Part shown: positions 1-64,000 of the stretch, piece after piece | Layout: each line of letters begins with the position of its first letter | Position numbering within the stretch: the stretch's first letter is position 1 | Notes under the pieces: generated by a model | The model's database searches: none | What the model saw: the letters and a program-made list of their open reading frames with translations, nothing else | Told to the model about the DNA's origin: nothing | Position numbers and translations under genes: made by a program | Source of the DNA: Candidatus Bathyarchaeota archaeon | GTDB lineage: Archaea; Thermoproteota; Bathyarchaeia; Bathyarchaeales; Bathycorpusculaceae | DNA: 64,000 nucleotides | Direction of reading: 5' to 3' | NCBI GenBank assembly: GCA_963767735.1 | Contig: CAVYES010000006.1 | Span: forward strand, 384,001 to 448,000

Positions 1-91
1 CATCAGTATTCATCATGCCGAAAAGGGCGCACCCTGAGAAATCCTTGTCATCTCCGAAGGGACTGATTATTTTTCTGTCTTTACTATCCAT
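1..91 (-). CDS. Class II glutamine amidotransferase (archaeal split glutamate synthase domain 1-like), 5' part, runs off the window edge
   Basis: Manual translation MDSKDRKIISPFGDDKDFSGCALFGMMNTD: short propeptide then C-A-L-F-G, resembling the Ntn-hydrolase N-terminal Cys motif; directly downstream of the FAD oxidoreductase. Confidence 0.7.
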   Translation of the reverse strand, partial: MDSKDRKIISPFGDDKDFSGCALFGMMNTD

Positions 92-93
92 TT

Positions 94-1374
94 TTATTGC
101 ACCACACTCATTTTTCTCTGCAGACCAGTCGGCAACGTTGCCCAGCTGAAGTCATCCTCAAGAAGTTTCTGCTTGAATTTTTTCACGTTTATCGCATTTT
201 TCATAAGGTAGAAAAGAATGCCTGCTCGTTCAATGCTGTTAACAAGCGTCAAGCCTACAATAACGTTGTTTTTGAGGACAAGTTTCTTGTAGACATTTTG
301 CTCAGCGTCTTCTTTAATGAGCACTTCCAGTGCTGGATCTTCTTTAGAGTTAGCTAAGCCGATGGAAACGATAGGGATGCCAAAATACTTGAGGCTGCTC
401 ATGTTTGTGCCGCCCATGTACGCGGTTGTCTTGCCGGCCATGTTGTACCCTGCAACTTGACCTTCCAAGACTGCAAGAGGCCAGAGGGGCAAGAGGCGGT
501 TCTGGTTCATGATGAAATCGTACGTTTCAGCCACATCGCCGCTAGCGTAAACGTCAGACACGGTTGTCTGCATCATATTATCCACTACTATTCCCCTGTT
601 AATTTTCACCGCTGTTCCGGCTACCAGTTCCGTGCGTGGAACAACACCTATAGCTACGATGACAAGGTCGCAGGATAGTTGGTCACCTTTAGTTAAGATT
701 ACTCCGCCGACGGCGCCTTCGTTATCTGGTTTACCCACGATTTTCTGAACGGATTGACCAGTTACGACGTTGACGCCTGCTTTCCGAATGACACCTTCCA
801 CGAGGTCTGAACCTTTTGCGTCCAAGAGTAAGCTGAGAATTTTCTCCTGCAACTCAACCATCGTAACTTTTAAGCCGCGTTTCATGAGTGCTTCAGTTAC
901 GCTTATGCCGATAAGTCCTGCGCCTATAACCACCGCTGCCTTAGCGTTTACGCTACCAATTTTAGCTGAAAGCCGCTGTGCATCCGCCATCGTCGTGAAG
1001 GTAAACACGCCATCTTTATCTGACCCTTCCATTTTTGGAACGAAGGGTTTGCCGCCTGTGGCTATTAGCAACTTTTCATAAGCGATTTTTTCGCCACTGT
1101 CAAGTTGCACAGTTTTCTCAGTTAAGTTTATGGCTGTTGCTTTTTTGCCGGTGACTGCTTCTATGTTGTTTTCTTTCCAGAACTCGTCGCTTCGGCACTT
1201 CATTTTTTGGATGTCTGCTTTTCCACTAACAAGGTCGCTAATCATTGGGCGACTGTAATGGGCGCATGTTTCATCAGAGATTATAGTTATGGTTCCAGTC
1301 TGATCGATTTCCCGGATGGCTTCAACCGCGCCTATGCCTGCTGCTGAAGCGCCAACAACCACGTACTTTGCCAT
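94..1374 (-). CDS. FAD/NAD(P)-dependent oxidoreductase (NirB/rubredoxin reductase-like)
   Basis: VVVGASAAG FAD motif, ATGG, VIGAGLIG NAD motif, YASGD motif. Confidence 0.88.
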   Translation of the reverse strand: MAKYVVVGASAAGIGAVEAIREIDQTGTITIISDETCAHYSRPMISDLVSGKADIQKMKCRSDEFWKENNIEAVTGKKATAINLTEKTVQLDSGEKIAYEKLLIATGGKPFVPKMEGSDKDGVFTFTTMADAQRLSAKIGSVNAKAAVVIGAGLIGISVTEALMKRGLKVTMVELQEKILSLLLDAKGSDLVEGVIRKAGVNVVTGQSVQKIVGKPDNEGAVGGVILTKGDQLSCDLVIVAIGVVPRTELVAGTAVKINRGIVVDNMMQTTVSDVYASGDVAETYDFIMNQNRLLPLWPLAVLEGQVAGYNMAGKTTAYMGGTNMSSLKYFGIPIVSIGLANSKEDPALEVLIKEDAEQNVYKKLVLKNNVIVGLTLVNSIERAGILFYLMKNAINVKKFKQKLLEDDFSWATLPTGLQRKMSVVQ

Positions 1375-1818
1375 TTACGGTTTCACCTCTTTGAATATCA
1401 ACGCTTGGTTGGGGCAGTTGGCGACGCATGCTGGCTCGTCGAAGCCTTGGCATAAATCACATTTGGCAACTACGTGGCCTTCTTTATCCATTCTTATGGC
1501 GCCATATGGACAAATCATTACACATGTCCAGCACCCCATGCATTTCTCTTGATTATGGGTCACTAAACCCGTTTTTTCATCTTTTTGCATTGCGCCTGAT
1601 AAGCAAGCGGTTACGCACGGGGCATCTTCGCAGTGTCGGCATTGGATGGCGAAGGAAACCGGTTTGCTTACTTCGAGCTTTATTCTGCTTATTGGTTTTG
1701 GATGTTCAGTGTTGTAGGCTTTGACTATGTCTTTTGATTTTGAATGTTGGACTGTGCAGTACACTTCGCATAGTCCGCAGCCCATGCATACTTCTTGCTT
1801 TGCTATTATCTTTTTCAC
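1375..1818 (-). CDS. 4Fe-4S dicluster protein (CooF/DmsB-like)
   Basis: Four Cys clusters: CMGCGLCEVYC, CRHCEDAPCVTAC, CMGCWTCVMICP, CDLC...CVANCP. Confidence 0.9.
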   Translation of the reverse strand: MKKIIAKQEVCMGCGLCEVYCTVQHSKSKDIVKAYNTEHPKPISRIKLEVSKPVSFAIQCRHCEDAPCVTACLSGAMQKDEKTGLVTHNQEKCMGCWTCVMICPYGAIRMDKEGHVVAKCDLCQGFDEPACVANCPNQALIFKEVKP

Positions 1819-2095
1819 GATAGTTCAACCTCATTAATTTTTATGTTTAGCGTGGACAAGTGAGCATAAGAATGTGCAGTTCAACATCGCTTGTGCAAAA
1901 AACGCTTTTGTTTGTGGTTGATTGGTTACCACAAGTCAGGATTATTTTGCGGGTGTTTACTGCCATTTTTACCACTTTTCGCTTGGAGTTAGCCCACATA
2001 AATGGCATTTATTCTATATAACTATGTTGCTAATCATTTATATGCCACTTCATGAAATATGTTATCTAAATGAAACATATATCAGGTGAACTGTT

Positions 2096-3199
2096 TTGGC
2101 GGAAAAAGACTTAGGCTATAGACGGGTCCAATGCACGGGCAGAGGCTCATACATAATATCGCTACCTAAAGAATGGGTCCAAGACCTGGAGCTAAAACGA
2201 GGCAGCGAAATAGCATTCAACATCCAACCAGACTCAACATTAACGTTGGTTCCACGGAAAATACAGGAAAAAGAAGGCAGAGGCACCGCAGCTAAACTTA
2301 AAGAATACTTTATCTCCGTTGACCCCAAAGAACCCATACAATCTACTCTACGCATGACCCGTGCATTATACGCCATAGGCGCCGACATAATAAGAGTCCA
2401 CTTCAAAAACGCTCAAGACGCAGTAAAATACAAAAACGAAATAAAAAACTTGGCTAGAGACAACTTTCTTGGCTCAGAAATAATAGATGAAACAACCGAC
2501 GAAATTACCCTGCAAATCCTCATAAAACCCTCAGAATTCCCCATTGAAAAAGCGGTTAGACGAATGGCTATCGTGGCGCTTTCCGCGAACAGAGACGCCA
2601 TCGCCGCTTTGAAGGAGAGAAGTACTGCCTTGTTTGACAGCGTAATCAACGCTCACAATGATGTAAACCGCTTGGGATTATACATTGTTCGCCAGCTAAA
2701 ATATGGAATAGAACGCAACCTATACCGTGAACTCGGCTTTAGGACACCTAAAGAGTTCCTTTTATATCGTATTGCGGTAAACGACATCGAAAGCATCGCT
2801 CAAAACGCCATGAACATCATAAACAACCTGGGTTCACTGCAGAAACTCATCGACGACGAAACGCTGTTCATAAAAGACCCCATAGATGAAGAAATATATA
2901 ATCAACTTGTGAATTTCAGCACGCAAGCCAACCAACTGTACGACGACGCCATAAAGGCACTCTTCAAACGAGAATACAAAGACGCAGAAAAACTCATCTC
3001 AAAACGCGACTCTCTGGAACCGCTCGAAAACGAGTTAATCATGCTGATGTCGAGCAAAAAACTGGATCCAAACATAGCCTCAGTGCTTCGCTTAATTTTT
3101 GACAGTTCAAGACGCATAATGGATTACAGCAGAAACATGGCAGAACTAACACTAAACCGAACCGTAGAAGAACTATGCTCAACATTCGCATACAAATAA
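2096..3199 (+). CDS. AbrB-PhoU-PhoU family regulator (archaeal phosphate uptake regulator-like)
   Basis: N-terminal RRVQCTGRGSYIISLPKEW AbrB-like domain followed by two PhoU-like helical bundles. Confidence 0.85.
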   Translation: MAEKDLGYRRVQCTGRGSYIISLPKEWVQDLELKRGSEIAFNIQPDSTLTLVPRKIQEKEGRGTAAKLKEYFISVDPKEPIQSTLRMTRALYAIGADIIRVHFKNAQDAVKYKNEIKNLARDNFLGSEIIDETTDEITLQILIKPSEFPIEKAVRRMAIVALSANRDAIAALKERSTALFDSVINAHNDVNRLGLYIVRQLKYGIERNLYRELGFRTPKEFLLYRIAVNDIESIAQNAMNIINNLGSLQKLIDDETLFIKDPIDEEIYNQLVNFSTQANQLYDDAIKALFKREYKDAEKLISKRDSLEPLENELIMLMSSKKLDPNIASVLRLIFDSSRRIMDYSRNMAELTLNRTVEELCSTFAYK

Positions 3200-3470
3200 G
3201 TTTTTATCTAAACACCTCTTAAGCTGGGAGGGCTGTTGAGTTAAGTGAAAGTCGATTCAGTGCCAATGAAAAAATCGCTAAAAAACTGAAAGATTGGTTG
3301 TAGACACCTTAACCATCGATCTGGAAAAAGCTATAAAATATTATGAAGAGAGCAAGAAACTGGAATAGGGGAGGTTGTCTGCAACATAAAAGAGCGGATA
3401 GCTTATCTAAAAAAGCAAGCTTGGTTAGAGAATAAATTCAGTAAGAAAACTGGACGTTGAATTAAAGTGA

Positions 3471-3579
3471 TGGTGCTCCGGCCGGGATTTGGACCCGGGT
3501 CCGCGACTTAAGAGGCCGCTATACTTAGTCCCTTAATAAGAAGTCTTAGTAAGGTTTGACCGGACTATACTACCGGAGC
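3471..3579 (-). tRNA. Intron-containing tRNA with tRNA-Glu-type body but CTT anticodon (possible pseudo-tRNA)
   Basis: Spliced form GCTCCGGTAGTATAGTCCGGTCAA/GTATAGCGGCCTCTTAAGTCGCGGACCCGGGTCCAAATCCCGGCCGGAGCACCA folds as a cloverleaf with encoded CCA; 31-nt D-loop intron 3525-3555 with a BHB-like motif. Confidence 0.85.
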
Positions 3580-3689
3580 ATTCGCAAAAGGGTTATCTCT
3601 TACAGATAAATATCTTTTCATGCACTTTAGAACTAAAACGAATCGAAGGTAAAACACTTATACATTGTCATGGTTAATCTGGTGTACCA

Positions 3690-3998
3690 GTGGTGAACAA
3701 TGCTTTGATGACGCTTGATGAAACAAAACAGCAATTGCAAGAACTCAAACCTGTTCTCAAAGAAAAGTATAAAGTGGAAACAATAGAAATTTTCGGCTCA
3801 TACGTTAGAAGTGGGCAAACACCACAAAGCGACATTGACCTTCTTGTTACATTCTCAGAAACACCCGACATCGTAGGTGTCAACAACATCAAAAGATTTC
3901 TCAGAAGAAAACTCGGCGTAAAAGTTGACCTAGTTTCAAAAAAATACCTAAACCCAATCATTAAAGACAGGGTTCTAAAAGAAGCTATACCCGTATGA
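3690..3998 (+). CDS. MNT minimal nucleotidyltransferase antitoxin
   Basis: FGSYVR...SDIDLLV motif, ~100 aa, overlaps the downstream HEPN gene. Confidence 0.9.
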   Translation: MVNNALMTLDETKQQLQELKPVLKEKYKVETIEIFGSYVRSGQTPQSDIDLLVTFSETPDIVGVNNIKRFLRRKLGVKVDLVSKKYLNPIIKDRVLKEAIPV

Positions 3999-4360
3999 AG
4001 AAAGTACGTGGTCCATCAGATTACAAGCTTTATCTTCAAGAAATAGTTTTGCACATTAAAATAATTGAAGAGTACACAAAAGGGATGACGCTTGACCAAT
4101 TTATTCATGATTGAAAAACTGTAGATGCTGTAGATACTAACTTGCGGAACATCGGCGAAGCCATGAACGTTTTATCAAAAATTCCAGATATGAAATCAAA
4201 ATTTTATCAATATCATGTTCCTTGGCAGGACATAGCAAGTTTACGCCATTTTCTTTCGCATGAGTATTTCAGCAGAGACCCAGAAATCATATGGAAAAAC
4301 GCTACTTCACTTCTACCCAGAATTAAACCTCAAATCAAGAAAATGCTAAATGAATCTTAA
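3995..4360 (+). pseudogene. HEPN (DUF86/HepT) toxin interrupted by an in-frame TGA
   Basis: ATG at 3995 gives MKKVRGPSDYKLYLQEI...FIHD*KTVDAV...IGEA...PWQDIASLRHFLSHEY; TGA at 4112-4114; R-x4-H motif retained. Confidence 0.8.
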
Positions 4361-4392
4361 AGCAGAACGAATCCACAAAATTATTCGAAAAA

Positions 4393-4746
4393 CTATGTTT
4401 CCTCGTCTATGTTTAGGAACTGCTTAATGGTTTTCATGATTTCAGTTAGCCCTTTCTCCGTTATAGGGGGTTGATAAGGAATTCTGAGCACATCCCACCC
4501 CTGAGCTTCCAAAAGTTCATCGATTTCGCTATCTCGCTTTTGCTGTTTATCGCTCGAATGTACTGGTAAGCCATCCAGATAAACAATTTTTCGTTTATTC
4601 ATCCAGCAAAAATCAGGAATCGTTGATTTTAATATGATTGGTTTTTGTGTCAGCATGCCGCTGGTTAATCCAGCTTTGCTTAATTCGTGGAAAACCGCCA
4701 TTTCTGCTTGGCTGACTTTAGGATGCATATTTTCTTTATAGCTCAA
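4393..4746 (-). CDS. DUF559/Vsr-like PD-(D/E)xK endonuclease-fold protein
   Basis: PDF...YLDG..H....RD...LEAQGWDVLRI pattern. Confidence 0.7.
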   Translation of the reverse strand: MSYKENMHPKVSQAEMAVFHELSKAGLTSGMLTQKPIILKSTIPDFCWMNKRKIVYLDGLPVHSSDKQQKRDSEIDELLEAQGWDVLRIPYQPPITEKGLTEIMKTIKQFLNIDEET

Positions 4747-4835
4747 GTTAGGCTCACAAAAAGTAGCATTGCATCTGAGGCTTAATAAATTTAATACAAA
4801 AAAGCGGTTAGATTGTATGCAGTAACCAAAAGTAG

Positions 4836-4937
4836 ACTTGGCGGATCGCCCTTGTTAATCCGAAACGCGAATCAAAAATAGGCCCTGTTGTCAGGGTACA
4901 GCAACCCGCGCCTCGTTTAACAGCTGACCCGCCAAGT
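4836..4937 (-). ncRNA. Putative structured ncRNA (long imperfect hairpin), family unknown
   Basis: Four nested stems on the minus strand with multiple G-U pairs; T-run immediately 3'. Confidence 0.45.
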
Positions 4938-5099
4938 ATGGGTGTACCTCTTGGATGGCTATTTTCTCGCGAACTAACAGGACTTCGCCAAGTATAAATG
5001 GAATTGTGATTGTATAATTGCAACAACAAGCGTGCAAGCTTCTATATTAAATCCAATTTTTAAAGTTGCAAATGATTAAAGAAAGCGGTTGCTTTTGCA

Positions 5100-5330
5100 T
5101 TATTCATTTATTATTTCCTGTGTTTCTTCGTAAACTATGGGCATAATTGTTACGTTGTCTTTTACGTTATCTTTTTCTTTTTTGAGTGGTTTCTCTTGTC
5201 TTTTCGTTGGTCTTTTTTGGTCGCCGATGCAATACATGCACCATCCTATTAGGAATATGAAGACTAATGCTGGAAGAAGCACAATCGTCACGATTTTGCT
5301 GCGTTTACGTTTGCCTTTTGGAGGTACCAA
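5100..5330 (-). CDS. Small single-pass membrane protein
   Basis: Basic N-terminus, hydrophobic helix, charged tail. Confidence 0.6.
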   Translation of the reverse strand: MVPPKGKRKRSKIVTIVLLPALVFIFLIGWCMYCIGDQKRPTKRQEKPLKKEKDNVKDNVTIMPIVYEETQEIINE

Positions 5331-5456
5331 CTTTGCACCTGATAACCCAAATTCGAGATGGCAAAATAAGCTTTGATTCCTTCAAATAAAGATGCTAAAT
5401 CAATAATTCAGGTCAACATTGAAGTGAACAAAAAAAGAAAGGTAACGTCTCTCAAG

Positions 5457-7889
5457 CTAATCTTCCATATCAGCTTTCATTTTTTTCTCTTGCCCCGCGA
5501 CGGGTGGATACTCTTTGAGTTTATCTGCCATGTCTTTAAGTTGTTTGTTTACATAATAATTGACTGTTCCTTCCTCAAAGCTTCCATCGGCTCCTCTTTG
5601 CCCAGCTTTTGTTCCAGTAAGAACTTCTATTCCTTCGTCGATTGTTTTGACTGAGTAAATACTAAATTTGCCTGCTTTCGCTGCTTCAACAACTTCTTCT
5701 TTAAGCATTAGGTTTTGCACGTTGCTTTCCGGTATCATTACTCCTTGCTGTCCAGTGAACCCCTTAAGCTTGCAGATTTCAAAGAAGCCCTCAATTTTCT
5801 CGTTTACTCCGCCTATGGCTTGGACTTCACCTTTCTGATTAACTGAACCTGTTACTGCTATGTTCTGCTTTATTGGCAGTCCAGAAAGCGCTGATAAAAT
5901 CGAGTATAATTCGGTGCTTGAAGCGCTGTCGCCTTCGACTCCTCCATAACTCTGTTCAAAAACAAGCCTTGCTGAAAGACTCAACAGTTTGTCCCGAGCG
6001 TACTTGTCATTTATGTAGCCACTTAGAATTAAGACGCCTTTTGTGTGTATGGGTCCGCCCATTTTGGCTTCTCTTTCAATGTCGATTACTCCTTCTCTGC
6101 CTAAGCCAATGCTTGCCGTTACCCGCGATGGGGTGCCGAAGGCAAAGTCGCCTAGCCCCATAACGGATAAGCCATTCACCTGCCCCACCCTTTCTTCAAC
6201 AGTATCAATTAGGTAGAATCCGCGAGTTATCATTTCTTGAATCTTTTCTTGGATGAGCTTCGAGCGGTAAACTTTTTCTTCTACCGCTTTTTTAACATGA
6301 TTTCCATTTATGAATTCGGCGTTTTCTTGGGAAGCATAATAGTTTGCTTCGCGAATTATGTCAGCAATATGAGAAAATTGCGTGGAAAGCTTGTATTGGT
6401 CGTCCGCAACCCTTGAGCTGTACTCTACAATTTTAGCTAATCCTGTGCCGTCAAGGTGTTTGAGCTTTTCTTTTTCACAAAGTGTGCATACCCAAGCGGC
6501 ATACTGCATTACTTTATCTTCAGTTCTATCCATCACTGAATCAAATTCGGCTTTAATCTTGAAAAGCTCTCTAAAATCAGTGTCCAACTGGAATAATAAC
6601 TGGTAAATGTAGGGATCACCAATTAAAATAACCTTGGCTGTTAAAGGAATAGGTTGAGGCTTAAGGGTTTTAACACTGAGAAAACCATAACGCTCTTCCG
6701 GTTCTTCTATAGCTATGTTTCCGTCTCTGAGGTCTCGCTTCAAACCGTCGTAGGAGAACGGGTTTCTTAGTAACTCTTCAACTGGAACTATTAAGTATCC
6801 GCCGTTAGCCTTGTGTATAGCTCCAGCTCGAATCATGGAGAAGTCGGTGGTTAAGGCGCCGAACTGAGCTTCCTTCTCTGTTCTACCGAGAAGATTAAGA
6901 TAAGTGGGGTTTGTCTCCATGACAACAGGTGCACCCTTCGTTTCCGCATTATCGATGACGACGTTTACATCATATTTCTTATAGGGATCCTCTCTCATCC
7001 ATGGCATTTCGAATGGAAGCTGCTGCTCTTGGCTTTCACCGACTCTTCTTATGAACCGTTGGAGATTATCCAAAATGTCATTTTCCACAGCCTTAAGGTA
7101 ACTCGTTACTTCAGGAGCATCTCTGTACTTATCACTAATACTCATCACTTGATTGCCGATGGCGTAGAGCGCAACTTCTTTGTTTAGTTTCTTTATAGCT
7201 TCGTGGATTTTTCTCTCCATATCTATTAGTTGCCTCATTGTGTTTCTAAATTCGGTTTCTAACTTTTCCCTTTTTTCTTGGATTTTATCCTTCGTTTTCT
7301 GAGGCAACGCTAACATTTCTTCTTCGCTGAGCGGTTTGCCATCTAATACTGGAATAAGCAAAAGGCCAATCGGCGTTGTTTGAATTACAAAGCCTTCCCG
7401 TTGAGCCTCTTGGTTCAATTCGTCAATTAACTGTTTTCTCTGATTTTCCAGTCCTTGAATTGTGGCTTCTCTTCTCGTAGCGTAATCTTCACTTTCAAAA
7501 GCTTTAGGAAGCGCGTTCTTAACGTTTTCAATAAAGTTTTTCATGTCTTCGCGGAATTCCTTTCCTTTTCCGGCTGGCAACTGAATCGCTTTCGGCTCGT
7601 ACGGGTTAGCAAAATTATTGACGTAACACCAGTCAGGGGGAACTGGCTGAATTTTAGCTTGGGCTTCCACGAAGTTTTTAACCGCGGTTTTCCTGCCTGT
7701 TCCAGGGTAACCGGCAACGTACATGTTGAAGCCGTGGTCTTTTATGCCGAGGCCGAATTTTAAGGCTCGAACGGCTCTTTCTTGACCGATGATTTCGCTT
7801 AATGGGGCAAGGTCATGGGTTGATTCACAATGCATAAAATTAGATTCGCATTCTTTTCTGAGCTTTTCTATTGGCAACTTGTTTATCAT
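5457..7889 (-). CDS. Lon-like protease (LonC/AAA_32 type)
   Basis: IIGQERA, degenerate Walker A GYPGTGRKT, GAIHKANGGYL, catalytic EGDSAS and IGGVNEKIEGF. Confidence 0.9.
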   Translation of the reverse strand: MINKLPIEKLRKECESNFMHCESTHDLAPLSEIIGQERAVRALKFGLGIKDHGFNMYVAGYPGTGRKTAVKNFVEAQAKIQPVPPDWCYVNNFANPYEPKAIQLPAGKGKEFREDMKNFIENVKNALPKAFESEDYATRREATIQGLENQRKQLIDELNQEAQREGFVIQTTPIGLLLIPVLDGKPLSEEEMLALPQKTKDKIQEKREKLETEFRNTMRQLIDMERKIHEAIKKLNKEVALYAIGNQVMSISDKYRDAPEVTSYLKAVENDILDNLQRFIRRVGESQEQQLPFEMPWMREDPYKKYDVNVVIDNAETKGAPVVMETNPTYLNLLGRTEKEAQFGALTTDFSMIRAGAIHKANGGYLIVPVEELLRNPFSYDGLKRDLRDGNIAIEEPEERYGFLSVKTLKPQPIPLTAKVILIGDPYIYQLLFQLDTDFRELFKIKAEFDSVMDRTEDKVMQYAAWVCTLCEKEKLKHLDGTGLAKIVEYSSRVADDQYKLSTQFSHIADIIREANYYASQENAEFINGNHVKKAVEEKVYRSKLIQEKIQEMITRGFYLIDTVEERVGQVNGLSVMGLGDFAFGTPSRVTASIGLGREGVIDIEREAKMGGPIHTKGVLILSGYINDKYARDKLLSLSARLVFEQSYGGVEGDSASSTELYSILSALSGLPIKQNIAVTGSVNQKGEVQAIGGVNEKIEGFFEICKLKGFTGQQGVMIPESNVQNLMLKEEVVEAAKAGKFSIYSVKTIDEGIEVLTGTKAGQRGADGSFEEGTVNYYVNKQLKDMADKLKEYPPVAGQEKKMKADMED

Positions 7890-7993
7890 GTTAAAATCAC
7901 TTCATTTTATCCACAGAACTAGTATACTTTAAGTTTCTTTTGGTCAGTAATTAAGTTTCTGTTGCCCCTTTTCCAGCGTTATCTAATCAGGCG

Positions 7994-8545
7994 CTAGCTT
8001 TTATTCAAGAGAATGAAACGCTTAATTAATTCAGGATTCCTTACTTCGGGATGAAAAAGCGCACCGTAGATTGGCTTGGTTTTATGTTTGATGATTTGAA
8101 CGCATTTTGTGGATTTTGCCCAAACATAAAAAACCCCTGAAGGCTCCACGCAGTAGCTGTGAAGTGAGTAAGCCTTGAAGTCTTCAGAGAAAAGCGGGTT
8201 TTCTTTTATCATTTTTATTTGCGTCATGCCTATCTCCAAACATCGAATCAAGTTCATGCCGAAAGCTGCCCCTATGGTTTCCATGCCTGCGCAGATTCCT
8301 AAAACTGGCTTTTCCGTTTCTTTGAGCCACATGAACTTTTCTAGTTGACTTAAAGTGGCTGTATCTTTGAGTGTTGTGCCCGAAAGAATCACGTTGTCAC
8401 ATTGACTTAGGTCTTGGTTGGTTACTTCACGGAAATGTTTTACGGCGCATTCATCCTGTGCTTTAGCAATTGCGATTATAGGTAAAACGAACTCATAGAA
8501 GCCTAAAGAATTCTTCTTCCAATTCATGTCTACAACAAGAATCAT
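7994..8545 (-). CDS. Class I glutamine amidotransferase (GuaA-N-like)
   Basis: PVLGICAG nucleophile and FHPE catalytic triad. Confidence 0.85.
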   Translation of the reverse strand: MILVVDMNWKKNSLGFYEFVLPIIAIAKAQDECAVKHFREVTNQDLSQCDNVILSGTTLKDTATLSQLEKFMWLKETEKPVLGICAGMETIGAAFGMNLIRCLEIGMTQIKMIKENPLFSEDFKAYSLHSYCVEPSGVFYVWAKSTKCVQIIKHKTKPIYGALFHPEVRNPELIKRFILLNKS

Positions 8546-9222
8546 TTGGAAACCAGCCGAGCCTGCTTTATTATGAATACTCCAGAATTTCCCTTAAATT
8601 CAACGCTGTGTTCAAGGACTTCGATTTTCTTTTTGAATATAGGTGCATCTAAAACTGTTGTTTCAATTTCGCCGCCTTCTCCGGCTGGGCTTAAGCCATA
8701 TTTTTGTTGTAGGTCAACTAGCCTATCTATTAGGTTAGTGTCGATTTGTTTTCCAAGCCATTTTTCGTCAAGGGGATAAGCGAAAACTCCAGAAATAATC
8801 ACGTTAAACTTTTTTTCAAGAAGCTCTTTTAAAAGTGCTTTCTGGTCATGCTTCCACAAAGGGTTAAAACACCACAATCCAAGATGATTGCAAATCCGCT
8901 GAACGCGTTCGCCTTGGTAAACTGACTCCACTGCGCCCGTCACCACACCCTCAATCTGGTACTTTCTGGATGCCTCAGCTATTGCATCTTCCAATTCTGA
9001 GAGTTCCTTTTCTTTTTCGCCCTGAGTTGTTTTTGTTATTTGAGGCAATCCTAATGCTTCTGCTTGAAGCTCCGAAATCTCAATGTTTGGAGTATGATAC
9101 ATGAAACTCTCCTTATTTTTTGAAATTATGGTGATGAGGCACACGACTTCTTCTTTCTCAGCCGCGTAGTGTAGGGCAAGCGTTGAGTCTTTGCCGCCTG
9201 AAAACAGAACTCCAAGTCGCAT
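8542..9222 (-). CDS. Diphthine-ammonia ligase family PP-loop ATPase (Dph6/MJ0570-like)
   Basis: SGGKDS PP-loop, SFMYHTPN, GEGGEIET motifs. Confidence 0.88.
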   Translation of the reverse strand: MRLGVLFSGGKDSTLALHYAAEKEEVVCLITIISKNKESFMYHTPNIEISELQAEALGLPQITKTTQGEKEKELSELEDAIAEASRKYQIEGVVTGAVESVYQGERVQRICNHLGLWCFNPLWKHDQKALLKELLEKKFNVIISGVFAYPLDEKWLGKQIDTNLIDRLVDLQQKYGLSPAGEGGEIETTVLDAPIFKKKIEVLEHSVEFKGNSGVFIIKQARLVSK

Positions 9223-9279
9223 GGCTACCTTAAAAAAGAAAACTTGTTTATATGCCTGCTTGAAACAGGCGTTTTGGGC

Positions 9280-10464
9280 TTAAACTTTTACGTTGCAAAC
9301 GTTCGGGACTGCTTTGAGCTTCTTTATTATTTCCTGATTAACTTTTTTGTGGAGCACGTACACCGATATGGCGAAGCCGATGTTTCCGATTTGCCTTGAG
9401 TAATTTGCTCTAATGTTTATTTCGTTATCAGCTAAAACTTTGTCAATATTAGCAAAAACTCCTGGCACATCACGGTGATAAATAAACAAAGTGTAAACAG
9501 GGATTTCTTCCAGCTCTATGCTTTCACCAGCGTTTACAGCGTTAGCAAAGTCTCCGCCTAAAAGATAACTTGAAACTACGCGTGCGATTTCGGTTGATGT
9601 TTCTCTTTGGGCTTCGATTGTTGAGGCGCCAAGGTGACTGCTTAAAACCACGTTATCTAACTCTTTGAGTTTGCTTTTGAATTCGTCGCCTTCGTTTTTG
9701 GGTTCATCATTGTAAACGTCAATTGCGGCGCCAGCAATTTTGTTTTCTTTTAACGCCATGTATAATGCTTGCTCGTCTATGTTGCTGCCTCTTGAAGTAT
9801 TAACCAGATAAGCAGTTGGCTTCATTAACTGCAGCTCTTTTTCGCCGACAACCTGTTCTTTTCCACCTGTGTGAATGCTTATGTAATCAGCTTTTGCTAG
9901 GGCTTCTTGTTTTGTCACGAATTTTATGCCAGATTCAAGACATGGCTTAATGTCATAACCGATTACTTCCATGTCAAAGCCGCGACGCGCAATTTCTGCC
10001 AGCCTCTGACCGATTCTTCCGCAGCCCAAAATACCCAACGTTTTGTAAGACAACTCGGTTCCCTTGAATTTCCCTTTTTTCCAAACCCCAGTTTTCAGGG
10101 AATGATGAGCTTGAGGGGTGTTTCTTGAGATGCCCAACATTAAACCGACGGTTAATTCCGCCACTGAATTGGTGCTGCCGTAGGGGGCAGATTTTACAAC
10201 TATTCCATTTTCTGAGGCGGCTTCAACATCTATGTTGTCATAGCCTACTCCTGCTCTTCCGACGATTTTGAGTTTTCCTCTGGCGCCTGCTTCTAAAACT
10301 TCTCTGGTGACTTTTGTTGCGCTTCTAACAATTAACGCGTCAAACTGCCCTATATCGGCAATTAGCTTGTTTTGGTCTCTTTTTTGCGTATCTGTCTCCA
10401 CGCCAGCGTCTTGGAAGAGCTTTAAGCCTTCTTTTTCTAAACCGTCATTTAACAGTGCCTTCAT
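9280..10464 (-). CDS. serA: D-3-phosphoglycerate dehydrogenase with C-terminal ACT domain
   Basis: VRSATKV, GRAGVGYDNID, GCGRIG, NTSRG, HLGAST, ACT HRDVPGV. Confidence 0.85.
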   Translation of the reverse strand: MKALLNDGLEKEGLKLFQDAGVETDTQKRDQNKLIADIGQFDALIVRSATKVTREVLEAGARGKLKIVGRAGVGYDNIDVEAASENGIVVKSAPYGSTNSVAELTVGLMLGISRNTPQAHHSLKTGVWKKGKFKGTELSYKTLGILGCGRIGQRLAEIARRGFDMEVIGYDIKPCLESGIKFVTKQEALAKADYISIHTGGKEQVVGEKELQLMKPTAYLVNTSRGSNIDEQALYMALKENKIAGAAIDVYNDEPKNEGDEFKSKLKELDNVVLSSHLGASTIEAQRETSTEIARVVSSYLLGGDFANAVNAGESIELEEIPVYTLFIYHRDVPGVFANIDKVLADNEINIRANYSRQIGNIGFAISVYVLHKKVNQEIIKKLKAVPNVCNVKV

Positions 10465-10573
10465 TTTTAGCCGACTCCTTTAAGTGGTTATCAAGCTTTA
10501 AGATTTAAGCTGATTGGCAAACAATAATATTAAATGTTCTGAAAAAACTGAACTTTTTATCTTTTTTGGATGC

Positions 10574-10858
10574 TTAATTTTTGTTTTTTAAGGCGGCTGC
10601 TTGTTGTTTGCTGATTCTGGTGGATGCTATCTCAAACGTTGATACTGTATGGCAGTAAGGGCACTTTAGGCGCCGGTTGTTTCCACGGTACAGAGAAATG
10701 AAGCTGGCTCCTGGAACCCAGTGGTAGTTAAATTTTTTCTTGCATTTTGGGCAGGTTAACCTTGATATGGTGTGTGGTCCATACCTTGGAAGCAACATGA
10801 AGACTGCTACAAAGATTACTGCTGTTACGGCAGCGTAGATTAAGAAAAGATCTACCAT
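10574..10858 (-). CDS. Membrane-anchored zinc-ribbon protein
   Basis: TM helix plus CPKC and CPYC. Confidence 0.65.
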   Translation of the reverse strand: MVDLFLIYAAVTAVIFVAVFMLLPRYGPHTISRLTCPKCKKKFNYHWVPGASFISLYRGNNRRLKCPYCHTVSTFEIASTRISKQQAAALKNKN

Positions 10859-10966
10859 GACAATTTCAGCTTTCAAAAGGAGAATGTTAGCTTATTAATA
10901 TTTAGGCTCAATCTTCACTTTTAGAAGATTCTTGTTTGGGTGATGTTGTGAGGCAGTGAAAGTCAT

Positions 10967-12304
10967 CTAAGCTTTTTTGAGGTAGGCTAATGCTTCTTCG
11001 ATGTTTTGGAAGCCGTATTTCACTTGATTAAACTCTTTCTTGAACGATAGTACGTCTTCTTTGACTTGAGCGGGTTGTCGTTTGCCCTTTATCACGTCAA
11101 GCATAAGGTCGCATAAGTGTTTTATCTCGCTTTCCTTGAAGCCTCGTCTGGTTACGTCTTGAAAGCCGATTCTTAATCCTGATGGGTCATCTTTGCTGCT
11201 TTGGTCATCGTAGGGTAAGAGGTTTTTGTTGAGAATAATATTTGCATCTTCGAGGTCTTGAGCAATCTTTTTGCCGCCGCCGAAGCTGCGAATATCAACC
11301 GCGATTTGGTGAGATTTAGTGAAGCCTTTTTTCTCCGCCAGAACTTTAACGTCGTTCTCATACAGGTATTGTCCAGCTGTCTGCGCATTCTTTATGGTTT
11401 GTCTTGCTAGTTCTGCGCCGAAAAGCTTCATCTCCAAGGCGGCTATGCCGAGCGCTGGTAACCTGCCCAGATGAGTGCTCGAAGCGCTAAGTGGGAAAAT
11501 GGCGAATTGGATTTTTTTCACTGCTTTCTCCAGTGCCGGGCTAGTCGGGGTTCCCATGATGACGCCTCCTTGTGGACCTGGGAAAGTTTTGTGAGTTGAT
11601 GAGGTTATGAAGTCTGCGCCCTCTCGCAGAGGATCCTGGAATTCGCCGCCTGCAATTAAACCTAGAACATGAGACGCGTCGTAGGCTATGTATGCGCCTA
11701 CTTCTTCGCAGACGGCTCTTAACTCGCGTATTGGATGTGGAAACAGGAAGAGGCTGCCGCCGAAGGTAACAATGCCGGGTTTGGCGGCTCGTATAACGTA
11801 GGCCGACTTGTCTGGGTCAATATTGAATTCGTCAACGTCGTAAACGTGATTTATGTTTTCTAAACCTAAAACGTTGCCAGCTAACCCAGTGTAATCATGT
11901 GAGATGTGTGCACCACAACTTAGCGGGGTAACGACCATTTTGTTGTTTTTAGAAGCCAATGATAAGCCTTTGAAGGTTGCTAGGTTTGAATGGGTTCCCG
12001 AAACCAGACGGACGTCCGCCCAGTCAGCTTTGAACAGGCTTTTCATTATGTCAGTTGAATAGTCTTCGATTTGGGACATGTATTTTTGTCCTTGATAGTA
12101 CCTTTTTTTAACGTGTCCTTGTGCGTCGTTTTCGCCTTCCGCATATCTGCATGCGAGGTCATGAGAGAAGCAGAGCATCTGGTTGACTGCTGGAGATTTT
12201 AGTCCCTCGCTTGCAATCATATTTATGCATTCTTTGTCCCGGTATTGTTCATGTTTGCGGGTTGATTCAATTAGGTTTAGGGCAAGGTTTGAGAAGTTTT
12301 CCAT
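10967..12304 (-). CDS. glyA: Serine hydroxymethyltransferase
   Basis: NMIASE, YAEG, GAHISH, SSTHKTFPGPQGG PLP lysine motif, PSGLRIG. Confidence 0.95.
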   Translation of the reverse strand: MENFSNLALNLIESTRKHEQYRDKECINMIASEGLKSPAVNQMLCFSHDLACRYAEGENDAQGHVKKRYYQGQKYMSQIEDYSTDIMKSLFKADWADVRLVSGTHSNLATFKGLSLASKNNKMVVTPLSCGAHISHDYTGLAGNVLGLENINHVYDVDEFNIDPDKSAYVIRAAKPGIVTFGGSLFLFPHPIRELRAVCEEVGAYIAYDASHVLGLIAGGEFQDPLREGADFITSSTHKTFPGPQGGVIMGTPTSPALEKAVKKIQFAIFPLSASSTHLGRLPALGIAALEMKLFGAELARQTIKNAQTAGQYLYENDVKVLAEKKGFTKSHQIAVDIRSFGGGKKIAQDLEDANIILNKNLLPYDDQSSKDDPSGLRIGFQDVTRRGFKESEIKHLCDLMLDVIKGKRQPAQVKEDVLSFKKEFNQVKYGFQNIEEALAYLKKA

Positions 12305-12474
12305 TTTTGTGTTCTTCCCCACGCTTAAATCATCAACGGAATTAGGCTTTGCAGTATTTAGCCGTTACTGGAAGCAAATTAGGGTTTGTTACTTATGCGT
12401 CTACAGTTTAGCTGAGGCTATACATGGTTAAGTTTATGAAATCGGAAGTGGTCGCTAGGTAAAGGAGTCGACGT

Positions 12475-13182
12475 CTATTCTTTATAATCTAGAAAACCCC
12501 TTTTTATAAGGAAGCGTTTGATGCCTTCTTTTGCCTCGGAGAATTTTTGTCTGCTTGGCAGGTAGAGGAGAACGTATGCTGTGCCTAGAAGGAACTTGGT
12601 TATTGAGTTCAGTGAGAATGCCCAGGCGTGTGGGTTGTTAATGATTATTCTTGGCCAAGCAAACACGTAAAGCGTTTGTGGAAATTCATATTGTGGAAAC
12701 CCGATTGTAATCCAGAAAATCCATAAAACCGTCATGGCGATTAGCACAAGCCAGAACCATTTGTTAGTTTTCATGTATTTGTAGCCAGACAGGGCGGTCA
12801 GTGCAATTAATGCGTAATTTAGAAAGATAGCGTTTCCATTTAGAAGAAAATAAGGCGACTTTCCGTAATTCCAAGAATTAAAGAATGAGAAATGATAGAG
12901 AATTTCGAAGAGCCAGACCATCGACACTGCACTTGCTATGGAGATTACGAAACTTTCAGCTGAAGATACACCATTTATTCGAAGAAAAATAGTGCTTCCT
13001 AAGTAGACAAACGCAAACGTTATCCAAGAACTCCAAAAATAGCCTCCGATACCCCATACGCTGGAAGTGGACAGCCACATAAACACGGAATAGCAGATGA
13101 GAAGAACCATAAAGCAAATAGTTATGTACTGTAGAATTTCAACAACGGCATTCGCGGTTGGTTTTTTTAAACGCCTAAACAC
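12475..13182 (-). CDS. Polytopic membrane protein, unknown function
   Basis: About 6 hydrophobic segments. Confidence 0.65.
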   Translation of the reverse strand: MFRRLKKPTANAVVEILQYITICFMVLLICYSVFMWLSTSSVWGIGGYFWSSWITFAFVYLGSTIFLRINGVSSAESFVISIASAVSMVWLFEILYHFSFFNSWNYGKSPYFLLNGNAIFLNYALIALTALSGYKYMKTNKWFWLVLIAMTVLWIFWITIGFPQYEFPQTLYVFAWPRIIINNPHAWAFSLNSITKFLLGTAYVLLYLPSRQKFSEAKEGIKRFLIKRGFLDYKE

Positions 13183-13314
13183 GTTTTCTCTTCCAGTGTA
13201 TAAGTATATGTTCGTTTGTTCTTAATTTTTGCTTTTTCTTCTGGTTGCGGTATAAATATGATGCAGCTGTAAACAGTAAAATCCCAGTTTTAGGTGCTAC
13301 ATTGCATTTGTCAA

Positions 13315-14133
13315 TTAGGTTTGCGCCGTTTTTTCTTTCGTTTGGTCAGGTGTTTGGGTTATTTTTGCTATGGACACTGAGCCTGATAGGACGCTGTTAT
13401 TTAGGAAGGTTATTTCTTTTCCAGAATCCAAATGGATAACCGTTTGCAATATCGTAATTTCTTTGACTATACCCTGTTCATTCAGGTATGAAGTAATGAC
13501 TCGGTCACCAACAACGTAGTGCAGTCTCCCTTCCTTTAATGGTTGTTCAAATTTGCGCAGGTCGGTTATGATTATTCCGCCTGAAGCAATTGCACTGTTT
13601 GGGATGGTGACTTGTCCCATGTCAGTCTGTATTCTCATAACGAGTGCACTCATTTCTGTGACTTTTCCAGGGATACTGTTGACCATGACGTTGTCGCCTT
13701 CTTTAAACTGGTAAGTGGTGAAAACCAGGAAACCGGATAAGAGGCTGCCGACAAATGTGGAGATTACGAGTCCAGCGGTGATTGAGATTATTCCTGCGCC
13801 TGTTAAAAGATCCGTTGCTGAAACATGTACAATGGCTAGGATTCCGAAGATCATAATCAATATTGCGACTGAAAGCATGACGTACTGGACGATTGTTGCT
13901 GCTTGAGCGCCCATTCGCTGAGACATAAGCGGTTTAAAATGCCTTATAATTACTATCGCTGCTCCCCAAAAACTTATGCTGATGATTATTTCTACGGCTT
14001 GTTCAAATAGTTTGGATAAGCTTATAGGTCCAGCAATGAACTGATGGAAAACTAAAAGGATAACTACAGTCAAGACTAAAGTTATTATTAAGTAAAAGAC
14101 GAGTCTTTGCAATGACGCAATATGTCGTGCCAT
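13315..14133 (-). CDS. MscS-family mechanosensitive channel (duplicated beta domain)
   Basis: TM helices then FKEGDNV...GKV...IPNS and a second VGDRV...FLNNS repeat. Confidence 0.8.
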   Translation of the reverse strand: MARHIASLQRLVFYLIITLVLTVVILLVFHQFIAGPISLSKLFEQAVEIIISISFWGAAIVIIRHFKPLMSQRMGAQAATIVQYVMLSVAILIMIFGILAIVHVSATDLLTGAGIISITAGLVISTFVGSLLSGFLVFTTYQFKEGDNVMVNSIPGKVTEMSALVMRIQTDMGQVTIPNSAIASGGIIITDLRKFEQPLKEGRLHYVVGDRVITSYLNEQGIVKEITILQTVIHLDSGKEITFLNNSVLSGSVSIAKITQTPDQTKEKTAQT

Positions 14134-14292
14134 CTTGATCCTTCACAGCCATAACTTAAAGCATATTTCTATAGTTTTCCCAAGCGAGGTAAGCCAAACT
14201 AAAGGCGGCTGCTCATAAAGTTTTCAGTCAAGGTTCTTTTTACATCATTGGTATAATTGTATTTAATTCGTGAGATTTTGGCAGGTTTAGAG

Positions 14293-14646
14293 TTATTTCA
14301 GCTCAGAAATCCGTTTCTGAACTATTTTTAATAACTGTTTTCTTAGATTTTCGCCGGAGTTGGTTTGTATGAAGCAAATACGATTGGCTAATTCTTCGTC
14401 GCCGAGTGTATTCTGTATCCACTTTTGGAAGTCGCTACGTGGATAGTGAAAGAGAATTGAGTTAGCGTCTATGGTTTCCAGCTTCAAAGCAAACTCATGT
14501 AAGCTGACCGCTGTTATACCTGTGTAAACTTCCTTTTCTGTTGAAAAATGGAATCCTCTTTCAAAGGAAACATTTCTGAGAACCATTTCTTCATTCGATT
14601 TCTCGGTTGGAAGTTCCTTTTCAGACAGAACTGTTTTTGTCGTCAA
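14293..14646 (-). CDS. DUF5752-like protein
   Basis: FHF...A.SLHEF...SILFH..RSDFQKWI..LGDEELA pattern. Confidence 0.75.
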   Translation of the reverse strand: MTTKTVLSEKELPTEKSNEEMVLRNVSFERGFHFSTEKEVYTGITAVSLHEFALKLETIDANSILFHYPRSDFQKWIQNTLGDEELANRICFIQTNSGENLRKQLLKIVQKRISELK

Positions 14647-15235
14647 AAATTCACCAGCTTTTGTGGGTAGAATCTATTGAGAGTACTTTATAGGTCCTTG
14701 TGATTGTATGGGTGTAGTCACAACGCACGTAATGCAATTAGGCTTTTTTGAAATTTTCAAAAAACGATGGGGAAAAGGGAATAGGTTTGTTGTAACATAA
14801 ACAAAATAGGTGGCAACAGAATTTACCCAACCGCGCCTCGTTCTTTTAGCATTAAATTGACTGGCACTAACCTTAAGAGAAGCAGAAACAATGAAAATGT
14901 GGGTATATGTTTGGTCGAAGAGAAAAGAAATAAGAAACCTAAACTTCCAAAGAAACGAATAAATAAAATCTTGAAAAAGAAAGGTCGCCCTTGAAACATC
15001 TTAACTAATAAAATTCAGAGCAAACCTTTACTTGCTTCTAATTACTATGTGAAATCGGTTTTCTAGAAAAATGAATGCTCTGTTTATGTTGCTTTAGAGA
15101 GCACTAACGTGGTCTGTCGAGTTGCCAAAAATCAAATATGAATCAGTATGTTGATTTTTCCGGCCTCAATTTTAACCTGTGGCTACTTCTTTCCCTTTAA
15201 GAGGTGCAATGTAACCTTGCTCAGGGTTGAGTGGC

Positions 15236-17704
15236 CTAGCGAGGAGCTGGAGTAGCGTTGCCGCTTGACTTTTGTTCCTTTACATCGTTTTCAAACGTGC
15301 GGAAGTAGCGGATCTTCAAGAAATCTGTTACTACGAACTCCAGTAAGGCGTATCCCCAAACTAGACCTGCCAGTCCCCAACCAATGGGACTTATCAGTAC
15401 ACCGTACACCGCCAAGACCGTGGCGAATACCTGCGTACCTTCAGCAGCAATTAATAGAACACCTGCTGGGAATGGGCGTTCCCAGAAGTGACGGTTGTGC
15501 GTTCTTGCAAGATAAAGGGTCATGTGACCCGCCACCATCATCTTGAGAAACATAAGTGTTTGAAGAGTGAGTGGGCTGAGGTGGAGAACGTCAAGCCCGA
15601 TGATAAAGAGCAGGAAACTCGCAACTAAACCTGTGACGCCAAGCAAAGAAGCAACAATTATGACTTCCCGCATATTCCAACGTACAGGTTTTGCATGGAT
15701 TCTCACGTTGTCATAAGCAATCATCATGATTGGCAAATCGTTAAGCAACGCTATCAGGACAATCATCACCGGCGTAAGGGGATAAAAGTTGAAGATTATG
15801 ATAGTCAGTGACAAGAAGAATAGCACACGCATGGTCTCCGCGATGCGGTAGATCGCATAGTTGTTCATTCGCGCAAAAATCTTGCGGCTCTCCTTAATCG
15901 AGTCAATAATGACAGAGAGACCAGGTTTAGTTAGCACGACGTCCGCAGCCGATTTTGCCGCGTCAGTTGCGCCGTCAACAGCAACGCCCGCATCTGCCTT
16001 CTTCAAAGCTGGAGCGTCGTTGACTCCGTCGCCCGTCATGCCGACAATATGGCCTTTTCCCTGCAGCAACTCAACTATGCGGTATTTGTGCTCCGGAAAA
16101 ACTTGAGCAAAACCATCTGCTTTTTCAATGAGGTCAGTCGCTTCGCTGTCAGACTTGTCTATGAAAGAAGAGGCAGGGATTATGTTTGTGCCCAAATTAA
16201 CTTCTTGAGCAATCTGCTTGGCTATTGCGATGTGGTCGCCCGTGACCATTTTGACGTTTATGCCCATATTCTGGGCTGTTTTTATTGTCTCAGCAGAGTC
16301 TTCGCGGGGCGGGTCGTAAATTGCAAGAAGTCCAACGTATTGCCAGTTGCCTTCTGCGTCTCCCTTAATTACGCCTAGCGCTCGATGTCCTTTGCTTGCG
16401 AAAATGTTTATAATCTCGTTAACTTTGTTTTCGATTTCTGACTTATTTGAAACAAGAGACAAAACAACTTGAGGTGCACCTTTAGACACTTTGAAGCGTC
16501 CACCGTCGTGGCTCTCGACCGTGGCTTCAGTTCTCTTCAAAACTGGGTCAAACGGCTTAAAATCAACCACGCTGTATCGACCAAGAACATCGGCAATTAC
16601 CAGGATTGACTTGGCTTTAGCGATGACGGCGTCATCGATGGGATCATGGTTTTCTGCTTTGGAAGCCAATGTTCCATATAGGAGAGCATCGTTGATTTCG
16701 AATTTTCCAAAGGCTTGAGTTTCCGCAACTGTAAGTTCATTCTTCGTTATGGTTCCTGTCTTGTCTGAACATAACACGTCCACTCCAGCCATTTCTTCAA
16801 TTGAGACCAGCTTGCTTACGATGGCTTCTTTTTTCGCGAGGGCGATTGCTCCAACTGCCATGGTAACCGTCAAAACGGCGGGTAAAGCTACAGGTATCGA
16901 AGCTACAACCAAAACAAGTACGTACTGAATAAGGGATAATGGATTGGTGTGTCGAAGGAGCGCTGCTATAAGCACTGCAGAAACCATTGTTCCCGCCAGA
17001 ATAATCAGGTAGTTTCCTATTTTTATAACGGCTTTTTGGAAGTGGCTTCCCGCTCTGGCTTCTTCCACTAGTTTGGCGGTTTTGCCAAAAAAGCTGGTTA
17101 TTCCAGTGGCTACGACGTAAGCGTCCATTTCTCCTTGCTTAACGATGGCTCCTGCATAAGCAATGTCAGAAACATGCTTCTCCACAGGCAGAGATTCACC
17201 GGTTAACGCGGATTCATCAGCGAGCAGGTAGTCGCCTTTCATGAGCTTAACGTCAGCAGGAACAATGTCTCCCAACCGGACGCGCACAATATCGCCGGGA
17301 ACCAGCACCTTGGAAGGTATCTCACGCCATGTCCCGTCTCTGAGCACTCGTGCTTTTGGAGCAAGCCGCTTCTTCAACAACTCTATAGCGTTGTCCGCTT
17401 TATTTTCCTGCCAGAATCCCACTGCTGCATTCACAATTAGCAGCGTGAAAATTAGGGCAAAATCCTCGTAGCGTTGAATGATTATAGATAGTACTGCAGC
17501 AATTTCTATCATCCAAGGAATGGGTCCCCAGAAATACCCCGTTAGCTTGCGAAATGGACTAATTTTCTTTTCAGGAATTTCATTAGGACCAAATTTCTGA
17601 AGTTTTTGGGCTGCCTCCTCTGAAGATAACCCAGTCTTGGAATACTCTGGAAATGGGGTTTCTTCTTCAGACGAATTTCTTTGCTCTTCGGTTTTCACTG
17701 GCAA
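15236..17704 (-). CDS. Plasma-membrane proton-efflux P-type ATPase (P3A)
   Basis: FWGPIPWMIE, ALTGESLP, CSDKTGT, KGAP, MTGDGVNDAPALK, IALLND. Confidence 0.95.
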   Translation of the reverse strand: MPVKTEEQRNSSEEETPFPEYSKTGLSSEEAAQKLQKFGPNEIPEKKISPFRKLTGYFWGPIPWMIEIAAVLSIIIQRYEDFALIFTLLIVNAAVGFWQENKADNAIELLKKRLAPKARVLRDGTWREIPSKVLVPGDIVRVRLGDIVPADVKLMKGDYLLADESALTGESLPVEKHVSDIAYAGAIVKQGEMDAYVVATGITSFFGKTAKLVEEARAGSHFQKAVIKIGNYLIILAGTMVSAVLIAALLRHTNPLSLIQYVLVLVVASIPVALPAVLTVTMAVGAIALAKKEAIVSKLVSIEEMAGVDVLCSDKTGTITKNELTVAETQAFGKFEINDALLYGTLASKAENHDPIDDAVIAKAKSILVIADVLGRYSVVDFKPFDPVLKRTEATVESHDGGRFKVSKGAPQVVLSLVSNKSEIENKVNEIINIFASKGHRALGVIKGDAEGNWQYVGLLAIYDPPREDSAETIKTAQNMGINVKMVTGDHIAIAKQIAQEVNLGTNIIPASSFIDKSDSEATDLIEKADGFAQVFPEHKYRIVELLQGKGHIVGMTGDGVNDAPALKKADAGVAVDGATDAAKSAADVVLTKPGLSVIIDSIKESRKIFARMNNYAIYRIAETMRVLFFLSLTIIIFNFYPLTPVMIVLIALLNDLPIMMIAYDNVRIHAKPVRWNMREVIIVASLLGVTGLVASFLLFIIGLDVLHLSPLTLQTLMFLKMMVAGHMTLYLARTHNRHFWERPFPAGVLLIAAEGTQVFATVLAVYGVLISPIGWGLAGLVWGYALLEFVVTDFLKIRYFRTFENDVKEQKSSGNATPAPR

Positions 17705-18046
17705 ACCTTCTGTTCAACTAACCCATTAGATAAGCTGTTAACGCCATATGCAAAACTCAACAATCGTCTACCTTTCGCTATAAATTTCTTTGAAGATTGT
17801 TTTCTAATTCTCCAAGCCATTAATCAAGCCGCGTAAGCAAATATAAATGTGTTTTAGCCGTTTTAATGCAGTTTTTTCCTTTAACGTCAGCAAGTATTAT
17901 ATGGACTTGCTGTGATTCTCTTTGCAATGTCGGCTCCTAACTGTCCTTGTCCAAAAAAAGATTGCCCACGCCACCGCAACTGCCAAGAATGTGTGGACCA
18001 CCATAAAACAAAGAATGAATTGCCATATTGCGCGAGGTAAACCAGA

Positions 18047-18316
18047 TTGACATCTCTTTCCGAGGCAGAAGCTTTCAAAAAAAGAGAAGAAATACAAAAC
18101 CGCTTTTGGAATCAAGTTGGCGCGGTTGAACATATTTCATTGCCAAAGCTAGAAGACGCCATAAAAAAAGAGTTCAGCTGCACTGACGGCAGGTTCATTC
18201 AAGCGCAAATTAAACTGATGCAGACAGAGGCAAGGGTTAGAGTGCAAAGCAACGTTAAAGTATGGATTAAACAGCCAAACACTATTTCGCTCCCTAAAAC
18301 GAATTGGTTTCGTTGA
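18047..18316 (+). CDS. Hypothetical protein
   Basis: 89-aa ORF with protein-like composition. Confidence 0.5.
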   Translation: MTSLSEAEAFKKREEIQNRFWNQVGAVEHISLPKLEDAIKKEFSCTDGRFIQAQIKLMQTEARVRVQSNVKVWIKQPNTISLPKTNWFR

Positions 18317-18363
18317 AATATCTTAAATACCGTAATTGCAAAGTCAGAGTGAGGTTCAGCTGA

Positions 18364-19224
18364 ATGCGGTCGGCAGTCATTACAAAAATTATTGCGATTT
18401 CTGGCCTTCTGAAAATCGAGCTTCCCCTGGCTGCTGGCCTATGTGTCGTTGCAGGTGAGATGTTGGTGATTGGGAAATTGCCAACGCCTCTTGAGTTTGC
18501 ACTTGGTTTTTTGGCGGGTTTCTTCATTTCGGGTGCGATAATGATGTCAAATGACTATTTCGATTTAGAAGTCGATAAAATAAACCATCCGAATCGGCCG
18601 CTTCCCTCAGGAAAGATAACAACAAGAGAATTAGTGGCGTTATCGTGCCTATTCTCAATAGCGGGTTTCTTGTCTTCTTATGTGCTCGGTTTCTCAGTGT
18701 TGTTTATCGCCATTTTTCTTTGGGTTGTTGGTTTTTTGTACAATTGGAAGTTCAAAGAAGTTGGTTTAGCGGGCAATTTGATGGTTAGTTTAGCGGTTGC
18801 AATGACTTTTATTTTTGGTGGGGTGTCCGTTAGCAACGGTTTTTCAGGGGTAGTTTGGTTTTTTGGAGCTTGCGCATTCATTTTTGACTTAGGCGAGGAG
18901 ATTGCAGGAGGCGCAATGGATGTTGAAGGAGACCGATTACGTTCGGCTAGAACGGTAGCTATCCTAAAAGGAAGGGACTTTGCTTTGCGTATTTCAAGTT
19001 TACTTTTTGCGTTCTTCATTGGACTTACTACTTTGCCATTTTTCTTTAGGTGGCTTGGAATTGTTTACTTTATTTTGATTTTGCCCACAGATTTTGCTGT
19101 GGCTTACTTTGCACTTCGACTTTTAAAAAGCAAAACAGCGAAGGAAGGTCGAGCCAGAACCCGTCAGCTCTATTTAACCCTCGTTCTTTTCATCATTGCC
19201 TTTATTATTAGTCGACTCATCTGA
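18364..19224 (+). CDS. UbiA-family prenyltransferase (DGGGP synthase-like)
   Basis: NDYFDLEVDKINHPNRPLPSG and DVEGD motifs; multiple TM helices. Confidence 0.88.
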   Translation: MRSAVITKIIAISGLLKIELPLAAGLCVVAGEMLVIGKLPTPLEFALGFLAGFFISGAIMMSNDYFDLEVDKINHPNRPLPSGKITTRELVALSCLFSIAGFLSSYVLGFSVLFIAIFLWVVGFLYNWKFKEVGLAGNLMVSLAVAMTFIFGGVSVSNGFSGVVWFFGACAFIFDLGEEIAGGAMDVEGDRLRSARTVAILKGRDFALRISSLLFAFFIGLTTLPFFFRWLGIVYFILILPTDFAVAYFALRLLKSKTAKEGRARTRQLYLTLVLFIIAFIISRLI

Positions 19225-19350
19225 GAAGAGTTTTTGCGTTTTTTTTCTGCTTAAATTTTCAGAATTTTTCGGTTTTCGTGAACCAAAACGATTAGTGGTT
19301 TGCATAACTTTAATAGTTAGCTTTTCTAATTGTTAGAAAATGAAATTAAT

Positions 19351-19812
19351 ATGACCGTTGATTCAGACGAGGTAGCCCGCGGATTACTTGAGGTGGTTCC
19401 AGTCATCATAAAGGACATCCGATCTCAGATGCGCAGTCGAAGGTCGCCTGATTTAACTGTTCCTCAATTCCGCACCTTAGCCTTTGTAGACCGCAACAAA
19501 GGCACTTCACTCTCCGCGGTGGCAAATCACATGGGATTAACTCTGCCCTCAACCTCAAAGCTTGTTGATGGTCTCATCACCCGCGGTATGTTAACAAGAG
19601 AAGATAATCCATCTGACAGACGACGAGTAAAATTAGGGGTAACAAATCATGGATTGGTTATTTTAGAAAACTCGCGCAAAGGCACCTTGACTTATTTGAC
19701 CGACAAAATATCCTCCGCCAGCGCAGAAGATAAAAAAGTCATTGCCCAAGCCATGAAAACTCTACGCTCTTTCTTCATAACCAGCACACAAACACAAGCG
19801 GAGGCGAAGTAA
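19351..19812 (+). CDS. MarR family transcriptional regulator
   Basis: LTVPQF...wHTH...DRRRV. Confidence 0.88.
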   Translation: MTVDSDEVARGLLEVVPVIIKDIRSQMRSRRSPDLTVPQFRTLAFVDRNKGTSLSAVANHMGLTLPSTSKLVDGLITRGMLTREDNPSDRRRVKLGVTNHGLVILENSRKGTLTYLTDKISSASAEDKKVIAQAMKTLRSFFITSTQTQAEAK

Positions 19813-19813
19813 C

Positions 19814-20611
19814 ATGCCTATTCTTATAACAGAACACCTCACTCGCCGCTTCAAAGAACTAACAGCGGTTGATGACCTGACTATATCGGTGAATCAAGGC
19901 GAAATCTTCGGTCTCCTCGGACCAAACGGCGCAGGCAAATCCACAGTTATCAAAATGATAACTACCCTTCTGCCTCCAACCAGCGGAATCGTAAGTGTGG
20001 GCGGCTTCAACACTGCACACAACGCAAGCAACGTGAGAAGACTGATCGGCTACGTGCCTCAAATTCTCTCCGCAGACGGCACCCTTACAGGTCGCGAGAA
20101 CCTGATGATATTCGCCAAACTCTATGACATACCCAAAAATGAACGCGCCAAGCGGATTGACGATTCATTGGAGTTTATGAGCCTCACGGAGGCTTCCGAT
20201 AAGATGGTGAAAAATTATTCAGGCGGCATGATCAGACGATTAGAAATAGCACAAGCCATGTTGCATCACCCCAAGGTTCTGTTCTTGGACGAACCAACCA
20301 TTGGTCTTGACCCCGTTGGACGCAAAGCAGTTTGGGACCACATCAAAAAACTGTGCGCTGACTATGATACAACAATCTTCTTGACTACGCATTATATGGA
20401 AGAAGCAGACAAACTATGCTCCCGAGTAGCCATCATGAATCTGGGAAAATTGGTCGTTATAGGTGCTCCTGCCGATTTGAAGGCGTCTTTAAAAGGGGAC
20501 AGTATAACGCTCGATGATGTGTTTACCTGTTACACTGGCGGCTCTTTCGAGCGAGGCGAGGGCTACAGAGAAACTAGTATGACAAGAAAAACAGCGGGGA
20601 GGCTCGGATAA
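19814..20611 (+). CDS. ABC transporter ATP-binding protein (DrrA-like)
   Basis: GPNGAGKS, YSGGM, LDEPT, TTH. Confidence 0.93.
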   Translation: MPILITEHLTRRFKELTAVDDLTISVNQGEIFGLLGPNGAGKSTVIKMITTLLPPTSGIVSVGGFNTAHNASNVRRLIGYVPQILSADGTLTGRENLMIFAKLYDIPKNERAKRIDDSLEFMSLTEASDKMVKNYSGGMIRRLEIAQAMLHHPKVLFLDEPTIGLDPVGRKAVWDHIKKLCADYDTTIFLTTHYMEEADKLCSRVAIMNLGKLVVIGAPADLKASLKGDSITLDDVFTCYTGGSFERGEGYRETSMTRKTAGRLG

Positions 20612-20630
20612 AATAGTTCAAGAAAAAAAC

Positions 20631-21419
20631 GTGAATGCGGTAAATTGGGTTGTTAGTTTCTTCGCTAAAACGTTGAGCATAGCCGAAATGGAGATACGTA
20701 AACTTCGCCATGACCCCACAGAACTCATCACCCGTGCTGTGCAGCCAGCTCTTTGGTTGCTTATCTTTGGCGAAGTCTTCACAAGAATACATCTCATCCC
20801 GACCGGCAATCTGTCCTACCTATCCTTCATTACTCCTGGAATTTTGGCTCAAAGCGTGCTCTTCATCGCCATCTTCTACGGCATAGCCGTCATCTGGGAA
20901 CGGGATCTGGGCATTCTCCACAAATTCCTAGTAAGCCCTACTCCTCGAGAAGCACTGGTGCTTGGAAAAGCATTGTCTTCAGGCGTAAGAGCGCTTTCGC
21001 AAGTTGCAATCATCTTTGTACTGGCGGTGTTAATCGGCGTAGGCATCAACTGGAATCCCATAAACTTGTCGTTGGTCGTCGTCGTTGCAATATTGGCTTC
21101 GGCTTTGTTTTCCACGTTTTCACTCATTATTGCTTCACTGGTGAAGACGCGTGAACGCTTCATGGGTATAGGCCAAATATTGACGATGCCCCTGTTCTTT
21201 GCAAGCAACGCCATTTATCCCCTTTCAATGATGCCTCGTTGGCTGCAAATTGTTGCGCAATTTAACCCCTTGACTTACGCGGTGGATGCCCTCCGTGCTC
21301 TTATGATTACAGGTGGAGCAAGCACTTATGGGGTCGGCGTTGACATACTTGTGCTCTTCGTGGTTACGGTAGCTTTAGTGCTGATCGGAGCCAAACTCTA
21401 CTCACGAGTAGTCATTTAA
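20631..21419 (+). CDS. ABC-2 exporter permease
   Basis: Six TM helices, NPLTY motif, operon with ATPase. Confidence 0.9.
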   Translation: MNAVNWVVSFFAKTLSIAEMEIRKLRHDPTELITRAVQPALWLLIFGEVFTRIHLIPTGNLSYLSFITPGILAQSVLFIAIFYGIAVIWERDLGILHKFLVSPTPREALVLGKALSSGVRALSQVAIIFVLAVLIGVGINWNPINLSLVVVVAILASALFSTFSLIIASLVKTRERFMGIGQILTMPLFFASNAIYPLSMMPRWLQIVAQFNPLTYAVDALRALMITGGASTYGVGVDILVLFVVTVALVLIGAKLYSRVVI

Positions 21420-21517
21420 AAAGACCCAGATTTCTGATCACAAGCCGAACAGCAACATTGCTAAAATAAATTTAATGAAAATGGGATTCTGTTTTTCCAG
21501 GCAGCGCAGGATCTTTT

Positions 21518-22141
21518 TTAATCAGCTCGGTTTTGCAGTACGCTGACTGTTCCGGTTTTTCCCAGCCGCAGCTGTCTTTCTCCTTTAAATGTGGAAACTG
21601 ACGCATTCTTGATCTGTACTGTATCGCCAACATTAACAAAGTCCACTTGTTCGTTCCATAGGCAAAGCTTAATTTTTCCTGTCTCGTCCGCTATCCAAGC
21701 GTTAGTTACTTTGGCGCTGTTTCCGTACCGCGTCTGGACAGTTGCGGGCGTTGGGGTCTCGAGAACTTTAGCTTCAATGTTGACTTTTTTCATGCCATGC
21801 CGCAGGTCTTGAACCATGGTGGATTGCTTTGGCGAAGTGTTTTGTCTGTTCATTTGTCTGCGGATTTTGTCGGTATCCATCCAGTTTTCGAAGCAAATGT
21901 CTTTTCTTAGGAGAAATTCTTCAGCAACTCGAAACTGCACTACCACTTTGGAGTCTTTTGTAATTAGAAAGACCGCTTCGTCTTTTACGCTGCAACGGTA
22001 TTCAACCATAAGATTTTGGCATGTGGTTTTTCCTTTTTCCCTAGCCGTAACTAAGGTTTGGTAAAGTTCCGAAAGGTAAATACCTTGTTTCACTGAAAGA
22101 AAAGCGAGGTACTCCATTATCGTTGTCTTTTTATGATTCAA
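21518..22141 (-). CDS. OB-fold single-stranded nucleic acid-binding protein with N-terminal extension
   Basis: C-terminal IADETGKIKLCLWNEQ...GERQLRLG SSB/RPA OB fold. Confidence 0.8.
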   Translation of the reverse strand: MNHKKTTIMEYLAFLSVKQGIYLSELYQTLVTAREKGKTTCQNLMVEYRCSVKDEAVFLITKDSKVVVQFRVAEEFLLRKDICFENWMDTDKIRRQMNRQNTSPKQSTMVQDLRHGMKKVNIEAKVLETPTPATVQTRYGNSAKVTNAWIADETGKIKLCLWNEQVDFVNVGDTVQIKNASVSTFKGERQLRLGKTGTVSVLQNRAD

Positions 22142-22460
22142 ACTTTCTCCTTCTCGATGTTTTGCCAGAAATCGTCTTGAAAAAGTATGTTCTGGGCTCA
22201 GGTTGTACTCTTTCTTGAATAATCCGACAGTAATATATAATACATATTAACTATTTAGGCTAGGCACCTAAAGAAAAGACATTTCTCCATACAGTTTCTA
22301 TTTTTAGAAGCCCTTAGCATGCTTAGGTTGCGTTTATAACAGGTTTGGTCTTGTAGCGATAGTTTTCTTTTTTTCTTTGAAATATACATAGGGCTTCAAC
22401 AAAACTTGACTAATTGCACTGTAGGTTTTTATTTGGTGCGTCAATTAGGCTTTATACAAA

Positions 22461-22856
22461 ATGGCAGGAAATCGTATGAAAACTATCGCGCTTGTAGCAC
22501 ATGATAACAAGAAAAAGGATATTGTGGAGTGGTGTGATTTCAACAAAGGAACGTTATCTCAGTTTTGCCTGTGCGCGACGGGATCTACCGGTGAACAAAT
22601 AATTGAGAAAACAGGATTGCCGATGAATCTGCTAAAGAGCGGACCTTACGGTGGAGACATGGAGCTTGGAGCTTTGATTGCGAATAAGAAACTCGATATT
22701 CTGATATTCTTTTGGGATCCTTTAGAGTCTCAGCCTCATGATGTTGATGTTAAAGCTCTTCTCAGAATGGCAGTACTCTACAATATCCCAACCGCATGCA
22801 ACAGAGCAACAGCAGACATGATAATCTCAAGCCCCATGTTTAACACGCAGCCCTGA
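22461..22856 (+). CDS. mgsA: Methylglyoxal synthase
   Basis: IALVAHDNKK, ATGSTG, SGPYGGD, FFWDPL..QPHDVDVKALLR. Confidence 0.95.
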   Translation: MAGNRMKTIALVAHDNKKKDIVEWCDFNKGTLSQFCLCATGSTGEQIIEKTGLPMNLLKSGPYGGDMELGALIANKKLDILIFFWDPLESQPHDVDVKALLRMAVLYNIPTACNRATADMIISSPMFNTQP

Positions 22857-22965
22857 GCGGTTCCAAAAGAAACAATTTTTTCTTATCGGCGATAAATACG
22901 AAATCGAAACAGAGGGGCAAACTCCTATATGCTAGGTGTCAAGCTTTTAACTAGCAGAGATTAAT

Positions 22966-23166
22966 ATGAACCCTGAGAATTATAAGTCAAAACGGAAAGG
23001 ACAGCCAAAACGAAATAGCGCTGCTAATCGAGCCAAACGTCGCATGGATGCAAAAGCTAAAGAACCCAATACTTCTCCAAAACTGCGTGAAATCTACTCC
23101 ACCAGAATCGAGTGGGCAACTAAGATAATTCCCAAATTAAAAGAGACGTTAGAAACACCAAAATAA
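22966..23166 (+). CDS. Small basic hypothetical protein
   Basis: 66 aa, K/R-rich, ATG start in AT-rich intergenic context. Confidence 0.5.
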   Translation: MNPENYKSKRKGQPKRNSAANRAKRRMDAKAKEPNTSPKLREIYSTRIEWATKIIPKLKETLETPK

Positions 23167-23266
23167 AATCGAAAGATTCGTTTTCCAAAATAATATTTTT
23201 AAAAAAGATAAAATTTTAGAAAATGCAACGTATTTCTATTTTTTGCTTTAGTTTATAAATTTGTAG

Positions 23267-23404
23267 TTAGAAACTTGCCACGCCCTTCTTTTCAGAAGGA
23301 TCATACCATTTCCAGAGTTCATCCGCAGCTTTTTCGGAACAGCCAGCACTGAACAATAGATGCTTGAACTTTAATTCCGTTTTTTTTATCCGACTTTGCC
23401 GCAT
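23267..23404 (-). CDS. 45-aa microprotein (not in ORF track)
   Basis: Manual translation MRQSRIKKTELKFKHLLFSAGCSEKAADELWKWYDPSEKKGVASF. Confidence 0.55.
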   Translation of the reverse strand: MRQSRIKKTELKFKHLLFSAGCSEKAADELWKWYDPSEKKGVASF

Positions 23405-23727
23405 AGGCTTTTTGACGAAAAAATAAATAATAAACGTTCTGGACTCCTAATCCAATTTGTAGATATGTACAACAAAAATACACAAAGTTAAGGAAGCGTG
23501 GGTGGGCTTAGTAGAAAAAACGATGACCAAATGTATATTCAGTTATCTTCTTGTATTTTGACTGAATTAATTGTTTTGCTCCGAGAAGAATTGGGTGTTT
23601 TTCATCTTTCAAAGGCGAAGCCTTAAGAGGGCTCATGCTTCTATGGTAACTACCAAGTTTGGAATCACTTGTCCAGATATTTTTGGCTAATGTGAGCGAC
23701 CTAAATTTGGATGGGTGAGGGCACAAA

Positions 23728-23979
23728 TTGAAAATATTTGAGGCAATGGTATTTAAAAGGGCTATTGGAACCAGATGCAGTTTAAATGTAAAAATGCTTG
23801 ATACAATAAATGATGGTATTGTTTTAAGCATTGACCAAAACTTAGTCAATAGCAATGAACTTTCATTTATAACGGATTTTGTGAATCAACATAAACTAAG
23901 CTTGCTGCTAGACAGCGAGCGCTACTTTATCTCGACAAATGCCCTAACCCCATCCAGCCCATCCATGTGGGAAAGCTAG
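23728..23979 (+). CDS. Hypothetical protein
   Basis: 83-aa ORF, preceded by GGTGAGG RBS-like sequence. Confidence 0.55.
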   Translation: MKIFEAMVFKRAIGTRCSLNVKMLDTINDGIVLSIDQNLVNSNELSFITDFVNQHKLSLLLDSERYFISTNALTPSSPSMWES

Positions 23980-24238
23980 AACTATTGAATCCCGAAAACC
24001 TATAGTCGACTCAGTAGTTATAATGCTAAAATTAATCATGCACCAATAAACAAATTGAAAGTAGCTACAGGTTCAGAATTCAGGTTTGTTGACGACGCTG
24101 CCCGTCCCTAAACCGACTAAAAAGAACCATTAGGAGACCGCCTATAAGCGCCAAATAGTATGCAACGGTTGAGACAGAGGTTCCAGACATCCTCAGTTCA
24201 GCTCTTCAAGAAAAAACGTATTCGCAAACTTCGATATT

Positions 24239-25006
24239 TTAAAATGTTACGCTTTCGACGAGAATTCTCTTAATTATTCCCAAGCCATGTCTGAGCTTTA
24301 GTTTTTTTTCGCCTAGTCTGATTCGGTAATCAATTGGGATTTCAACAATTCGGTAACCGCTGCGTCCAACTACGGCGTTCATTTCTGCCTCTACGTCGAA
24401 GCCTTTGCTTTTGGGTTTCCAGCCTTCAAGCAGTTCACTTCTGACGATACGCAAGCCAGAGAGAGGGTCTTCAAGGTTAACGCCGTTCATAACAAATTGG
24501 GCAAACGCAAACATTTTATTGCCCAAGTAAAACGGGTTTGTAACCGATTTGCTATCGTTATGTTCACCTTTGAACCTGTTACCGATAACCATGCCGACAT
24601 CTGGGTTCTTATCTAAAATCTCAACCATCCTTGGCACATACTCAGCAGGATAAGTGAAGTCAGCATCAGTGAAAACAACATAGGACACTTTTGACCCTAG
24701 ATTTTGGAAACCCTGAAACATCGCATCTCCCTTACCTGTTCCCTCCTGCAATAAAACATCGGCGCCCATGTTTTTGGCTATTTCAATAGTCCGGTCAACA
24801 CTGTTGCCGTCTACAACAACTAAATAGGGATCTACAAGAACTTTTTGCAGCTCACTAATGGTGGGCCCTACGCCTTCTTCTTCATTAAGTGTTGCAATAA
24901 CCACAGATACCTTTGAATGACGTGTTTCAGCAAAAGTTGAAGATACTTTGTCTTCTTCAGTATGCGTTCCAATAATGACTGGCGCGCTTGATGTAAGTTC
25001 TGTCAC
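24239..25006 (-). CDS. Glycosyltransferase family 2 (DPM-synthase-like)
   Basis: VVIATLNEE, VVDGNSVD, GKG, DAD, FDVEAE. Confidence 0.9.
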   Translation of the reverse strand: MTELTSSAPVIIGTHTEEDKVSSTFAETRHSKVSVVIATLNEEEGVGPTISELQKVLVDPYLVVVDGNSVDRTIEIAKNMGADVLLQEGTGKGDAMFQGFQNLGSKVSYVVFTDADFTYPAEYVPRMVEILDKNPDVGMVIGNRFKGEHNDSKSVTNPFYLGNKMFAFAQFVMNGVNLEDPLSGLRIVRSELLEGWKPKSKGFDVEAEMNAVVGRSGYRIVEIPIDYRIRLGEKKLKLRHGLGIIKRILVESVTF

Positions 25007-25249
25007 AGAAAAACCTTAGTAATCTTTTAGGCTAACTTGCTATTTTAAGATGTGTGACTGCACGTAATCAATCACATACTTCTTAGCCCTGATGCGCTAA
25101 ATTATTTATTTCTTAACCAAGAAAGATTAAAGATTTGATTCGTTTTATGGACAGAAATGAATTATTTAAGAAAATATTTATTTTAAAAAAATGAATTTGT
25201 GAAATATTTTTATCGACCTGTGAGACTTAATATAAAGGAGTTTTGCTTA

Positions 25250-25554
25250 ATGAGTAGAGCCGAAGCAGTGGCTGTCTACAGCGAAATCGCGAAATTATCT
25301 GAAAGTATGGCTTTAAAGACTTTCAACCTAAAGTATTCAATAAAAACGACCCTCTAGCAGAACACTACCAACTGCGAATAAGAATAATAATGGATGACAA
25401 AATCAGGCAACAGGTTACAAACATTGCCAAAAAACATAATTTTAGCCGAGTAGTGGCTGCCGTAGTCATAGTGGCAGTTTTATTGGTGCCTGTTCTCCAA
25501 AAAAAGGCAAAGATCAAAGACGACACCGAAGACGAAATTGACTTCTCAGATTAA
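25250..25554 (+). pseudogene. Frameshifted small-protein gene remnant
   Basis: MSRAEAVAVYSEI... stops near 25355; the reading continues in another frame as DPLAEHYQLRIRIIMDDKIRQQVTNIAKKHN. Confidence 0.35.
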
Positions 25555-25593
25555 GCATACCTTTAACTTTCAAAGAAATTAAAAACATAGGGA

Positions 25594-26121
25594 TTATCTA
25601 AGCGTGTTCTCGACGCGGACGAGCGGTTTGCCCATTATATCTCGGATTGTGTTAGCTGCTGCGAATGGGTCGCGGATAAGCAAAAGTTTCGTTTGGCGTT
25701 CACCCTGAGAATTGATTGTTATATCTCCATAACCAAAGATTCTGCCGCCAAGAGACTGGTAAACTAGTAAATCTCCAAAGCCCATCGGCGTAACTACAAA
25801 CGAATGGAGCCCAATGACGCCGCGTCGAATTTCAATTCCATCTTGCCGTAACATGTACGTATGGGAAAACCAAAAAATCAACAGCCCCAGTAAGCTAAGC
25901 AGCCAAATCACCCCGAACGCCAAAACCGTCCAAGCAAAAATTGGCAAACCGGCTAAGGAAGATGAAAAGACGCCAGAGTAACTTTCAAGCCAAAGAAAGA
26001 AGACTAAAACCACAAAAACAGTGACCGTGCGAATGACAACCGACGGAATAACCCAAGGTTTTTTCACCCAAACAACATTTCTCTGTTGAACATGCGAATC
26101 AGAAGACAAACCAAAACACAT
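25594..26121 (-). CDS. Bacterial PH (bPH_2) domain membrane protein
   Basis: Two TM helices then QSLGGRIFGYGDITI...IRDP. Confidence 0.8.
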   Translation of the reverse strand: MCFGLSSDSHVQQRNVVWVKKPWVIPSVVIRTVTVFVVLVFFLWLESYSGVFSSSLAGLPIFAWTVLAFGVIWLLSLLGLLIFWFSHTYMLRQDGIEIRRGVIGLHSFVVTPMGFGDLLVYQSLGGRIFGYGDITINSQGERQTKLLLIRDPFAAANTIRDIMGKPLVRVENTLR

Positions 26122-26254
26122 CCACTAGGCAATAAGTAAAAAGTGTATTTAAATATTCAAGGCTTAAGCAATAAGACATTCAATACAGCAACTCCCAAAA
26201 AATACGCCTAAAGCATTAAATGGGTCTTTGAGAGTATTTTATTTGTGATTTTTG

Positions 26255-26419
26255 ATGCCTGCACCAAAACCTAAAGCAAATGAGTCTGAGCGAGATTTTA
26301 TTTCCAGATGCGAAAAATTCATGCATGAAGAAAACAACAGCAAACCTGAAGCTGAGACGCGTTCCAACGAACAGATCACGGCCATTTGTTACTCAACTTG
26401 GCGCAAAAACAAAAGCTGA
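26255..26419 (+). CDS. 54-aa microprotein (not in ORF track)
   Basis: Manual translation MPAPKPKANESERDFISRCEKFMHEENNSKPEAETRSNEQITAICYSTWRKNKS. Confidence 0.65.
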   Translation: MPAPKPKANESERDFISRCEKFMHEENNSKPEAETRSNEQITAICYSTWRKNKS

Positions 26420-26714
26420 GATTAGGGCGAACACACCTTTTTCTTTCCTGACTTTCTAACAAAAACAAGCTTTTAAAGTCTGAGGATGTAGAACAATCGG
26501 TAAATGTTCTATAATTTTTCAGTAAAGTTCTAATTAAAAACAGTCGCGCTTAACTCTGAGTAAGAAAAGACTTTTGTCAAGTAAATAATCAACTCCTCAT
26601 TCGTCAACTCAACTTGAATCGGCAAAGTAATAATTTTGTAAAGAACCTGCTCAGAACAACTAGGCGAATCAACCTAACTTATCAATGTAACCTTTTTAAA
26701 AAGAGAATAAAAGG

Positions 26715-26945
26715 TCATAGTTGTGTTACTGTTATCGCTGATACGGGACAAGTTTTAGCTGTGTCTTGAGCATCAGCTATTTTGTCATCGTCGAATACGT
26801 TGGAAGATTTTGATTCGTCCGTTTGCCCACTAACCACACTAGATTGCTGGTTTTTGCCCGCTTTAAAATGAAGGCTGTCAGTCGCATAACACGCAGCAGT
26901 TGAAACGCATGTTTTCAAATCAACTTCAACTTTGTATTTAACCAT
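26715..26945 (-). CDS. Single-cluster ferredoxin, probably [3Fe-4S]
   Basis: CVSTAAC...CPVSAI; the second Cys of CxxCxxC is replaced by Thr. Confidence 0.8.
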   Translation of the reverse strand: MVKYKVEVDLKTCVSTAACYATDSLHFKAGKNQQSSVVSGQTDESKSSNVFDDDKIADAQDTAKTCPVSAITVTQL

Positions 26946-27187
26946 AAAAACACCAATTAAATCTCTATCAAATGAATTATTAAACGTTTTCAAAATTGCA
27001 CCGTTAGAAAACTTTAATTACACGTTTAAGTTAAAATTATTTGAGGTTTTTTCTCGTGAATTTTAACGGCGTAACTATTACTCTTCTGTATCCAGAGAAT
27101 TATCAAGCCAATTAAAGTTACCAGTATGACTTACTCCAGCCAAAATTAGATCAAACATTGGAATTATGCGATCATGGATTGGTTTGT

Positions 27188-27346
27188 TTAGACTTTTCTT
27201 TTTGCTCCGCAGTTTGGACAAATCGTTACGGTTTGGGGAAAAAGAGTTGCGCAGTATTTGCACGGTACCATAACATCTTCGTGGTTGACCTCTTCGTTGT
27301 CATCATCGGATTCTGAGCCACAACCACATCCATACATTTTAGTCAT
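27188..27346 (-). CDS. Small zinc-ribbon protein
   Basis: CKYC...CPNCGA with an acidic GCGC-containing N-terminus. Confidence 0.6.
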   Translation of the reverse strand: MTKMYGCGCGSESDDDNEEVNHEDVMVPCKYCATLFPQTVTICPNCGAKRKV

Positions 27347-27348
27347 TT

Positions 27349-27672
27349 CTAGCGAATTCTGCTCATCATGCCTCTGCAAAACCCAATCATCCAATTGTAG
27401 GTTGGTTTGAGGATGTTGCTGGTAGTTGTCGAAGGTGTGCTCGATTGCTGTGGGAGTGTTCCAACTGCACCAGAGTATCCGTAGCCTCCCATCATGCCGT
27501 CCCTTCCCATCATTCCGCCGTTGGTGCTTCCGTAGGATGTTGCTGTGTTTGGAGAGTTTGTTGTTGCGGACGTGCCGATGCGTCCACCCGTGTAGGCGTA
27601 AGCCGACGCAATTAGCAGTGCAGCGGCCAGGGCTACAAGGGTTAATGCGGCAATTATTTTTAAAGTTTTCAT
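27349..27672 (-). CDS. Secreted low-complexity Gly/Met-rich protein
   Basis: Signal peptide MKTLKIIAALTLVALAAALLIASAYA; GMMG repeats. Confidence 0.65.
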   Translation of the reverse strand: MKTLKIIAALTLVALAAALLIASAYAYTGGRIGTSATTNSPNTATSYGSTNGGMMGRDGMMGGYGYSGAVGTLPQQSSTPSTTTSNILKPTYNWMIGFCRGMMSRIR

Positions 27673-28146
27673 TTTTAATTTACCTCTACAATACATCTGT
27701 GGCTGCGTTTGGTATAGAAGTTGGCTGAAACAGTCTTGAAACATTTTTTTGAAGGTAGTGAAACAGTTTAGTTGGAGCTTTTTGTCTTTGCCTTGCTAAC
27801 CCAGTTAGAGATTGTGACCTCATTCGTATCTCCAAGAGGTTTTACTTGACTATTCCACATTCGGCAAGCGAGCTACAATCCGGTGAGTTTTAAGTCGTCT
27901 AATTCTTGCGCTTCTTTTTCTAAGTACTTTTGAAGATACTTGCTCTGATGAGCAATCAACGTGTTGAGCGCTTTTTGTTCTTCGGGACTCATGGTCTTAA
28001 AGATCACTTCGCAAGAGTTAGGAGCCACGTTCGAAGTAGGAAGGAATCCTTTAGTCGTGTGTGATTGGTTAGTTGAGACAGCAAATCTTCTTATTATGAA
28101 ATATACATTTCCGTTAATGTCCAAAAGCATAATAAGGTGAATTTTT

Positions 28147-28518
28147 GTGAAAATTGTAGATAAAATAATTCTTACCCATTTGGGAGTACGCGACATGGAT
28201 AAAGCTAAAGCGTTCTATACTGATGTTTTAGGCTTTGAAGTAACTCAAGATACCAAGTGGGGGAAAGGAAACCGCGGCGTGTTCGTTGTTCCTCCCGGCG
28301 GCGGCACATACCTTGCTCTTGATTTTATTTCCGAAGTAAACAAGTTCGATACAGGAAGAGTTTTCTTTCTTTCAACAGCGGATGTTGAAGCAGCATACAA
28401 GGCAATTAAAGCAAAGGGCGTTAAGCCAAACAGCGAAATCATGCCCTATCCGCCAGGCGGCAGATTCTTCAGCGTCAATGATCCTGATGGCAACGTCTGG
28501 AACATTCTACAATCATAG
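28147..28518 (+). CDS. VOC/glyoxalase family protein
   Basis: VRDMDKAKAFYTDVLGF...DPDGN. Confidence 0.9.
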   Translation: MKIVDKIILTHLGVRDMDKAKAFYTDVLGFEVTQDTKWGKGNRGVFVVPPGGGTYLALDFISEVNKFDTGRVFFLSTADVEAAYKAIKAKGVKPNSEIMPYPPGGRFFSVNDPDGNVWNILQS

Positions 28519-28614
28519 AGCTTGCGGGTTCCTGATTAATCAATTCAGTGAATCTTTCGACAACCATTTTTCTTGGAAAAAAGACCGACATGACGGCGGG
28601 AAAATACAGGTGCG

Positions 28615-28938
28615 TTAGGCCTGTGCGGGTAGTACCTCACGAACCTCTACTGAACCGCCGTTCTCGAAAATCGGACATGCTTTAAGTTTTGAAACAGCGC
28701 TGTCGTAGTCGTCAGCTTCTATCACGATATATCCGCCGACTAACAAGCTACTGAACTCAACATTCGAGACATTTTCGCCGTTCTTGCCGGATATTATCTT
28801 GCCTTCCGGTCTAAGCCTGTTTCCAAGCCGCATATCTTTTGAGACATACTTGGCCCAATTGGTAAAGCGGCTTAGATACTCATCAGTTAATTTCTCCTTG
28901 GGCAACCCGCCACGGAACAAAACGACATAAGTGTTCAT
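28615..28938 (-). CDS. YciI/DGPF family protein
   Basis: YVVLFRGG...VGGYIVIEA...ACP...GSVEVREV. Confidence 0.85.
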   Translation of the reverse strand: MNTYVVLFRGGLPKEKLTDEYLSRFTNWAKYVSKDMRLGNRLRPEGKIISGKNGENVSNVEFSSLLVGGYIVIEADDYDSAVSKLKACPIFENGGSVEVREVLPAQA

Positions 28939-28999
28939 CTGAAAACCAGTATCCAAAGCTTATTTATCCATGTTTAAATAAATAAATATTGGTGAAAAG

Positions 29000-29404
29000 A
29001 TGCCGCAAAATAAAGCAGTTGATGATGCATCTCGACTGATAGACGCTAGAATCCAGGAGCTAGGCGACTGGCGCGGAGAGATGCTTTCCCGCCTCCGTGC
29101 GTTGATCAAGCAAGCCGACCCTAAAGTCGTCGAGGAAGTAAAGTGGATAAAGCCGTCCAATCCACTGGGCGTCGCGGTTTGGTCTCACGACGGTTTGATC
29201 TGCACTGGCGAGATCTACAAGAATGCCGTAAAGATGACATTTCCCAGGGGCGCCTCGTTGGATGACCCCTCAGGTCTCTTCAATTCTTGTCTCGAGGGTA
29301 GCGAGAGGCGTGCCATCGACTTCCATGAAGGCGACAAGATTAACGAGGAGGCTCTGAAAACTCTTATTCGCGCCGCCGTGACCCTGAACACGTCCCCAGC
29401 CTAG
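29000..29404 (+). CDS. DUF1801 (YdhG-like) protein
   Basis: IDARI.ELGDWRGE...EEVKW...GASL.DPSGLFN...RRAIDF. Confidence 0.9.
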   Translation: MPQNKAVDDASRLIDARIQELGDWRGEMLSRLRALIKQADPKVVEEVKWIKPSNPLGVAVWSHDGLICTGEIYKNAVKMTFPRGASLDDPSGLFNSCLEGSERRAIDFHEGDKINEEALKTLIRAAVTLNTSPA

Positions 29405-29776
29405 ATGGCTGAGGGAATTCTCCCTCGTCTACTTCACTAACCTTTACCAGAACAACGGTCTTTTCAAGGTTTAGAATCATTAATGGGTCTGCACGAGGGG
29501 TTCAAAACCTTTTTCTTTAGACCGGCGATAAAGTTTGTTTTTTACCAAGTTTGTCGTCTGGGCGAGGCGCTGAGGGGGATCCATAGCCCCAATTTACCAG
29601 TAAAAAGTGGTTCCTTGGCGGTCAGAGGTGAGTCGGACCAGAGCGGCCTCTGTCGAATGAACTTTTATATAACGCCAATTTTCTTTCTTTAAAAATGAAT
29701 AAGGGTCGACCGATAGTCATAAAAATGTGAGAAAGAGGCGAGAATAAATTTGGTGCGATTTCCGAAAATGGAATTT

Positions 29777-29977
29777 ATGAAACATAAGCATGAAGATTGC
29801 GCTAACTTTGATAATGGAACTTGCAGGTTTTTTCATTTTACTAATCTGGAACCTAAAGGGTCAGCTTGCCCACATTTCAAAGCCAAGGCCAAGGAAAAAA
29901 AGGCTGAAGCAAAAACGGTGCTACAAAACTCAACTGATGCTGCAAGAATTGAGCAAAATAAGGCCTCTGGTACTTGA
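29777..29977 (+). CDS. Small Cys/His-rich protein
   Basis: HKHEDCANF...C...ACPHF. Confidence 0.55.
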   Translation: MKHKHEDCANFDNGTCRFFHFTNLEPKGSACPHFKAKAKEKKAEAKTVLQNSTDAARIEQNKASGT

Positions 29978-30048
29978 AACCAAAATGGTTCAGAACCTTG
30001 AATGGGGCTGTAGAGCCCAAGTCTTGCCTAATCCAAGCAAGGGGACAG

Positions 30049-30450
30049 TCAGGGTAATTTCTGAAAACCGGCCTGCCTAAAGTGATTATCAAAAGTGAAT
30101 GCTTCGGTGATTAAAAGGTCTCTCATTGAAGCGAAACTTGTGCAGTCAGTGAAACTCCATGAATCACTTGCTTTCTTGAACATATCTAATGCTTCTTCGA
30201 ATATGTTTTCACCTATCCAAAAGACGCGTATGCTTTTGCTTCTCCTTATCTTGTCAATAAAATTTATAGCAACAAGAAGCCCTTTTTTGGATTGCAGGAG
30301 AGTCAGGGTTTCATCGAGTACATAATCAGTTGTGATAAGTATGCCGTGCTTTGCAGAGGCTATTTCGACTAGGAATTTTTGCGCACTTTGATGGTTGACT
30401 TCATCTTCCGCTTCTAAGGCAAACCATGCGCTTGAATCAACAAAAATCAT
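30049..30450 (-). CDS. vapC: PIN-domain toxin (VapC)
   Basis: MIFVDSSAW...TDYVLDE...SFTDC...FTFD.HF..AGF. Confidence 0.9.
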   Translation of the reverse strand: MIFVDSSAWFALEAEDEVNHQSAQKFLVEIASAKHGILITTDYVLDETLTLLQSKKGLLVAINFIDKIRRSKSIRVFWIGENIFEEALDMFKKASDSWSFTDCTSFASMRDLLITEAFTFDNHFRQAGFQKLP

Positions 30451-30682
30451 GAGGTTCACTGTATAGATATTTGTCATGGTCTTCTGAAATGTTCTCTTGT
30501 TTTCCCGTCCGTTTTGCACTCGGGGGTTCGGTGAAGATAGGGTCATGGGGGTCTACACAGCCTTCCACAGTGTTTCTGATTGATTGCCTGAGAACCTCTT
30601 TGATTGTCTTGGAGTTTTTCTTGGCATATTCCTCTAGAAGTTTATGTTCGGCTTCAGTCAAGGTTGTTTGAACAACACGCAT
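30437..30682 (-). CDS. Ribbon-helix-helix antitoxin (VapB-like)
   Basis: RVVQTTL RHH start, SEDHDKYLY tail, overlaps the PIN gene. Confidence 0.8.
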   Translation of the reverse strand: MRVVQTTLTEAEHKLLEEYAKKNSKTIKEVLRQSIRNTVEGCVDPHDPIFTEPPSAKRTGKQENISEDHDKYLYSEPHDFC

Positions 30683-31318
30683 GTTACATCATGCATTCCA
30701 TATGGAGAATGAAACTTTAAAACATTGCTATAGCGTTCAAACCGTTCGCTGAAACCAAAACCGACCTGTCCCTGATGACAATATGCTAGGCGGCATGAAA
30801 AAAACTAAGAGGAACGGGCGGGAACTGTTCGGCAACGGACCGCCCTCACCTCATAAATCAGCCGTCAACGTACATGGTTTCTTCCCACAACAACCGCCAC
30901 TTCAGTGCAAACTCGTACCGGTAAAATTAGGTCAAAATCGTGCACTCTCAACATGCGAAAAGTTCAAAATAGGCACAGTTTTCCATGCAAAAGGTTCACA
31001 ACTTCCAAGGCAATCAACACTGGTTTAACCCGATTTCCAGTTTTAAGCCCAATCCAGCCTTCTTCCGCAGGTAAAAAACGAGAAAATTGAACCCTTAAGT
31101 TCAATTTCCATGAAATGCAAGTTATATTTCTTAGAAGCTGCCCTCAGAGAACCGCCTCAAAGTCGCTATAAGACAGTCGTTATCCATTCACCGAACGGCA
31201 ACCGAAAACAGCAATCTTTGCAGCAAGGCATCTACCTGCGCGGGATTTGAACCTAAAAATTGGTGCGGTTGTAGTGAGCTCGCGGGTACTTGAATCTGGA
31301 ACGGTTAAGAACCTTTAA

Positions 31319-31393
31319 TGGGGCTGCCCGGATTTGAACCGGAGTCTATAGAGCCCAAGTCTACAAGCCTAGACCAAGCTAGCCCACAGCCCC
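31319..31393 (-). tRNA. tRNA-Pro(TGG)
   Basis: GGGGCTGTGGGCTAGCTTGGTCTAGGCTTGTAGACTTGGGCTCTATAGACTCCGGTTCAAATCCGGGCAGCCCCA cloverleaf. Confidence 0.93.
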
Positions 31394-31723
31394 TTGTCTT
31401 TTCCTGAACAAGGCTATTTCCAGAGTTTATTAGGTCAACATTCTTTGCTTAACCTATTTGACCACTCTAAACCTTTTCAGTTGTCAGAGAGATGGATTGT
31501 GCTTTTAATAAAGTTTTCAGGGATTCAATGCTTTGAGGATGATACTCAAACTGGGGTTTACCCTCCTTCTTGCCTATGTAATGTCTAGCTCCGCCGTAAG
31601 CTGAGCTCGCAATTGGCTCTGAGGGATAATTGTATAAGAGACACTTTGCCAGAAACTTGACATTCTAACTTAACCATTTAATCTTCATTTAGATTCTTCC
31701 ATAGGTTTGGACCCTGGAGTGGT

Positions 31724-31761
31724 CAACTTTGGATATAAAGACCATTAAGAACTAATTTTGG
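31724..31761 (+). repeat. 38-bp direct repeat copy 1 containing a dif-like 11-6-11 site (31728-31755)
   Basis: caac-TTTGGATATAA-agacca-TTAAGAACTAA-ttttgg. Confidence 0.8.
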
Positions 31762-31786
31762 AGCGTATCTGTATTTTTCTAATAAA

Positions 31787-31930
31787 TTAAACATACAATG
31801 ATTGATTAACTGTTACTGTGAAGTTATTGTGGCATTTTGCACAATGATAGGCTTGAATAGTAAAACTATATTTTTTCATTTCCCTTGAAGGTTTGTCTAC
31901 TTCTTTCCCACAGTTAGGGCAGTGAGCCAT
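31787..31930 (-). CDS. 47-aa zinc-ribbon microprotein (possibly Cren7-like fold)
   Basis: Manual translation MAHCPNCGKEVDKPSREMKKYSFTIQAYHCAKCHNNFTVTVNQSLYV. Confidence 0.7.
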   Translation of the reverse strand: MAHCPNCGKEVDKPSREMKKYSFTIQAYHCAKCHNNFTVTVNQSLYV

Positions 31931-31996
31931 TGAGCATCAATCTTTCTTCATGGATGCAATAAGGATATGAATATTATGAACTTAGAATATGTAATC

Positions 31997-32034
31997 CAAC
32001 TTTAGATTTAAAGACCATTAAGAACTAATTTTGG
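31997..32034 (+). repeat. 38-bp direct repeat copy 2 containing a dif-like site (32001-32028)
   Basis: caac-TTTAGATTTAA-agacca-TTAAGAACTAA-ttttgg; 36/38 identical to copy 1. Confidence 0.8.
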
Positions 32035-32377
32035 GGCATCAGCAAAGAGATTAGCTCAGTCTAAGAAACCTAAACAAATAGCCTTTTATGGTCAATCTTC
32101 TGCAAATCTAATTATGAGTAAAATGAAAAAAACAACTGTTGCAATACTTGCACTTGATGTAATCCTGCTATCGCTCACGCCATTACAAACAAGACAGAAT
32201 GAGCAAGCAATCAGACTTTGGGTCCTTTAAAGATTATTTTGCCTTCCCCTTCCCTCTGATAAATCTTGATTGTTCGTTAGAAGTATAAAAAATTAATCAT
32301 TAAAACAGTAAAAAATTCAGGCGTATCAGGCAAGATTCAAGAAAAAAAGTTTGCCGACACTAAAAATAAAGCTATAA

Positions 32378-33313
32378 CTAAACATTAACTTTCCTAACGT
32401 ATGATGAAGCCCGCATCGCAGCCATCGCTCCTTCTCCAGCCGCCGTTACCGCCTGCATTCCGCCGCAGGTGCAATCTCCAGCTGCAAAAACTCCTTCTAT
32501 GCTTGTTCTTTGCTGGCGATCAACCGTTAAGCAGCCAGTTCTATCCGTGGCTACTCCAGCGCTTCTTACTATTGCGGTTAAAGGAACGCCTCCTAATGAA
32601 ACAAAAACGCCTTTAGCGTCTTTTTCTACTTCAAGCTGAGTGCCGAAATCAAGGATTTTTGCTGCTTTAACGATTTGTTCGCCGACAATCTTGGTTATCT
32701 TGCCTTTGATGACTTCTACATTGGGTTTACTTCGAAGTCTATCTATCAGTGTGCCTGAAATCTCTAATTCCGGTTCATTAGTTACCAGCATAACCTTGTT
32801 TGCTATGTCGGATAGAAATAAAGCGTCAATTGCAGCTTCTTCTCCGTTTCCGACGACTATCACGGTTGCGTGTTTAAAAAATGGTCCATCGCAAGTAACG
32901 CAGTAGCTGACGCCTCGACCTATAAAGTCGGTTTCTCCAGGAACGAGAAGTTTTCTTCGTTGCGTTCCAGTCGCGATAATTATCGCGTGCGCTTCATAGG
33001 TGTGTTTTCGCGAAACAACAAGTTTAACCTCGCCCTTCAATTCTAAACCGATAACTTCTTCATCTTCCCTAATTTCCGCGTGAAAACGTAAGGCTTGCAA
33101 ACGCATCTTCTCAACCAGTTCGCTGCCTTTAATGCCCAACTCGAATCCTGGAAAATTCTCTATTTGCGGAGCTAACCATGCTCTTCCACCAACGATGCCT
33201 GATTCCAGAACCACGGTTTTTAACCCAAGCCACGACGTGTAAATAGCTGCTGTTAAGCCGGCAGGCCCGGTGCCGATTATTAGAACATCAATTTTTTGGT
33301 TTTCTTCTGACAT
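32378..33313 (-). CDS. trxB: Thioredoxin-disulfide reductase
   Basis: IIGTGPAG, IENFPG, GRGVSYCVTCDG, FAAGD. Confidence 0.88.
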   Translation of the reverse strand: MSEENQKIDVLIIGTGPAGLTAAIYTSWLGLKTVVLESGIVGGRAWLAPQIENFPGFELGIKGSELVEKMRLQALRFHAEIREDEEVIGLELKGEVKLVVSRKHTYEAHAIIIATGTQRRKLLVPGETDFIGRGVSYCVTCDGPFFKHATVIVVGNGEEAAIDALFLSDIANKVMLVTNEPELEISGTLIDRLRSKPNVEVIKGKITKIVGEQIVKAAKILDFGTQLEVEKDAKGVFVSLGGVPLTAIVRSAGVATDRTGCLTVDRQQRTSIEGVFAAGDCTCGGMQAVTAAGEGAMAAMRASSYVRKVNV

Positions 33314-33603
33314 TTTCTCACCTAAAGAATTAGAATATTTCACTAGTAAAGTTCTGTGAACCGACTAATATATTTTAGATTTCGCTCTCGATCTCTTGCT
33401 TTCTCGATTGATGGTTCATTCGTTGCTGGTTGATTATCTAATGTGAGACTTTTAGTCTAAATGGTTATCTTTTGCTTCTGAACCATTTAACAAAAAGATG
33501 AGTTTTGCTATAATTAATTTTGGAAAGTTAAAATGTATTTAAAATTCGAGATAAACTAAAATTAAAAAAAGAAAAATTATGGGGTTTGGTTTATTCTTCG
33601 CCT

Positions 33604-35235
33604 TCAGGACCGCCAGCCTGGGCCACCTGGACCGCCTTTTGGTGATTTGGCTGTTATGACGTCGTCTATGCGTAGTATCATGGCTGCTGATTCGGCTGCG
33701 GATTTGATGGCTTGTTCTTTGACTACGAGTGGTTCTATGACTCCTTCTTCGACGCTGTTTTGCAGTTTGCCTGTGAAAACGTTGATGCCTATGTTTTTGC
33801 CGTCGGCTGTGTCATGTTTTGAGCGCAGTTCGACGAGGATGTCTATTGGCTGTAATCCTGCGTTTTCTGCGAGTGTGCGGGGTATTACTTCCATTGCGTC
33901 TGCGAATGCTTCGACGGCTAATTGTTCTCTTCCGCCTACTTTGGTTGCGTACTTGCGTAGTTCTTTGGCTACTTCGATTTCTACTGCGCCGCCGCCTGGA
34001 ACGATTTTGTTGTTCTCTATTACGTCTGAGACTACTGATAGTGAGTCGGTTATGGCTCTTTCTGCTTCGTCAACCATGCGTTCGAGTCCCGCGCGGATTA
34101 GTATGGATACGCTGTGTGGGTCTTTGCATTTTTCGACGAATATCATTTTGTCGTCGCCGATTTTGCGTTCATCCACTAAGCCTGCTAAGCCAAGGTCTGC
34201 AGCTTTGAGGTCGTCGAGGTCGCTGATTATTCTTGCGCCTGTTGCTTTTGCGAGTTTTTCCATGTCGGATTCTTTTACGCGTCTTGCCGCCATTATGCCT
34301 GCTTTAGAGAGGAAGTGCTGGACCATGTCGTCGATGCCTTTTTGGCAGAAAACTATGTCTGCGCCTGAGGCTTTGACTTTGGTAACCATCTTCTCCATCA
34401 TATCGTTTTCTTGGTCGAGGAACGCTTTCATCTGTGAGGGGTCTTTGATGCGGATTTCAGCGCTCATTTCTGTTTTCTCTATTTCCAAGGCTGCGTCTAA
34501 GAGGAGGATTTTTGCGTTTTCTTTGGTTTTTGGCATTCCTGGGTTAACGACTTCTTTGTCGATGATTATTCCTCTGATAAGTTGGGTTTCGAGGAGGCTT
34601 TTGCCTGTTTTCTTGACGAGTTGGATGTTGTCTATGTCGGCTATGGTTTTATCGCCGCGTACCTCTGCGATTTGTTTGACTGCGTCTATGGATATTTCTG
34701 CTAGGTGTTCTCTTGCTGACCCTACTGATTTGCTGCTCATTGAGGTTAATGCGACTTTGAGGAGTGTTTTGCGGTCGTTTATGTCAAGCGGGGTGGATAT
34801 TTTGTTTATGATTTCGATTGCTTTTTGTGATGCTTTTCGGTAGCCGCTTACGAGGATTATTGGGTGGATGTTTTGGTCGAGGAGTTCTTCTGCTTTTTTG
34901 AGGAGTTCGCTTGCCAATATAACTGTGGTTGTGGTTCCGTCGCCTACCATGTCATCCTGGGTTTTGGCGATTTCCACCATCATTTTCGCTGCTGGGTGTT
35001 CGACGTCTATTTCTTTTAGGATTGCTGCGCCGTCGTTTGTTATTGTTATGTCGCCTAGGCTGTCAACAAGCATTTTATCCATGCCTCTTGGACCTAGGGT
35101 GGTTTTGAGTACTTCGCCGATGACTTGCGCGGCCATTATGTTGTTTCTCTGGGCTTCTTTGCCTCTGCTCCGGGTTGTTCCTTCTTTAAGAATCAACACG
35201 GGTTGTCCTGAACCTGTTGTTGTTAAATACGCCAT
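33604..35235 (-). CDS. Thermosome (group II chaperonin) subunit
   Basis: [33 protein letters not shown]; probable indel in the Gly-rich tail. Confidence 0.97.
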
Positions 35236-35590
35236 ATTTATTATCCACTTTAATAGAACTTTATTTAATTCGGAAATAAGCAAAAAACGCACGGAAATAT
35301 AAACATTTAGCTTAGATTTTGGGTGGTTGTGCTTTCGGTAAGGGTTGGTTTCTGTTTTCTGTGTGCTTTTTACTAGTTGAATTTGGTTGTTAATAGTAGG
35401 GAGGGGGCCTGTTGCTTCTGCATGCTGTCTTTGTGGTCGGTTTTTGGGATAAATATTAAGAGGGTCTATGCGTCGGCGGTTTGGTTGGGGGTTTTTCTTT
35501 TTTGTTGTGGTGTCTGGGGGAGCTTGTCAGAAATGTTTATTTGTATATTTTGAATTATACAGTTTTAAAATATACAGAAGATGCAGCTGC

Positions 35591-36928
35591 TTGTTTGTCA
35601 ACAGAAAAAAAGAATGCGAAGAACTCAAAAAAATTCTTGACGCCGAAGGCTTCGGTTTCGCGGTCCTGTACGGAAGAAGGCGGGTGGGAAAAACCCGGTT
35701 GCTACTTGAAAGCCTCAAAGAAAGAAACCACATTTATTATTTAGCCGTCGAAAACGACAACTTGAGGTATTTCTCGGCGGTTGCAGCTCAGCGTTTTCCT
35801 GAGGTCAAGAATCTCAGAGAAGATTGGGAGGTGCTCTTAGGCTTCCTTAAAGACAAGGTTGATGTGCTATTGATCGATGAATTCCAGAATCTGGTGAAGG
35901 AAGACAAAACAGTTCTTTCGCTTCTTCAGCGTGTAGTAGACAAAGATTTGAAAGGCAGCGACCTCAAGTTGGTTGCCTTGGGCTCTTCGGTGTCTATGAT
36001 TACGTCTGAAGTGCTGCAATATAGAAGTCCCCTTTACGGTAAGAGAACATACGCTAAAAGAGTCGGCGCAATGAGTTTTCTTGGCATAAAGGGTTTTTTT
36101 CCCAAGGCATCCTGTTTGGAGATTGCTGAAATTTACGGGTTCGCTGACGGCATTCCCTATTACCTTGAAAAAATCAGTTTGCCTTTTTGGAGGTGGCTTG
36201 AAGGTGAGCTGCGGAAACCGACATTTGTAAAGGATGAACTTGATTTTATGCTTAGGTACGAGTTTGAGGATGTTGGTACATACAAGACAATTCTTGAAGC
36301 TATATCTATGGGTAAAACCAAAGTTTCCGAAATAAAGGATTATGCCCGGCTACAGAGAACAGACATCAGCTCCTATCTAAGTAAGCTCATCAACACTGGT
36401 TTTGTTCTAAGAGAGTTGCCGTTGACTGAACCCGTTACCTCAAAAATGGGGAGGTACTATATTGCCGATCAATTTGTCGCTTTCTGGTTTAGGTACATCT
36501 ACCCGAATTTAAGCAACATTGAAGAGGGCCTTTATTCAGCTGCTGCTGTGAAGAAAGATTATTCGCAGTATATGGGCTTCGTTTTTGAGAAGATTTGCAG
36601 GCAGGTTCTTTTTGAGTTAATTAGGCGTGGAAACATGAGTTTCGATAAAGTTGGTAAATGGTGGTACAAAGACGTCGAGATTGATTTGGTAGGATTGAAC
36701 GCTGAGAAAAAAGATATTTTATTGGCGGAATGTAAGTGGCAGGACAATGTTTCTTCATATAAGGTTCTTGCCGAGTTAAAGAAGAAATCGGGACATGTAA
36801 GGTGGAATAACGAGGACAGAAAAGACACTTACGCTATTTTCGCAAAGTCGTTTAAAGAGAAGAGTATTGAAGATGAAAATGTGCGATTGTTTGACTTAAA
36901 AGATATCGGAAACCTTATGGAAACTTGA
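35591..36928 (+). CDS. Archaeal ATPase with wHTH and C-terminal DUF234/PD-(D/E)xK domain
   Basis: FVNR..E, YGRRRVGKT, IDEFQ, SPLYGKR, FWFRY, EIDLV...ECKW; TTG start inferred. Confidence 0.9.
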   Translation: MFVNRKKECEELKKILDAEGFGFAVLYGRRRVGKTRLLLESLKERNHIYYLAVENDNLRYFSAVAAQRFPEVKNLREDWEVLLGFLKDKVDVLLIDEFQNLVKEDKTVLSLLQRVVDKDLKGSDLKLVALGSSVSMITSEVLQYRSPLYGKRTYAKRVGAMSFLGIKGFFPKASCLEIAEIYGFADGIPYYLEKISLPFWRWLEGELRKPTFVKDELDFMLRYEFEDVGTYKTILEAISMGKTKVSEIKDYARLQRTDISSYLSKLINTGFVLRELPLTEPVTSKMGRYYIADQFVAFWFRYIYPNLSNIEEGLYSAAAVKKDYSQYMGFVFEKICRQVLFELIRRGNMSFDKVGKWWYKDVEIDLVGLNAEKKDILLAECKWQDNVSSYKVLAELKKKSGHVRWNNEDRKDTYAIFAKSFKEKSIEDENVRLFDLKDIGNLMET

Positions 36929-36943
36929 ACTTAACCTTTTTTT

Positions 36944-37197
36944 TTATTCATCTTCGTCTTCATGTCTGAGCTTGTAGAGTAACTTGTCCATTTTGTCCGC
37001 GGTTGCGGGGTCGACTGGATATGCGCCTATCATGTCCCAAATTGTCTTTTTGGGTTTAAACAGTATGCCTTCTTTTGTGGCGATTATTTTCTGCGTAGCT
37101 TCACGGGGATGGTGGTTTGGCCTTTTTTGGTGACGACAACTTCAGCTACAGCAACTTGACTCTCGCTATCTTCCTTTTTCCCGACTTGTTTTTTCAC
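36944..37197 (-). pseudogene. AbrB/MazE-type antitoxin with internal deletion/frameshift, no toxin partner
   Basis: VVVTKKGQTTIPVKLRRK then frame change to IIATKEGILFKPKKTIWDMIG...KLRHEDEDE*. Confidence 0.7.
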
Positions 37198-37221
37198 AAC
37201 TTCGGTTTCCAACTTTTTCGC

Positions 37222-37251
37222 CGTATTACCTTTAGTTTCGTACTACCTTTA
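37222..37251. promoter_or_regulatory. Tandem 13-bp operator-like repeat upstream of the AbrB remnant
   Basis: cgtattaccttta / cgtactaccttta. Confidence 0.35.
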
Positions 37252-37341
37252 AAAATTGCGGAAAAAAATTCTGAGCCAGCTCTAAGCGCGGGTTGCAAAG
37301 GCTTTTTAGCGTAAATCACCCTATTAGCATCAGTGACAAGT

Positions 37342-37884
37342 ATGAGTCTTCTTGAAGTTAACGATTTTATTATGCAAAAGAAAATTCTCTCCATGCATGA
37401 ACACTACGATTTTTCGGATTTGCAAGGCAACAAGCTGGGCGAAGCCGACGGCAACCTTGTCCAGGTCCCACCCAAATTTCAAGTCAAAGACACCCACGGC
37501 CAGGAGCTCCTGGCGGTGCAGGGCAAAGTGTTCTCGCTGCGGCATGAATTCACTTTTCACGGTCAAGGCGGCGAAGAGTTGGGAACAATAAAAAAGAAAA
37601 TAGTCAAACTCGTCGGCGAAGAATTCTGGGTCGAAAAAAACGGGCAAGAATTCATGCGCATCTACGGAAACTTCACCGAACACGACTACCAATTCGAAGT
37701 CGCGGGGCAGCCGGTGGCTTCTGTTCACAAGAAATGGGTAACCCTAAGAGACCAACTAGGAGTCTCAATAACAGGACAAGCGGACCACCGAACAATCATC
37801 GGAGCCGTCATCGTAATAGAACACATAGAAGTAACAGAAAAACAATCCTCATCAGGCTCAGGGATCGGGAACATTCGATTCTAA
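37342..37884 (+). CDS. LURP-one/Tubby-C-like protein
   Basis: QKKILSM..HY...GNFTEHDYQF...KKWVTLRD repeat beta pattern. Confidence 0.8.
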   Translation: MSLLEVNDFIMQKKILSMHEHYDFSDLQGNKLGEADGNLVQVPPKFQVKDTHGQELLAVQGKVFSLRHEFTFHGQGGEELGTIKKKIVKLVGEEFWVEKNGQEFMRIYGNFTEHDYQFEVAGQPVASVHKKWVTLRDQLGVSITGQADHRTIIGAVIVIEHIEVTEKQSSSGSGIGNIRF

Positions 37885-38125
37885 GAGATAACGAAAAGCA
37901 CCAAACAATCAAAGAAGTAACTGGAAGAAAACTCCCAAACTATCAATTCTATCCTACTTCATCAATCACATGAAGTTTCTGATGGCAAAACTTCGAGCGA
38001 AGCATGCGGAATAACAATCGAAAGCGAAAACAAGTGGAAAACTCTAATACAAAATGCAAGTAAGGCAAGCAAATAACCCCAAAACTTAACAACAAAAATC
38101 GATGTTGTTACTCTAAGGGAAAATA

Positions 38126-38917
38126 TTGAAAAAAATTAGCGTAATATTTGCAATTATACTAATTGTAATAAATTCTATTTTAGGCGCTTTTGTCTTTTTT
38201 AATGCTTCAAACATAACGAATAGTTGGTTTAATCCTGAGACTAACCAAAAAATTACTAATCAAACTTTTTACCTATTTTACCCCCCTCAAGCACCAGCAA
38301 CACTCATACTTGGTTCCAATGGAGCAATGATTAGTATAGATGTAAATATCACAGGTTCATTTTTAACTGATAGCCCTTTAACCATAATAGCCGTAGGGAG
38401 TGGCATCCCCTCTTTTCTGCAAAATGTTGATTATGTAGCAGTAGGATTTGCAGGAGCTGAAGCATACATTTCATCTGGTCTATTGAATGTTGAAGGCGGT
38501 GCATGGGCAGGGCTTTCGTTAACTCCAAATGCAAATATATCGCCTATAAACCAAAATGTCTTTTTAGGCGAAAATCTTGTGAGCGACGGTAGTCAACAAA
38601 TAGCCTTTGAAAACCCTCAAACATACAACTTGATTATTACTATTGGTCTGAATAATCAATCTGAGCCGATTCAATATACCTATCCAAGTGACTCTATCTA
38701 TGTTGGACAGCCAAGTGCTAATGTTGTTGGAGCGCATAATGTTAGATTTGATTATGCAGTTGGATTGATGACTGTTTTAGATATTTTCATCGGCGTGTTA
38801 ACTTATACTGTTAAGGCTTTCAAAGAAGGAAATCAATCGGTGACTACCAACAGTATAAGCCCAGTTGCAAAGAAACCTAAACAAACAAGAAAAGCACCAC
38901 CTAGAAAAACATCGTAA
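38126..38917 (+). CDS. Membrane-anchored extracellular protein
   Basis: N- and C-terminal TM helices, N/S/T-rich middle. Confidence 0.7.
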   Translation: MKKISVIFAIILIVINSILGAFVFFNASNITNSWFNPETNQKITNQTFYLFYPPQAPATLILGSNGAMISIDVNITGSFLTDSPLTIIAVGSGIPSFLQNVDYVAVGFAGAEAYISSGLLNVEGGAWAGLSLTPNANISPINQNVFLGENLVSDGSQQIAFENPQTYNLIITIGLNNQSEPIQYTYPSDSIYVGQPSANVVGAHNVRFDYAVGLMTVLDIFIGVLTYTVKAFKEGNQSVTTNSISPVAKKPKQTRKAPPRKTS

Positions 38918-39381
38918 GTATGAAACACGTAAGGAACACGTAAAAAGAAAAGCATCAGGAAGATAATAAATAAGGCATCTACTAGACGCGACTAACATTA
39001 ACAACCCAACTTTTCTGGTGAATGACTTGTTAAAATTCTGAATCGCCCTTTTGTTTAAATCCATGAACGCTTCTCCCATTGATTAATAGAAAAAAATGCA
39101 TAAGTAAGACCAAGCAAATAGCAAAAAAAGGCAACACCAACAGGTACAGTATTACTCCTAAAATTCGTGAGTATTTTTTTGCTAAAGCGCTCCCAAATTT
39201 TCTGAATCAAATCCACACATCCCTTTGAATTGAATCTCAGGAAACATAAATGAAAAAAGTCGAGAAAAACAGTATGCCTCGAAAATTTACAGGCACATGA
39301 TTTTAGGAGATATGCCCAAAGAACTTTACAGTTCCCGAAATAACAATCCTTAAAAGTTAGTTTTCTAAAAGCCAAGCCGAT

Positions 39382-39717
39382 TTATTTTTTGCGTTTTTCG
39401 CATTGGAGTACTTTAGGGCAGATTAGGCATTCTTCTTGTGTTAGCATGGTTTCTCCTGGTGCGTGTAGGAGTCCGCTGAAGTGGGCGCATTTGGCTGGTG
39501 AGTCGAAGACTATAGGGTATTCGGTTGGTTTGACGCTGATTATTTTTTCGTTTGCGGTGGCGATTTCAAGTTTTGACATGCAGTATGGGCAGGCGTAATG
39601 GGTTTGTCTTGGGATAACGGATGTGTCTGTAATGATGGTTGGTTTATCAAATATTTTTTCGCATCCCTGGTAGGGGCATTTTAGTTTTTCTTCATGATGA
39701 CTGTGGAAAAGCTGCAT
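39382..39717 (-). CDS. Multi-Cys zinc-finger protein
   Basis: CPYQGC, CPYC, CAH, CLICPKVLQC. Confidence 0.75.
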   Translation of the reverse strand: MQLFHSHHEEKLKCPYQGCEKIFDKPTIITDTSVIPRQTHYACPYCMSKLEIATANEKIISVKPTEYPIVFDSPAKCAHFSGLLHAPGETMLTQEECLICPKVLQCEKRKK

Positions 39718-39928
39718 GTTTCATTCGCCTCCCATATTTGTTATACATCAAGTATAGCAAGATTTAATAAACCTTTCCGCAAAACAACATGCCCTGCACA
39801 AAAGCACAACACAACTACAACAAACATATTGCTCAGCCAACTGAGCCAAACTGTCTGTTGAAAGAGAAGACACACGTGCCCATAAACCCAAGACTAACCT
39901 TCATCAATAGCAAACCGACGTGCCGGCA

Positions 39929-40378
39929 ATGAACAAGTCCACCCGCATAGTCTTATTATGCACCGCATGCGTAGCAGCCGCTCTTGCCTCATCTTTCCTA
40001 ACAACAGATATTCTAGTCCGCCCTCAAGTCAGCGGGGTTCCCGATTCCCATTCCCAAGACCTACCCATTCTGCAAGGCGTCACAAAAAACAACGGCTACT
40101 ACAACATCACCTTAGCATTCACCAACGTAACAGACTCCGAAACCCTAAACAACATCTTGATCAACCCGCAAATCAGCAAAACGGTTACGGACTCAACCTT
40201 CTACCTTAACGGCACAGCCATAAACCCTCAGGACCCAGTTAGCTGCAACCTAAACAGCGGCGACAGCCTCCAAATCAACCTTACCTTGCCCTGCACTGAA
40301 TTCCCTTCCGGGTCAACAATCACGCTTCAAGTCATGGGGAACAGTTTCGGCAGCGGCAAAACAGTTGTGCTCCCATAA
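39929..40378 (+). CDS. Membrane-anchored Ig/pilin-like secreted protein
   Basis: N-terminal hydrophobic helix, beta-rich N/T-rich domain. Confidence 0.65.
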   Translation: MNKSTRIVLLCTACVAAALASSFLTTDILVRPQVSGVPDSHSQDLPILQGVTKNNGYYNITLAFTNVTDSETLNNILINPQISKTVTDSTFYLNGTAINPQDPVSCNLNSGDSLQINLTLPCTEFPSGSTITLQVMGNSFGSGKTVVLP

Positions 40379-40572
40379 AACATCTGGCCGCCTCAATGCC
40401 CTAATTCCACAAATGTAAACCTAAACAGGACTTACCCACACGCTTACCATAGTCAAACACGTAAAAACATGTTACATATCCAATATTTCTTAACAATTAT
40501 GAACAAATCTCAAACACGCTTATATCCATTCAAGACTAATTAATAAATATCAAAAAACAACGGTGGAAAAAA

Positions 40573-40638
40573 ATGGAAAAAACTTCCCCAAAGAAAACAG
40601 CTCCAAAAGGAGAAATCCTGTACTTCCCTCACGTATAG
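40573..40638 (+). CDS. 21-aa micropeptide
   Basis: GGTGG RBS-like sequence then MEKTSPKKTAPKGEILYFPHV*. Confidence 0.35.
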   Translation: MEKTSPKKTAPKGEILYFPHV

Positions 40639-40648
40639 GTGAATAAAA

Positions 40649-40792
40649 ATGATTGCAGAAACAAGCGTCCCTCTCTTTGTGTTGTGCACAAGCTCGTTAA
40701 CTGCAGCCTTTGTATACTATAACACAAAATACCGAAAATTCCTCAGAGAAAACGCAGTCAGCCTAACCAAACCCAACCTAAAACACCAATAG
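40649..40792 (+). CDS. 47-aa membrane microprotein
   Basis: AGGTGA RBS then MIAETSVPLFVLCTSSLTAAFVYYNTKYRKFLRENAVSLTKPNLKHQ*. Confidence 0.5.
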   Translation: MIAETSVPLFVLCTSSLTAAFVYYNTKYRKFLRENAVSLTKPNLKHQ

Positions 40793-41184
40793 GAGTGAGT
40801 GACCCAAACAAAAAAATGACTTTACGACCCCACCCAAGAATCCCCTTTTCTTCGAGAAAACAAACCCCTCCTTTTTTTAAAAAATATCAATCTTGACCTC
40901 ATGTATCAGATTTCGTTAATTTTTGTTTTTAAAGAAGCCTATATTGTTTAGATAATACTTTGTGGCAAGTGGCGCTTATAGCGGAAATCAAGGGCAGAAA
41001 GACTACAAAAGAGGAATCATAGCGGAGAGAAAAGTTAAGGCTCAGAAGCGGGCAGAGGAGCTTAGGAGATTAATGGATGTCACCTATATGAAAGGGTAGA
41101 GGACGTCAAATCGACGAGACAAGAGATGTAAAACAAAAACTACGAATTATCGATTTTGGGTAATAACTCGTGCAGACTAAATTT

Positions 41185-41550
41185 TTATTCTTGACACTTT
41201 TGGCTTCTTTTAGGAGTTAAGTCAACAGCGTAAGATAGGATCTTTTTCATCATAAACCGTTCCTTGACCTGGTCAAACTCTTCAGGAGTGTAAGCTAACA
41301 CTTGCAAATGTTCACTATAGGGCCACATATCGAGGAGTCTTCCGCTTCTTTCGAGTTCTGGAACGCCTTTGAAGTCTTTGGAAATCACAATCAAGTCGAC
41401 ATCGCTTTCAGCCTTACGGGTACCTTTCGCAGTGGACCCAAAAAGCAAAACTTTTTTGAACGAAAAAGAGGTTTCTGCAGTGCGAAGAAACTTCTTAAGC
41501 CGCTGCATTATTGACCGCTTATCATTCAAGATTAAAGCTTTTGTCGTCAT
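41185..41550 (-). CDS. MNT nucleotidyltransferase
   Basis: LFGSTAKG...SDVDLIVIS...YTPEEF. Confidence 0.9.
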   Translation of the reverse strand: MTTKALILNDKRSIMQRLKKFLRTAETSFSFKKVLLFGSTAKGTRKAESDVDLIVISKDFKGVPELERSGRLLDMWPYSEHLQVLAYTPEEFDQVKERFMMKKILSYAVDLTPKRSQKCQE

Positions 41551-42032
41551 TTCTCCAACGCCTTAATTCTCTCAACAATTTTTTCTACAATTGGCAAAGC
41601 TTTCTCAAAGTATTCATCAACGATTTCCTTAGTATATATTTCGCTGGGAAATTGTAGACTGACATCAAGATACCGTGTTCCAAAAGCAGCATCGGTTAGT
41701 CTTTTGAGAAATCGTATCTCTGTTTCAGAGAGATCCAAGTTGTTAGCAACTTTGGAATACAGAGATTCTAACGCGTGACTTTTTGGTGGCTCTTGGCAAT
41801 TGAAAGCTGCGATTGCTGCCTTAAGCGCTTTTTCAACTGCAAGATGAATATACAACGCCGCAACATCGTAAAATCCAGCTTCCTTTAGCGCTTTGGCTTT
41901 GTTCAAAGTATAGTCGAAGTCTTTAAGCCACATGTACAAGCTCTCTCGAATAGAAATAAGCGGCTGCTGTTTAGTTGCTGACCCGTTATCGGATGAAGTT
42001 TTTGCTCTCTTTAATTTCTTTGAGTTCGTCAT
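41547..42032 (-). CDS. HEPN domain protein (MNT partner)
   Basis: AVEKALKA...PPKSHAL...TRY pattern. Confidence 0.85.
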   Translation of the reverse strand: MTNSKKLKRAKTSSDNGSATKQQPLISIRESLYMWLKDFDYTLNKAKALKEAGFYDVAALYIHLAVEKALKAAIAAFNCQEPPKSHALESLYSKVANNLDLSETEIRFLKRLTDAAFGTRYLDVSLQFPSEIYTKEIVDEYFEKALPIVEKIVERIKALEK

Positions 42033-42170
42033 CGGCTTTCGCGAAACAGACTATCGTCTTTCTGCTATTTGGGTTTTTTCTAAATTTAAATCAATCAAAT
42101 GAAGTTAACGCACCCTGTTGATAAAATGGCTTAGCCCAGCATTTTTGAGGAATTTGTGCTTAAAAATTAG

Positions 42171-42247
42171 TGGAGCCTCGAGCGGGCTTTGATCCCGCGG
42201 CCTGCTGCTTACGAGGCAGCCGCTCTACCAGGCTGAGCCATCGGGGC
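42171..42247 (-). tRNA. tRNA-Thr(CGT)
   Basis: GCCCCGATGGCTCAGCCTGGTAGAGCGGCTGCCTCGTAAGCAGCAGGCCGCGGGATCAAAGCCCGCTCGAGGCTCCA; U73 discriminator, encoded CCA. Confidence 0.9.
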
Positions 42248-42552
42248 ATCCAATTGCTAATCAGTGAAAGCCAAGTTTTTAAATGTTAAGCCAACAAATC
42301 TGTTCGCAATTCTACATGCAATTTCACCAATTCTACCCGCAAAGCGTGCACCTCAATTCTATTCAGTTTTAGTTAAATAATTGCATAAGGCGGAAACGGA
42401 TTTGAATAATTGAAGTTTGTAGAGTTGACTGCTAAAGAAGGAAAATGAAATACCAATGTTAACTGCTTTTTTAACATGCAAAATTGGAAAAAATTATTGA
42501 TGGTGCTAACAAATGGAAAATAATGGGAAGTTAATTTGTATGAGTTGTATGC

Positions 42553-42705
42553 TTATTTTTTCTCGTGGCTTCTAAGTTTTTCAAGTTTCTTTTCTCTATA
42601 CTGAAGCTCATCAGTCAGGGAACTTATTTCTTTCTTTATTCTGACGATCTGTCTTTCTTCGACTGTTGCGCCTTCGCTTGTGAGTATCATTTTCATCATA
42701 CTCAT
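42553..42705 (-). CDS. 50-aa coiled-coil microprotein (not in ORF track)
   Basis: GAGGGGTGA RBS then MSMMKMILTSEGATVEERQIVRIKKEISSLTDELQYREKKLEKLRSHEKK*. Confidence 0.55.
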   Translation of the reverse strand: MSMMKMILTSEGATVEERQIVRIKKEISSLTDELQYREKKLEKLRSHEKK

Positions 42706-43055
42706 TTTTTTCACCCCTCAAATTAGCTCTATTGGTTCTATTAAATCGCAAGCAATGCGACATTAATAAATGGTGCTCTTCTTCACCATCTTTAAACAAC
42801 TGTTCAACAAAACAGAATCAATTAATCCTGCTTAACTCAATAGCCATATGATTATTTTTAGCCAACAATATGTCGACCCTGAGCTTGCAATGGTCACGCT
42901 CTAAAGCTATAATGGGCGATGTTTAGACTTATTTTGTCGTTGGGCGCTCTAATTAAGCCCAATATTAACGGCTAAACAGCCATGTAAGCGTCAATTTTAA
43001 AAGGCTTAAACAACCTAAATGTCTTGAATGAGATTTTCAATAGAAGTGTGAACAT

Positions 43056-44084
43056 ATGGACAACGCCAAAAATGGGAGCACTAATTCGAATGCAGCAAGC
43101 AGGAATATAGGTGAGCGAAAAATAATCGAAATCATCGCCAACTATCTGGAAGCCATGCCCAATTCCCCCGTGCCTTTCGGAGACGACGTTTCCGCCGTTA
43201 ACATTGATCAAAAACAAGTTGCCGTATTGAAAACTGACATGCTTGTAGGAAAAACTGATGTACCCCCAAACATGAGCATGTGGCAAGCCGCACGCAAAGC
43301 ATTGGTCATGAACATCAGTGATTTTGCTTCTAAAGGCGTCCAGCCTACGGCGGCTCTTGTATCGCTTGGGTTACCCATAGGTCTTATGCAAAAAGACATC
43401 GAAGAAATCGCCCGTGGACTCAATTCGGGAGCACGTGAATACGGCGCATACGTTATCGGCGGCGACACAGGTGAAGCCTCAGACCTAATCATTTCCGTTT
43501 CCCTCTACGGCGCAGCCGACAAAACATCGCTGATGCTGCGTAGTGGAGCTAAGCCAGGCGACATCTTGGCGGTTACAGGCTTCTTCGGCAAATCCGCAGC
43601 TGGCTTACGCCTGCTGGTTGATAACTATTCAGCTTCAGCGGATCAGCGTAACGTGCTGTCAGGTGCAGTTTGCATGCCTAAAGCTAGGCTAAAGGAAGGC
43701 TTAGCGCTCAGCGGCTCAGGCGGAGTGTCGGCTTCGATTGATTCAAGTGACGGTTTAGCTTGGAGTCTTCATGAAATCGGGAAAATGAGCAACGTTGGCT
43801 TTTTGGTTCACAGTGTCCCCGTTGCTGATGAAGTTAGACGATTTGCCGAGTTTAACCACCTTGACCCTTTAGAACTGGCGCTCTACGGTGGAGAAGAATA
43901 CGAGCTTGTGGTAACGATTAAGCCTAAAGGATGGGTTGATGCTGAAGCCGCAGTTGAAGCAGTCGGAGGCCGCCTTCTGCCCATTGGAAAAGTCACAAAG
44001 GAGACCCAGATGCTCCTCGATCTTGACGGCGAGAAACGCGTTATTGAAGCAAGAGGCTGGGAGCATTTCAAGAGTAAGATTTAG
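43056..44084 (+). CDS. thiL: Thiamine-monophosphate kinase
   Basis: GERKII, FGDD, NISDFASKG, IGGDT, RSGAKPGD, IDSSDGL, GGEEYEL. Confidence 0.93.
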   Translation: MDNAKNGSTNSNAASRNIGERKIIEIIANYLEAMPNSPVPFGDDVSAVNIDQKQVAVLKTDMLVGKTDVPPNMSMWQAARKALVMNISDFASKGVQPTAALVSLGLPIGLMQKDIEEIARGLNSGAREYGAYVIGGDTGEASDLIISVSLYGAADKTSLMLRSGAKPGDILAVTGFFGKSAAGLRLLVDNYSASADQRNVLSGAVCMPKARLKEGLALSGSGGVSASIDSSDGLAWSLHEIGKMSNVGFLVHSVPVADEVRRFAEFNHLDPLELALYGGEEYELVVTIKPKGWVDAEAAVEAVGGRLLPIGKVTKETQMLLDLDGEKRVIEARGWEHFKSKI

Positions 44085-44646
44085 CTTGGCAATCCAGCAG
44101 GTAATTGATTATCGTTATGCATGAAGCGGCTAAGTAGGGTTGTTTGCCTAAACTGATTTTTTCGCCAAACCGTAGAGCGAAGGTTTCTGCTTTTTTGGGC
44201 AAACCCACATGGTCACCGAGCACAAAGACGGCGTTGTCGGCAAGTTCCGTTTCAGCGATGTTTTTTCCACCCTCCTCCAAAACGTACACACGGCGGTTTT
44301 CCGCTTGTTTTTTGAGTAGTGCTTCAAAACCCGTCTTGTCAACGCTGATGCCGGGGTGAGATTTGCCGCTGATGACTTTTCTTAGAATTTGCTGCCATGT
44401 ATCCACGTCCGTTCGCACGTCATAGAGGCTGCCGCCGTCGATCTGTACATGCAGGGGCGGAGTTGGCGGACCATTCAATACGGCGTGAAAAGTTACGTCT
44501 CTGCGTAAGCCATGCGAAAGAAAAAAGCTGGCAACCACGCATTCGTACACGATGTCTAATCTTCCCGCATCATGCAGGTTGCCAAACGCCCCGTTAGTTT
44601 TTCCCAAACGCGAAAACAAAATGAATTCTCTAGGCAAAGCAATCAC
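44068..44646 (-). CDS. trmY: tRNA (pseudouridine54-N1)-methyltransferase
   Basis: AGRLDI, SHGLRRD, HPGI, FVLGDHVGL SPOUT motifs. Confidence 0.88.
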   Translation of the reverse strand: MIALPREFILFSRLGKTNGAFGNLHDAGRLDIVYECVVASFFLSHGLRRDVTFHAVLNGPPTPPLHVQIDGGSLYDVRTDVDTWQQILRKVISGKSHPGISVDKTGFEALLKKQAENRRVYVLEEGGKNIAETELADNAVFVLGDHVGLPKKAETFALRFGEKISLGKQPYLAASCITIINYLLDCQAKSYS

Positions 44647-44710
44647 AGTTTACTGCTACGCGAACTTTCCTTAAAGCACTTTCCAACCAACCCAGCCGAC
44701 AAAAATTTTT

Positions 44711-45172
44711 TTACCTTACGATGTTGAATAGGACCAACAGGTTGTTTGCGACGACTATAGAGAGGAATAATATTATGCTAAGATAAGCGATTTTCAATGT
44801 TTGAAGCGCAATCCTAAACGATAAGGAGCATTTGTTGGGCGATTTCATGAGTGTTTTTTGCGCCAAAATAAAAATCAAACCCACAGAAACAGTTACTACT
44901 AATTTCACGAATACAAACGCAGGAAGATTTGAGCTAACTAAACCTGCTAAAACGGGGTTAAGCTCGCGTGTGCCATAATACAGGGTTCCGATAACCGTAG
45001 TTAAGCAATCCATCAACCCCAGAAAAATCAGAAACACACTCGGAACGGCTTGTGTACTTTCCAAAATGATTTTCTCCTTTCCTTCAAAAACAGTTTTTCC
45101 TGCCACGCCACTCATGCAAAGAACATTCTTACTTCTTAATTCTAGAACAATTTTTTGTAGGCTTTGACACAA
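44711..45172 (-). CDS. DUF5658-like membrane protein
   Basis: DCLTTVIG...ELNP...K...VVANNL; start uncertain. Confidence 0.75.
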   Translation of the reverse strand: MCQSLQKIVLELRSKNVLCMSGVAGKTVFEGKEKIILESTQAVPSVFLIFLGLMDCLTTVIGTLYYGTRELNPVLAGLVSSNLPAFVFVKLVVTVSVGLIFILAQKTLMKSPNKCSLSFRIALQTLKIAYLSIILFLSIVVANNLLVLFNIVR

Positions 45173-45606
45173 TTGACTATGGCTTTGTTGCCACCTATAA
45201 AATAGTAAAATGCATTTTTATACCTTTACTAGTCTGACTGAGGCACTAGTAGAGAACAGGTAGCTTGAACACTATCCAAGCTAAAGCTCAATTTCTCCAA
45301 AACCAACCTCTTCAGCTACTAGCAAGCAGACATTTTTTTCAAAACATCACAACCAAAAAGAAATCAACAAAACTCAAGAAAAAATATAAACAAATGGTCC
45401 TTTTACAGACGTTACTATCCATATTACGTAAGGCAAGTGTATCCTCGTTGAACAACTATTCAGAAGAATCCCGAATCGACAACATTTATTAGCCGCAAAG
45501 ACTCCCGACCTATGTATATGATGTCGCACGTAATAAGATACTCTTTTACGTGTGCCTTAAAAAATTGAAACGTGGGGGAAATTGAAAAACGAAAATCCGA
45601 ACTAAA

Positions 45607-46428
45607 TTGTTATTATCGTACCTTTTGATTGTTGCACTTTTTGTTGCGGCAGGAGCCACCATCACCTACAATACGCTACAGATGGCGGACCTTCAAAATA
45701 CAGCAAAAACCCAGCTTGAGATTAACAATAATGCTTATGCTTACCAGCAGGGCCTTGATCAAATCCAGTTCGGCACATTGATGTATGCTTCAGATAACAC
45801 GACGCAGGGCGAGACCATAATCGTAAATAGCGCGGACATTATGCAGCCCGCTCAAACCTACTTGGTTAGCGCGTTGGCGGATAACTCATCGCTTCTCAGC
45901 GAATTTAACCAGGTAGTCAATCTGGACCAGAACCAGATTAACACTGCCATAAGTCAAGTCTATAGCCTATCCATTGGCAACGAAAACAGTAGCCAAAAGT
46001 ACGTGGATATTTGGACTCAACTCAGTGTGCTTATGAACGGCGTTGCTCAAGCTGATGCTAAACTCGCTGATGTACGAACCACTACCTTAGCTAACGTCGA
46101 GAGCGCGAACACAGACGCCAAGAACTACGCTAACATGAGCCTAATAGTCGCCGTAGTGTTCTTGGCTTTGATCTCTGTAGTTTCAGCTGCTTTGGCAGTA
46201 ATTATGGGCAAACGTATTACAGGTCCACTCAAGAAATTGGCTGACATCGCGCATAAAGTTAGTGTAGGCGACCTCAACCAAAGATTTTATCTTAAACAGA
46301 AAATCGACATCAAGACAGGCGACGAAATCGACGAACTTGTAGATGCCTTCAGGAGAATGGTTAACGCATTCCGTATGACTGCAGCACTCAGCGGCGAAGA
46401 AGAGGCGCCCCAGGAGACGCAGCCATAA
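45607..46428 (+). CDS. Membrane sensor with HAMP domain and no transmitter domain
   Basis: TM - helical extracellular region - TM - ITGPLKKL...GDL...DEIDELVDAFRRMV; true start probably ~45589. Confidence 0.85.
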   Translation: MLLSYLLIVALFVAAGATITYNTLQMADLQNTAKTQLEINNNAYAYQQGLDQIQFGTLMYASDNTTQGETIIVNSADIMQPAQTYLVSALADNSSLLSEFNQVVNLDQNQINTAISQVYSLSIGNENSSQKYVDIWTQLSVLMNGVAQADAKLADVRTTTLANVESANTDAKNYANMSLIVAVVFLALISVVSAALAVIMGKRITGPLKKLADIAHKVSVGDLNQRFYLKQKIDIKTGDEIDELVDAFRRMVNAFRMTAALSGEEEAPQETQP

Positions 46429-46661
46429 TGACCGTTGAGCAAGATTTTCTGGCGGTGCTCGCCGAGGACCTGGGGCCAGCCGCTAAGATATTCTTACTCC
46501 GTCAATGCAGAAGTCACCTGAACAAAGAACCTTCAATGCTTGAAAAATCCGACATCGACAACTTAGCGAAATGGTGCCATATCGGAATTCAAACGGCTCT
46601 CGGCGCTCAGATCGCGGACAAGGTCCAAAAAGGCTTGCTGGCGTTAAAGCAGGAGCCTTAA
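46428..46661 (+). CDS. Small helical protein translationally coupled to the HAMP sensor
   Basis: TAATG overlap; LGPAAKIFLLRQC motif. Confidence 0.75.
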   Translation: MTVEQDFLAVLAEDLGPAAKIFLLRQCRSHLNKEPSMLEKSDIDNLAKWCHIGIQTALGAQIADKVQKGLLALKQEP

Positions 46662-46955
46662 AAAACACCTACTTTTTTCTTTTAAGTTTTGCCAAATACG
46701 CAATGCAAAGTTTTCCCTGATTGCAGGATTAGATTTTACAATGGATAGGCCATAGCATTGTAGCTGCATCTACCGGCATTCAACTGATGGGGAACGATTA
46801 AAAAAACTATCAAACTATAAAGTTGCTATCTTTCTGAATAACGGAAAATTAGTATTACCATAAGGAGGGGAAAACTTAGAGCGTTTAAACATTAAATAAA
46901 ATTTTGGCTAAGTTTTGTGTTAGCCAATTTTTGTTTTGTTGTTTGAGTTGGTTTA

Positions 46956-47390
46956 TTACGCTTGGGCCGTTAAGTCTCTCAGAATGCTTGATTGGTCGCA
47001 GCTTTTTTCCATGAATATGCTGATTTTGTTTTGTCCCTGTTCTGAACAGAGCACCTTGATGTTTTTGCCTTCGATTAATATGCTTTCTGTGTCGCCCGTT
47101 TTGAATGTTGCAGCCAGCGTCTTTGCAGACTCGAATGCTTCGGATGATAGCATAGCGTACTCTATGATTTTCGCGGAGTCGTCAATATCAACGGTGGCTT
47201 TGGAGTCACTTTTGAAGATGAAGCCAACTACACCTTTGCGTTTTCTGATTTCTTTGGCAGTCTCTAAAAGGTCTGCGTAATTTGGGTCTTCGTTTTCAGT
47301 TGGGCAGGTTGCTTCTTCATCTAATTGCGTTCCGATAACGATTGATTCTTCAACAGTTTCTGCGTCATTAATGATTCTTTTCTTACTCAT
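46956..47390 (-). CDS. Roadblock/LC7-like protein
   Basis: GVVGFIF...helix...SILIEGKNIKVL...KISIFMEK. Confidence 0.7.
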   Translation of the reverse strand: MSKKRIINDAETVEESIVIGTQLDEEATCPTENEDPNYADLLETAKEIRKRKGVVGFIFKSDSKATVDIDDSAKIIEYAMLSSEAFESAKTLAATFKTGDTESILIEGKNIKVLCSEQGQNKISIFMEKSCDQSSILRDLTAQA

Positions 47391-48595
47391 CGTTTACTCC
47401 TCTCTGATCCGCCCACTACTGGCTTGATAAGCACCAAGGCGCCTTTCTTAATTTGTAGCGCTTGTTGTAGCTTCTCTGGAATCTGGGTTATCCCTTTGCC
47501 TTCATGTTGCGAGTCTTTAATAGGTTGTAGCTTGCATTGAATTTTTTTGCCAAATGTTGTCTCTTCAACCGTAACTTCCTTGATTTGGTTCTCGCCGAAC
47601 ATTTCCTTCCAACTGGCTATGACGGCACTATCAACTCGCACGTAATCAGGATTGCCCAATAGTCCTCCTAAACCTCCAAGGGTTTCCACCATGACTTGAA
47701 GAACGGGTACTTGCCGAGTGTATTCGTCAAATCCTTTGAACAAGTCAGTTTTTTGTGCCTGGACGGGTTCGCCGCTGGTTTTTGTTTTTTCGACGGATTT
47801 GTCGGTTTTGTCTGTTTTTTCAATTTGGACTGTTTCTGTTTCTTCTTGGGTTTCGAAAACTGGTTTGATTAGGACTTTAGTGCCCTTATGGACATTTAGT
47901 TCGGTTTGTATTTTGTCGGAAAGCTTAACTATGCCTTTATTTTCGTATTTTTCGCCCTTTAATGGTTGAAACTTGCACTGAACGATTTTCCCGTGGGGTG
48001 CTTCTAAAGTTATTTTTCTGATGGGTTGGTCGCCGTATTTTTCTGCCCACTGCACAATTAATGCGACGTCGATGTAAGCGGTGTCGGGATCAATCATGAA
48101 TCCTCCTAAGACCGTGAGGTTTTCAACTGTGTACTCGTTTGCTTGAGCCTCTTGATCAATTATTTCCTGCTCGTAGGCTACCTGCTGAGTCTTCAACGTG
48201 ACTTCTTGAGGTTGGTTTTTGATTGACGGATAGATATTCTGAACTATCTTAAGTGTAGTTGGAATCATGACTCTGACTAGATTAGAGATTGTTTTTTCGT
48301 CAGCATCGTTTGAAGCAGAAGTCGTTACATAGAGACCGTCAAATTGGGTGATGTTAACTTTGGACTCTGAACCTGTGAAAATTACTGATTCGATTCCACC
48401 CACTGCCAAGGCCCTGTCGGCAAGAGCGCGAAAGGCTTCTTGAGCACTGGTCATTGCAACTTCTGTTGTGTTCTCATCCCCGGCTAGAATTTCGCCGGTT
48501 TCTCTAAAAACAAGGATGTTTGAGATGTCTGGGCAGACGTTCTTGATTTCGTTGATGGTATTTTTTAGGGCGAGGTTGCAGGCTTCAGTGCTCAT
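47387..48595 (-). CDS. Roadblock-like N-domain plus two repeated beta domains
   Basis: N-terminal roadblock-like region; duplicated VE.L...D...W.E..G...I..V....GK..QCK.QP....EGKGI....KIQ..L....G..VLIKPV. Confidence 0.7.
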   Translation of the reverse strand: MSTEACNLALKNTINEIKNVCPDISNILVFRETGEILAGDENTTEVAMTSAQEAFRALADRALAVGGIESVIFTGSESKVNITQFDGLYVTTSASNDADEKTISNLVRVMIPTTLKIVQNIYPSIKNQPQEVTLKTQQVAYEQEIIDQEAQANEYTVENLTVLGGFMIDPDTAYIDVALIVQWAEKYGDQPIRKITLEAPHGKIVQCKFQPLKGEKYENKGIVKLSDKIQTELNVHKGTKVLIKPVFETQEETETVQIEKTDKTDKSVEKTKTSGEPVQAQKTDLFKGFDEYTRQVPVLQVMVETLGGLGGLLGNPDYVRVDSAVIASWKEMFGENQIKEVTVEETTFGKKIQCKLQPIKDSQHEGKGITQIPEKLQQALQIKKGALVLIKPVVGGSERSKR

Positions 48596-48621
48596 TTCGA
48601 GAATGCTCCTTTAGAGGGCAG

Positions 48622-49050
48622 TTAGGATATTTTGAACAAGATTCGCTGCGGGATGCCCTCGTCTTCCAGCACTAGGTACTTGAGGCCTTCGGTGTCGCCA
48701 AGTTGGTCTAGCCATTTTAATGCGTCGCGCACTTTCTGCAAAACCAAAAGCCGCTCTTGGTGGCTCCGCACGACTGCTTCTATGGCTGTTAACTCGTGGA
48801 ACGCATTAGCATCTAAGATGATGTTGAGTGTACCAACGGTTATTTCGCCCGGGCTATCTGTTGCACTGGTTTTTTTCCCTGCGAGCTTCATTATGACTTC
48901 GCGGACTTTTTTGGATTTTTCCGCCAAAGTTCGAATTTCATCCAAGCGACGCAGATACTCACCCAGCAAACTTTTGGTTTCAGATAAATCCTTATCTAAG
49001 GCGTCAGCTATCGACTGAGCCGAATTATATTCTTTTAATTGTGTTACCAT
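48622..49050 (-). CDS. Coiled-coil hypothetical protein
   Basis: Heptad-rich 142-aa ORF in operon with the roadblock genes. Confidence 0.7.
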   Translation of the reverse strand: MVTQLKEYNSAQSIADALDKDLSETKSLLGEYLRRLDEIRTLAEKSKKVREVIMKLAGKKTSATDSPGEITVGTLNIILDANAFHELTAIEAVVRSHQERLLVLQKVRDALKWLDQLGDTEGLKYLVLEDEGIPQRILFKIS

Positions 49051-49152
49051 GATTTTACACCTTCACTATTAGAGAAAATAAGAAAAAGGAAAGATTGTTG
49101 TTTCATTTTTCGCCTTACCCCCGAAATTCAAAGTTAGATTGTGAAATTGAGT

Positions 49153-49680
49153 TTAAGATCCGCTGTATGTTGCTGAGCTGGAAATTGTGTTGCCTTTTGC
49201 GGTCATCAGTTTTATTGTGTATTGTGCACTGTTACTGAATTGCTCTTGAGTTATAGTCATAGTAATAACTACTGAGGTGCCTTTAGCAATTGTTACTTGT
49301 CCATTTGCTGCGATAACTGAAGGAGTGGTCGTTCCACTTGTAAATGCTGAGACTACGGTCGCGGTGTATCCATCTATAGTTGCTGAAGATATTGACACTG
49401 TAGCGGAACCTGTGTTTTGAACAGTAACGACAGCTTGAGCGGTTAAGAATACTGGCGGCGAAGCGGTGCTCCAATTGTTAGTTAATACAATGTTTGTTAC
49501 TGATGCTTGTTCTGCACTTCCCATGAATCCAAGGGTTAATCCTCCCATCCATGCGGCTACGACAACGCTGACTGCGACTGTGACTGCGATAAGTATGATC
49601 GTTGCGATTACGGGGCTTAGGGCTTTGGCGTTCTTTGCAAACTTTCTTAATTTTCTAAAGTTCAATTTTTTTCTCTCCAT
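49153..49680 (-). CDS. Archaeal type IV pilin
   Basis: Class III signal peptide KA/LSPVIATIILIAVTVAVSVVV. Confidence 0.9.
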   Translation of the reverse strand: MERKKLNFRKLRKFAKNAKALSPVIATIILIAVTVAVSVVVAAWMGGLTLGFMGSAEQASVTNIVLTNNWSTASPPVFLTAQAVVTVQNTGSATVSISSATIDGYTATVVSAFTSGTTTPSVIAANGQVTIAKGTSVVITMTITQEQFSNSAQYTIKLMTAKGNTISSSATYSGS

Positions 49681-49876
49681 TTTGTTTTGCTGAATCTATT
49701 TCTCGCTTTTCCCCTAATAAATATTATGACTTAATAAACCATATTACATATTCGTTCAACACGCATACAACAAGAAATAACCCTAATGTTATTCAGCAAC
49801 TAAGATAGAATTTGTCCAATTCAAAATTGGGATTAAAAGATAAAGAATTGAAAAATAAAAAACTGTTGAAAAGTGG

Positions 49877-50218
49877 TTATGCTTCGAGCTCGTCGAAGAG
49901 GTCGAGAAGGAGCTTGGCTATTTTTTCGCCGCTTTCGGTTTTGAGGTATAATTTCTTGAGTGGGTCAATCCGTTCGCTCTTCGCTAGTCCTAATGATTCG
50001 ATCTCGATCATTCGGGCTCTGAAAGTGCCGTCGCTTAATGTGAGTTTGTTTTTGTGCATGAAATCTTTTGCTTCTTTCCATTTGCCGCGGCCTGCATAGA
50101 GTAGTAGCAGGCAGTCAATCGCGTGGTCCTTCTCAAGCATTGCTTTGATTGCGGATAGCTTCGGGTCTGTGAGCACATGCTTGATTTTCTCGTCGTTATT
50201 CTTTGCCATTTTATTCAC
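49877..50218 (-). CDS. Winged-helix DNA-binding protein
   Basis: LSDGTFRARMIEIESLGL...YLKTESGEKIA. Confidence 0.75.
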   Translation of the reverse strand: MNKMAKNNDEKIKHVLTDPKLSAIKAMLEKDHAIDCLLLLYAGRGKWKEAKDFMHKNKLTLSDGTFRARMIEIESLGLAKSERIDPLKKLYLKTESGEKIAKLLLDLFDELEA

Positions 50219-50580
50219 CTTTGTTTCTTGTTATCAAAATTGGCGTCTTGTGCTTTTAAATCATATTGCGAATTACGTAACATATCTGCAGACGCCTATC
50301 TCCCGAAACCAATTATTCACAACTTCCTTATAAATAATACCGAGCGAGCTACAAAAGGCATGGAAAAATAAACGATATGCCTCAAAAATGGTGTTAAAAT
50401 CGACAAAGCTATAAAATTTTTAAAACTAAATGGCTCATGCAAAATAAAACTCAGGCGGGTTTTCTGGTTAAGGCGCGCCTAAAAAACCCGAGGGTTGCTG
50501 TTTGGCGAAAACAAAAGACTTAACAAACCTAAACTTAACTAATAAAATAGCAAATAACCATCATCTTAAGAGGCAAAAAA

Positions 50581-51174
50581 GTGGCTGCTAACACCCAATA
50601 TGAAGTTCCAACATGGAACCAGATATACGATATGTTGCTTGCCCAAGCCCAAAAAATCCAAGGCGACGGCTACAAACCAGACATTATTGTCGGCATCGCA
50701 AGAGGCGGATTAGTGCCCTCGCGCATCTTGGCGGATCTTCTGGAAACCAGGGGCTTCGCAATAATCACCATAGAATATTACGTTGGAATCGGCCAGAAAA
50801 ACAAAGAGCCAGTTTTAAAGCAGTGCCTCCACACTCAGCTGCCAGACAAAAAAGTGTTGTTGGTTGATGATGTCTCTGACGGAGGCAGGAGCCTGCAGCT
50901 TGCAAAAAAACATCTGCAAGAGCAGGGCGCAAAAGAAATCAGAATAGCTACTGTGTACTGCAAACCCGGAACCATAACCCTGCCCGATTATTTCGAGAAA
51001 GAAACCAGCCACTGGATAGTTTTTCCATGGGAAGCCAAAGAAACGATGGCAAAAATCACGCAGAAAACCGAGGGGAAACGTGCCGCAAGCCGGGAAATCG
51101 CAAATCTTGTAAAATCGGGCTTGCCAAGGCAGTTGGCTGAAAAACTGCTAAACGACGGCGACAGGAGCCAATAA
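50581..51174 (+). CDS. Purine phosphoribosyltransferase (HPRT/Gpt-like)
   Basis: GIARGG, VLLVDDVSDGGRS, WIVFPWE. Confidence 0.9.
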   Translation: MAANTQYEVPTWNQIYDMLLAQAQKIQGDGYKPDIIVGIARGGLVPSRILADLLETRGFAIITIEYYVGIGQKNKEPVLKQCLHTQLPDKKVLLVDDVSDGGRSLQLAKKHLQEQGAKEIRIATVYCKPGTITLPDYFEKETSHWIVFPWEAKETMAKITQKTEGKRAASREIANLVKSGLPRQLAEKLLNDGDRSQ

Positions 51175-51740
51175 TGCAGTATCTCTTAGAGGAATACGGC
51201 AAATACGTGGAAATAACAGGGTACAAAAACGTAATATTCGAGAAGGCAGAAGCGTTCCTTAAAGCAAACCGAAAAGAAACCCTACAAACCGTTGATGTCC
51301 AATTCTTCGACGCTCAATTAATCGCCACACAAGAGCACCTATATTTTGCAGCCCTAAACGCGCTGCTGGCTTTCCGTAACAAAACAAATATTTCTAAAAG
51401 CCTAGCCATGGAAACAATGCTTTTTGCTTCCGCTCAGCGGCAAATACAAAAAGCCATCCAACGCTGCGGCATCACACCCCAAACCGCAAGCATGGCAGTT
51501 ATAGTAATCGGCGACAAGTCAACCCAACTTAAAACCATGCTTGAGGCAATAAGCACCTGTTTTGGCTTGGTACCTGACGAGCAGGTACTGGAAATGTCGG
51601 ATTTTAAGGAACAAAAAATTGTTGAAACCTTTCAGATCACAGACCAAGAGCTCAAGGCTGTCATTAAAAACGGAAATCGTGAAGAGGCAGTGGTTAACTT
51701 AGTTATCGAGCGAGTAGCCCTGCTGGCAACTCAACTTTAA
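51174..51740 (+). CDS. cgi121: KEOPS complex subunit Cgi121
   Basis: QFFDA..I....HL..A...A...NISKSLAME.MLFASAQRQI..AI...G. Confidence 0.88.
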   Translation: MQYLLEEYGKYVEITGYKNVIFEKAEAFLKANRKETLQTVDVQFFDAQLIATQEHLYFAALNALLAFRNKTNISKSLAMETMLFASAQRQIQKAIQRCGITPQTASMAVIVIGDKSTQLKTMLEAISTCFGLVPDEQVLEMSDFKEQKIVETFQITDQELKAVIKNGNREEAVVNLVIERVALLATQL

Positions 51741-51742
51741 GC

Positions 51743-52270
51743 CTACAGCATCTTCTCTTTAACAACCGCCAAGATGTCGCTGGGTTTAAGCAGTGACAAG
51801 CCCGTTAAAGCTCCAAGAACCTCAATCAGCAAGATTTTATCTGGGTTTTTTAGGTCTGCTTTGCGTTTGATATCTGACGCCGCTGCCTCGATAAGGTCTT
51901 TTGAGTGAATTGTGGTGAAGCGTTTTTCAACTGTGACTCGGAAAGATTCCTGCTCGCCGATTTTGGCGGCTAACTCTTGGGTTATGCGTTTAATTTCTTC
52001 CAAATCAGTTGGTACAACCCTTTCAATGGGCAAAATTCTTAGCGCGTAGCGGAACTCGTAGGGGCGCTCTTTGAGGATGGCACGCAATTTCTCTATAGCC
52101 AAGCAGGGCTCCAGCGTTGTTTTGCCGACGATTAAGCCCCTGATTTTAGTTTTGGCAACTTGCGCTTCAGCATCACCTAACTGTTCCTTGAGAAGATAAT
52201 GCAGTTCGTTACACATCGGCCGCTCGTTTCCACGTGAAGTGGTTGCTAATAAATTAAAGTCGTGAATCAT
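51743..52270 (-). CDS. THUMP domain protein (Tan1-like)
   Basis: FRVTVEKR...ADLKNPDKILLIEVLG. Confidence 0.88.
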   Translation of the reverse strand: MIHDFNLLATTSRGNERPMCNELHYLLKEQLGDAEAQVAKTKIRGLIVGKTTLEPCLAIEKLRAILKERPYEFRYALRILPIERVVPTDLEEIKRITQELAAKIGEQESFRVTVEKRFTTIHSKDLIEAAASDIKRKADLKNPDKILLIEVLGALTGLSLLKPSDILAVVKEKML

Positions 52271-52368
52271 ACTGAGTCTCCCGGAAGAGAAAGATGCGAC
52301 ATGTTATTTTTGCTTTACCTTACAACGTGTTTGGAAGCTTCTAACGACGACAAAACTCTGGAGTTATC

Positions 52369-52707
52369 TTAGTTTTCGCTTATTATCTTTTCAAACCATG
52401 GCTTGAGTTTAGGTATATCCGTGTTTACTGTGCTCCATACTCTTTTCAGATCTACTCCAAAGTACTCATGAATTACTTTATCTCGCATTCCAGCCATATC
52501 TTTCCGTGGTATTTGAGGGTAATTATTCTTGATTTCAAGCGGTATATTTTTTGTAGCTTCTCCGATGATTTCCAGTGCTCTAATAACTGCGTAAACTGTT
52601 TTCTTATCCTTTGAAAAGCTATCATAATCCATGTCTTTAACAAAACCGATGGCATCATTCATTGCATTTATTATGTCCTCAATGTAATCCAAGAACTCTT
52701 TTTTCAT
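52369..52707 (-). CDS. HEPN (DUF86/HepT) toxin
   Basis: LEIIGEATKNIP...GMRDKVIHEYFGVD (R-x4-H). Confidence 0.92.
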   Translation of the reverse strand: MKKEFLDYIEDIINAMNDAIGFVKDMDYDSFSKDKKTVYAVIRALEIIGEATKNIPLEIKNNYPQIPRKDMAGMRDKVIHEYFGVDLKRVWSTVNTDIPKLKPWFEKIISEN

Positions 52708-53012
52708 ATGGGTACAACTTCTTCCAAGACATGCTTTCCTATTCTTGGCTTAAGAGTATGTTTTTCTACCAAATCGACCTTAATTCCCAAAATATCACCC
52801 AGGTAATTTTCTATTCCAATGAAATCTAAAAGGCTTAAATCGGCTGTTTCTTCAAACTCCACTAAAATATCGAGGTCGCTTTGTTTTTTCTGTTCGCCTC
52901 TAACGTAGGAACCGAAAATGCCTATTTCTTTAATTTTATATTTTTGCCTCAATTCTTCTTTATGTTCAGCTAAAGTGCTTTTTATCTGCTCGAACGTTTT
53001 CATTCTGCTCAT
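52704..53012 (-). CDS. MNT antitoxin
   Basis: FGSYVRGEQKKQSDLDILV. Confidence 0.92.
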   Translation of the reverse strand: MSRMKTFEQIKSTLAEHKEELRQKYKIKEIGIFGSYVRGEQKKQSDLDILVEFEETADLSLLDFIGIENYLGDILGIKVDLVEKHTLKPRIGKHVLEEVVPI

Positions 53013-53444
53013 TTCTTATTCTACGGTTGATAAGTTAAGTCTTGCCGTTTATACGGCTTAAAATTGAGTTTGGCTTGGTGTGTACCAAGTTGATTTTTTG
53101 GCTTTTGTCTTAGACGTCTGTGTGTGATCAAGCTACCCTCCCGGTCTGCTAGATGCTTCTATTAGGCTTCAAATATGATTCAACATAGTTCAACATAGAC
53201 GCAACGTCGCGCACTTTCAACATGAATTGATGCTTTTTTAACATACGAGAACTGTAGAATGCGCTGTTTACCCTTTGTTAACCGTGGTAAGAAAAGTCGG
53301 TTCCAATCAGTTCACGATGATGTTGTGGGTGAGCACCTAAATTTGATGATTTCGCGTTGGAGTTGTGTTTTGGGGAAGTTTTATATTTGTCGAGTGCAGA
53401 CCTTACTTTGTAAGGTATTTAAGTCTTACTTGATGGGGAAAAAC

Positions 53445-53906
53445 ATGACCTTGAGCTTTGGATACTTGACCGCTAAACAAAAAATGATCTGGGACCTAAA
53501 AAGCAGAGGACAACAAGAAGCCAGCATCGCAAGAAAACTCAACGTCACCCGCCAAACAATTCACAGCGTTCTAGACACAGCGAACCTCAAGATCGGCGAA
53601 GCCCTACAAGAGGTAGCAACAATCAACAAAATCGAAGTCGAAACCCTCGACCCAAACAGAGGATTCCTCAAAGGATACAGCAACCACTTCAAAACCCAAG
53701 CCTTCGTCACCTTCTCAGCCAAAAACGGTATCCAACTCTGGTACAAACACGAAGGCGACTGCGAAAAATGCAATAAACTCCAAACCTGCAGAGACACGTT
53801 GCTTGTGGAGGCAAAAGACCGCAACTTCCTACTGCTGGATGATACGAGCAAGATTTTGCCCTCCAAACTTGCAGAAGCCCTATTCGCAAAAATAACAGGT
53901 GAATAG
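53445..53906 (+). CDS. Sigma70-region-4/LuxR-like HTH regulator with C-terminal H-x3-C-x2-C-x5-C metal site
   Basis: LTAKQKMIW...EASIARKLNVTRQTIH HTH; WYKHEGDCEKCNKLQTC. Confidence 0.75.
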   Translation: MTLSFGYLTAKQKMIWDLKSRGQQEASIARKLNVTRQTIHSVLDTANLKIGEALQEVATINKIEVETLDPNRGFLKGYSNHFKTQAFVTFSAKNGIQLWYKHEGDCEKCNKLQTCRDTLLVEAKDRNFLLLDDTSKILPSKLAEALFAKITGE

Positions 53907-53908
53907 AC

Positions 53909-55441
53909 ATGGGTATTCGTAAAAGACTTAAAGATTTTAGAAATTGGTGCCCTCAACCGCCAGACCGCTTGCCCACCCAACTGAGAAGGTATTATGTGCC
54001 CATTGCCGCCATAGTTACAGCAAGCATTATTCTGTCCGTTTCATTCTTCGCTTTTTCAGGCTTAATGTCTAACATGTCGGTTCCCGTGATTCCCTTAGTT
54101 AACGTTGGCTCATCGACTAACCCTACTCTACTCTGGAACTATACCACTGGCAACTTAGTTTATTCGCCTCCCACCATCAACAACGGAGTACTCTACGTAA
54201 GCTCCTTAGACGGAAACATTTATGCCTTAAACGCTACCAACGGGGCGAAAATTTGGAATTTCACAACTAGCGGTCAGGTTTTTGCGAGTCCTGATGTTGT
54301 CGATGGTGTCGTTTACGTAGGCTGCGCTGTGCTCCCACCGCCTAGTGAGTTAGGCACTTTAACAACGGGGGGCGCCGTATATGCTTTGAACGCTACTAAC
54401 GGTGTCCAACTCTGGAAATATGTCACCAGTGGCTATGGTGTTTCTTCATGTCCAGTTGCTATCGGTGGTGTTGTCTATGTTGGCTCATGGGACGGTAACA
54501 TCTATGCTTTGAACGCTACAAGCGGCGCCAAGCTTTGGAATTATAATACAGGTGGAGCTGTTTATTCTTCTGCTGTCGCTGGCGGCATAATCTACGTTGA
54601 CTCTTCTGACGACAATGTATACGCTCTTAACGCTACCAACGGTGATAGACTCTGGAACTGCCTCACAAGCAGCGCATTACTGATCAGTTGGGGGGGCGTG
54701 CTATATCCGATTTGGTCATCTCCTGTCGTTGTCGGCGCAGCGGTCTACGTATGCAGCGACAATGGTACCGTCTACGCCTTGAATGCTGAAAGTGGCACGC
54801 TTCTTTGGAATTACAACACCACCCGCATTGAGCCATACTATCAAGTTACGATTTTGTCATCTCCTAGCGACGTCAGCGGAGTACTCTACCTAAGCTCCCA
54901 AGACGGAAACATTTATGCTTTGAACGCCACCAACGGCGTAAAAATCTGGAACACCACCAGCGGTGAATTCGATACCTTGTTCAGCACATCTCCTGCCGTT
55001 GTTGGTGGCGTGATTTACGCAAGTTCCTATGATACCTTAGGAAATGGCACTTTGTGTGCTTTGAACGCTATCGACGGTGACCAACTCTGGAACTTCACTA
55101 TTCCAAACAGTTACTACCTGACTACATCTCCTACCTTCTTTAACGGAGTAGTTTATGCAGGCTGCGCCAACAGCGTTTATGCATTAAGAGTTGCGTCTCC
55201 GACGCCTTCACCAACGCCGCCACCTTCAACCGCTATTTCGAACACCCAACTCATAATCATCGGAGGGTTAGTTGCAGTGATAATTGCTGCTACAATGGTT
55301 CTTTTAATGTTTAAAAGGAGACTTAAAATCAAAAGCGCAAGCCCACCGTCTACAACACATAACTCCATCAATTTCATCTGTTCAAATTCACAGAGCTACT
55401 ATGTTTGGAAACCTTCTTCACAAAAATACACGGGCGAATAG
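53909..55441 (+). CDS. PQQ-like beta-propeller surface protein with WCP leader
   Basis: Leader + TM, repeated YALNATNG..LW blades, P/T linker, C-terminal TM. Confidence 0.9.
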   Translation: MGIRKRLKDFRNWCPQPPDRLPTQLRRYYVPIAAIVTASIILSVSFFAFSGLMSNMSVPVIPLVNVGSSTNPTLLWNYTTGNLVYSPPTINNGVLYVSSLDGNIYALNATNGAKIWNFTTSGQVFASPDVVDGVVYVGCAVLPPPSELGTLTTGGAVYALNATNGVQLWKYVTSGYGVSSCPVAIGGVVYVGSWDGNIYALNATSGAKLWNYNTGGAVYSSAVAGGIIYVDSSDDNVYALNATNGDRLWNCLTSSALLISWGGVLYPIWSSPVVVGAAVYVCSDNGTVYALNAESGTLLWNYNTTRIEPYYQVTILSSPSDVSGVLYLSSQDGNIYALNATNGVKIWNTTSGEFDTLFSTSPAVVGGVIYASSYDTLGNGTLCALNAIDGDQLWNFTIPNSYYLTTSPTFFNGVVYAGCANSVYALRVASPTPSPTPPPSTAISNTQLIIIGGLVAVIIAATMVLLMFKRRLKIKSASPPSTTHNSINFICSNSQSYYVWKPSSQKYTGE

Positions 55442-55443
55442 GA

Positions 55444-56788
55444 ATGGGTTTGCATAAGAGATTTAGGGATTTTAGGGATTGGTGTCCTCAGCCACCAGAT
55501 CGTTTGCCTAGAAGACTGAAACAGTATTCTGTTCCAATCACTATCCTGCTCACGGTAACCCTTTTCGCTGCTTCATTTTCAATTTTCTACTCAGGCAGCA
55601 TGTTCCACCCTTCCATACCACTGGCGCCCGCAATACCTATGAGCGCTATCGCTCAATCTTCGAGCACCTTTTACATTGGGCCTTCAAATACCATTTACAT
55701 TAGACCAGATGGAAGCATAGATCCTTCAACAGCGCCTATAAAACGAGTAGGAAACGTCTACACACTTACAGACAACATAGCTAACAACAATGGGACCGCA
55801 ATCGAGGTTCAGAAGGATAACATCGTTATTGACGGAGCGGGCTTTACGCTTCAAGGTCCAGGAACTCCACTTCCCCTGACTGATGAACTTACCGGTGGTA
55901 TTGGCATCGATATTTCAAATGGAAACAACGTTACAGTAGAAAATTTTCTGATTACCAACGCTTTGGTTGGTATCGAACTTGAAAACAGTGCCAACTCACA
56001 ACTAATCCAAAACAACATAACAACCTACTCGTATGAAAATGGCATCGATGTTTTTAACTCCTCAAACAACGCGATATCCAACAATAACATCGTCTCGTAT
56101 GCTAACCTTGATGGTTGCCAAAACAACGGCATTAGACCTGAGCAATTCTTTTAACAACACAGTTTCCAAAAACAACGTGGTAGGAAGCTGGATAGGTATC
56201 TACTTGGGGATACAAATAGCAGTGTTGTTTCTGGGAACAGCGTTACCCAAAGTTGCACGGGAATAGGTCTCTTTGCTTCTGATGCTAACCAAGTGTTTGG
56301 AAACAACGTGTTTGGAACAGTCGAAGCTATCTCTCACTGGAGATTATCCTGATTCTGGAACAGGCATAACACTCTACGATAAAGCAGACTATAACCAAGT
56401 TTACGGAAACAACCTCATCAACAACGGTAATGGCATGAATGTGTGGTTTGGTTCTTCAAACAATACAATATACGATAACAATTTTGAAAAAAACCAGTTC
56501 GGTCAAGTAAACCTCTCACAGGAATCTGGAGTAAGCAACTTTTGGGACAACGGTACAATAGGTAATTACTGGAGCGATTATCATGGGCAGGGAACATACG
56601 TCATTGATAACAATAACGTTGACTACCATCCGCTTACGCATTCGACGCTGCTTTCTGCTATACTGCCGATTGCCACTATTGCCACCGTTGCATCCGTGGT
56701 GGCTCTTGTTTCCTCACTGTTGCTTTATAGAAGGTATCGAAAGAGGCAAGTAAACGAGCAAAAACAAATTGAAACTCGGGTGAGTTGA
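55444..56788 (+). pseudogene. NosD/CASH beta-helix surface protein with WCP leader, three frameshifts
   Basis: TIYIRPDGSIDP, NIVIDGAG, WDNGTIGNYWSDY; frame changes near 56135, 56208 and 56330. Confidence 0.75.
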
Positions 56789-56789
56789 A

Positions 56790-59591
56790 ATGGGTCTGCG
56801 TAAAAGGTTTAGGGATTTTAGGGATTGGTGTCCTGAGCCACCAGACCGATTTCCTGCAAAATTGAAACGATATTCCATGCCCATCGTTGCGGTGGTAACG
56901 GTAACCCTTATTTTGTCCATGTCATTTTTCGTGTTTTCATCAAGCTTAATATCTAATCCGACCGTTCCAATCGTGCCCTTAGCCAATGGACAAAGCACTT
57001 GGAGTAGGCAGACTGTATCGACCGATGATACCTTCGGAGCAATCTACATGGCTTTGGACTCAAACAACAATCCGCACGAAGTCTATACTGGAGCAAATGG
57101 CTTAATGTATTATGCGAGTTGGGACGGTTCAAGCTGGGAAATTCAAAGTGTCATCCAAGGAGGCACCCCAGACAGTCTCGTATTGGACTTAAACAATAAC
57201 CCACATATACTCTACAAAGGGGCTAACGGGGTAACATATTATGCAAGCTGGGACGGGTCGAACTGGAACTTTCTAACTGTACCAACAGGCTACGGATACT
57301 CTCTTGCTTTGGATTCAGAGGGCAACCCACATTTAGCTTATGAAAACGTTTTGCCAGTTTCAGAGTATCCTTCGGGAATTACCAATGATATTTCTATGTT
57401 GAATTATGCAAGTTGGAATGGCTCAGGCTGGAGCGTTCAAACGGTTGACGAACCGATAAGCTATACTGACAGTATTTATTTGGCTTTAGATCAAAGCAAT
57501 AACCCGCACATAATGTACGGCTACGATACTTATTATCCGCCGAATGGTGGTGAGCTATTTGCAGTGAAGTTCGCTGTCTGGAATGGCTCAGGTTGGAACA
57601 TTCAAACAGTCTTCTCCAATTTGGGTTATTTCGGAGACCTGGTTTTAGATTCGAGTGGTTATTCCCACTTTATTTACTCGAAAGATTCTTCATTGATGTA
57701 TGCAAGCTGGAACGGGTCAGTTTGGAATACACAAACTGTTATTTCGAATAATAGCTACGGCAACCCCAGCCTCGCGTTAGACTCGCACAATGACCCAAGT
57801 ATCGAGTTCTTCAACGGCTCTTTAATGTATACTAGCTGGACAGGTGCAGGCTGGAATATTCAAACTGTCGCCCCAAGCAACTTCGCTTACGCAGCGGGTC
57901 CTTTAGCGTTAGACTCTAACGGTAACCCGATTATCTGCTACTGGGTGGATGACATACGCAACACCACAGCTTTTGTCAGCCAATTAATTATTACCTCACC
58001 CACGCCTTTGCATGCTACACAGGCCCCTAAGCCTTCGCCCACTACACTTAAAACGTTGCCACCCACTTCAGTCTCAGTTACCAAACTCTGGGACTTTACA
58101 CCTGCCCAAAGTGAAATCATTTCTTCAGTTACGGCAAATGGCAATATTTACTTTACATCTGGGAACAGCGGCGCGCCTCCTGCGACCTTGTATTGCCTTG
58201 ACGCTTCCACTGGCGCCCAAATCTGGAACCAAACGGGCATCTTGAACGGATTTACGGTTGCAAACAGGTATGTCTACGTTGACGAGGGTTTGCCAGGTGC
58301 AGTTGCGTGCTTGAACGCTTACACGGGTGTCCAACTCTGGAATTATTCTTTCGGAACAGATTTTGGCACTCCTACGGTAGATGGAGGCATAGTCTATGTT
58401 GGAGGACAAAGCTACACATTGTCAACGGATGCAGATGTTGGCTGCGTTTATGCTTTCAATGCTTTAACTGGAGCAGTAGTTTGGAACTTCACAGGTTCAG
58501 CGCAGACTCGCTTTGACTTAAGTCCCTTAGTTGTTGCAGGTGAAAGCGTTTATGCCGTTAGCGCGTTCCTGTCAGATTACGACAGCTCTTGGCATGGTGC
58601 TGTTTACGCGTTAGATGCTTCCACAGGAAAAGAACTATGGAATTACACAGCCCTTAGTGATTTTAGTTCAGTTGTTGCTAGTGGCCAAGAAGTCTACATT
58701 AGTTCTAGCTTTGTTGACACTACCAACTACGTAAATACTGAGAACGTCAACGGAAAAATCTATGAAGGCGGCATTCTTTCCCTCAACGCATTTAATGGGG
58801 CAAAAGTTTGGAACTATCCAACCGACAGTTCTGTTGAGTCTCTTATTGTCGCCAATGACACGGTTTATGCAGACTCCGGTGACGGTATCGTATATTCTTT
58901 TGATGCTTCAAACGGTATGGCGAACTGGAATTATGCTGCCGGGACAGGTATAGGCTCTCTCATCTTAGTTAATGGCTACCTTTATGCAGGCTCCTCCTCG
59001 GGCGTCTACTGCTTCGATTCAACCAATGGCAAAATTATTTGGAACTTCGCAACCAGCGACTTTACTGATTCGTCCACCACTTATCCGACGTATGCTGATG
59101 GTTTAATTTATTTGGGGTGGAATGGTCCCATGTTTTTCTCGCCTGCAACTCAGCATGACTTCTACGCTCTTGATGCATGGACTGGTCAAAAACTTTGGAA
59201 CTATACACTGGACTATACAGTTTCATCTTCTCCTGTAGTTGCAGGTGGCACCGTTTACATAGGCGGCAATTTCGTGAGCACTAAAAGCCCAGATTATGAA
59301 GGACCAGGCGCTGTTTTAGCTCTAAAAACAAATGCTGCATCTTTGCCGTTTACACAGCCGCCATCATCTTCAACTTCAACATCATCAACGCCCCAAACTC
59401 AAGATTTGTTAAATCCTGTTCTACTTGCTTCTCTGACTGTAATTGTGGTTGTCATTGCTGTTATGGCTGTTCTACTTTTAAGACACAGGAAAATGACTAA
59501 CAAGACTTCTCCAAGTCCTGATCTATCATCCAAATTTTTTCAGAAAACATGGTTCTCAAAAATCAGGGGAGTTAAAAATGGGTTTGCGTAG
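56790..59591 (+). CDS. Two-propeller surface protein (ALDS.G.PH repeats + PQQ-like repeats) with WCP leader
   Basis: Repeated LALDSxxNPHI...YASWxGSxW then LDAxTG..LW blades; C-terminal TM. Confidence 0.9.
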   Translation: MGLRKRFRDFRDWCPEPPDRFPAKLKRYSMPIVAVVTVTLILSMSFFVFSSSLISNPTVPIVPLANGQSTWSRQTVSTDDTFGAIYMALDSNNNPHEVYTGANGLMYYASWDGSSWEIQSVIQGGTPDSLVLDLNNNPHILYKGANGVTYYASWDGSNWNFLTVPTGYGYSLALDSEGNPHLAYENVLPVSEYPSGITNDISMLNYASWNGSGWSVQTVDEPISYTDSIYLALDQSNNPHIMYGYDTYYPPNGGELFAVKFAVWNGSGWNIQTVFSNLGYFGDLVLDSSGYSHFIYSKDSSLMYASWNGSVWNTQTVISNNSYGNPSLALDSHNDPSIEFFNGSLMYTSWTGAGWNIQTVAPSNFAYAAGPLALDSNGNPIICYWVDDIRNTTAFVSQLIITSPTPLHATQAPKPSPTTLKTLPPTSVSVTKLWDFTPAQSEIISSVTANGNIYFTSGNSGAPPATLYCLDASTGAQIWNQTGILNGFTVANRYVYVDEGLPGAVACLNAYTGVQLWNYSFGTDFGTPTVDGGIVYVGGQSYTLSTDADVGCVYAFNALTGAVVWNFTGSAQTRFDLSPLVVAGESVYAVSAFLSDYDSSWHGAVYALDASTGKELWNYTALSDFSSVVASGQEVYISSSFVDTTNYVNTENVNGKIYEGGILSLNAFNGAKVWNYPTDSSVESLIVANDTVYADSGDGIVYSFDASNGMANWNYAAGTGIGSLILVNGYLYAGSSSGVYCFDSTNGKIIWNFATSDFTDSSTTYPTYADGLIYLGWNGPMFFSPATQHDFYALDAWTGQKLWNYTLDYTVSSSPVVAGGTVYIGGNFVSTKSPDYEGPGAVLALKTNAASLPFTQPPSSSTSTSSTPQTQDLLNPVLLASLTVIVVVIAVMAVLLLRHRKMTNKTSPSPDLSSKFFQKTWFSKIRGVKNGFA

Positions 59592-61092
59592 GAGATTTAG
59601 GGATTTTAGGGATTGGTGTCCACAACCGCCCAATCCTCTACCCACTAATCTTAAGCGGTATTCTGCTACAATCGCAGTTGTGCTGGCGGTTACTGTTCTT
59701 TCAGCAGCACTGTTTACGGTTTCGTCAAGTTACCTTTTAGGCTCTTCGGTGAAAACGCTACCAATTTTACCGCTGTCTGCGCAGAAGACGTCTGCCTCAC
59801 CTAATATAGCGCAACTCTGGAACTTATCAATAGGTTTGCAGAGTGGTTCGCCTACCTTTTCCAACGGCTACCTCTACGCAGAATCCGCTGTGTTAAACGG
59901 CAATGCTTATTGCCTTAACGCTTCAACAGGCACCCAAATATGGAGTTTCCCGCTAGGGGACACAGACCTTAGCAGCTTTTTTCCTTATGGTTTTATCTTT
60001 TCGCCAGTTGTTTCAGGAGCATACGTTTACGCGGGCGCTTCAATTGCCATTAACATTGGGTATTACGACGTCATCTATTGCCTAAACGCATTAACAGGAG
60101 CTGAATTGTGGAACTTCACTTATGGGCCATCCACAGCTAACTATGCTCCTGCAGTGGCTAATGGGTACGTTTACGCTGTTTCGGGTTTTCCAAGTAAAGT
60201 TGACGTTTACGCGCTCAATGCTGCAACAGGAGCCTCAGTATGGAACTTCACTACGGGCGCCACTATTGAATCGTCGCCAACTGTAGCAAATAACGTGCTG
60301 TACGTTTCATCAGGCAGCACAGTTTTTGCTCTAAATGGCGTAACTGGAACGGAGATATGGAATTACCCCACGGGCAATACTGCTGCATCTGCCACTATCA
60401 GCAACGGCGTAGTTTACTTTGCGTCTGGAAACCTTCTCTATGCCCTTGACGCTGAAAGCGGAACGCAAATCTGGAATGCATCAACGCCTCAAACAATCGC
60501 AACGGATTCTCCCCCTGCAGTAGCCAACAACTTGGTCTATGTAAGCTCCAATGACACAGTCTATTGCTTTTACACTTTGTCAGGTGCCCAAGCATGGAAC
60601 CAAGCAACCGCTGGGACAGCAACCTCTCCCGTAATCTCAAGCGGTAACGTTTACCTCGGTTCCAATGGCGTCAGCGTTTACTGTCTGAACGCCTCAACGG
60701 GAGACAAAGCATGGAACGTCACAGCTTTACCACATCTAACTGCAATGTACATGGATTTCACAGAGAACCAGATATTTCCAGGCATGGGGCCAATTCAAGG
60801 CGGTCCAATCCTGTACTCTCCCACTGTCGTCAACGACACCGTGTACATAAGCCTAAGTGCCTCAGCTTTTACTAGTCCAAATGGAGGAGACGTTACTAAC
60901 GTGGGTATCATTTTTGCGTTAGGACCTGCAACAACTCTTACCCCTTCACCTACGCCATCTCCCTCACCTACGTCATCTAACAATCTAACCATTATAATCG
61001 GAGTGGTAGTTGCAGTCGTTATTGTTGCCGCATTGGTATTCTTAATGTTCCTGCGTAAGAAAGGATTTACGTCAAAAATTAGGAGTGAATAA
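59578..61092 (+). CDS. PQQ-like beta-propeller surface protein with WCP leader
   Basis: Leader + TM, YCLNASTG..W blades, PSPTPSPSP linker, C-terminal TM. Confidence 0.9.
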   Translation: MGLRRRFRDFRDWCPQPPNPLPTNLKRYSATIAVVLAVTVLSAALFTVSSSYLLGSSVKTLPILPLSAQKTSASPNIAQLWNLSIGLQSGSPTFSNGYLYAESAVLNGNAYCLNASTGTQIWSFPLGDTDLSSFFPYGFIFSPVVSGAYVYAGASIAINIGYYDVIYCLNALTGAELWNFTYGPSTANYAPAVANGYVYAVSGFPSKVDVYALNAATGASVWNFTTGATIESSPTVANNVLYVSSGSTVFALNGVTGTEIWNYPTGNTAASATISNGVVYFASGNLLYALDAESGTQIWNASTPQTIATDSPPAVANNLVYVSSNDTVYCFYTLSGAQAWNQATAGTATSPVISSGNVYLGSNGVSVYCLNASTGDKAWNVTALPHLTAMYMDFTENQIFPGMGPIQGGPILYSPTVVNDTVYISLSASAFTSPNGGDVTNVGIIFALGPATTLTPSPTPSPSPTSSNNLTIIIGVVVAVVIVAALVFLMFLRKKGFTSKIRSE

Positions 61093-61094
61093 AG

Positions 61095-61163
61095 ACGGAC
61101 ATGCATAAAAGATTTAGAGATTTTAGAGATTGATGTCCTCAACCAACTGCTAAGCTGTCTTAC
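61095..61163 (+). repeat. Fifth, degenerate copy of the WCP leader (no cargo gene)
   Basis: ACG GAC ATG CAT AAA AGA TTT AGA GAT TTT AGA GAT TGA TGT CCT CAA CCA = (T)DMHKRFRDFRD*CPQP. Confidence 0.85.
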
Positions 61164-61489
61164 GTTTTGCAGGTGACCAAAACTGGAATGACCGTTTTTA
61201 ACTCCACAAAATATTCTTTCAATAGACCTTGCCCTTTTCTTGTAATTCGGTATTGTTTGCGGGCTTTTCCACGGGTGATCTCCCAGTTTGAAGATATTAG
61301 CTGCTGTTTCTCTAAATGTTTGAGTTCAGTATATAGGGTTGATGGGCCTAGGCGTATGCCGAATTTCTTGTATACCACCTTGAAGATGGCGTATCCATGT
61401 AGTCCGCGGTCGGATGTATCGTTTATGATGTTGAGCAAGACGCTTTCGAGGATTGCGCCGCGGAAAATTTTTTTGTTTAAAACTATCAA
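61160..61489 (-). CDS. PadR family transcriptional regulator
   Basis: HGYAI...GPSTLY..L..LE....I.S.W.....RKQYRITRKG. Confidence 0.9.
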   Translation of the reverse strand: MIVLNKKIFRGAILESVLLNIINDTSDRGLHGYAIFKVVYKKFGIRLGPSTLYTELKHLEKQQLISSNWEITRGKARKQYRITRKGQGLLKEYFVELKTVIPVLVTCKT

Positions 61490-62070
61490 AACTTTTTCTC
61501 CTCCTGAGGGTTTCAGAACCCAATTACATATCTTAAGAGTGACGATTGAAGATATAAAACCATGTTGTAACTACCACACAACCACAAACAACAAAACAAC
61601 ACACAAACAACTAACCCAAAGACAAACAAAAACCGTGTGCTTTTTAAAAAACCCTTTAAACCCAGCAGCAAAGTTGAAGGCGCCTTGAAAAAGCCTTCTC
61701 CGGAAAGCAAAGCCAATTTAAAAAAACACGAGAAAAACAAAAATTAAGGCTGAGAAATTGCGAGTTCTTGTGGGTCAGCGATATTTGACGATTTCTCACA
61801 GCTTAGGGCTCGAAGCCGTCGCCTCACATCATCCCGAGGCTTACATGGGTCTTTGGAGAATTTATCTATTTTGTTGGAGCCTGCCACAGATTTTTGTTTG
61901 CTTGCTTACATAGGAACTTACGGTTTTAGGCATCAAGATTTTGTGAATTTGCTCTTTATTGCTCCATCTCAGAGAGGTTTTTTTAATTTTCTCTTCTAGT
62001 TAAAGGCTTATTTACAGCGCCTTCCTTGAATTCTTAATTTTTATTGCTTTTTGTCGCCTTTTAATGCCTT

Positions 62071-62130
62071 TTCTTTACTTTTTGTTACTTTTCTTTACTT
62101 TCTGTTACTTTTCTTTACTTTTCTTTACGC
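62071..62130. repeat. Six tandem 10-bp repeats (ttctttactt / tYtgttactt)
   Basis: Directly visible periodic array. Confidence 0.85.
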
Positions 62131-62284
62131 AACCTGCAAACGCCACAAGCTCTGAAACAGAAAAGCAACTTAGAACGGCTTGTTCAAAATTTGCCGCAAA
62201 ACAACTCAGAGCGACTCTTCAATAATCCGGCACAATTCCGCACAAATCCGCACAATTCGACACAAATCTGCACAAAAATGCACA

Positions 62285-62534
62285 CAACCTGCAACCGAAT
62301 TGAGCCCTAAACGAAAAAAGCAACCCAAAACAACCAGAACAGTCAAGCAGCACTTACAAACGTTATATCCTCTTCAAAAAGGCGCAAAAGGACACAGAAA
62401 TACATTCTGCTACACTTCGCTACGCGATTATTTGCGATTAAACGCGATTATTCTCGATTATTTGCGATTATTCTAGATTCAACCTGCAAGCAATTTAAGC
62501 CCTAAACGAAAAAAGCAACCCAAAACAACAAGAA
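62285..62534 (+). repeat. ~55-bp direct repeats (62285-62339 and 62480-62534) enclosing 10-bp cgattatttg repeats
   Basis: Shared agccctaaacgaaaaaagcaacccaaaacaac core. Confidence 0.8.
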
Positions 62535-62751
62535 AAAGATTGCGCGGAAAAACGCAAGAGAATTCTCGCAACTGCAGAGTAATGGGTTAAATTGCATTGT
62601 TGTGTCGGAAGATTAGTACCAAAAAGGTTGCATGTGGCATGTTTGATTCTCATTATTTGCTTCAGATTAACGACATTTGACGAATCTAAATGTTTAAAAT
62701 GCCGCAAGGATAGGGTAATTTTAAACGTGTTATGTGAGGTGAAAAAAAGAC

Positions 62752-62820
62752 ATGATATTCGAAGAGGAAGATGAATGGGAAGAAGGCGAAGATGAAGAAT
62801 GGGAAGAAGAAGAATGGTAA
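62752..62820 (+). CDS. 22-aa acidic Trp-containing micropeptide
   Basis: GAGGTGA RBS, MIFEEEDEWEEGEDEEWEEEEW*, T-rich terminator-like tract downstream. Confidence 0.65.
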   Translation: MIFEEEDEWEEGEDEEWEEEEW

Positions 62821-62956
62821 ACACCCGCCACTAAACTAAACTTTTTATTATTTTCTTTAAGGAAGCATTTGAGGTTAATTTTTTGAAACCAATGAAAAGC
62901 CGCATTTAACTTTAAGCAGCGATTTAACTAAAGCGTTATAGCGTAATGTTTAAAAC

Positions 62957-62977
62957 GTATATACTCAGTGTATATAC
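62957..62977. promoter_or_regulatory. Putative TA autoregulatory operator
   Basis: Two GTATATAC palindromes separated by 5 bp, just upstream of the antitoxin ATG. Confidence 0.5.
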
Positions 62978-62987
62978 TTTGAGTATT

Positions 62988-63242
62988 ATGGAACAAACAG
63001 AATTGAAACAATCAGCTAAGGAACAAACAGTAATTACAGTAAAGATTCCTAAAGAAATGAAGAAAAAAATGAAGCAAATCGACGTTAATTGGAGCGAATA
63101 CATACGTGAGTGCGTTCAAAAGAAAATAGCCCAGGAAAAAAAGAGAGCGGCATTCGATAAGTTGGATGAAATTCGAAAACGGAGTAAGCCAACATCAACT
63201 GAAGAAATTGTAGCATGGATCCGCGAAGGCAGGGAGCGATAA
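62988..63242 (+). CDS. VapB-type RHH antitoxin
   Basis: VITVKIPKEMKKKM...VNWSEYIR...WIREGRER. Confidence 0.85.
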   Translation: MEQTELKQSAKEQTVITVKIPKEMKKKMKQIDVNWSEYIRECVQKKIAQEKKRAAFDKLDEIRKRSKPTSTEEIVAWIREGRER

Positions 63243-63678
63243 CTTCACGTCTAGTTATATCGTCGATGCCTGTATCGTTGTGAAATGGCTATTACCTGGC
63301 GAGTCATATCAGGAAAACGCAGACAGATTAAAAGAAGATATAAAATACTCAAAAAAAGAAATGTTTGCTCCTTCCTTTATGACCCAAGAAGTCGCAAACG
63401 CATTATGGGTAGCAATAAAACTTGGAAGAATAACTCAAGAGGATGCTCAAAAAGCACTATCAAATTCTGATGAATTACAGATAAATCTTTATGATTTTAA
63501 CTGGACGGAAGTTTCTGGTGAACTTGCAATAGCCTGTCGACTTGACTTAACGATTTATGATGCAGCTTATCTTTTCCTTTCTGAAAAGATGAACACTCAA
63601 TTCATCACTGCTGACGATAAAATGTATAAAAAAGCTAAAGGACACTTTAAAGTTCTTCACTTAATGGATTATGTTTAA
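63238..63678 (+). CDS. vapC: PIN-domain toxin (VapC), canonical start codon apparently missing
   Basis: YIVDACIVVKW...EVANAL...TIYDAAY...ITADD; no ATG/GTG/TTG upstream of the first catalytic Asp. Confidence 0.75.
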   Translation, partial: DNFTSSYIVDACIVVKWLLPGESYQENADRLKEDIKYSKKEMFAPSFMTQEVANALWVAIKLGRITQEDAQKALSNSDELQINLYDFNWTEVSGELAIACRLDLTIYDAAYLFLSEKMNTQFITADDKMYKKAKGHFKVLHLMDYV

Positions 63679-63738
63679 TGCTTTCTCAGGTTCTAAATTT
63701 ATAACTTACATATCTAATTCATTATGGGCGGTATGGCT

Positions 63739-64000
63739 ATGACACGAATTGCTGTGCTTAATCAGGACAAATGCAAGGTTAAAAAATGTAACCAAGTTTG
63801 CGTTAGCTTCTGCCCTATGGTTCGAAGCAGAGTGGAAGCCATCAGGGTTGAAGGAGACAAAGCAGTCATATCGGAAACGCTCTGCAGCGGCTGCGGGATA
63901 TGCGTTAAAAAATGCCCCTTCAAAGCCATAAGCATCGTTAACTTGCCTGATGAGCTGGAGAAAGACTGCAGCCACCGTTTCGGAGAAAACAGCTTCAAAC
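63739..64000 (+). CDS. ABCE1/RLI ribosome recycling ATPase, 5' part
   Basis: Manual translation MTRIAVLNQDKCKVKKCNQVCVSFCPMVR...CSGCGICVKKCPFKAISIVNLP. Confidence 0.95.
   Translation, partial: MTRIAVLNQDKCKVKKCNQVCVSFCPMVRSRVEAIRVEGDKAVISETLCSGCGICVKKCPFKAISIVNLPDELEKDCSHRFGENSFK

Follow-up and report, generated by a model that had tools for sequence, protein, structure and literature searches.

Little is understood of how archaea pass signals across their membranes, and less still for the Bathyarchaeia, which are abundant in peat, soil and sediment but uncultured. To our knowledge archaea have no sigma factors, and of the Tfx family of DNA-binding proteins we know of two studied members and of no known input. 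Several described systems offer points of comparison for a membrane-linked gene switch. SigI/RsgI systems occur as multiple pairs in cellulolytic clostridia, and the repressor Mlc is sequestered by the membrane protein PtsG. The motif H-x3-C-x2-C defines the ZAS anti-sigma factors, which include RsrA and RsiW, and in the eukaryotic CD4/CD8-Lck 'zinc clasp' a membrane protein supplies part of a metal site from its short cytoplasmic tail and a soluble partner supplies the rest, with the Cys residues split 2+2. Among the systems closest to the locus considered here is the Tfx/EnfR family (TIGR00721, NF053597; PDB 8hno, 1nr3). As the accessible part of the EnfR paper has it, EnfR is a repressor binding a pseudo-palindrome in the promoter, the Tfx family is without an effector-binding domain, and the authors, who could only guess at a protein partner, suggest a protein anti-repressor; that part mentions no obligatory downstream membrane partner for Tfx/EnfR (PMC10570040). 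DUF1673/arCOG06827 of Methanosarcina is reported to be an expanded membrane-protein family with an N-terminal 'MGWCP motif' (PMC4158269), so that the GWCP start mentioned in an earlier note on this DNA does appear in print.

The locus described below couples a Tfx-like regulator gene to genes for membrane proteins with a conserved N-terminal tail. The pairing hints at a gene switch tethered to the membrane, a kind undescribed in archaea, but is no proof of one, and the open-access text of the literature yielded no description of a regulator/tailed-membrane-protein module.

The regulator gene and its product

The window, a 64,000-nucleotide stretch of a Candidatus Bathyarchaeota contig, contains the regulator gene and, beginning 2 bases after it, an array of four tightly packed leader genes, one of them disrupted (Table 1). 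The regulator start at 53445 is favoured over a longer ORF from 53259 by the alignment of 29 orthologous upstream regions (consensus AAnATGAC). The stop codon TAG occupies 53904-53906 and the following gene opens with an ATG at 53909, and the 2-bp gap reported in the earlier note is thus correct. The translated product contains HEGDCEKCNKLQTC, with residues H102, C106, C109 and C115.

The HTH is of the LuxR/sigma-70 region 4/Tfx type, in agreement with its first description as sigma-region-4/LuxR-like. NCBIfam Tfx (TIGR00721) matches residues 7-64 only (E 9.4e-5), and the whole-protein score of 22.3 bits is below the curated cut-off of 60.25; in a PDB profile search EnfR (8hno) is the best match (E 3e-6). 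Superposition by VIA-align gives Z 7.2 and an rmsd of 1.5 A over 52 residues (31% identity) for the HTH against 8hno, and Z 6-7.5 against LuxR/GerE and ECF sigma region 4. Within the regulator family, 59 of 80 members match Tfx at E <= 0.01 and seven match EnfR. Sigma70_r2 was unmatched in the window regulator in both Pfam and NCBIfam.

The AF2 model of the regulator (pLDDT 84.4) comprises the HTH, a long helix (36-60), four strands (63-100), and then a Cys knuckle followed by helices 112-125 and 139-151; the Cys motif is placed in a loop and turn between strand 95-100 and helix 112-125. The whole model superposes on 8hno with a TM score of 0.36-0.40 and an rmsd of about 11 A. For the C-terminal domain, with its four-strand sheet, Cys knuckle and two helices, no PDB counterpart was found (Foldseek E at least 0.086, VIA Z at most 3.7), an absence that is not proof of a different fold, and a Protein Atlas search with this domain gave nothing usable.

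Table 1. Features of the locus, in positions of the window.
Feature	Position	Strand	Remarks
BRE/TATA-like promoter element (GGGGAAG TTTTATAT)	53372..53386	+	block AA...TTAnAT, conserved upstream of type-I regulators (alignment of 29 regions)
Candidate operator, inverted repeat CTTAC-N3-GTAAG	53402..53414	.	extended ACCTTAC TTT GTAAGGT, 53400-53416
Third half-site CTTAC	53425..53429	+	16 nt before start codon; in 28/29 aligned loci
Regulator gene	53445..53906	+	Tfx-like HTH, 153 aa; C-x2-C-x5-C (C106, C109, C115) plus H102
Leader gene 1	53909..55441	+	510 aa: tail, TM1, PQQ beta-propeller, Pro/Ser/Thr linker, C-terminal TM
Leader gene 2	55444..56788	+	beta-helix/NosD-like, disrupted
Leader gene 3	56790..59591	+	933 aa: tail, TM1, unassigned region and PQQ propeller, C-terminal TM
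Leader gene 4	59578..61092	+	504 aa: tail, TM1, PQQ propeller, C-terminal TM
Leader remnant MHKRFRDFRD*CPQP	61101..61160	+	TGA at Trp-codon position of intact leaders
PadR gene	61160-61489	-	Pfam E 1.8e-14

The leader genes

The leader products open with M-G-x-R-K-R-F-R-D-F-R-D-W-C-P-Q-P-P, continue into a TM helix and then into an ectodomain that is a PQQ propeller or a beta-helix. The tail of gene 1 is MGIRKRLKDFRNWCPQPPDRLPTQLRRYY (53909-53995), and its ectodomain matches Pfam PQQ_2 at E 1.7e-48. The frame of gene 2 stops at 56154 and resumes in another frame, which has an in-frame TAG at 56264-56266 before the last part (56273-56788); the two pieces match Beta_helix (E 6e-9) and NosD (E 4e-11). 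Genes 3 and 4 overlap by 14 nt, and the remnant was found by tblastn at C6:445101-445145. All four tails are basic (7-9 K+R, 2-4 D+E) and 28-30 residues long, with W-C-P at residues 13-15. Behind each comes a hydrophobic 19-mer with a Kyte-Doolittle mean of 2.1-2.4, and the segment after that holds only 0-2 K+R, from which, by the positive-inside rule alone, a cytoplasmic N-terminus is predicted. The ectodomains of genes 1, 3 and 4 carry 10-13 N-x-S/T sequons.

Promoter and candidate operator

The AA...TTAnAT block upstream of the regulator may be read as an archaeal TATA box. Downstream of it the inverted repeat is exact in 27 of 29 aligned loci, the other two having CTGAC, and in all five groups examined the stretch from the TATA-like box to the start codon holds an inverted repeat specific to the subfamily. 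Because these repeats differ from one subfamily to the next, the regulator is likely to autoregulate its operon. A candidate operator in this position, beyond the TATA-like box, points to repression more than to activation of the sigma kind. Exact CTTAC-N3-GTAAG sites number three in the 3.04-Mb genome; two precede the two copies of the type-I regulator, and the third (C4:179558), after a KatG-like ORF, looks like chance. A wider regulon was considered and rejected, three exact sites standing against about 3.5 expected and two of them belonging to type-I regulators. Variants with one mismatch occur at 62 genomic sites.

Linkage across genomes and subfamilies

Linkage of regulator homologues to leader genes, the lack of which had been named beforehand as grounds for abandoning the idea of a joint module, is found in Bathyarchaeia and sister classes alike: 71 of 74 regulator/partner pairs overlap or are at most 6 nt apart, and 29 share a 4-nt overlap. 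The pairing is seen in 103 of the 301 genomes of the class and in further genomes of other classes, and it persists across subfamilies down to about 25-35% regulator identity. Two regulators (L081, L082) have no partner; at L054 a signal-peptide protein without the tail comes next, and at L035, L037 and L044 there is no ORF downstream. The organism's own genome has only five Cys-leader genes; all of them, and one remnant, follow one or other copy of the type-I regulator, which goes beyond chance. The single clear gene with a W-L-P tail follows the type-II paralogue, and one looser match (K-W-V-P, on C2) stands alone.

The tails match the regulator subfamilies. Among 85 regulators, 53 combine the Cys triad with a downstream tail that holds an invariant Cys (C-x-x-P); 12 lack the triad, and the tail behind them reads G-W-[LVIF]-P and contains no Cys; and 13, which make up subfamily III, have the triad and a bPH_2 membrane protein as partner, its tail likewise Cys-less. 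The regulators without the triad form a single clade (SH-aLRT 99), with triad and tail Cys lost on one branch; the sister group keeps the triad (L094, whose partner is unreadable at the contig end), as does, outside the tree, the genome-mate L111, which has a near-identical motif region and the Cys tail AWCPK. Since the joint variation of triad and tail Cys represents one evolutionary event, it may be coincidence. Two longer proteins were present among 453 candidates. One, P0210 (one cluster, two contigs), fuses regulator and leader protein in frame, which is weak evidence for docking and may reflect a frameshift artefact in the overlap region; the other, P0211, joins a TM segment and a PAS-like part to the regulator C-terminal domain on a 1237-nt contig and may be a chimera.

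Conservation of the tail

The placement of W-C-P ahead of the first TM helix with an ectodomain after it, as first claimed, holds for the four window genes, but the W and first P are invariant in the window only; family-wide just the Cys is invariant, with Pro at +3 in at least 90%. The Cys is present in 48 of 48 aligned leaders. Library matches of the leader profile, 89 representatives in all, have C-x-x-P within the first 30 residues in 80 cases; the Cys is kept in two more and replaced by Tyr in two, which counts against the docking reading set out below. Some partners read LGWCP (L076, L110). At the codon level Cys14 is TGC in 14 sequences and TGT in 14, and Pro15 is written with all four codons. 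Selection thus acts on the peptide and not on the DNA, because synonymous codons vary at both positions. The tail is the only part common to partners whose ectodomains differ: of 73 partners, nine are PQQ, three beta-helix and 13 bPH_2 proteins, and 48 have no family over the cut-off.

Docking site or extended targeting signal

The reading of these sequences that we favour, though tentatively, is that the locus is a surface-protein operon under a tail-sequestered, Tfx-like autorepressor. The product of the first gene would bind CTTAC-N3-GTAAG over the expected transcription start and most likely repress its own operon, and the later genes would supply surface proteins with variable ectodomains, their only common element being the basic, presumably cytoplasmic, N-terminal tail of about 29 residues. 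This tail would serve as a docking site, tail-bearing proteins would keep the regulator at the membrane and off its operator, and the state or abundance of the surface proteins would feed back on transcription, in a switch resembling the anti-sigma or anti-repressor type, its outer domains being exchangeable. Where the subfamily is of the Cys type, the invariant tail Cys may combine with the C-x2-C-x5-C knuckle, either through a metal site common to both or through a thiol link. Linkage, exclusivity within the own genome, the tail as sole shared part of differing partners, peptide-level selection, constancy of the tail Cys, matched types and subfamily-specific repeats all count for docking, as do the reported lack of an effector-binding domain in the Tfx family and the anti-repressor suggestion of the EnfR authors. 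Against it count the Cys-less partners of subfamily III, the potentially complete four-ligand site of the window protein, the regulators without a tailed partner, and the possibility that tandem duplication alone holds leader genes beside the regulator; one regulator here also faces four tails, unlike the 1:1 pairs of anti-sigma systems.

The main alternative, a real possibility if one that we doubt, is an ordinary operon in which a Tfx-like autoregulator controls a surface-protein array and the tail, never touching the regulator, is the extended n-region of a signal anchor or signal peptide and serves to target, insert, process or retain the protein. Extended signal peptides of the YSIRK or ESPR type are a comparison in spirit. 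Tight gene packing and the palindromes would account for the co-occurrence without docking, and leader arrays can expand by tandem duplication, as the arrays of the window and of L025 indicate; yet a general targeting signal would be expected on scattered genes, and in this genome those with the Cys leader are without exception behind regulators. The partner of subfamily III is a quite different membrane protein, as this alternative would allow, but tail type follows regulator subfamily and not ectodomain type, and the leader profile finds its few representatives among 1.84 billion. The basic tail does run straight into a hydrophobic segment, and the genome encodes TatC, so that the Tat pathway itself may still be used. 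The Tat consensus, however, has its twin arginine directly before the hydrophobic region, whereas here R-K-R-F lies about 17 residues upstream of that segment and the twin Arg is not conserved. A Tat signal at R-K-R-F, where RR occurs in one of the four window leaders, was rejected.

The Cys triad and the question of a metal site

The string H-x3-C-x2-C singled out in the earlier note is present in the window protein, but its His is not conserved, being Gly in 15 of 15 subfamily-Ib sequences and Y, Q or N in others, and only C-x2-C-x5-C is kept across the regulator family. Likeness to the ZAS motif is accordingly superficial, the more so as the motif follows a beta-sheet in a DNA-binding protein and does not belong to a helical anti-sigma domain. 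The triad is retained in 70 of 85 regulators, and in subfamily III it is accompanied by an invariant His in 13 of 13. With His replaced by Gly, three ligands remain in subfamily Ib, where the partner Cys is always present wherever a tailed partner exists.

A more specific version of the docking reading, which we consider unlikely, takes the regulator C-x2-C-x5-C and the tail Cys to form, in Bathyarchaeia and related Thermoproteota, an intermolecular metal or thiol clasp on interchangeable surface proteins, the regulator being released or captured according to ectodomain state or redox; it would be an archaeal functional counterpart of sigma/anti-sigma switches, and the MGWCP (DUF1673) proteins of Methanosarcina might take part in a similar one. 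The suggestion that the tail donates a Cys fits the 53 pairs of triad and Cys tail but not the triad regulators with Cys-less tails, and obligate donation is disfavoured because 13 triad regulators pair with a Cys-less bPH membrane protein. Complex prediction with the regulator alignment, Zn and tail residues 1-34 gave scores of 0.03 and 0.01 against a mark of 0.32 and, run without controls, weighs neither for nor against binding.

Rather improbable, in our judgement, is a stand-alone redox or metal sensor, in which the H/Cys3 knuckle by itself would bind Zn or Fe-S and sense oxidants or metal, the membrane proteins would be its regulon and the tail Cys would have an unrelated role such as disulphide formation or modification. 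In the window protein H-x3-C-x2-C-x5-C sets four potential ligands within 14 residues, and H102, C106, C109 and C115 could already make a complete site without the tail; in subfamily Ib, against this, the fourth ligand is missing from the regulator and the Cys is there in tailed partners. Triad regulators with Cys-less partners speak for such a sensor, but the clade without the triad kept its gene pairing while losing the tail Cys on the same branch. The source organisms come from peat and soil metagenomes, habitats that would be redox-variable, yet a stand-alone sensor leaves unexplained why the tail is the sole conserved part of the partners. That there is no functional unit at all, the leaders resembling one another (46-64% identity across 50 residues in the window, with ectodomains unlike each other) through recent gene conversion among paralogues and adjacency being accidental, is scarcely credible and already contradicted by the pairing at 25-35% regulator identity and in other classes and by the free synonymous variation at conserved residues.

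Neighbouring gene, transcripts and significance

A PadR gene does close the locus, as the earlier note said, but it is not a conserved member of the module: a survey of all collected loci, about 29 of them type I, with flanks up to 4 kb, gave a single clear orthologue, located downstream in L009 (78% identity), besides a weak match in L032. In peat metatranscriptomes, contigs over parts of the regulator and leader genes occur in three of four runs, with none in the fourth; most are 90-95% identical and so derive from close relatives rather than from this strain. They provide no start site, strand or level, and a contig end at 53423 carries adapter sequence and is not interpretable.

The module offers a candidate input for a Tfx-type regulator in the form of one defined peptide, together with one defined candidate operator per subfamily, and its natural matched variants (Cys-type, non-Cys-type and bPH-type) lend themselves to in vitro tests that need no culture of the organism. 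Should docking of the regulator by the tail hold, these archaea would have their first candidate environmental sensors in the variable PQQ-propeller and beta-helix ectodomains; should it fail, what stands is a new subfamily of Tfx-like proteins, together with its sites for autoregulation and a conserved leader of an unusual kind.

Comparison with known systems

The arrangement recalls ECF sigma/anti-sigma pairs, with a region-4-like DNA-binding protein presumably co-transcribed with a single-pass membrane protein that has a predicted cytoplasmic N-terminus and a variable outer domain. The regulator, however, is without region 2 and resembles a sigma factor in its HTH only; the cytoplasmic part of the partner is about 29 residues long, in contrast to the roughly 80 of the anti-sigma helical domain, and there are up to four partners per regulator. 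The H-x3-C-x2-C string is shared with the ZAS anti-sigmas RsrA and RsiW, although there the Cys motif is on the inhibitor and here on the DNA-binding protein. A site analogous to the zinc clasp would here be split into three regulator Cys and one tail Cys, and subfamily III speaks against a general need for the latter. G-W-C-P may link some partners (LGWCP) to DUF1673, but in the window leaders W-C-P stands at residues 13-15 and not 3-5, the MGWCP motif being taken from one table line (PMC4158269). Membership of DUF1673 was rejected: PF07895 was unmatched in the window proteins (E <= 0.01), in 73 partners (E <= 0.001) and in the own genome.

By analogy, a set of paralogous regulator/membrane-sensor pairs whose ectodomains, carbohydrate-binding or other, can be exchanged would resemble SigI/RsgI, and a repressor titrated to the membrane would resemble Mlc-PtsG, in neither case with any relation of sequence or fold. 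The window protein differs from Tfx/EnfR in matching the family over its N-terminal part only, below the cut-off, and in a C-terminal domain for which no PDB counterpart was found. Where the family binds a (pseudo)palindrome as a dimer, a conserved palindrome lies at the promoter here as a candidate site, and both have an N-terminal sigma-70-region-4-like HTH with a long helix behind it.

The regulator operon and its tailed proteins

The window lies on contig G000:C6 of its own genome (Bathyarchaeia, 3.04 Mb, 10 contigs), and related records are MAGs from peat, fen and soil labelled Bathyarchaeota or 'Bathy-6'. The earlier note had described a regulator motif, a 2-base gap, W-C-P leaders and a PadR gene, and all of these can be read in the sequence. 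Two bases separate the TAG stop of the Tfx-like regulator gene from the ATG of leader gene 1 at 53909, and the four leader genes, which encode membrane proteins with a short basic tail before the first TM helix, stand behind the regulator with nearly no spacing between them. The break in leader gene 2 marks a pseudogene or reflects a fault in the assembly, and the remnant behind gene 4 indicates that the array has evidently lost one member. A longer regulator ORF from 53259 (53259-53444) is unsupported: promoter elements and the candidate operator fall inside it, and orthologue starts match 53445. The upstream side of the promoter region adjoins a typical MNT/HEPN toxin-antitoxin pair.

Features of the regulator locus in window coordinates
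Feature	Position	Strand	Description
MNT/HEPN pair	52369-53012	-	nucleotidyltransferase gene (NTP_transf_2, E 8.5e-20) overlapping HepT-like RNase gene (E 1.6e-27)
A-rich/TTAnAT block	53372-53386	+	conserved in alignment of 29 type-I upstream regions
Inverted repeat CTTAC-N3-GTAAG	53402-53414		~16 nt past A-rich/TTAnAT block; exact in 27/29; flanks often extend symmetry
Third CTTAC	53425-53429	+	present in 28/29 aligned type-I loci
Regulator ORF	53445-53906	+	153 aa, contains HEGDCEKCNKLQTC; H102, C106, C109, C115 form H-x3-C-x2-C-x5-C
Leader gene 1	53909-55441	+	tail and ectodomain
Leader gene 2	55444-56788	+	beta-helix/NosD-like; broken: frame ends 56154, homology resumes in another frame, in-frame TAG 56264-56266
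Leader gene 3	56790-59591	+	tail and ectodomain
Leader gene 4	59578-61092	+	tail and ectodomain
Fifth-leader remnant	61101-61160	+	MHKRFRDFRD*CPQP; TGA at Trp codon of intact leaders; between gene 4 and PadR stop
PadR gene	61160-61489	-	convergent to leader array

The window leaders begin M-G-[IL]-[RH]-[KR]-R-[LF]-[KR]-D-F-R-[ND]-W-C-P-[QE]-P-P, and their tails of 28-30 residues (7-9 K+R) run into a hydrophobic 19-mer and then a segment nearly without charge. The ectodomains are PQQ-propellers or beta-helix/NosD folds with abundant N-x-S/T sequons, and a Pro/Ser/Thr linker leads from there to a second TM helix at the end of each protein. Among aligned leaders of Cys-type pairs the tail Cys is invariant (48/48) and is followed at +3 by Pro in at least 90%, with variable adjoining residues. 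A leader profile retrieved 89 representatives among 1.84 billion proteins, the match nearly always starting at residue 1; C-x-x-P lies within the first 30 residues in 80, Cys is retained in 2 more, Tyr occurs in 2, and the remainder are spurious or truncated. Since synonymous codons vary at the tail Cys (TGC and TGT in 14 sequences each) and at the next position (all four Pro codons), selection acts on the peptide.

Linkage and matched subfamilies

A second regulator copy on contig C3 of the same genome (91% identity) again has a W-C-P leader gene 2 nt downstream, and the Cys-leader genes of this genome (5/5) lie behind these two type-I regulators. A paralogue on contig C4, 34% identical to the regulator, has none of the three Cys, and the gene overlapping its stop begins MNVINYLRDRIRGWLPQEP; the single clear W-L-P-tailed gene of the genome lies behind the type-II (no-triad) paralogue. 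One looser K-W-V-P match stands alone on contig C2, where G000:C2:272753 (+) encodes a 406-aa membrane protein with N-terminal F-K-W-V-P-E-N; no regulator homologue was detected near it, and the gene may be a tail-like orphan.

Across 29 archaeal loci from genome contigs, a leader gene with a W-C-P, Y-C-P, F-C-P or R-C-P tail stands behind every regulator with readable downstream sequence. Among sampled genomes of the class, 103/301 carry the regulator family, a single genome yielding as many as 7 matches; a phylum-wide sample matched 33/401, 17 of them outside the class, including 7 with full-length matches from five families. Regulator and partner overlap or are separated by at most 6 nt in 71/74 pairs over all loci, 29 of them sharing a 4-nt overlap. 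Type-II regulators also head arrays (L025:416-2057, L024:7312-7770), and locus L025 has three tandem genes with R-G-W-[VI]-P-K tails. Two database proteins, P0210 (649 aa, 2 contigs; an in-frame fusion of regulator, leader and PQQ protein) and P0211 (287 aa, 1237-nt contig; a TM and PAS-like N-terminus joined to the regulator C-terminal domain), could each be a natural fusion or an artefact.

Regulator subfamilies and downstream partners among 85 regulator genes (excluding the window copy, L027 and L028; labels for L015, L047 and L093-L098 assigned by hand)
Regulator	Downstream	Genes
Cys triad	Cys-containing tail	53
Cys triad	bPH_2 membrane protein, tail K-x-I-K-P-P...S-G-K-I-F-K-P-S, no Cys	13
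No triad	G-W-[LVIF]-P tail without Cys	12
No triad	no downstream ORF	3
Cys triad	no partner (L081, L082)	2
Cys triad	tail-less signal-peptide protein (L054)	1
Cys triad	unreadable at contig end (L094)	1

A quick maximum-likelihood tree unites the no-triad regulators in a single clade (SH-aLRT 99), whose sister, L094, retains the triad. The triad is also present in L111, from the same genome as L094, and its partner has the N-terminus MSRRLRRISLAWCPK, so that triad and tail Cys were lost on one and the same branch; this joint loss is suggestive support that counts as one single event. Subfamily III (L063-L075) is a distinct, well-conserved pair of a ~167-aa regulator with H...C-x2-C-x5-C and a P-R-Y-K-R end, and a ~240-aa membrane protein with a bacterial PH domain (bPH_2, 13/13).

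Candidate operator

The exact CTTAC-N3-GTAAG repeat occurs three times in the genome, about the expectation from base composition, and two of these take this same position in front of the two type-I regulators. The third, G000:C4:179558, is in the gap behind a KatG-like ORF and is probably due to chance. At the corresponding site the other groups carry distinct repeats (GTAAAyA-N6-TrTTTAC; GTAAA-TC-TTTAC, the operator candidate of subfamily III; GTAAGC...GCTTAC; GTCAAC-N8/9-GTTGAC), and such related half-sites, subfamily-specific in detail, would be expected of homologous dimeric HTH proteins acting on their own promoters. Since transcription in archaea begins ~25 nt past the TATA box, the repeat would span the start site, the usual operator position for archaeal repressors. 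This position argues against a sigma-like activating role of the regulator.

Family and fold of the regulator

The regulator has no Pfam match above threshold, and its NCBIfam match to Tfx (TIGR00721; E 9.4e-5, residues 7-64 only) reaches 22.3 bits where 60.25 are required, which by that criterion places it outside Tfx membership. Among 80 family members, Tfx was matched at E <= 0.01 in 59, EnfR in 7 and ECF sigma models in 15. The AlphaFold2 model (pLDDT 84.4, pTM 0.77) consists of two short helices, a long helix (36-60), a four-stranded sheet (63-100), the Cys knuckle and two more helices. The closest solved structures are two EnfR entries; 8hno gave a profile E of 3e-6 across the HTH and a Foldseek probability of 0.98, yet TM 0.36-0.40, and superposed with Z 7.2 (52 residues, 1.5 A), followed by LuxR/GerE and ECF sigma region 4 (Z 6-7.5). 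Modelled separately (pLDDT 80.8), the C-terminal domain found no PDB counterpart (best Foldseek E 0.086, VIA Z at most 3.7). The regulator thus represents a new and distant offshoot of the Tfx-like regulators, with a C-terminal domain that is probably its own. PMC10570040 describes Tfx proteins as having a sigma-70-region-4-like HTH, and EnfR as a dimeric repressor that acts on a 36-bp pseudo-palindrome and is without an effector-binding domain; an anti-repressor protein is its authors' speculation.

Discussion

The operon, the matched tails, their conservation at the peptide level and the palindromes are established. We tentatively favor a reading, slightly less likely than not to be correct, in which the regulator would repress its own operon and the surface proteins under its control would set its availability, their cytoplasmic tails serving as putative docking sites. 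The main rival, possible if somewhat doubtful, takes the tail as a mere extended signal-anchor and the leaders as a gene family that duplicates locally and is controlled by an ordinary operon regulator. A further rival, improbable, makes the regulator a redox or metal sensor that works by itself. Within the docking model, a Cys4 site shared between three regulator Cys and one tail Cys is unlikely: it fits the invariant tail Cys, the His-less Cys-type subfamily Ib and the loss of triad and tail Cys together on one branch. Subfamily III speaks against such a site as a general rule, and the window protein, with His102, does not need it.

The earlier note named a GWCP start in Methanosarcina DUF1673 membrane proteins, and a table line in PMC4158269 does give an 'MGWCP' motif for DUF1673 proteins; the DUF1673 Pfam model does not match the proteins studied here. 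Full-text searches of the open-access literature found no description of this regulator/tailed-protein pairing. Of the proposed analogy to a sigma/anti-sigma switch, what stands is the likeness to a sigma/anti-sigma or repressor/anti-repressor pair in the putative way of working; the module is a member of neither. Unlike ECF sigma/anti-sigma pairs it has neither sigma region 2 nor an anti-sigma domain, and unlike in zinc-binding anti-sigma factors, H-x3-C-x2-C is not conserved and is placed on the DNA-binding protein. We regard the pairing, whose central interaction we infer, as a putative switch of a known kind in a new form, carried by a new Tfx-like subfamily.
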